64,000 bases of DNA from Octopus vulgaris (Eukaryota). Positions 1 through 64,000 of the stretch are shown piece by piece. Positions within the stretch are counted from its first letter, which is position 1; each line of letters begins with the position of its first letter. The DNA is taken from contig OX597818.1 in the NCBI GenBank assembly GCA_951406725.2, positions 91,078,001-91,142,000 on the forward strand, given 5' to 3'. The notes beneath the pieces are model-generated. The model ran no database searches. It was not told where the DNA came from and saw only the letters and a program-made list of their open reading frames with translations. The position numbers were made by a program, and so were the translations under genes.

Positions 1-446
1 ATGCGCGTCTGTGATTATTGTACAGAAATGCGTCAAATATTTCGTTAGTTCAAGAATTTGAAGTCCTTAAAGACTAACATGGCTCTTACCGAAATAATTA
101 CTAAAATAGTATTGATCATTATATGTGTTTGTGTGTGTGTGTGTGTATGTGTGTGTGTCTTTGGGTATTAAGGCTACCATTGATTTCATATTAAGGAAAA
201 CATCTTAATATCTTAACAAATTTTCAAGGCGATCAGAGGAATAGTGTTTGTCCAAAGTTGAAACGAACACCATCCCTCCAATCTCGAAATATTGTTAAGA
301 TATTAAGATATTTTCTCTAACATGTAACCAATTGTCGTCTTAATACACAAATACAGAAATTTTATCTACCAATGCGGTGTTGAGCGCTCATTCTTATTGT
401 TCCACACACACACACACACATGCAATGTTCCACAACGAAACAGGAC

Positions 447-578
447 TATAATGGGAAAATATTATGAATTAATGTCCTCAGCTTTCAGCAGCACAAATAT
501 TCCCAAATATATAATTATAAGTGTTTATACATATCTATACGAGCATTTAGGTCGCACAGCCATGTACAATAACTTGGC

Positions 579-646
<68 letters not shown>

Positions 647-795
647 GTATATATATATATGGGGGCAAGTTATTGTATATGGCTGTGCGACTTAAGTGCT
701 CGTATGGATATGTATAAACACTTATAATTATATATTTGGGAATATTTGTGCCGCTGATAGTAAAGGACATTAATTCGTAATGTTTTCCCATTATA
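447..795. repeat. Inverted repeat (~134-bp arms) flanking a (TA)n core
   Basis: 447-580 is the near reverse complement of 661-795; mirrored ORFs 397..717(+) and 525..800(-). Confidence 0.85.
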
Positions 796-799
796 CACA

Positions 800-1475
800 C
801 ATATGGGTATTTCGAATAAATTGATATTTATTAGTAATCTAATAACTTGACCAATTCTCGGTCAAATGATCTCAAATGTTAACAGCATGTGTAGAAACAA
901 TTCAAAATTCTAGGTTTCAGGTTTTCTTTTCAGGTATAGAAATGGTATTTACTGAAAAAGAAAAGAAATTTTGTGTGCTAGAATACCTCAGAACACACTT
1001 AACTAAGACCGTGCAGAATGATTTTGCTAACAATGTAAATTTGGGCATGGCACATAAAGTTCCAAGAGTTAGGCTGTGTGTACAGGGCAAAATGACAATT
1101 AGTATTGGAAGCGATGATCAGCGAATTCGGCAAAGATTTGAAGCCCATGAAAAAAGTAAATCTGAAAAACCACATTCCTCTAATAGCAATTTGATGATCG
1201 CAAGGAAACGCTTGCGATTGACACCGTACAATAAGTAGGAGGTCATTCAGGCCTTAAAGACTGATGAAAAGCAAATGCGCTAGCAGTTCTGTGTCGTCAC
1301 ACTAGATAATCTTGAAGACAGTTTTGAAGGAAGTTTTATTTTTAGTGATAAGGCCACTTTTCCTAGGAATCGCAAACTCAGCATCAATTTTCACATTTGG
1401 GCCGACGAAAATGCGCATATCTCACATGAGCATATTAGGGACTCACCAAAGGTGAATGTGTTCCGCGCCAGCTAC
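800..1475 (+). mobile_element. Tc1/mariner-superfamily (DUF4817-type HTH) transposase relic, 3'-truncated
   Basis: MVFTEKEKKFCVLEYLRT..TVQ..F; RKRLRLTPY; FIFSDKATF; IWADENAH...RDSPKVNVF; frameshifted. Confidence 0.75.
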
Positions 1476-1505
1476 AATAACTATCTTTATATACATACAT
1501 ACATG

Positions 1506-1563
<58 letters not shown>

Positions 1564-1575
1564 CATACATATATA

Positions 1576-1652
<77 letters not shown>

Positions 1653-1815
1653 CATAGGTCCCGGGTTGATTCGGGGTTAACCACAGTAAATAAGGTACTC
1701 AATACATAGTAAAATTAATTTATTATATATACTAGAACTGTTCATCAGAGAAATCTTCATAGCTCCTGCTTCCTGAAGATGAATGAAACAGTTCTATAGA
1801 AGCTCCTTCTATATA

Positions 1816-1916
<101 letters not shown>

Positions 1917-2424
1917 CAAGAAATCATTTTTGATCATGGAGACAAAAGTCTTTATAAGACTACAAAAATGAAGTGCTCAAATGCAATTGAGAGATAAAAA
2001 AAAGTTGATTAGAGAACAAAACTCAATTTTTCTAAATTCTAATCTTTCTCCTTATTCAAAATGGCAGACAGTAGTCTTGACGATTTTATGTATTCTTTAT
2101 ATGTTAAAGGGCATGGTAATATTAATATATACTCAAATGTATGAAAGCGTGGTGTTATATAAAGTCGTTGATTCGAATTTTTATATATATATTTATATTT
2201 ATATGCATACATACATATGTACATACATTCTTGCATATATACATATATACATGCATTTATGCATGCATGCATAGATAGATAGATACATACATACATACTT
2301 ACGCACACTCACATACACACATACGCACATAAATATATGCATATACATTCGTATGTATGCATTTATGTATGTATGCATGCATGTACGTATATGTATGTAT
2401 GTATTCCTTTATTCCTTCATTCTT

Positions 2425-2623
2425 TTTCTTGTTTCAGTCACTTGACTGCGGCCATGCTGGAGCAACGCCTTTAATCGAGCAAATCTACCCCAGGATTTAT
2501 TCTTTGTAAGCCTAGTACATATTCTATCTGTCTCTTTTTTTCTTAACTGCTAAGTGATGGGGACGTAAACACACCAGCATCGACTGTCAAGCGATGTTGG
2601 AGGGACAATTACAGACACACACA

Positions 2624-2705
<82 letters not shown>

Positions 2706-2860
2706 CGACGGGCTTCTTTGAGTTTCCGTCTACCAAATCCACTCGGAAGGCTTTGGTCGGTCCGAGGCTATAGCAGATGACTCTTGCCCAAGGTGCCACG
2801 CAGTGGGACTGAAACCGGAACCCCGGAACCATGTTTTTGGCAAGCAAGCTACTTACCACG
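2425..2860 (-). mobile_element. tRNA-type SINE family A (internal TA/TG microsatellite)
   Basis: Reverse complement of the 34358-34757 copy (GTGGTAAG..GGTTCAGTCCC..GGCACCTTGGGCAAG..CCAGCATGGCC..TGAAACAAG). Confidence 0.85.
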
Positions 2861-3453
2861 TATGAATTAGCATATTTATATTATTGGGCATTAGTAAATG
2901 TTTTTTTCTCCCACAATATTTATTTGTCATTCCGATTACGATCCCATCTTTGAGTATGTTAAAAAAATTGACAAATATATAATCAATTGACCAATACTTT
3001 TCATGTAGATGATGTCTGTTCGTGTTCTTCACTATAATAATTTATGTTCCAGTTGGTGTGAGCATCATGTATGAGATGGTACATATTTGTGTATACGTTT
3101 CTTTGTTTGTATGTCTGTATAGTACTATGACATAAGACTAAAAGACGTGAGAGATAAACAGAAAAATACGGTCACATTGATATATAACAAGCTACCCGAT
3201 GTAAGGAACCGAGTGAAGTATGGTGATGGGAATTGAAATGCAGGTACGTATTTAGCAGTGAAGTTGAAAGAAAGGGAAAGTGACTAATCAATATAAAGAA
3301 AGAAAGAGAGGAGAGAGCAGAGTGCAACAAAATTATATATATATATATATGTGTGTGTGTGTACCTATATCTATATATATATGTATGTATGCATATGTAC
3401 ACATACACACACAAAAACACGCGCGCGCGCTTGCACACTCACACACACACACA

Positions 3454-3487
<34 letters not shown>

Positions 3488-4425
3488 CAAAGATGGAGAA
3501 CGATAAAGGATAAAGATAGAGGATAAAAATGAAGGAGAAAGATGAAGACGCAATTGAGAGATAGATTTACAAAGCCTGCGGAGTAGCAGAATACAGGACA
3601 AAAGGACAGAAGGAAATTGACGAGGAAGCGTGAGAGACAAAGTGTAAGAGGTGAAAATAAAGTCAAAATGTTGTAAAACATAGGGTGGGAGAGTGGGAGA
3701 GACGTAGCGAGAAACAGAGATAAGTATGTGTTCACATATATGGACATATATATATCAGTCTGAAGCAATGGCTGATATATTTTAATATATAAAATTGTTC
3801 ACTTTATAAAAGTACACTGAGAGTTATTCAGTATATATCACGTCACTTCTAGGTCCAAAGATCACATGATAAATGCACCGAACGTTAGATACTTCATGAC
3901 TAATGTGGAAGGTCATTGAGATATACACCAGTTCTTGGCTCCGTGTCCACAAGTTTTTCACAACAGGTTGAGAAACACAGATTGAAAAATAAAAACCGAT
4001 AAGTAATGCACCAATTCTTCAACATTGAGAAATATATGAATCATTACCTTCCTGAAGTGGTGAGTTTGACATAAGAACCAGTTTGCTTAAAAGCATGCAC
4101 TAAAGATATGTTAACTGGGTTAACTTGGAAGATTTCTCAACAGCATGTATATTGTTTTAAAATCTTCGAGAAGTATTTTATCAGCTTTACAATTCACAGC
4201 AGTCACCATTTTTGTTCAATATCTTGAAAGACTCGGATGTTATATGTGCCATTAGGCGCATATACAGAAAACATCAACATTAATGAGAGGCTATGTACGT
4301 ATGTTTGTGTGTGTGTGGTGTGTGCACAGGTGCAGGGAAAAATGAAAAACAACAAAGATATAACCAAAAAACGAGGGGTTTCGAGTATAGCTCCTCGTAA
4401 GAAAGAGGAATTGTCCAGTGAGAAC

Positions 4426-4474
<49 letters not shown>

Positions 4475-4904
4475 CATACACACACATATTTATATATATA
4501 TATATATGTGTTTGTGTGTGTGTGTGTTTGAGTCAGAAGGTATACATGTATACACACACACATATTTATACATTTATATACATATACATATACGTACATA
4601 CATACACACATACATATATATATATGTGTGTGTGTGTATGTATGTATATTTATTAAATAGAATATTTATTTACATATTCGACACAGAATACTACAATACT
4701 ACAAGTAACTAGGATAGTCCACGCTAGAAAACGATTTCTACTGCAAAAGAGGTTGAAGCCCATAAATGACAGAAAATAAAGAGACATCTCTCATCCTCAC
4801 TTCACTTACGTGGACATGGTTTTATTGACGAAAAAATCGACGATGAAACTCATGTTAAATGGAGACCTAATCTTTTCTATGGTTTACAAAAAAATCTACA
4901 ATAT

Positions 4905-5467
4905 CCGACCATGTCTTTGAGACTCAGTCTCAACTCATGGCTCGTCACTTCATCCTACATAGATATCCCCTTTTCACTATCCACACTGCCCTTGCCAGAA
5001 CACTTCCGTGTACCGTGCCTCTGCTCTCTCTCCCCCAGCACCCGTCCTACCGTCACCCTCTCCCGTTTCCCTCATCTACCACCCCACCACTCTACCTCTC
5101 TAACGCACCATTGTCAGAGCCTTCCAGCGACTCCAATCCCTTCCACACACACAGCCCCCTTCCACATACACATGCACGCTCTCACATATACATGCACGCG
5201 CACCTTCGTTTTGGAATAACCACTACTTTATTATCTCCCCTTCCTCCTAGCTCTGTGTGACCCCCCTGTCCGGCATTTGCCATGATAGATCGCTAGCCAA
5301 TAAACCTTTTTTATGTTGTCTCCCTGTTTATTTGTTTGTTCCTTTCTGTCTAAGAGCGTAGGCTCGAAACGTTAAAAGACTTTCTCACATCCCGAGCGTT
5401 AAACTAATACATCCGTTTGCTGTTTACACACCCGTCTTCGTCTTTTTTTTTTGTAAATTCTCACAAT
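4905..5467 (+). mobile_element. Penelope-like retroelement remnant (RT C-terminal fragment plus HHR-like tail)
   Basis: HVFETQSQLMARHFILHRYPLFTIHTALART resembles the PLE F..RGYP...I..A..R linker; HHR-like motif at 5342-5378; tail ends in (TA)n; related tails at ~6841-6890, ~26450-26610 and ~41730-41895. Confidence 0.6.
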
Positions 5468-5751
5468 ATATATATATTCAGTTGAATATGGTACTTAAGT
5501 TAAAGGCAGTTGTAACTGCGATGCTGTTGATAAAACATGTTCTTTCTCTATCTACTTATCCTCTTTGTCGTTTTGGATAAAATGAAAATTATAGAAATGA
5601 ATCCTTCGAATTTAACTAAATTCTATATTTTTATGCAGCTGAGGATTGCTCTACATTTTAAATTGATGTAATGTTTGCATTGTTCAATTAAATGGAGTCG
5701 CATGAAACCATTGTACAACATTACCTCTGGATATCCTTGTTGCTTATTTTG

Positions 5752-5782
<31 letters not shown>

Positions 5783-5786
<4 letters not shown>

Positions 5787-6240
5787 AACACTAAAGGTAA
5801 TGAGGCATATATCTATCAACAACTCTAGAAACAATGAGGCATATAACACTATTATTCAAAACACACCTATGCTTACTAGGGACCCTAAGATGAACGAAAT
5901 TCTTCAAATGACCAAATTCATCAGAAGGGGAAAAACTGAAACCGTTGAAAAGATGTGCGAAATTATAGCCAACCACATGAGAGTCAAGAGTTAAAAATAC
6001 AGGAAACCTAAGTGTTGAACATGTCCCTACCTATCAGATGGTCGCACTTTCTATTTTAAACAAGGAGAAATATTCAAACTTAAAACTGAGTTTATTTGTG
6101 CATCTGAAAACGTAATCTTCTTATCTTGTTCAGGTTGCGGACACAACTATACGGGGCGAACAATAATGTCTCTCAGGCAGAGAACTATCCCAGATAGTGA
6201 ACAAAACTGTTTCTTTCCCAAGATATAGACAAATATCTAA
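5783..6240 (+). mobile_element. Penelope-like GIY-YIG endonuclease region, decayed
   Basis: TCPYLSDG..FKLKTEFICASENVIFLSCSGCGHNYTGRTIMSLRQRT resembles the PLE C.S.NVIY.I.C..C...YIG.T...LR.R motif; stops and frameshifts present. Confidence 0.7.
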
Positions 6241-6692
6241 TTGATTAGAATGGACGCACCTAACCTAAACCACCATAATGAGCTTGATTCGTGGAACCAC
6301 TTCTGCTACTTCTAGGATATTTAATCACGTTCAAGAAAGAGTCGAGAATACGGATTGCAAAAGAAACTTTAGTACGGTAGATACTATGAAAAACTTATAT
6401 AAGCTCTTGGTGCGTATTGGCTTTTTGCCCGAACGCCTGTTTATATCGCTAGCGGGGAAAAACCTCCCCACCAACTTCAGCGGCGGAACCACAAGCTTAT
6501 GTGATTTTGACCTCCCTTTGGAGCATTCTACAGCAAGAGCCTGTATGACATTTTCTCTCATGGTTGCTACCGCAGTAAAGTTTGTTCTAACAGAACATCA
6601 ACATTTAAGTGGGAATAAATATTAGTTCTCGGTATTAATGCTAACTCAGTCGCTTATATATGAAATGTGTGATATATATATATGTAAGTATG

Positions 6693-6843
<151 letters not shown>

Positions 6844-9800
6844 GGAAATTATACGAAAATAAACAAAAGACGAAGGCAGGTGGTGTGTCTGTGTTTGTGT
6901 TTGTGTGTGTCTATGTATGAGTGTGTTATACATTATACACACACACTCATACACTCACTCACTCACACACACACATATACAGATGCAAGTATATGAAACT
7001 AATCTTCTTAAAGAGCTGGAAAGAATGTTTCCATAAGATCCGTTTTGTTTCTGTAGAAAACTTATTGAAACTGTATCTCATCTCTGATACATTTATGATT
7101 GCACTATCATCTGTTTTGTGAAATAATGTGCAGAATAAAAATGATTTGAATGCTCATTAATAATAAAAACAAATATGTAACTATATTATTATTTTTGCCT
7201 TTGTTTTCTTCAGAAATAAGATAATACGTAAGCATGTTTTGGCATAAGTAGGTATCATATTTGTCTTTTATAGTTAAAGAATTATACAAAGAATATGATG
7301 AGAGCATGTTTATCAATGCTTTTATGTCTTTCAGACTTAAATTTCATGCTATTGGAATATATGATGCAGAGCTCAATCCATTTCTCCGTAGAGTTATGTA
7401 TATAAGAAGGAATTCCGTTTTGAATTTCACTGACGTAACACTGATAATTTCTGCGATGGAGGAAATGTAACTCGGAACTACAAACATGGTGAATCGTTTG
7501 TCAATTTTATACAGTTAATACTGCATAAGCATTAATATATAAAAAACAAATGAGGATATGTCAATACCAAGCATTGGCAAACTGTTTCAATAAATGCGCA
7601 GCAGGCGACATGCTTCATCATCTAGGGAACTACTAAAAAACATTTTAAGAAATGATATTTTTTCATGAAATTGAACGTGACATAGAGAGAGAAAGTCCCG
7701 CGAATCGCAGCTTGCCTATAACTGTTCTATTTTGTCGCTTTACTTGCTTAAAAGAACGGCCAAATGTGCTACATGTGTCTGTTTACCGCCTTAAAGTACT
7801 TGAACAAGTCAGCTTTAAATGTAGCTTGGCAGAGAATGAAAATTGGTTGTTCACGACTACGAAAACAGTTGATAATGAAAATTAGACTCAGTTAGTCACA
7901 GATGCTGACAATTAGCATATGTTGTACGTAAATGTAAATGATACAAAAATCAAGGAATATCAATGCTCGTTTATCATGGGGCTTTGGGGGAAAAAGCAAA
8001 AACACAAAACAGTGATAAATGTATCAGTGATAAACAAATAATTTCTACATGCTTGGGAAATAGAAACAAGAGTGTATTCATCTTCATTAAACCAAACTCG
8101 TGGCCCACACCTTTAAATATTTTCAAAATCACCTCTATTTTTTCTTGTAAAGAATGCACTCGACTGTCATTTCTCAGGATCAACCGCCTTTGTGTTCTTC
8201 TGTTTATTGGTCCCATACTGATGGTTGCTGGTTTATATATCCGAACAAAAACTTGCAGCTTCTCTGGACAGTCACCTAAACACAAGCAAAAGTCAGTTAT
8301 ATTCTGTGTAACTGAGAACTGTAGGTAAATGAGGGTGCACGTTTTTCTGCAGTACGAGCAGAATCTTCAATTGATCGCCAGCCCTTGTTATTACAGATCA
8401 ATCCACGATAAGCGCAATATGCTTCACAGTTGATCATACCTTATTATCTCGGATCAGTGATAATCGAGGCTACATGTACTATGAACGGCAAGCATAACCC
8501 AACATAAAATCATACACATAAACAAGCAACATGAATTTCAAATATTCATATTAACATGCTAGAACTGCAACCAAATATGACGAAGTCTCATGCCAATGTC
8601 GTGATATATTAACACGTTATTTTCTCATAAATTATACGAGAAAAGATTACAAGTAGAGGTGGTGTAAAAAGTATACATCTAAGTATATTGCAATACAACG
8701 GAAGCTTAGACTTCACTCGCAAGTGAGGTTAACCAGCCAGCATTTATCATGATCTTGCTAATTCTTTTACATGCCTATAAGTTAACGAACAGACATAGAC
8801 ACTTTCTGAGCTCTCCGACACTTGGCATAGCGGAGCATGGATAATGTGAGAACTGCTGGGGAAGAAAATGTACTGGTGCAAGACTGATATTCATTTTTAG
8901 TTGAGTTCATTAGAGCAATGAAGCAAATTGCTCAAAGGCAAAACAGATTGCCCAGTCCCGAAACGGAACCCTTAATTTTAAGTACGTTAGTTCAATATTT
9001 CAATCAGGAGTACGCGCAAACAACCCTAACGGTATAGAATACCTTTATGGAACGAAAATATTTCACTATCTTGTATGACGTTCACGACAGTATTATACAA
9101 GAAGCAAATTTTTAACGCACAACAAAAGGCCCCGGAAATAAACAATTATACATCAGTAAAGAAGGACAGTTTAGGCCCAGTGGGATGTATATAATCGACG
9201 GAGACCACTGAGTGGGATATATAGATAAATAGTGTAGAGATAGCTGTTATAAATATACACTAAAATTGGATCAGTTACCCGGAAAACTATAATCATAAGG
9301 AGGAGAAATATTCCATAATATTTGGAAATACAATATTCAATGGTATTCTTTAGAAAATAAATTCATCTTTGAGATATATCTGGCGGAGGTAAATTGATGT
9401 CTGGTGTAACTAACTTATTTCCGACGTTAGGCATTATAAGATGTTATTTTTATTTATGTAATTATATTTAGTCCCCATGAATCTTAATATTTATTTCAAG
9501 AACTGTTCTATAATTACGATATGTAAATTGTGGAGCTGCTTAAGTGACTAAAAATTATTTTGGAGTCATGGACAGATAATAACTCTAAAGTTGCTGAAAT
9601 TATTTCGATCAGGCATGGCTGTGTGGTAAGTTTGTTTTCCAACCATATGTTTTCTGGTCCACACCCAGTGCATGGCGCCTTGACTGTCTCCTACTATTAC
9701 CCTGGCCCGACCACAGCCTTGTAAGTGGATTTAACTGAAACTTACTGCAGTTCAATGCTATCTTTGGTTTTATTTTTATATTTTCAGCTATTTCTCACTT

Positions 9801-10664
9801 GATTAATTTGTATTATATTTTTTTATATATAGTTTTATATACTATTTAAGTTATTTATCTTTTATATTTACATTAATTCCTTTTTTTTGTATGTGTGTTT
9901 GTGCCTGTATTTCTCATACCACCATCACTTGATAACCGGTCTTGGTGTGTTCACGTTCACGTAATTTAGCGGTTCCGAAAATGCGATAGATTGAATAATT
10001 ACTAGTCTTTAAAAATCAGTCCTGCAATTGATTTGTTCCACTAAAACCTTTCAAAGGTTTCAAAGCGGTGTCGCGTGTTAATCATCGGTAACTGTCTAAG
10101 AATATCTAGTATGATTTGTTTAATATCCGCGAGGGGAAATAATTCCGGATAAACATGAAATATATTTCCGCAGAGTGTTAAAATCTTTACCTAGATATTT
10201 TGAGTATGATAGTGAAATATTAATCAAAATATGCTTACAATGAAACGATTATGAAGAAATGTACCAATAAATATAAATGTACTTGTCTATGTGTGCATAC
10301 TAATAAACTTTTTCATGACAATAGCAGCTGCGCAACACCAACGGAGACAAAAATCAACAATAACAATAGAAATCTTTTTTATTGAACATGACATGACATT
10401 TTTTAGAGGAGTGGGCTAGTTGATTATATTGACCGCAGCACTTGATAGCTTCTTATTTTATTGACACCTTCCCCTACCAAAAAAAAAAAAAACAGGAAGA
10501 AGAAACGGAGAGGCACAGACAACCCTGGCAGTATTTGAACTCAGAATGTAAAGACGGGGGAAAATGCCGCTAAATATTTTGCCCGGCGGGCGAACGATTT
10601 TGCCAACTCACCACTTTAATAAAAACAACAACAACAGCAATAATGATAATAATAATATATACGA

Positions 10665-10810
10665 AAATGATTGGCAATGCATAGAAATGCACCACCCCAA
10701 GGCTAATATAGAACGACTTTATCTGCCAAAGAAAGCGGAAGACCGTGGACTTTAACAAATGGAACTAACAATGAAGATTGCCACAGTTGGTCTAGACGCT
10801 TATTTGAAAA
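10665..10810 (+). mobile_element. R4/Dong-like RT C-terminal fragment
   Basis: MHHPKANIERLYLPKKAEDRGL resembles HPKA..RLYLPR..GGRGL; next to (AAT)n. Confidence 0.6.
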
Positions 10811-11960
10811 AGATTATATAAAATAAACAAAACGCATTATACACTTCGTCGAAATAATTGACGTTATTTTGTATATAAACTTCTTCATTCCATATTTTTG
10901 TATAAAAAGTCTTTTGTATAAACTCTGCGGATATTTATGGAATTTTCAAATGTATATCCAGCAAAAAGGACAAGTCCTATAGTTTGACAGCACTTGGTAG
11001 CCGGTAACCGTAGACGGGCCTTGGAAAGCACCCTATAATGTTATTACTCAGATAATATTAAATTACATATGTGTGTGTGTGTGTAGATGCATATATGACG
11101 AAATATTATCGTAAAATGCATACACACACACAAACATTCACGAACTTACACGCATACATCTAAAACAATATATATATATATATTGATGTATTTAGGAATG
11201 GTCATTTTGTCAGTTTAGCCAAAACACACGCACTATATATTTGGTGTTACTTTTCATAAATATCCGCAGAGTTTATACAAAAGCCACACGATTTCCCATA
11301 AAAAATCTTGCAAAACAAAAGTATATATATATCTATTTATGTTGTATGTTTGTATGTATGTATGAATATATGTGTATGTGCATATTTAAGGTAATATTAC
11401 GTCTGATGACGTAAGATAATAAGATAATAGGTACATGAAATTAGTGCTCAGGTTGACTTTCTGCCTAAACATCAACTTGAACCGCAATTAAAATGTTACA
11501 GCTTCCAGGAAAATACCAGCCTATCTTACAGCCATAGTGAACATTCCTCAACCGATCGTATATTGATTTCTTGTGTTACAAACTCCTATAACATCCAATT
11601 ATGCCCTGAAGTAATATCAATGCATATATATATAAATGCTATAATCTGTCTTGATATCATTTGTTTGCTTGTCTATATTATTATTCTAATATACACAAAC
11701 ATACATAAGTATACATGTGTGTTTTTATGTGCGAGTTATGACTTGCATGTGTCTGTCTATCTGTGTTATATGTGTGACTAAGTATGTGTAAGTTTTGTAA
11801 TTGTTCTCTGCCTGTGTCCTAAATTTATTAATTAGACTGTTATTGCAGTTCATTGTATATTGTATATATTATTAGGAGTTATAGGATGAAAGTTTTGTGA
11901 CCATGTGTTTCTCATATATTTCGGATTAAACAAGCTAGAAATGAGTTTACGTCTAATGAG

Positions 11961-12000
<40 letters not shown>

Positions 12001-12027
12001 GTATATATATATATGTATATGTATACA

Positions 12028-12061
<34 letters not shown>

Positions 12062-12094
12062 TAATTAGGTATATATGTATATATATAATTAGGT

Positions 12095-12144
<50 letters not shown>

Positions 12145-12177
12145 TCATATATATTTATATATGAATATTTGTGTATG

Positions 12178-12230
<53 letters not shown>

Positions 12231-14653
12231 ATGTGTGTCTTATCGATCTATCTATTTATATAGTTATCGGTATAATCTAGTTTTGTGTATCAGAACTAAT
12301 AACCTGAGGTTTTCACTTGTAAACATGTGAATGACAAGATAAATAATTATCTCAGTGTTGCTTTGATATAAGGACAGACAAAATTTATTTCCCATTTTGC
12401 TTCGATAAAACTGGCGAGACCATGCTTCATTTGATTATTGATGATAAATTTGATGTAATTTAATTAATTCTGTCCATTATGTTTGGGTAGTAATTACACA
12501 CATTCTTAGCAAATTACTGTTACTACTCTGCTTCATAATAAGGTATAGATAACATAGGCCTATGCACATACGAATGTTGTAGATACTCACACACACATGC
12601 GCCCGCCACCCACACATACACACATACACACACGAACACGCATGCACGCACAAACCTAGGCATATAAATTCCCACTCACATACTTACATAATATACGTAT
12701 ATATATACGCATATATATATATATACGAATTGTCAATGTAATCGTGTTGCTTAGTACATTAGTCTGTTTTAGTTACACTATGGCTACTTTCAAGTATTGC
12801 TTTCATTTAGCTATAAAAGAAATGTATTTTACAAGCAATAATATATATATATTAATATAAATATCCATTCACACACATACACACACCCGCATACATCACA
12901 CCTACACATATTCCCACTTATGCTTATGATTACTATTGTCCACCGAAATCAGTCATGTTATAATATGTACACCTTTTACACGCAACTATATGCTCACGGT
13001 TGTCCAGCGAATTTAGCGATGATCTCAATATATACAGCCTTTGATAACTATATAGCTCAATCTATGTTCTGTTTCAATTTTGTTTCTTTAGTACATGTAC
13101 TGCTAATATGATCAACAAGAATATAAAAAGGTAGCATCAAAGTTGACTACCCTTCTGTGTACCACATATTTCAGTCTGAAGAGAATTGATCCAGTGGCCA
13201 GGGTGACTCAAGAGAACTAGAAGCGCATCCTGACAAATTTTCTACGTCAAAAAGTGGCTTCAAGATAATCATTACATCTTGTTTTCTCCTACGGTATACT
13301 CGCCTTACGTTTATATTACCCACATAATTTAGGACGGTGCAAATAATTCACTGTCACTTCGGGTAAAATATCAAACCGACTCGGGTAGATGATTGACAGC
13401 AGATTTAGTTCCTGTCACGACGAGGTCACCACGCCGACTAATCTAAACTTTGTACATAAAATTGTAATGATCTCGTTGATCAAATAAATCATTTTGTTCT
13501 CCTAATGTGCACCTCAAATATGTTGAAAATCCGAACAAACATTTTGGCCGACTGAATCTTTCGTCACTGATTACAATTATTTTTTTAAAATGCTTAATGT
13601 ATCATATAAGTGTAATTTTTGACGATGAATCATAATTTGGTATTCATTTATTCTAGATAAGTTTTGCAAAAGTGTTACAGGTATTCAAATATTGACAATT
13701 TTCAGAATTTTCAGCCAATTAGAAAACTGCACGTTTACTGCCTCTTCGATCATCAAGGGGGAGAGGAACATCGGCATGTCAAACATTAAACTAGGAATAT
13801 ATAAAATAAATTAAATTTCTCGTATCTCCTTTTCTTCCTTGTGCGCACGCGCAGCATCTTTGGTTACTATGGAAACAGTTCTTTGCATCATCTATGCAAC
13901 GTGTGGTGCTTCTTTGCTTCGGTTACTATAGAAATAGAAATTTTCTTCCCGGTGATATGTAAAATACGCACTGCTGATTGAGTAAAATACAAAAATTTTT
14001 CAAATTTCTGCGTTCAAATTCCGCCGAGGATCGATAAATAATGTACCAGTTTCACACTGGGTTGATGTAATCGACTTAATCCCTTTGTCTGTCCTTGATT
14101 TTCCCCTCTATGTTTAGCCCCTTGTGGGTAGTAAAGAAATATATATATATATATATATATATATACGACGGGCTTTCAGTGTCCGTCTACCAAATCCACC
14201 CACAAGGGTTTGGTGGGTCCGAGGCTATAGTAGAAGACACTTGCCCAAGGTGCCACGCAGTAGGACTGAACCCGGAACCATGTGGTTGCTAAGGAAGCTA
14301 CTTATCACACAGTCACTTCTTCGCCTATATTAATATATATTTATATATGTTGAAAGAGTGAATCTCGAAGCAGTGAAGCTATAAATAATGGTAGGTAGAT
14401 ACTGGGTTAGAAATCCTTGGATTCGAAAAGTGCGAGTGAGAATCAAATGTACATCTGTAAACATTTCAGGACTTTGACCATTGGATTGCAGAAATCCTTT
14501 CATTCTCCATTGTAGAAACGTAGTTCTTACCCACTAGAATTATATATTATTGACAAGAGAAGAATTTTAAAATTTCAAGAACGTGCATTCTTTTGTGAAC
14601 AGTGAATCTCGAAACTTTCTGCTCCGACATGTAGTGTTCCAATAATAATAATG

Positions 14654-14709
<56 letters not shown>

Positions 14710-15873
14710 GTATTATTTCACATCCGCGAGATTTCTAAATTGTTTTTGACGTCAACAATGTGTGGGTGTGTTGTGTGTGTGTGTGTGGGTGTGTGTGTAT
14801 GTGTATATGCGTGTGCGTGTGTGGTTCTAATATGATGTAAATGTAATCAAGTCATAAGATATAAACAAACAAAATAAGCCGAGGCCCTCAGCAATCAACA
14901 TTGTCAAGATACACCGTGCCAAATCAACCGTTCTTTTAATCAAACAGTACAAATGGCAATCACTTCCATTATCTCTTTAGCTTTTGTCTATTTTCTGAGG
15001 CAGCGAGAATGTATAGTTCATTGAAGCATTGAAAGACAAAAGCATGTTGGTTCGTTCTAATTTACAATAAAATTACTCGGTATCTTTTTCACTTGTTTTC
15101 TATTTATCTCTGATTAATCACCTGTGATTGGGTAATAGATGGTATGGTAAGCTATAGGTGTCAATAAGCAGAATTTGCTACGATAATAATAGCAAGTCTA
15201 CACAATACAGCTGATCACAATGGCTTCTGTTTAGATGATTTTCACGTATTTATTTATTTATTTTCTGCTGTTATTCATTTGTCTGGGTGTTGTCATTATT
15301 ATGGCGGTGGTGTTGAATGATGTGCTGTCATTTGGTTTGTTGTTAATGTGTTTTATTAGGTGGCACTGTGGCTATTATTTTTTTTTTCTATTTTGTGGTG
15401 CTGGTTGTTATAAAGGACTATGTGTGTTGCACTTGTTGCGTTTGATTCATTCGTTGTTGCGCATGTTGCAATGGTTGCTATTATTTATTATTTAACAATG
15501 GTCAAATTTTGATTGAGCGAATGTGTGATTTAAGGCATTCTGGTTGTAAATATCCTATGTTTTTACATGTCTGGAGGAGATAGTCTTTTGCGTCCTTGTT
15601 TTCACCAGGGAATATGGCGTGATTTTATGTCTTTGTGTGTCTGTGTGTGAGCGGACGGGGGCAATTTTTATGTGCTATATTTAAAGAATGAGAGGATACC
15701 AAGAGATCTACTCATTCGTCATTTTGATGAGTTGTTGCTGTGAATGTTAAATTACAATGAAACTAGAAGTAATTAAAATTTATCGATAATTTTTCTGGCG
15801 ATGCAGTTGAACAGGAAATATCGAAGGTTGATATCACCTACATAGTGATGACGGTGTTGGTTGTAGGTATGTA

Positions 15874-17140
15874 CACAGACATGCAAGAAGTAAGGAGACA
15901 CCTTTGATTTTCAATATCTTTTATTTAATACGCAAAGCGAGCAATTGAAATGTAATCGATAGGTAGGACTACATACTTTAGTATTTATTTGACATTCCCT
16001 TTGCAGTTTTTAATTCAGAAACTATTTTTGGCATTGAACGGATGAGCTTTGTGATTGTCTCTTGTGGAATTTCTACCCACTTTTCACGAAACAATCGAAA
16101 CAATTCATGTTTAGATCCAGGTTTCTGTCGAGGTTTTCGTAAAGCTCTATCTAGTATGCTCCAAATATTTTCAATTGGGCTCATGTCAGGAGATTGGCTC
16201 GGCCAAGGAAGCTTTTTGATCCCATTTTCAGTCAGCCATTGTTGATTCCTTTTCGCTGTGTGGCATGGCGTCCATCATCCATGAATAGAAAATCATTTTC
16301 GTTATGTTATCGTGTGAAAACATAGGAAGTAGCCCTTGCTTATGTATTTCGATGTATATTTTTGAAGTTTATGGTTCCAACACTTTCGATCAGCTCAGAA
16401 CGTCCACTGCTGGTGACAGCTCCCGATACCATTACAGAGATACTACCGTGGGTCACAGTTGGTTGGAGTCGTTTCAAATCAAATTCCTGATTGGGAAGCC
16501 TCCAGACCTAAACATGTCCAATGTAAATTCTGGATTCATTTGAGAAAATTACTCTATCCCAAAATGAACTGGAATTTTTCTGACATCTCCTTAGACCATT
16601 TTTTCTTTTCATGATATTAATTGGTTGAAGGAAAGGTTTTCTTCTAGCTACTAGTCCATAATATCCAAGCTTATGCAGAGATGTAACACACGTTCTTGGA
16701 TTATCTTCTAGCTGTTTTGCAATGTCAGAAGCCTTCGAACGGGATTCGTTTTCCACAATTCTGTTCAAACAGCGAAAGCTTCCGTTCCAAGACCTAGGTC
16801 GGCCGGGACGAGAATCTGTTGATTCTTTTCCTTTGCTTTTGAATTGCACTATAATTCTATTAACAGCAGCAAGTGGAATTTGAAGAATTTCGGCAATTTT
16901 TCGCTGGCTAAAACCAGCCTCAGATTGCCCAACGATACGACGTCTTTCAAAATCTGACAGTTGTGCTGAATTTTTAAGTTTGTAGCATGGTTACTCTTCG
17001 CAAATGTTTAATATAATGGCACCTGGAATGAAAAAAAGAATAAATACATTGTAAATTCTACACCACTGAAAACATATTAAGACGCTTACATCTGAAATTT
17101 TGAAAATTAAATATGTCTATTTACTTCCTGCATGTCTGTG
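15874..17140 (-). mobile_element. Full-length Tc1-like (DD34E) transposon, inactivated
   Basis: ~40-bp TIRs CACAGACATGCA(A/G)GAAGTAA.., TA duplication at 15872-15873 and 17141-17142; HTH LSDFERRRIVG..GFSQRKIA..GRPR; VIFSNES (first D mutated to N); MDDG(A)PCH...WPSQSPDMSPIE with 34-residue spacing; frameshifts. Confidence 0.92.
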
Positions 17141-18574
17141 TACATGATAGTGGTCATTTTAGTGTACATAAGTGAAATTTTGATCCTCAGACCCGTGTGA
17201 AATCTGATAGAAAGTACTTATAATGAAAGATGTTTCAAAGTCCAGGTCGGATATAGTACCCTGTTACCATCGATACCTAACTACGGAATACTAATTTAAA
17301 TTTATATTATCTAGTTGATTTGAAATCCATTATGTCCTACACTATTTTCTTCTACATTCTTGATAAAAGTTCTCTTTGCAATGACACAATCCTCATCTCA
17401 CCATATTATATTTATTATATTTTTTAAAAATTCCAATTTGTTTCTTTTTTGATGATGCGGTCCAACACAAGTTCTCTAAAATTTACATCTGAGCCTGGTG
17501 AAATTTTAATCTCAAATTTTGGCACAAGTCCAGCAATTATGAGAGAGGGGCTAAATCGATTACATCGACCCCAGTGTTCAACTAGTACTCATTTTATCGA
17601 CCCCTAAAGAATGAAAGGCAAAGTCTATCCTGCATTTGAACAGGAATGTACGGATGAATAAAATGCCGCTAAGTATTTTGCCCGGCGTGCTAACAATTTT
17701 GTCTGCCCGCCACCTGATCCTGGTGAAGTATTGAACGTAAAACAGATATGGAGAAATATATATTTTTCATGTGAAATCATTCTAACTTTATCGCCTGTTC
17801 TGTTATAATGCCGCTATACTCGCATAAATAAGATTCATCACATTCTGCCTCGTGTATTTTATTTAATATATACATTATAAACCTTATGGTAGATAACCAA
17901 GTAGACCCCCTATATTAAGGAATAAATTTATTTACACGTATTTTGTAATCAGAACTTAATTAACGAACCATGAGAAAATTGAGTCAATGTAACTCATCGC
18001 CTCATGCATTTAGACCAGGTGGCTACTGAAACCCTCACCTAGTTTTGTACTGCAAGGTAAGCGACTGGATTATATAAAACTTTCGTCGTTAAATAAGTTA
18101 TTGTGGTTTCGATTACATCTTTACTATATAGAATGTGTGGAAAGTAGTTCAGTAAGCTAGCCAGCTAGCCGTTGATGGATACCAGTAAACGATGAGTTAA
18201 TTGCCGGATGTAGACAATAATAGAAGCGTGCAGTCGTTAGATCTATGTTTTTCATATACTACCGATTATATTATAGCTTGACTAGACCATATTGATCATA
18301 GGTCTGCTTGATCATATGAGACCTGAGGCGAAACAACGACTACTACAAGTGTATAACTTTGAAAACAGTAATTATACTACAACTAATAAACAGACACGAC
18401 ATTTTATCTGTCTGTTTCAGAAGTCTTTCAAACGCTTATCATATGTATGAATGTAGGAGTGAATTGTAAAGTTAAATACAAAACGCATATATACATTCAT
18501 ACACGCACATGATCACATACACGTAAATACATACATGTATGGGCTTGGTGATATATACGCGTAATTACACATGC

Positions 18575-18664
<90 letters not shown>

Positions 18665-18915
18665 ATATAATACAAAATGGGACAATAACGCAAAACATCC
18701 AAATAGACGATACAAAAAACACGGATGAGTCATTCGAAGCCTTTAATCTTCAGTCAAGAACCGGATCATCCTCGCAATTTCGGTTAATTAATCCTGAGAT
18801 TGCTCCAATCTGGCCACCCTCAAGGGGAAAACTTAGCTAAGAGTATTAGATTCCTCGGAAAAAGGATCGAATGTGTACAAAACAAGGGCAAAAAACGGAC
18901 GATGTTACACGAATA
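18665..18915. repeat. Unclassified (TA)n-anchored repeat; second copy at ~21870-22145
   Basis: Both copies read atgggacaa.aacgcaaaacatcc...gagattgctccaa.ctggcca...gaaaact.agctaagag.attagat. Confidence 0.65.
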
Positions 18916-19041
18916 TAAATAGAAAAAAAAATATATATAATACGAATATAAATGCAAAACAACAACAACAACAACAACAATAACAATAATAATAATAATA
19001 ATAATGATAATAATAATAATATTAATAATAATGATAATAAC

Positions 19042-19102
<61 letters not shown>

Positions 19103-19107
19103 TATAA

Positions 19108-19171
<64 letters not shown>

Positions 19172-19609
19172 CAGTTTCGAAAAGATATCTTTCATTGTAG
19201 CTTTCGAGTGATACCACCATTGCTGGCTTGGTGGGCAGCCCTATTCCACCCACATCCCACCGCCACGTCCATGAACGGATCACTAGTCTGTCGTACGGTT
19301 ACTCAGTTACAGCTGAGTGGACTGGAGCAATGTGAAATCACAGTGTTTTGCTCAAGAGCATAACGTACCGCCTGTCTGGGGATCGAAACCATTTTCGTGA
19401 GAGCAACATCCTAACCATTGGATCACGAGCCTTCCCACACGCACACACACATACACACACACTCATACATACACACATATTTTCATACATAAACACATAA
19501 TAAACATATACATACACATATATGTGTGTGTGTGCGCGTGTAGATAGCTAGCTAGATTGGCAGACAGACAGACACATACAGAAATAAATAGATAGATATG
19601 TATGTATGC

Positions 19610-19672
<63 letters not shown>

Positions 19673-20146
19673 AAATAGTAATGCAATACGAGAGTATTGC
19701 TTTCCAGTAAAGAATAGCCCGTATTACTATTTTTATTGAAACTTCACTGTTCTCGTTCTGTCAGCGTTTTGGCGTTTCAGTCGAGTGTATTGGCATTGAT
19801 GTGGCAACATCTGAAATGTTGTCGGTTATTTGTTGGCTGATGAAGATAAATCAAGTATATGTGTGCAGACATATTCTTGAGAAATCTGAAACCGGTCCCA
19901 CATTATCCCTTTCTAGGTATTTCATCTTTCAGATGTTCTCCGTGGAGGTAAGACAATTTTTTTCAAGTTTGTTGCACACACGCATTTTTGCTAGTACATA
20001 CGTGATGAAGTTATACATTAGCGTCGTATTTATTACGTTCGCTATTTTCCAGTAAATATCGGTACTTCGTTGTGCCATATATTTACTTCTATGTATATAT
20101 ATATATATATATAATTATTATTTGAGGGAATAAAACCTAAACTTAC

Positions 20147-20243
20147 AAGAAACCTGATGAGCGACTATATTTATATGCAAATGATTTCTCTACTACTATA
20201 ATCATTTGTTAAATATAGTAGCGAAACACGTAGCGTTTTTCTT
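20147..20243 (+). ncRNA. Hammerhead ribozyme motif with long stem II
   Basis: CTGATGA (20154-20160); stem II GCgACTATATTTA/TAAATATAGTaGC plus GCAAATGATT/AATCATTTGT; GAAAC-AC-GTA; imperfect stem I (C-G, bulge, AAGAAA/TTTCTT). Confidence 0.65.
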
Positions 20244-21196
20244 CCTATTTTATATATTACATTATTCTTGTAATTTACTTAATCTTTACTTTTTAATTGT
20301 TATTTTAATTTTAACTTTTCTATTATATGTAATTTTCTAGATGGTGTAATTTAATTATTCATTTTGAATTGATAAAAGGTGTTTCTTTTCTAATATATAT
20401 ATATATATATTGTGTAATAAATAAAATATATGCATGCATACATACATATATGTACGTACCTACATCTACATGTATATATACATGCATATATAATATATAT
20501 ATACGTGAGTACAGGACACCACAAATAGACGCAGAACTCAACGAGAACGAAAACGTAAAAACAAGCATGGAACGAACCTTTTTTTTTACAAAGAAAAAAA
20601 CTGAGTACTAGACAAACTACACAAGGAAAATCCCCTTCATCAGCTGTCCCTAGTTCAACTCCAGCGTGTTTCGAAGGTGAGGACAGAACACGACTCGTGG
20701 AACTAGTCCTTCATGCGAAAAAATTAAAGGAAATTACTTCGCAGAGGAGTAAAAACAAGGAAAGAACAAAATGTGACACAAACAGGACGTAAAAACGATA
20801 CAAATAAAATTACATAATAAAATACAAAATAAAATACAAAATAAAAATACAGTTACAGAAAAATACAATATAAGAAATAAAATCACACAAGAAAACAACC
20901 AAAGAGGGCCTTTTTTGCCTAGACGAGGAGAGATTCAAGGAGCGCAAGAAAACCGTGTGTTTACAGTCAGAAGGCCGCATGCAAAACGAAGTATTTGGCC
21001 GGCTGTGGGAGAGATGAGGAGGAGTGAGAGAGAGAGAGAGATAGAGGAAGACAAACGGCTGCGAGAGAGATGAGGAGGAGTGAGAGTGAGAGAAGGGGCT
21101 GCATATATTTTATTTATTACACTATTGTATGACTGAGCGCCTTCGCATCGATTCGATTCGATTCACTCCGCTTCGTTTCTTCTTCTTCTCCCAGTA

Positions 21197-21269
<73 letters not shown>

Positions 21270-22225
21270 CATATATGTGTGTGTGTGTATGTATAGATAT
21301 ATCTATGTAAATTTCTTAACAAACATAAGAATAAACAAAATAACTGCATACGAACATCGACCAACATAGACAATGCTGACGCTAAAATTTTTTTTTTAAC
21401 GGTTCCATAAAGGAACATACTGATCCCTGTATGTAACTGGCCTCTACTCGAGCAGCATAACGGCTTCTACTCCAGCAGCATAAGTACGAAATTGGAGTTG
21501 GGAACATTTGATCACAAGACTTTTCAGTTGTACCCACCGACCATATTTCAGAGAACCACTTAACCACATTAAACGTATAAACATACATACACATTTGAAC
21601 ACATGTAGATACGTACATTCATACATACATACATAGATACATACATGCATATACATACATAAATACATACATACATACATACATACATACATACATACAT
21701 ACATACATACATACATACATACATACACCGGTGTATTTACTGGATATGTAGGTTCCAGTCCTACGCGTAGCCTTCGATATTTTCTAACCGAAAAGTTTTT
21801 TTAACCTAATGTTTGCATGCTTTATTTATAACTTTGTCTGTTTGAAGATGCCAACAATATATATATATATTAAAAGAATACAATATGGGACAAGAACGCA
21901 AAACATCCGAACGATTGGGTGATACCAAAATGGGACAAAAAAAATATCCAAAGAAAACAAGGACGGGTCAATCGAAGTTTTCTTACCTCAGTCAAGTACC
22001 AAATTATCTTGGCAATTTCGGCTGATTATACTTGAGATTGCTCCAAACTGGCCAGCCCTAAGGAAAAACTAAGCTAAGAGCATTAGATCCCTTGGAAAAA
22101 GGCAGCGAATGTATACAAAACCAAGGACGGATAAAAACAAACAAAATTACATATATTTATATATATATATATATATATATATAAAGAGAGAGAGAGAGGG
22201 GGGATGTATAGATATGTATAGATAA

Positions 22226-22285
<60 letters not shown>

Positions 22286-22549
22286 GTACATACATACACC
22301 CATGCATACATACACACATACATTCATACGTACTTACGTACGTACATACATATATTTATTTGTGCACGGAATCGTTCTTGCTGTAAACATTTTTCAAAAG
22401 AAGTTCAGAAAATTTACTGCCGAACCAATCCTCTTACAATTAGTATTGTGTCAGTGTCTTAGAATTCATGAAGTCAGTGGAGACATTCGAATTTCAAAGT
22501 ATTTAAAACAGACAACAGGAACCGCTGATTACTTTAAATGACAACCAAC

Positions 22550-22622
22550 CCAATAGTTTATTCCACGCCATTATTGGTTCATTATATTCTCTGACTCACT
22601 GACTCGTTTTCCAACTATAAAA
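22550..22622 (+). promoter_or_regulatory. S-crystallin proximal promoter: CCAAT (22550-22554), inverted CCAAT (22573-22577), AP-1 TGACTCA (22592-22598) plus TGACTCG (22600-22606), TATAAAA (22616-22622)
   Basis: Motifs read directly about 200 bp upstream of the ATG in canonical order; an AP-1 site near the TATA box is known from squid S-crystallin promoters. Confidence 0.75.
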
Positions 22623-22820
22623 TGGGATTCTTCAGCTTTATTCGTTTCACAACATGTGGATTTAGATCTAACTAAAGATTAATTTTACGGATTTGAATTT
22701 CTTGTAAATTCTGTTTTTCATTTTTTTCTTGGACCCCTCTCATTTTATTTATAGTTTTACAATTCCACAGAATTAATATTTTCCTTGCTTCTATTGCTCT
22801 GATCCTCAAGTTTTAATACA

Positions 22821-42477
<19,657 letters not shown>

Positions 42478-43031
42478 TTACAAAGAACTGACTAAATAAT
42501 TGAAATTACATATGAAATTTTAAAAAAATTAAGACAGAAATGGGAAAATGGTTGATAGACATTTCAGAGAGAAACTGAATATTTCTCTTTTGAGTAGGAG
42601 TACATTTAAAGAATATAAACTGGATTCTATTAGCTCTCCTAATTATATAATTGCCTGGTGCTGAGCTAAAAACAATGACTATATCAGCTGTCATATTTTA
42701 TATAAGATTCTCATCGTCGACTGACACGAGGCCTATTTAATGGTATTCATTGATACCTTTAGATGAGTAGTTTCTGAAGAAAGAGAAGTCATGGCTTTCA
42801 TCTTTGAATATGTGTTGGCTATTTCACCATTTTTGTTGAATTTAAAACGAAGGAGTTGTGTTGTTTACTGCTAGTGTGATTCCGCACTCGACCAACACTG
42901 TAATGGATGCAACCATCAAAATAACTGCAACAATAAGAAGCATGTTTGAGAATTATAATTATGTATAGCTCAATGTTTATTGTTATGTTTTTATTGTCTA
43001 ATATGTAAAATAACGTGCGTGTTGTATTCAC

Positions 43032-43037
43032 AATAAA
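43032..43037 (+). terminator. Polyadenylation signal of S-crystallin
   Basis: First AATAAA seen after the stop (~555 nt downstream), followed by ATTAAA and a GT/T-rich tract at ~43130-43160. Confidence 0.6.
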
Positions 43038-44099
43038 CTCTTATGCTCCAAATAATTAAATTATAAATCATTTGTTCCTGTTATATTCCCTATGTTGTCT
43101 CACTTCCAAATTTTGTTTTAGCGTGCTTCATGTTTGTTTTGTTTTTGTTTTGTTTCTTTTTGTAAACTTGGGAATTGTCATGCGACCCAATATAGCAGAA
43201 TCGTCAGCATGATGGATAGAGAAAATCCTTAGCAACAATTCGTCCAGCTCTTTCTTCTGAGCGCAAATGCCGCCGAGGTCGACTTTGCCTTTCCTTCTTT
43301 CTGGGTCGATAAAATGAGTACCTGTGGAGTATTGGAGTTGATGTAATCGACTTACTACCCTCCCTCGAAATCGCTCGCCTTGTGCCCGAATTTGAAATCA
43401 ACATTTACTATTTCTATGAACGTATTAGCCTACAACTCTACTCGCTTATGAGAAAAGTCAATGTGCTACAGAGTTCGATACAAGTTGGCAAAATGATTCC
43501 TAAATTGACAAATAAATACTATTCGACTGCAGAAAGAGAATGGGAGAAAAAGGAAGTGAGAAACAGAGAAGAAGCAAGATATGACCTAATTGTATACGTT
43601 GATAGTTGGATATCTTCGAATCCCACAGATAGAGATAGTACTATATTTATGTGATTTGACATCAGCAAGTTGTTAAACAGATGTGTATGGTATTGTTGAA
43701 GTGACATTTTAATGTGTATTTTGCTCTTTCAAATAACGAACAAAACTGTTGGCCAAAGCTTATAACTGTTTGAGTATATATTCCTGATGTCAAGTAGAAT
43801 TTTAATAAAGTTTCTAATGAATTCGATAGAAATATTTCAAGCAATTTCAAACTCTCATTTATCAATACATATTAATATAATTTATGGGTTACAAATTGTA
43901 GAGAATAATATTTACAAAAAGATCGCCTTAAACGTATGAACATAAATTTGCAATAAAATATGTTCTACTTAGCTTGCATTAAATTAGATATCAAATGTTC
44001 AGTTTTACAAATAAAGATTTACTATAACATAATTACTTACAAATAACATGAATAAACAAAATACCTGTTGTAAGAAAAAAGTAACAAGTGCGGCTAGAC

Positions 44100-45212
44100 A
44101 TAGGGTAGTTAGTATTTGGTGGTAATTTGTATGAATTTAGAAAAATACGTATAGCTCATCAATGAAGTGATGGATTTGGACGGAAATTGGCAGAAATAAC
44201 CCCGAGAAACATTTTATCACATCTATTCAATGAATATACCTTTAGCGTCAATAGATGCTTCAATACGAGGTCGGAAGCATTGAGATGCCCGAATCAGATG
44301 ATCTTTATCAATTTTGTACATAGGATTGGTTATGTTACACTTGAGAAATCGTATGGTGTTATGAGGATATTGATTGATGTCTCCCTTGACTGCTCCACAC
44401 ATGCAATAGTCCAACGTATTGATGTCTGATGAGGTAGGGAGGCCATGTGTCTGGCAGAACATGATCATGGACATTTGCATGCATCAATACTTGGGTTGCT
44501 CTAGACTTTTGAGATGACGCAAAGCCTTGTTGGATGAAGTATCCTCTTCCATTGCGTTCTCTATCCAGGTCCTCACAATTTTCTCCAACAACATCTCTGT
44601 TTAGACAGTGCCATTGACTTTTAAGCCCCGTGAAAAAAAAGTGAGGAGGCATGACATTTTCTGTGTTGCCTATGAGTCACAGAACCATCACAGTTGCTGG
44701 TAACGTAGTATAACCAATTGTCGTTCCTGCGCTTTACTTTTGGTCCAGGTTATTGGTGTTTTAATTTGTTTAGCAAGCACTTTGCACGAATCGAACGATC
44801 ATCTTATCACACACCACACGAATTGATTCCTCCAGATCACTTACAACTTGTAATGGTTGTTTTCATGCACAACTCTTTTGATGGTGTATTCTGAAACGCT
44901 GAAGCTATTTGCAAAGTTTTTGAACTTGTACATAGTTATACGTTTTGCTGTTATTAGGGCCCTGTACAGCGTTTAGCTTTTGATACTGGATCCCCGTTAG
45001 CAGCGACCGCTTCCTTTCGAACTTTGACAACGAAGTATCAGACAACTATCAGAAAGTGAGTATCTACGGTGCTTTCTAGGCTACGATTACAGCATGTTTT
45101 TGTTTTTCACTTGACGTCTGAAATTATTTATCTGAAACGTAAGGTAAAAGAAAAAGAAGAGGAAAGTTAGACCTCTTGAAAGACGTCTCCCCCAAAACTG
45201 ATTCGCCCTGTG
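44100..45212 (-). mobile_element. maT/DD37D-like transposon relic
   Basis: MPPHFF, YFIQQGFASSQKSRATQ, WPP.SSDINTLDY.., PHNT..LK..I, HLIRA...FRPRIEA.I.A.G.FIE; degenerate CA(C/T)AGGG termini. Confidence 0.8.
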
Positions 45213-47459
45213 TATGTAAATATACAGCAAATACATATATATAATATATCGCAAATCGTTGGGAATTGAATGACATATTTGTTACAAGTTTGTCAAGTGA
45301 GGATGAATTGATTGGTTCTGAGCTCCGCGCGTCCATGGAAATGGACTTCTGCTGGCAATGTCTCACTGGAACAACAATCGTTCAAACACGTGCAATGATG
45401 AAAATTGATATATTTTCCGGAGAATCAATTCTAATTGAGACAAAGAAACACTAGATGACAGGCGCCAAACTCAGCTTACACTTTGCAATCAAAAATAAGA
45501 AATTAAAATAATAATAATAAAAGTGAGGATTTACGTAAAATTTAGGGCTTCAAAATTATTGAAATCATATAAATCCGGAAATTGCAACAAAACACTGGTG
45601 AAAGATTTGTGCATGCTTGTCGAGGAAAAATGAAGTGTATTGTCCTTGATCCCTTTAGTTCCACGAAGATGGAAGAGATTGCTATAGTTAATGTCTCGTT
45701 TGAGCAGCAATCGATCACTGTTCATAGAAAAAGCATGAACAGAGGTCGAAACTAGAATGTTTATCGGAGAATCACTTCCAATAAAAATTCAAAAACACAA
45801 GATTGTTATGTTAAATCGGGCGGCATGCTAAGCTTGCTATCTGCATAAAACGAGGATTTATGAAAAATATAGATTTATAGAAATTATAGAAAACCTATAA
45901 AAACGGGAATTGCAATATACCATCGGAAAGGAATCGGAAAATATCGTAATTGAGTCGAAGACAGATAGCCTATCGATGTCTCTCGATAAAGTCTTTAGAG
46001 AATTCTTATGAAAATAATCTATGGAGTCAGCTTGCCATTTTTATTTCAAACCAATATACAGAACAAATTGACTACATGTAAATAACTCACCAACATAATC
46101 AGATAGGATGCAAATTAGATACGTGACTCCGATTTAATGTTTTAAGCAAGAGAAAGATAAATTTCCTCATGGAAAGGAAGAATATTTCATGTTGGTTAAT
46201 ATTTCCATATTATACGTACCCACTGCTAAGAAACTAAGTAAACTTAGCTATTGTGGGATGTTCAATGAAATAAATCAGATTCGTCTTGAAAACTGTAGAA
46301 GCAAGCATGTTAATATAATTATACTGAAACGTCCGACAACGGTGATACGTATGCAGACGCTGTTAAACATATATAGATTATCTGATGTAGAGAGTAATTC
46401 ATAAACTATTGAAAATTTTATTGCAAAATCATAGTGAAAGCATAAAAATCCTTGAGACTTCGAATCATGACTGGGTATATTATCGATTTATCTTCGTCTT
46501 CCGAGAAGTAGTCGAAATTAAATGTACAACAACACGATATGAATTTATAGTTTCTATATATCTGGATGAATAAAGTCAGTGTTTTCTTTAGGTATTAAGT
46601 TTAACTAACTGAAAATATTTAGAAGCACAGAAATATAATGACAGAATATGGAATAAAATATGTTAGTGCTAAAATGAAGTCATACGACATTATGTAAATA
46701 GTAACAAAAATCCTTTCTACTATAGGGACAAGATTTGGACAACGACCCCAGTACTTGACTGGTACTTATTATTATTGAATCCAAAAGGATGAATGGAAAA
46801 GTCAACTTCTGTGGAATTTGAACTCAGAAGGATGAAATGCAGTTAAGTATTTTGTCTGGTATGATAATGATTTTGCCAGTTCGCTGCCCTAATGATATCA
46901 ATAATAATTTAAATCACAACTAATAATTATTTAAATCAACACGAATAATAATTTTAAATAATTCACCACTAAACATCCATGTTCGGAGATACATCTACCA
47001 AAGAGGAAAAAGAGCAATGAAGTGAATTTCGTTCTGTAAGCTTCATTCGATTACGATACGAGAAACATATCCTTTCACTCGGATGAACAAGGGCCGCGTC
47101 CCATTGAGCAGAACCAGACAAAGGTCGGAAAGTTTGCTTCTTGTTAGCAATATGAGTTTGGAGGTCTCTAATAACAAGACAAGTCCTTCTGAAGGTCTTC
47201 CATGCCTAACACCTGCAGGCACCAATCAAATCGAAAGATAAAAATACTCCAGGGGAGATAATAAACATGTCATTGAAGCTTACTCCACCAACATGTATCA
47301 ACGAACAGACGTCTCAAACACCGAACATACAAAGTTTGGAGAGAAGAGAATCCTAGCATAAGACAGAACAAGATGACTTACGTCTAATAGCAATGAAATA
47401 AAACAAAATAAACTCCAATTAATATAACTATCTTACGCCGCCTACTACGCACTCTCTCT

Positions 47460-48905
47460 TTATTTAGCACAGAGGGTACACTATACGGACAGACAGAATG
47501 AAAATGAAAATGAAATGTGAGTTTTCATTGCTCACAAGGGGCCAACAAAGAAGGGGTGGCACAATCTGCTTTTAGTCAGATGAACGAATGAATTTTGACT
47601 TATGAATTTTAAAATTTATCAAAATATAATGAAATCGAATGACAGGACACACCGGAAGACATTACGGATGGAGTGGGGAGGCGGGTTCATCTCGGACCCC
47701 AGGAGCCCCGCCGCACCACAGATGCATGTGACTCGTCTTGTATTGCATTCATGAGGTGACATTTATAAGCAACATTCGTGCAACATTCTTCCATCGTCTG
47801 TCAAACATTTTCGCAGACAGGTATTTTCTCCCTAGCCCTATTTTCCTTTTCAGGTGAGAGGTGAAGTAATTCACCAATTTAGGATCAGAAATGAAGATGT
47901 CTGACTTTAACCCAATCAATCTCGTCTACCAAATTACCTCTTTCGCAATTGCTACTACAATGAGAAAACAATTCTTACTTTCTTTCGATAGGAAATCAGG
48001 CGAGTCAACTTTTACTGTTGACTCAGTCAATAGCTGTCCTCTTCCTGCACTTCACAACAGTTGTTCAGCATAAATCCACACGTTTGAAACCTCCGAACAC
48101 TGAACAATAGGGTGTGGGATGGTTTCCCTATCCCGTTCACGTCTTGGACAGGTCGATGGGCCGTAGCCACCACGCCTTGTGAGCTCGTCCCGAACAGGTA
48201 AGGCTCCTCGGTAACATTGCCATGCCAGAGACTTGTCAAAGTTGTCCAATGTATTCGGCCCGAATGTACTTTGAAAAAGACTGACCAGCTGATTATCATC
48301 GAGACCTAGGGTCACATTCCGCCTCTAGCAACCCTCTATAAAAGAATGAGGTGGAACCACTACCACAGGCGCTGCCCAAGCGACGGAATAGCAGGAGAGC
48401 CTTACGACACTCAGTAAACCATGTACCCAACTTCGATCTTCGATAGAACCATGTTTCTCGCCCAGCGAAACTAGTGAACTTGGGAAACATCCGTTTCGCT
48501 AGCGGAGACAACACACGTTCACCATCCAGGTAGAGTCACAGCTGCCTCAACCACAGCGCATCTCTGCGCATCAACAGTCAAGGCTTCCCTATTCCACCCT
48601 TTAACGGTTGTTGGCAGCAAATAGAACATCTCACAAGCGGTTTCGAGCCCTTCCACAAGAAGTGGAAGAGCTGTCTTTCCAGCTTGATCAACCACGAATC
48701 AGGGTAAGGAACGACGGTTAGACGGTAGTTGATGACCGATGCGATGAACACATTGACCACCTCCGCCCTCCCTTTCAGGGATAGCCACCGCCAAGACCAG
48801 TTGTTGCCTATGTGGGTTACCCTGCTCGATACCTCGGCACATTTCTTTTCTATTTGGCGGTCTGACCCAAACCAATCTCCTAGCAGGTTAATCGAACCCT
48901 CCATC
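47460..48905 (-). mobile_element. L1/Tx1-like LINE ORF2 3' fragment
   Basis: LLGDWF..WSWRWLSLKGRAEVVNVFIASVINYRL..FHFLWKG..PLKGGIG and zf-RVT-like LAWQCYRGALPVRD..CPR..ETIPH.IVQC; frameshifted. Confidence 0.85.
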
Positions 48906-51159
48906 CAACTGATTTTTCAGAGCGCCTGAAGATTCGTGACTACAACAACGAAGATAAGGCTAATATCCCGAATATATAGATATGTATATCGATGTATAAT
49001 AATGATATTCCTAATTTCAGAAATTAGCACAATTCACACACACACATACATACACACACATATACACAAACATACATACACACACGCATGCACGCACACA
49101 CACAGACGCACGCACACAAACACACATGCACGTACACAAGCACGCACGTACACACACACGCACATACACGCACAAACACACACGCATACGCACGCTCATA
49201 CGCACAAACTTTTACAGTTTTACCTTTTTAGTATTTTCAATCTGCGTTCAGTGACAATTCTGGGGCACCACAGTTGTTCGGGATAATCTTTTAGTAACTT
49301 TAATTCTTTGGCAAACTTTTGGTCAATGCTGGAGTTTGACGTTGCACTCATTTTCAATTCTTAACCCGAGATACAGTCATCTGGGGTTTGAAATCAAAGT
49401 ATGCCCACTTGTCTCCAAAAACATGTCCACATTCACACAACGTGGATCAGTTTCTGGCCGTAACTCCAGACGGCAAAAGCGGGTCCTTTGGTACTGTGCA
49501 GCGCCAGCCTGCACCAGAATCTTTGCAGACATATAATTCTAATACTAGATGATACTGGAAGCAATTTATCAAATCTGATCTAGGCAGCATCCTCAGTTAA
49601 GTTGATGAAATTCCAAACAGATACAAGTTAATTTTAAAGTTAACGACAGAAAATCATCGCCGGAGGTAGTAGACAGATTCCACTCTATGATTGAATGTAT
49701 ATTTCGTTACTTTTTCTCTTTTTTTTTTACATAACATATTATTATTAACTAAATGTTTTAAACTTATATATAAATAACACACTCTGTGAATAATATGAAA
49801 GCTGTAGTCTAATTGAAGACAGAGAAACGTCTTTCATTGATACACATTGATAAGGTTTTATAAAGAACTGAGAATTAAACGTTCATCTCATGAAGAGGAT
49901 GTATATCACTCACCAGCAACGTTTGTCGTCTCCAAATCTCCTGAAGCAATTTAGAGATAAATGCATTTAGAGATATGGTGATATCACTGAACGACTCGAT
50001 TTACGTCGAACCACAAAAATTAAACATTATATGAGCGGAATTTCAATGATTTGCACTAACTCAGACTTATTACAGAACATGGAAATGAAAGAAAATATTG
50101 AAGTTCTACGAAATGCTGGCGATTCTGATGATAATTTCATTATGTAACTTTTATTTCAACTGATCTATAGATTTACTGTTGAGTTATTATGAATGAATTA
50201 TTGCAATAACGATAGATAATACCATGGTATTGTAAAAATATACTATTAAAATATGTTGCTGTTAGTTTTCTGCGGTGGTTTAGAGTTGTAATTCCAAAAC
50301 CAATAATCTACGATCAATTTTACTACGCGCACGCGCACGTATATGCACGCACACGTATATGCACGCACGCACATACACTCATACACATGCACAGACATGC
50401 ACATGTAGAGAGAGACGCATGCTTAGCTGAGTTTAAAAGATATTTAATGAATAATATGAAAAAACATCATTTATATATATATATGATGCAGCACGGATAT
50501 TTGTCAGTGAACAGGCCGCGGTCTTAAAGCGACGAAAATATTTTGACAAATTAAACTTAAATGTTGAAGTGAATCGAACGGCTTTTGTGTGTTTCTTAAA
50601 TGGCTTACAAACACCTTCCACGCTGCAATTGTTTTTGTTTCAGCACACGATCTCAGATCAAATCACTTGCTATGCAAGTACATCTCCGTAATATATATAT
50701 ATATATATATATATACTAAAATGAATTTTTTGATATTACAAAAAAATATATATAATGTTTTCCTTCATAATTTTCCCAAATTGTTGAGTCCAGTATTGTT
50801 AAAAACTTTCCTAGACTTTTCTTAAATGTTTCTCAATCAACCACCCATAGAGAGAATTCTTTACTATTTTAGAGCTGTGCTAAGATGCCAAAAACAAAAA
50901 CAAAAAAACTAAATAACAGCAACTCAATACCTACTTAACCGAACAGTACATACAGAAATACTTGTGCATTTCCTTTTAATAAGATATGTAACAGCAGTAT
51001 AATGTACGTACAACAATTATATATGAAGTAGGCATTATCACCAACAAAGCAAATGACGCACGCAAATACTATAGTAGAAGATAAATTTAAACATGCTTCA
51101 ATTGTATTCTTCCTTTCATAAATACAGAAAAAATTAATATAACCAGGCTAAATATTTAT

Positions 51160-51365
51160 AGTTAATCCAAACATGAAAACACAAAGAGAAAACACAACAA
51201 CGCGAGGATGTGGAACAAGTATAGTGTTATTGGACGCTCAGGAAATGAAAGAAAGAAGGAGGATTTAACGTTTCGAGCGGAGCTCTTCGTCAGAAACATA
51301 GAAAAAGGAAAAATCCAAGGAAGGGAAGACGGAGGAAAAAAATCGCCAAGGATACACACGCAGTC
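51160..51365 (-). mobile_element. Short Penelope-like tail element carrying a minimal HHR
   Basis: Tail homologous to 41580-41700 (+), with cgaaacgtt...ctttctttcattcc.tgagcgtc; HHR at 51263-51297. Confidence 0.6.
51263..51297 (-). ncRNA. Minimal Penelope-type hammerhead motif
   Basis: Minus strand GTTT-CTGACGA-A-GAGC(TCC)GCTC-GAAA-CGTT-AAAT; loopless palindromic stem III. Confidence 0.65.
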
Positions 51366-51374
51366 ACGCAAGAC

Positions 51375-51625
51375 CCCCTTCGGTCATGAATGGCCATGGG
51401 ATAGCAACTAGAAAGTTGCCCTCCGAGGTACAAGTCTGGCCAAGTTTATATATGAAAGACACGTAGTCGCCCATGCGTACCAGCCTCCTCTTTCCACGTC
51501 ACTGATGTTATCCAAGGGAAAGTCAAAGGTCGATACGGCTTGGCACCTGTGACGTCGCAACTCATTTCTACAGCTGAGTGAACTGGAACAATGTGAAATA
51601 AAGTGACTTGCTCAACAACACGACA
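51375..51625 (-). mobile_element. SINE family D fragment
   Basis: Shares ttcggtca.gaatg.cc.tggga..gca.cta.aa.gtt.ccctc.gagg with 31408-31530 and acagctgagtg.actgga.caatgtgaaat with 19305-19435. Confidence 0.55.
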
Positions 51626-51834
51626 CCACAATCCATTCTACCTTTTTTCAGACCAATAGAAAACTCTTGAGAGGGGCTGGCTCAGTCGATTACATGTATA
51701 TAATCGAAAAGGCTCCTCCCCGCAAGTTTCAGATCTTGAGTTAATAGTAGAGAAGATATTATTATTATAATATGATATATTGGGTCGATAAATACTTGCC
51801 ATTGCATTTTTAATCAACCAAATACGATATCACC

Positions 51835-52060
51835 AACTGATATCTGAAAAGTTCGATGAAATAACTCATGAACACAGCGATAGCTTCTACCAAAAGAGGC
51901 TCCATTACGCCGACTAGTCTGAACAAGAGGAGATAATAGAAAAAGAATCGTTCGTTTATTATCTCCCTTGGTTCAGGCCGGTCGACGTAATGGAGCATCT
52001 TTTGGTAGAAGCTATCACCGTGTTCATGAGTTATTTAATCGAACTTTTCAGATATCAATT
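51835..52060. repeat. Foldback hairpin, ~105-bp arms, ~14-nt loop
   Basis: 51835-51940 pairs with 51955-52060 with roughly 10-12 mismatches. Confidence 0.9.
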
Positions 52061-53296
52061 AGTGGGCTCTACAGGACAAGTTAGATAAGATAGACATGTA
52101 TTTTCTTACGGCTGATGTAGTTTAACTCTTTTTTTCTTTCAAGGCTTGAGTACCAATTGAAAAATTCAAATTTGATTGCAAAGAATTAACATTTGATGTC
52201 AATGAATCCAAATTAGATCGAAAACATATATATTATTATTATTATTATTATTATTATCATTATTATTTTTCCTTCTTCAAATTTTCTTCTCTTTCTCGCT
52301 GAGTGTTTTCCCTACACCTAGGGCAGAGAAGCTCATTGTATGCATTCCCAGATTACACACGCAAATTCATAGGTAAAATATGTATCTAAAAAATTAATGA
52401 ATAAATAAATTCATGAACGGATGTTTTCACAGCGATAATGCTCTTCTCAATACATAAGCCGTTCTAGTTCACACGATTTTTTTATTTGCTGCGGAGTAGT
52501 ACAGACGTACTTCCAACACCCTACATAAGTGCTGGTTAAAATTGTTGTTTTCACACTTTTGTTATCGTTTTATATGCTAAATTTTTGTCCAAATTTGTTA
52601 ATAACAACACGAAAAATCTCTTGGCTGATGTTCTGCAGTTGTTTTAGCGCCATGCGGGGCAATATTTTGCATCATAAACGGTTCGTCTAGTTAAAAAAAT
52701 AACGAACACTTGTACAAGATGGTATATTGAACTGCATTCATGTAAGCATAAAGGGAGAGGACGGCTCCTCCCCCAAGCCTCCCCTCAGACGAAGACTTTC
52801 CTCTTCTTCCGTTACTCACTTCCATAAATGACAACGAGCTGAAGAGTGATATTTGCGGCAACAACCACCACAAAAGTAACCACCGTCACCACCAGCACGA
52901 CCAGAGAAGGACGAAATAACTGTAGATCTGATGGATGAGGCAGATTACTGTGATAGGAGAGGCTGAGTATTTGAGAAAGATGGCACGCTACTGGCTTGCT
53001 GTTCAAAAGGTGAAGTTTTAACCGGGATAAAATAAACAAAGAGAAGAATCGTGTGTGCGTTTGTGAGGGAAATATTTGAAGCTGTTGCTGCTCGGATATT
53101 TGACGTTCGGTACAATAGCATTCTACTGTATGTTGACGAGAATGTCCGTGTGTGTGCTGCGTGTGTGTATGTGTGTGTTGTGTGTGCTTTATGCATGAGT
53201 GTGAATGAGTGTGAATGTATGTATGAGTGTGAGCGTGCGTTCGTGCGTGTGTGTGTTTAGTAACAATACCACCTCGTAGATATTATCAACCTGCTC

Positions 53297-53522
53297 TCTT
53301 TTACTTGTTTCAGTCACTTGACTGTGGCCATGCTGGAGCACCGCCTTTAGTCGAGCAAATCGACCTCAGGACTTATTCTTTGTAAGCCTAGTACTTATTT
53401 TATCGGTCTGTTTTGCCGAGTCGCTAAGTTACGGGGACGTAAACACACCAGCATCGGTTGTCAAGCGATGTTGTGGGGACAAACACAGACACACAAACAC
53501 ACACAGACACACACACACACTT

Positions 53523-53576
<54 letters not shown>

Positions 53577-53704
53577 GACGGGCTTCTTTCAGTTTGCATC
53601 TACCAAATTCACTATATTAGAAGACACTCGCCCAAGGTGCCCAAGGAACCCGGAACTATGTGGTTGGTAAGCAAGCTACTTACCACACAGCTACTCCTAC
53701 GCCT
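53297..53704 (-). mobile_element. SINE family A
   Basis: Same consensus, reverse orientation. Confidence 0.85.
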
Positions 53705-55763
53705 ATTAAGTTTATCATTGAAAATGCCATCAGATGTGATCGAATATTTGACAAAAGTATTCATTTGAATGTTGATGAGGATGCCCCCCTAGTCTCTGTG
53801 TATAGCACTCTGCGTATGTCCATGTCTGTGTGTTCGTGTGTGTGAGTATGTCTGTTTGCGTGTGAGTACAAAATCAGTACCACCTCGCCGATATAGTCAG
53901 AGCTGCAACCTGGTATTAAATTTATTCTTGAAAATGATCTGATCTGAAGTATGGATCGGCTCTTTATCACGCTGTTCTTGACTTGATGACTAGGCACAAA
54001 ACTGTTTAAATGATATGAGCTGCTAAAAGTGACTAAATCATGATTCGACTGAATATTTTCTTTCAGTTGTGCGTCTGACATGTGTATAAACCTTGCCTAT
54101 GAGCGACATATGTAGGAATACTGACATAGAGCGATATCTGCATATTAAATGTAAGTCATTATGCATGACGGCAGCGAGGCTATCAATGTACATAGGGAAA
54201 AGTGAAAGAGACATTTAGTTTACTTTGTACAAACATCAGCGTTATACATTGCTATGCGCTGTCTGGAAATTATCTGAATGGAGAGACGATTGGCGATTGT
54301 AGAAGCGTAATCTATTGTTTCTCACAACAAATACGGTCGAATATTTTGCTTCTGTTAAATGCACTGATTGCATGTATTAACTATTGTTTCAGTTAAGATA
54401 GTGGAATCGAAAACAATATCTTGATACATGTATATTTTCTTGGACCTAGCCTACCACTCTGTTTTCACTTTACGCCACAACAATAGATGATATTAGATGC
54501 GTTCCGTTTTATTTCACGTTTCCTGTTATAGAAGACCCATGGGGTTAGGTTTCTTCTTGCTTTTCAAACACTGTCTCGGAGAACATGTGATAGTGATAGG
54601 TATATTCTTTCCTCCTGTCGTTAAGCCGTCGAAAATGTAAATTATTTGGCAGGAAAACATGCTGACCAATAACTTATATAATTCACCGAAATTGTACATA
54701 TTTAGATATTAAGAGAGCTGGTATCGGCTTAAGAAACATCTTATTAGCTCCATAACACACACACACACACGATTTCTCTCTCTCTCCCTTCCCCCCTCTC
54801 TCTCTCTCACACACATACACAAATACACATAGACACACACACACACATGACTACGCTATCTTTCTCTCTCCCTCTCTTTCTCTCTCTCTCTCTATCTCTC
54901 TCTCTGTTACATACAGATACACAAAAATATACCCTCTCACACACAAACAAACATAAACGGAATCTCCCACGTTACATATAACTTCTACATATTTAATCGT
55001 GTATATATGTGCTTATTTAAGTATTTGCTTGTATATGCTTTTGTGTAAGTTTGTGTGTACGACGTGCTCACGAGTTGTATTCCATGAGAAATTTGCAGAC
55101 GGAATTGCCAACTTATTATAGCATAAATATTCCAAAGACTTTCGGAACATCCATTTTGTAAGAATCGATGTGAGACCTTTATAGCAAAAATTCATTGTAA
55201 TATTCGAAGTTTCTTTTCATCCGACAGACATCTGTACAATTTCGGTTTACAGCAATTGTCTCGATATTAATGTCTCATGACAAAGCAATAGAAGAAAAAG
55301 CAATAGAAGAAAAAGCCTGAAGGACATCTATGCATATATGTACAAAGGCACACAAAACAGATGCATAAATACATATATACATACATACATACGTACATAC
55401 AGACGTACGTACTGCGTACGTACGTATATATAGATAAGTAGGCCACACACATACATGTATATATGTACATGCATAAAATATTTAGAACCGACCACGATCT
55501 GCCATAAGACATATAAAAAATAATTGAACCGCAGCCACCAATACTAAACTTTCATATATTCTCGCACGTAAAGAATTGACTAGAAATATATGTGGAATAT
55601 ATTAAACATAAGAAAGTTTTGAAACCACAAAAAATAAAGAAAAATGTTGTTGCAGATCTTCTAATTGACAGGCCGTTTCTTAACAAGAATGCATACATGC
55701 TTACATACACACGTACGTACATACATACATACATACTTTAATACATATGGATGTATAAACATG

Positions 55764-55819
<56 letters not shown>

Positions 55820-55968
55820 TGTGTGTATACAAATATGTGCATGTATACATTTATGTATGCATATATGTATGTGTGTGTGCACGTATGTATGCATGGATAC
55901 ACCTGGACATATGCACACACACTCACCCATACACACACATATATACATATACATACATACATACTTAC

Positions 55969-56023
<55 letters not shown>

Positions 56024-56168
56024 ATACATGCAGGTGAGAACCAGTGTTTGTTTCTGTCAATATGTGTACATGTGTATAATTTAGATATACGAAGTAATTT
56101 TCTGAAAAAAAAACATCAATTACAGTTATGCAAAATATATATGCCTTCATATATACATGTACACATTC

Positions 56169-56224
<56 letters not shown>

Positions 56225-56257
56225 GTACATACATGCACACACAGCACACACACACAC

Positions 56258-56337
<80 letters not shown>

Positions 56338-56613
56338 CAGACATGCACACGGACATCTGTGCTTCTATTTGTCATGTAGTATTTCAGTTGCATTCAGATA
56401 TATTGTCAGTCATGCACTGTCTTACGAGAACACTTTTCATGTCTTTTTTTTTTCCTGTAGATCTTGTTTTCGTCGTTGATATTCTTGTTCATATTTTTAT
56501 TACCATTTGAGTATTGCAGACGTTATCGTATTGGTTTTCGTTTTTACTTGACGTCTGGAATCGTGTTTGTTATTCATCACGATATTTAATTGTATACATT
56601 TCTACAGTCTCAC

Positions 56614-56679
56614 CTGCCTCCATTACCAGCATACGTTGCTTTGCTATTTTAATTGGTCTTCAGCAAGGACGTGCACTAC
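56614..56679 (-). other. Candidate exon of an unidentified minus-strand transcript
   Basis: Acceptor T-run-cgcag|, donor CAG|gtgaga; stops in all three through-frames, but contains ATG CTG GTA ATG GAG GCA G (MLVMEA, phase 1). Confidence 0.45.
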
Positions 56680-56903
56680 CTGCGAAAAAAAAAAAGATGC
56701 AATTAAGAATGGAATGTAATCATCAATTATTTACAACTGTGTTAATAACACCCTGCAGTAGAGAACGAGACTTAACTCTACGATGTTGGTCTCGGCGTCC
56801 TTGGGTACGTATGTATGTATGTATGTATGTATGTATGTATGTATGTATGTATGTATGTATGTATGTACGTATGTGCGCATGTATGTATAATGTATATACG
56901 CAT

Positions 56904-57008
<105 letters not shown>

Positions 57009-57076
57009 GATGTACATCTATCTATCGATCTGTCTATCTATCTATCTACCTTTCTATCTAGCGATATATATATATA

Positions 57077-57200
<124 letters not shown>

Positions 57201-57849
57201 GTATGTATGTTTGTGTGCGTGTGATTGAAATATATATGAGCTGAGACAAAAAAAATATAGACCTCGCCATTACGTTACTTGTCATTGGTACTCTCATGCC
57301 ATTTCCTTTCTTCATGTGAATGTTATCACCGGGAATTGTCTTAACGTCTTCAACAGTAAATACGAACGATAGCAAAAAATTGTGATGCCTTCTATTACAC
57401 TACTATTTAAAGTGTCATTGCCGCGCTGAATATTACTCTGTCGTATGCTACTCCTGGATTCCGCTGTACAATAAGAAAATTTTGTAGATGAGAAGTCAGA
57501 ATGGAACTCTTGTAAGACCAGTAAGATTTGATATATTTCTGCAATTTTTTCTTAATTCACTTTCTTACGAATCTCGTCTGTTGGCTTCCGGCTTCCAAAA
57601 ATGGAGTGTAAACAATTTATAAAATATGGTTTATTATTTTAACATAGCGCTATTTTAAATGTTTCATCGCTCTTTAAAACATTGTGAATTTGTGGCAAAT
57701 ATACCCGAAGATTTCATGTGCATCTAGAAGCCATGGACATGCACCTATGCATTTCCTCTTCCGTGTGCAAGTCTGAGTAACATTTTACGATTACGGGGCA
57801 CTATTTGTTGATTCTGGATGCAAATCTACACTTTCCACACAATTGTTGC

Positions 57850-58316
57850 TATCATCATCATCATCATCATCATCATCGTCGTCGTCGTCGTCGCCGTCCT
57901 CGTCGTCGTCGTCATCATCATCATCATCATCATCCCCATCAATTAACGTCCGTTTTACATGCTGGAATGGGTTGGACGGTTTGACTGAGGTCTGGAGATC
58001 CAGCGGCAGCAACAGACTCCAATCTGATCTGGCAATGTTTCTACAGGTGGATGCTCTGAGAGTGTAGTGAGTGCTTTTTACGTACCACTGGGACACTGAG
58101 CCAGTCAAGCGGGCTTGGCATTGATCACGTACTTTGGTCACGTTCGGATGGTGCTTTTTACGTGCCACTGGCATGGGAGCTAATCAGGGGTCAGTGGCTA
58201 CAGCTACGATATTGGTTTTACCTTGGCTTCTTAATCAGAGCATATCTCCAAAGATCTGTGAGGCCCAATATTTGAAGGTCATGCTTCACCCCCTCATCCC
58301 ATGTCTTCTTGGATAG
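57850..58316 (-). mobile_element. RTE-like LINE 3' end with (GAT)n tail
   Basis: Minus strand PRRHG/RKTW-like C-terminus near 58310, UTR, then (CAT)n/(CGT)n tail on +. Confidence 0.5.
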
Positions 58317-58754
58317 CAACTCATCAAGGGTATTCGTAACAGGACTGGACATGCATGGCTACGATCTCAGTTTCAATTCCCGGACCGGGCGTTGTGAGTG
58401 TTTATCGAGCGAAAACACCTAGAGTTCCATGAGGTTCCAGCAGGGGATGGTGGTGTACCCTGCTGTACTCTTTCACCACAACATTTATTCACTCTTTCTT
58501 CCGTTTCTTTGTACATGTATTTCAAAAAGCCAGCCTTCTCATATGCTGTGTCACGCTGAATCACCCCGAGAACTATGTTCAGGATATACGTGTCTGAGGA
58601 GTGCTCAGCCACGTACACGTTAATGTCACGAGCAGGCTGTTCCGTTGATCGGATCAACTGGAGTCCTCATCGTCATAACCGACTAAGAGCCACGATTCAT
58701 GTATATATATATATAGAGAGAGAGAGAAAGAGAGGGGAGGGAGGGAGAGAGATA

Positions 58755-59190
58755 CTCTTTTACGTGTTTCAGTCATTTTACTGCGGCCATGCTGGAGCAC
58801 CGCCTTTATAATCGAGCAAATTGACCCCAGAGCATATACTTTGTAAGCCTAGTACATATTCTATCGGTTTCTTTTGCCGAACCACTAAGTTACGGAAACG
58901 TAGACACACCAGAATCGGTTGTCAAGCGATGTTGGGGGACAAACACCAACACACGAACACACACAAACATACATATATCTATACATACATATATACATAT
59001 ATCTATACATACATATATATATATATACATATACGACGAGCTTCTTTCAGTTTCCGTCTACCCACAAGGCTTTGGTCCGTCAGAGGCTATAGTAGAAGAC
59101 ACTGCCCAAGGTGCCACGCAGTGGGACTGAACTCGGGACCATGTTGTTCGTAAGAGCAAGCTACTTACCATACAGCCACTTCTGCGCCTT
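58755..59190 (-). mobile_element. SINE family A
   Basis: Same consensus; partial or degenerate copies also at ~9611-10070, 14165-14330, 24200-24365, 29676-29826, 31800-31995 and 41990-42150. Confidence 0.85.
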
Positions 59191-59240
59191 TAAGGCAGAC
59201 AAAATACCACTAAGCATTTCGCCCGGCGCGTTAACGTTTC

Positions 59241-59309
<69 letters not shown>

Positions 59310-59310
59310 A

Positions 59311-59344
<34 letters not shown>

Positions 59345-59393
59345 CGTGTATGTGTGTGTGTATATGTATACGTATACATACATACATACATAC

Positions 59394-59441
<48 letters not shown>

Positions 59442-59808
59442 ATAATTATGTTGAAGGAGAAAGTTGAAATAGGACTTTTCTCTTGCATACTGAATGAATG
59501 TTTAAACATTGCGAAGTTACCGAAGCTCCCTAAATACACGCGATTGAAAGCGGGCTAGTGAAAAGATATTTAGAAAAAGACACCAGCTTAATTGCGAATT
59601 ATGTATTTTCAAGATTAAAATCTTAAATAGATTTTCTGATCATCATGTGAAAATATATGAACAGGTGTTAGTACATACCCATAACAAAGCGAATCTGCAT
59701 GTCTATGCACAGATTTAAACTTTCTCACGAAGATCACATGCATTTATATCAAAATCCGACCGCTGAAAATGTGGATTTTTGATGGGGAGTAAAAATGTTA
59801 TACTAATA

Positions 59809-60207
59809 TCTTTATATATAAAAGAGAGGTTGTGTGCTGTCTGTCTCCTACGATTTAGATTCCAAACTACTCCCACATTTTGCGGTGCAGTTTAACCAAA
59901 ACCGGGTATCTTATAGTCGTGATTCATATCGAGCCCTTCTGGGTATTAGCGCGCGTCTACGATGAGTCTACGATTTAAAAAAAAAAATACCGCCATTTTT
60001 TTCCATTTTAATGCATTTTTTTCGCTATTATATAAGGGACGTAACTCTCTAAGAATGTCTACGGTGAGTCAACGATTTAAAATAAATTTACCATAATTTT
60101 TTTTCCATTTTTAATGCATTTTTTGCTATTCTTTGGCTATAACTCTCTAAAAATGCTTTATAGTTATTTCCCTTACAAACCCGAGCAACGCCGGGCGATA
60201 CTGCTAG
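59809..60207 (+). mobile_element. Non-autonomous Helitron
   Basis: A|TC...same CCCGAGCAACGCCGGG hairpin...CTAG|T; internal ~100-bp tandem duplication. Confidence 0.75.
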
Positions 60208-60632
60208 TTTCATATATTTATATATTTTCCTAAAATAAGGATAAAAATCACTTAAATGATAATTATCAGGTAGTCAGCATTAAAATAAAGAATTTATATA
60301 TTAATTTAATTTTTACACATAAGTACATGTCATATATGGAATAATTATAAACAGGACCGATTTTAGCCATTTCTCCGCAGAGTGAAACAACTTTAATCAA
60401 TTTCGAACCTTATTGAGTTCTCATCAAATGAGGCAACGTCATTTTGACGGTCTCCAGAGAGACAACCAACCAAACTGTTTATATACTTAACAAATACGGA
60501 AGTTACTTTATGAAGGAAACACTAATTTGGATACCGAAAGTGATTAACACTCTATATATACCAGCGGCCTGTCAGCAGGGATCTTAGTCCACACAGTATC
60601 AAGGTATGATATAATAAACATGTAACACATGG

Positions 60633-60921
60633 TATAATTATATTAAGGGAGAAAGTTGAATCGTGACCTTTCCCCTCCATACTGAATGTCTAAACATTAT
60701 GAGGCTATCGTGAAAAACGCCATAAATACATGCGATTAAAAGCCGGTTAGTGAGGAGATATTAAAAAAAAAGACACCACATTAATTAAGAATTAGCTAAT
60801 TAGCTAATTTCAAGATTAAAATCTTAAATAGTTTTTCTTCCCACCAACAGCGTTATGCATGTTTATACATTCAGTATGGAGGAGAGAATTCATGCTCCGA
60901 CTTTCTCTCTTAATATAATTA
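60633..60921. mobile_element. MITE-like element with ~60-bp degenerate TIRs; partial second copy at 59441-59636
   Basis: 60633-60695 is the reverse complement of 60860-60921; 59441-59636 aligns to 60633-60835. Confidence 0.55.
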
Positions 60922-61144
60922 TATATATATATATGCATACATACATATGAATCTTACTATTTGAAAACGATTGTGCCCACTTAATATGTTTCGCTATGCA
61001 GAAAATCACAGCAGTAAAAAACAGCACGGTTGGAGGTACAACCATATGGTGTTGCAACCGTGCGTTGGTGCGGATAATTGAAATTAGAACATTATTGGTG
61101 AATTGAAGAAATGGAGCTGAACGCAGATTGAACAGAAATCGTTT

Positions 61145-61238
61145 TATTTCATTCTACACGTGTTTCGAAAGGCACAAATTACCAAAATCCGATGGAATAA
61201 TGGGACCATATTGTGTCTTTCTCTTCAGGAAGAAAATA
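61145..61238 (-). ncRNA. Type I hammerhead ribozyme
   Basis: Minus strand: stem I TATTTTCTTC/GAATGAAATA (9/10 pairs), CTGAAGA, stem II GAAAGaCACAA/TTGTGcCTTTC, GAAA, palindromic stem III ACACGTGT, GUA triplet (cleavage between 61155 and 61154). Confidence 0.8.
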
Positions 61239-61322
61239 GGAAATCCGTTGGAAAAACAAAAACAGAACAGAGGCAGAGCAAAAACAAATCGAACTATGCT
61301 CCTAAGAGCCCATGGCGAAACT

Positions 61323-61406
61323 CTGAAGAGAAAGACACAATATGGTCCCATTATTCCATCGGATTTTGGTAATTTGTGCCTTTCGAAACACGTGTAGAAT
61401 GAAATA
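61323..61406 (+). ncRNA. Inverted copy of the same hammerhead, lacking its stem I 5' arm
   Basis: CTGAAGA-stem II-GAAACACGTGTA-GAATGAAATA identical to the minus copy; the inversion breakpoint falls just 5' of the core. Confidence 0.6.
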
Positions 61407-61461
61407 AAACGATTTCTGTCCAATCTGCGTTCAGCTCCATTTCTTCAATTCACCAATAATG

Positions 61462-61508
<47 letters not shown>

Positions 61509-63489
61509 TACATACATATGAATCTTACTATTTGAAAACGATTGTGCCCACTTAATATGTTTCGCTATGCAGAAACTATCGTACATAAGAAGTTCACACC
61601 TTGTAAACCAAATCAAGGCTAGGGCAAAAACACTAAATATGCATTAAGGAAAAGAACTTCAAACAAGTGCATTAGAACGATATTATCTGTTTAGACTCAT
61701 AGAAAGGAGAAACAACCTAAATTAAATCAAAGGAAAATCTTTTCATTAGGAATGTATGATAGAATATCATGTATAGACCAAGACATTACTTGACCAGAAA
61801 GGAAATATATTGTCGTTGCCCTGGTGAAAAGGGGTAAAAAAAATAATAACTCGTTCTTAAGAACTTACATACTTCTGAATACTAGTTTAAAGCAGCCTGG
61901 AGTTTTCACAAAATGTAGTCTCTGAAAAAATCTTGTATTGTATAAATGGAAATTACTATAGCTACGATACTAATCCGTTACACTAATAACTGTTTTTAGA
62001 TTTACGTACGTATTAATATCTTTACACATCAGGCCTATAGATGCATTTATCTCCCTGCTTGCTGCTCGCTAATCTTTTCTGAATGTATTTTACGTGTGGA
62101 ACACATGTTCTTTTACTTCCTTTTAATCCTCCCCTTTACGTTTTTAATATACCTAACGGATTTTATCATTTTACGTTTTCCCATTCTGTTCTTTCACTCT
62201 TCTTGTTTTCTTTCTTGTCTTTTATTTTGCTTTTTTGTCCCCACTATAACACCTACAGAGAAATAACATACATTTTACTTTTATAGAAATATACGCCTCT
62301 TCCAATGGAAACTAAATCCCCACTAGTTTCATTTTGCCTTTTAATTTCTAATTACGATTTCCTTCTCTGTGTGTGGAAGATAAGTCAGTTGATATAGTGA
62401 TCAAATACCATATGATTTGTAAGTTCAAAAACAAGCAACCGTCCTATGGAGTGTTTGGACAAGGATCTATGTTATTCGCCTTTCATTCACCAAGCTTTGA
62501 CGAATAAAGTAACCCCCCGCTGCGACTTCTATTTGCTATTGTTCTCATCATTATTGCTGCTGCTACTGCCGTTTTTGTTGTTTTTGTTGTTGTTATTAAT
62601 AACATATCTATATTTTCCCCTAAAATAATAGAATATTCCATTGAAAATTAACAATCAGAGAGGGCTCGTGAAAGGAACAGTTCTGTAAGTACCATTTATG
62701 CTTCAACAATCTCTTCTTTTCGTCGATTACATTTATATTATATACTAACATTTACGTCTTCCTTTCATTTTGCATTTACAAATTTATTTTATGCTGACCG
62801 GAGGACATTACTGTCTGCTAAATGATAGATGCACACGAACTCAGTAAGGAAATGTTACCAGAACATTCACTCTAATAGAAGCAGCAACCAAATATCTCTA
62901 CTTTAATTCATATACCATAGATTAAAAGATAAGCCAATGGCACAGTGGGTAATTTTGTGTTTGATAATGTCATAGTAAAAAAAGAAGCGATTATGAAGAC
63001 ACAGATGAATTTGTTTATAGGTCTGTTCAGGAAACTCTGACCAAAAGTTAAACAAAAAGAATAATAATTCTATCTAACTAAAGGCACAAAGCTAAAATTA
63101 ATGGGAGGAGGCCTTTCGATTACATCAACCATAGTGCTCAACTGGCGCTTACTCTATCAAACCTGAAAGAACGTAAATTAAAGACGACCTCGGCAGAAAT
63201 TAAATTCGGAATAAAAAGACGGAACAAATTGCGCTAAGCACCATTTCTATTTTAAGCACCCTTTTATTTTATTTTATTTTAAACACAAGGCAGGAAATTT
63301 TGGCTCGCTGCTAAAACAATAATAGTGATGATAATGGTTTCAAATTTTGGCACAGGAACAGCAGTTTCGGGGGAGGGAATAATTCGATTAGATCGACCTC
63401 AGTGCTCAAATAGTACTGAGTTTCTTGACTGCGAAAGGATGAAGGTAAAGTCGATCTCGGTGGAATTTGAACTCAGAACGTAAAGACAA

Positions 63490-63905
63490 ATCTCCTTTCC
63501 TGTTTGTTGTCTGCATACTGCCACTAACAAACGTTTTCAGAAAGATGTTTGTGGGGTACATGTTAGGCAGGTGAAAATAAAAACCTGTGTTTTGTGGATG
63601 ACCTAAAGCTATCGCTAGTGTTTGACGGAAACTCTGTAGATGATTAGCAAAGATATTGGCAGGTATTTGGGATCGAGAAATGTGATGTAATGATTCTCAA
63701 AAGTGGGGAAATCAGCAAAAGCCATGGGATCAAGCTGGAAAGTGGGGAAACTATAAAGTAGGTCGGAGAGGAAGGATATAAAGACCTGGGTGTCATGGTT
63801 AGGGATAAGATGAATGAACACGAGATGAAAGAAATGTACAGGAGAGAGTATTTGAGGAGAACTCGGCTTTTGATCCAATTGAACCTAATTTGCTGCTATG
63901 TGGGT
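63490..63905 (+). mobile_element. R4/Dong-like non-LTR reverse transcriptase fragment
   Basis: FVDDLKL, DIG..FGIEKC, GYKDLGV, EMKEMYRREYLRRTRLL across frames. Confidence 0.7.
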
Positions 63906-64000
63906 TGTTGCTTTGATGAGCTATGGGGTAGGAATAGTATCATGAAAGAAGCATTAATTACAAGAGACAAACCCTAGAACACGCAAATTAATGACAATCA

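Follow-up and report, generated by a model that had tools for sequence, protein, structure and literature searches.

An inverted double-hammerhead insertion with a long target duplication, probably a Penelope-type insertion primed from two nicks

The window analysed here, the whole stretch of 64,000 nucleotides, is AT-rich and microsatellite-rich animal DNA. Near its right end lies an insert with two hammerhead motifs in opposite orientation, enclosed by two identical segments. Does the duplicated segment belong to the host or to the element, and by what kind of event was the insert made? The insertion unit of Penelope-like elements (PLEs) comprises an inverted truncated copy, a one-sided tail and a target duplication (PMC3846280, PMC8557442), and how PLEs make these three is given as an unresolved question (PMC8557442). 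The insert is most likely a tidy example of this known pattern, the long duplication being its only unusual feature.

Anatomy of the insertion

The insert is flanked by an exact 85-bp direct repeat (60920-61004 and 61491-61575), of which 15 bp belong to a TA run and the remaining 70 bp do not (Table 1). The insert between the two copies, 459 bases long, consists of two head-to-head pieces of a very abundant repeat that carries the hammerhead. The inverted arms (61088-61228 and 61323-61463) are 141 bp long with a single mismatch (61131/61420); they reach 144 bp with two mismatches when extended into the TA run, and a 94-bp spacer separates them. On the left side only, the sequence continues for 83 bp beyond the arm (61005-61087). 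The initial annotation had described a TA run and 70 bp on either side of an insert with these arms and this spacer, and remeasurement returned the same layout exactly. The inverted copy is 5'-truncated and adjacent to the other head to head, a PLE feature. Head-to-tail tandem monomers, a retrozyme feature, are absent from the locus, where the two motifs are inverted and not tandem.

The TA runs are unequal (15 nt on the left, 43 nt on the right), a detail absent from the initial annotation, so that the right run (61463-61505) exceeds that of the left target copy by 28 nt. This excess could come from slippage at priming, from later growth or from assembly noise.

Table 1. Coordinates of the features of the insert and its flanks (window positions)
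Feature	Position	Strand	Basis
Left duplicated copy of the likely host target, 15 bp TA + 70 bp	60920..61004	+	exact match, single-copy depth
Long arm, element +1 (61322) to +318 (61005)	61005..61322	-	depth, loose ends
One-sided 'tail', 83 nt, between two putative priming sites	61005..61087	-	arm limits; analogy with PLE passages (PMC11167929, PMC3846280)
Hairpin inside the 83-nt tail	about 61024-61064	-	fold
Full type I hammerhead motif (helix III palindromic; predicted to act as a dimer)	61145..61238	-	descriptor, fold
Promoter-like start with Inr/DPE spacing	61291..61322	-	motif spacing
Short inverted arm, element +95 to +235	61323..61463	+	its hammerhead lacks the 5' strand of helix I
TA run, 43 nt, putative priming end of the short arm	61463..61505	.	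sequence
Right duplicated copy of the likely host target	61491..61575	+	exact match to left copy

Exact direct repeats of at least 40 nt outside microsatellites are rare in the window. Besides the 85-bp pair there is one, at 23546 (+190), of about 42 nt with its copies 190 bp apart. A diverged repeat of about 210 bp occurs in two copies 1.2 kb apart (59440-59650 and 60632-60840; mean column identity 82% where they align), and a further, inverted piece lies at 60859-60923, just left of the insert.

Host target and element family

Contigs from four public DNA runs were aligned to positions 60350-61462. Depth over 60958-60995 was 39, 18, 48 and 46 in the four runs, like that of nearby unique contigs, while the bins from 60996 to 61451 ranged from 29,078 to 1,095,104 in all four. 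The ratio between insert and 70-bp segment, roughly 5,000-21,000, is a contrast in depth and not a copy number. Because the 70 bp stand at single-copy depth against the very high depth of the insert, they are likely host target sequence and not part of the element consensus. The depth of all four runs thus supports the target status first proposed for this segment. The converse, a 70-bp segment belonging to the element, was rejected on the same depth.

Family sequence continues past both 61005 and 61322 in the loose ends of contigs, and these two positions are therefore breakpoints of the present copy. Both arms carry the same subfamily variant (61194/61357). A (TA)n run is joined at 61088 in five contigs of run X5 and one of run X2; these joints fit a recurrent priming site at +235 and could include the present locus. 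One end of the duplicated repeat lies in a TA run, in keeping with the AT-rich or microsatellite targets and variable target duplications of PLEs.

Two other structural models were discarded. A MITE-like unit moving as a whole is ruled out, since the family continues past 61322 and its other joints differ. Two separate insertions are also ruled out, since a single duplication spans both arms.

Hammerhead motifs

The minus-strand motif has a helix I with 9 of 10 pairs, the core CUGAAGA at 61228-61222 followed further on by GAAA, a 5-bp helix II at the base of a longer, irregular hairpin, a palindromic helix III (ACACGUGU) and the cleavage triplet GUA with A17 at 61155, after which the cut is predicted. 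By sequence and fold, the type I core with all three helices is present in the minus copy only; a type I hammerhead with palindromic helix III is a feature of PLE terminal repeats. The plus copy lacks helix I: no more than 4 of its 10 pairs can form with the 10 nt that precede the core. The initial annotation was correct on both motifs: the minus copy is complete in helix I, helix III and GUA, and the plus copy begins exactly at the C of CUGAAGA.

A strict descriptor returned two full hammerheads in the 64 kb versus one match in eight block-shuffled windows, so that the motif is not attributable to chance. The ribozyme call is based on this descriptor and not on Rfam, which gave no match in the 64 kb at the gathering score and, at E<=10, 15 matches with no hammerhead among them. 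The miRNA and RUF21 matches at the latter threshold, of hairpin or microsatellite kind, were rejected as artefacts that the inverted repeat produces. When metagenome and viral contigs were scanned for the pattern of the hammerhead core, neither set held a matching locus.

Left unconstrained, the minus hammerhead region folds no better than its shuffles (z -0.67), and helix I has a predicted probability of zero in the unconstrained 318-nt RNA. When the core helices only are considered, the dimer fold reaches -16.0 kcal/mol vs -0.9 for two monomers; cleavage by the complete hammerhead is thus predicted to depend on a partner copy. In a read-through RNA, folding gives a 141-bp duplex of about -284 kcal/mol and both hammerhead folds are predicted to be lost; an active ribozyme within this hairpin was rejected, the predicted helix probabilities being 0. 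Because a transcript from +1 would be single-sense, double-stranded RNA would require read-through from a host or other outside promoter.

Inversion junction and putative transcription start

On the minus strand, the long arm begins at 61322 with A+1-G-T-T, followed by G+24 at 61299 and a DPE-type pentamer (+28..+32) at 61295-61291. The initiator form used in the pattern scan is that of the fly. The spacing rule comes from an insect paper (PMC4461909), and an internal promoter of Inr/DPE type is described for Penelope of D. virilis (PMC2377424). This pattern has a single match in the 318-nt arm, exactly at the junction base, with a window background of 34 matches in 128,000 positions (2.7e-4 per position), nine of them with G+24; the rule is of insect origin and four variants of the pattern were tried. 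The family base at -1 is C, which completes the initiator at six of the seven positions of YYANWYY. In its motif spacing the arm agrees with a putative internal TATA-less promoter, of the kind expected in a PLE pLTR. Because the long arm stops at this Inr/DPE-spaced start, the junction was probably set by the 5' end of the RNA and not by the ribozyme core.

The present copy has G immediately before +1, unlike the C of the family. This G may be the partner of C3, a cap-derived G or both, and a terminal G at the junction is expected about once in five by chance. An untemplated G at the 5' end is an accepted cap signature for L1 and SVA (PMC4859970, PMC9341517). In the same way, the first base of the plus arm may be either C3 or a cap-templated base.

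Six other antisense-to-sense joints of the family occur among the matches listed (5 in the 15 rows listed of 46 in the first table of matches, and one more in the 12 listed of 57 in the second), with sides of 23-26 nt where given, and show that head-to-head products are recurrent in the family. They restart at +134, +143, +144, +148, +148 and +207 and stop at +19, +49, +130, +133, +138 and +164; none of the six among the matches listed restarts at C3 (+95), and none stops at +1. The listed loose ends at 61322 agree at 0.96-0.99. Neither the listed joints nor these loose ends support run-off at the start site as a common outcome in the family. Template switching at the ribozyme core, proposed from the first look at the sequence, does not stand as a rule: 0 of the 6 other listed joints restart at C3, and on its other side the present junction falls on a likely transcription start, so that the C could also have its origin in the cap.

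Age and empty allele

A single depth value explains the bins 60920-60957 and 60958-60995 in all four runs, and none of the four provides, in the final 30 bp of the duplication, the additional junction contig that a filled allele should give (the contig filter drops some records, and X1 was read to about 80% and X4 to about 76%). This suggests that the insert is absent from the four sequenced animals, which would carry the empty allele. In X4, the depth of the 70 bp is about 1.5 times that of the left flank contig (48 against roughly 33), a ratio that would also suit a heterozygote. The 70-bp copies are identical and the 141-bp arms differ at a single base, which bounds divergence at about 2.6%. 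The young age initially suggested is supported by these counts, and there is a fair case that the insertion is young and probably polymorphic.

Proposed insertion and alternative explanations

The insert is probably the product of a two-primer Penelope-type insertion, a single recent event in which both strands were nicked 70-85 bp apart. The anatomy, the contrast in copy number and the continuation of the family past both ends are observed directly, and the steps are reconstructed from this one locus. Each nicked end of the target would prime reverse transcription. The top-strand end at 61004 would prime at element +318 and copy 318 nt to the 5' end of the RNA, and the bottom-strand end, inside the TA run, would prime at +235 and copy about 141 nt. 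The 3' ends of the two cDNAs would then be joined without longer homology, perhaps via one C-G pair, had the cap been copied, and retention of both overhangs would leave the long duplication. At the left junction the last three A's of the target match the family (six bases with one G bulged); at the right junction one exact base matches (three of four overall). In vitro, the purified PLE protein of Anolis cuts both strands of its preferably AT-rich target and extends each of them; its template is uncut RNA, on which synthesis starts at two internal sites, and these delimit the tail (PMC11167929). By analogy, an uncut RNA template would match the intact hammerheads in both arms.

A more detailed version of the two-primer insertion is offered tentatively and with considerable doubt. 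The locus may represent a PLE finishing intermediate, in which independent cDNAs start from nicks at most 85 bp apart, one of them runs off the capped 5' end, a cap-templated C serves as a one-base splint and TA is added reiteratively. One nick would be pulled to the nearest TA run, and this would set the length of the duplication. If this frozen intermediate is real, thousands of genome copies would let the rule be read directly.

A single priming followed by a template switch at the hammerhead core is unlikely. The cDNA would be copied to +1 and then jump onto itself or onto another cDNA; helix I, paired in trans in a dimer, would expose C3 or stall the enzyme there, and the copy would end at the TA run. 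The exact start of the plus arm at C3, the base beside helix I, and the subfamily variant common to both arms speak for such a switch. However, the other listed joints restart elsewhere, the outer end of the short arm is where several contigs pass into (TA)n, which is expected of a priming site, and the arms differ at one base. Moreover, in vitro a PLE extends both strands, and core mutants leave the insertion products unchanged (PMC11167929). Also improbable, and more so, is an origin of the duplication in repair synthesis by the host, at a break already present within or next to the TA run, with capture of element cDNA in place of staggered nicks. The 28 extra TA bases on one side and a length far above the 8-10 bp of rotifer PLEs (PMC3846280) would suit repair, but the junctions are clean, with neither deletion nor filler, TA runs are known PLE targets, and a published model lets the length of PLE duplications vary with nick distance (PMC8557442). 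We regard as very improbable that a chimeric or fold-back read, or a mis-join of haplotypes, made both insert and duplication. It is true that no junction contig was found in any of the four runs and that inverted PLE structures trouble assemblies (PMC8557442). However, asymmetric arms with a spacer, microhomology at the outer junction on both sides, a promoter-like junction base and an outer end common to other contigs are all unlike read chimeras, and absence from other individuals is expected of a polymorphic insertion.

A different question, whose probability is independent of those given to the insertion mechanisms, is the identity of the family. Instead of the pLTR of an ORF-bearing PLE, it could be a tandem retrozyme, non-autonomous and dependent on a PLE enzyme acting in trans, the insertion mechanism being the same; we hold this to be possible, if not the expected outcome. 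The lack of a linked ORF, the long helix I and the very high copy number point in this direction. The hammerheads of retrozymes are of type I and their target duplications are larger (PMC7229834), and a preprint derives them from PLE pLTRs (10.64898/2026.07.22.740005). Against this, no tandem monomer exists at the locus, the loose-end sequence upstream of +1 does not join up with that downstream of +318, and a Pol II-type start upstream of the hammerhead suits a pLTR.

Comparison with known elements

The inverted double-hammerhead layout is already published (PMC4209133, PMC3846280, PMC8557442). Cervera and de la Pena (2014) report 'dual min-HHRs ~100-700 bp apart in opposite strands' in Schistosoma (PMC4209133). 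The initial annotation had called the target duplication unusually long, and it is indeed long against the PLE values in the passages cited, but the layout that it flanks is not special. In Pen2a of Adineta vaga (PMC3846280) the same assembly is found, an inverted 5'-truncated copy head to head with a longer one, a one-sided tail, a duplication and a microsatellite target; however, the present insert has no ORF between the repeats and no palindrome at the inversion point. Its tail of 83 nt compares with 30-40 in Pen2a, and its duplication of 70-85 bp with 8-10 bp in the rotifer (PMC3846280), both exceeding the published values. A PLE duplication of at least 70 bp occurs in none of the literature passages searched, and supplements and subscription papers may hold such values. 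Among LINEs, target duplications reach 126 bp in R9 and a median of 900 bp in Dualen, where distant nicks give long duplications (PMC9977147), these being LINEs and not PLEs.

The hammerhead resembles the minimal type I motifs of PLEs (PMC4209133) in its type I order, small palindromic helix III and expected dimer. It differs from them in the longer helix I (9/10), the lack of an extra base between the core and helix II and the long irregular extension of helix II. In the in vitro work of Frangieh et al. (2024) on Poseidon of Anolis carolinensis (PMC11167929), priming is internal, with two sites downstream of the hammerhead, both strands are extended, the target is AT-rich and uncut RNA is the template, all as proposed here. 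Poseidon primes without target homology, whereas the present junctions show 1-3 nt of exact microhomology and start sites 83 nt apart; furthermore no ORF starts in helix II here, where there is a 21-codon frame only. The non-LTR retrozymes of metazoans (PMC7229834) are likewise non-coding, of high copy number and equipped with type I hammerheads, but as tandem monomers arranged head to tail, whereas the present motifs are inverted.

The inverted segment of a twin-primed L1 is not known to duplicate the remaining segment; here 141 bp are present twice. The likeness to the present locus lies in a second priming that gives an inversion (PMC4859970).

By itself the locus matters little, as a young, probably polymorphic non-coding stub of a published pattern. 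Its value is that of a data point on how PLEs make inverted repeats, tails and duplications: it agrees with the priming on both strands observed in vitro, extends the range of duplication lengths to 70-85 bp and places one breakpoint at a likely transcription start. A table of the whole family would gain from four of its features, namely the length of the duplication, the 83-nt tail, the breakpoint at the start site and the additional TA bases.

Coding capacity

The insert copy has no ORF and is a dead, non-coding stub. No ORF starts in helix II of the hammerhead, which holds only a 21-codon frame. Pfam searches with 11 frames (four from the insert, seven from elsewhere in the window) gave no RT or GIY-YIG domain, and the four insert frames matched no family at all. 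A protein search with a 49-aa frame, restricted to longer proteins and weak as evidence, retained 0 of 10 candidates. We infer the enzyme, no RT or GIY-YIG ORF being linked to the family. The insertion works like a PLE insertion, and an autonomous PLE family is a candidate source. The Penelope-type inverted insertion first proposed is supported.

Elsewhere in the window, a 160-aa fragment of a Tc1/mariner transposase lies at 16508-16990 on the minus strand (HTH_SB, E 1e-5; HTH_Tnp_Tc3_2, E 3e-4; both matches below the curated cut-offs). A 112-aa frame at 48578-48916 (minus strand) has no Pfam match and resembles a fragment of the region downstream of a LINE RT.

Other hammerhead-like sites in the window

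A third hammerhead-like core, CUGAUGA with a 4-bp helix II and a palindromic helix III, lies between TA runs at 19837-19900 (plus strand); it passed the loose scan and failed the strict one. At 29058-29217, directly after a TA run, two inverted arms of 75 bp, 79% complementary, are separated by 10 nt. A second complete type I hammerhead, unrelated to that of the insert, is found at 30217-30300 on the plus strand, with the core CUGACGA and a palindromic helix III. It sits in a partial tandem delimited by 78-bp direct repeats (29840-29917 and 30391-30468) that are 92% alike, 551 bp apart and beside TA runs. The whole (29840-30468) looks like an older partial tandem of PLE type.
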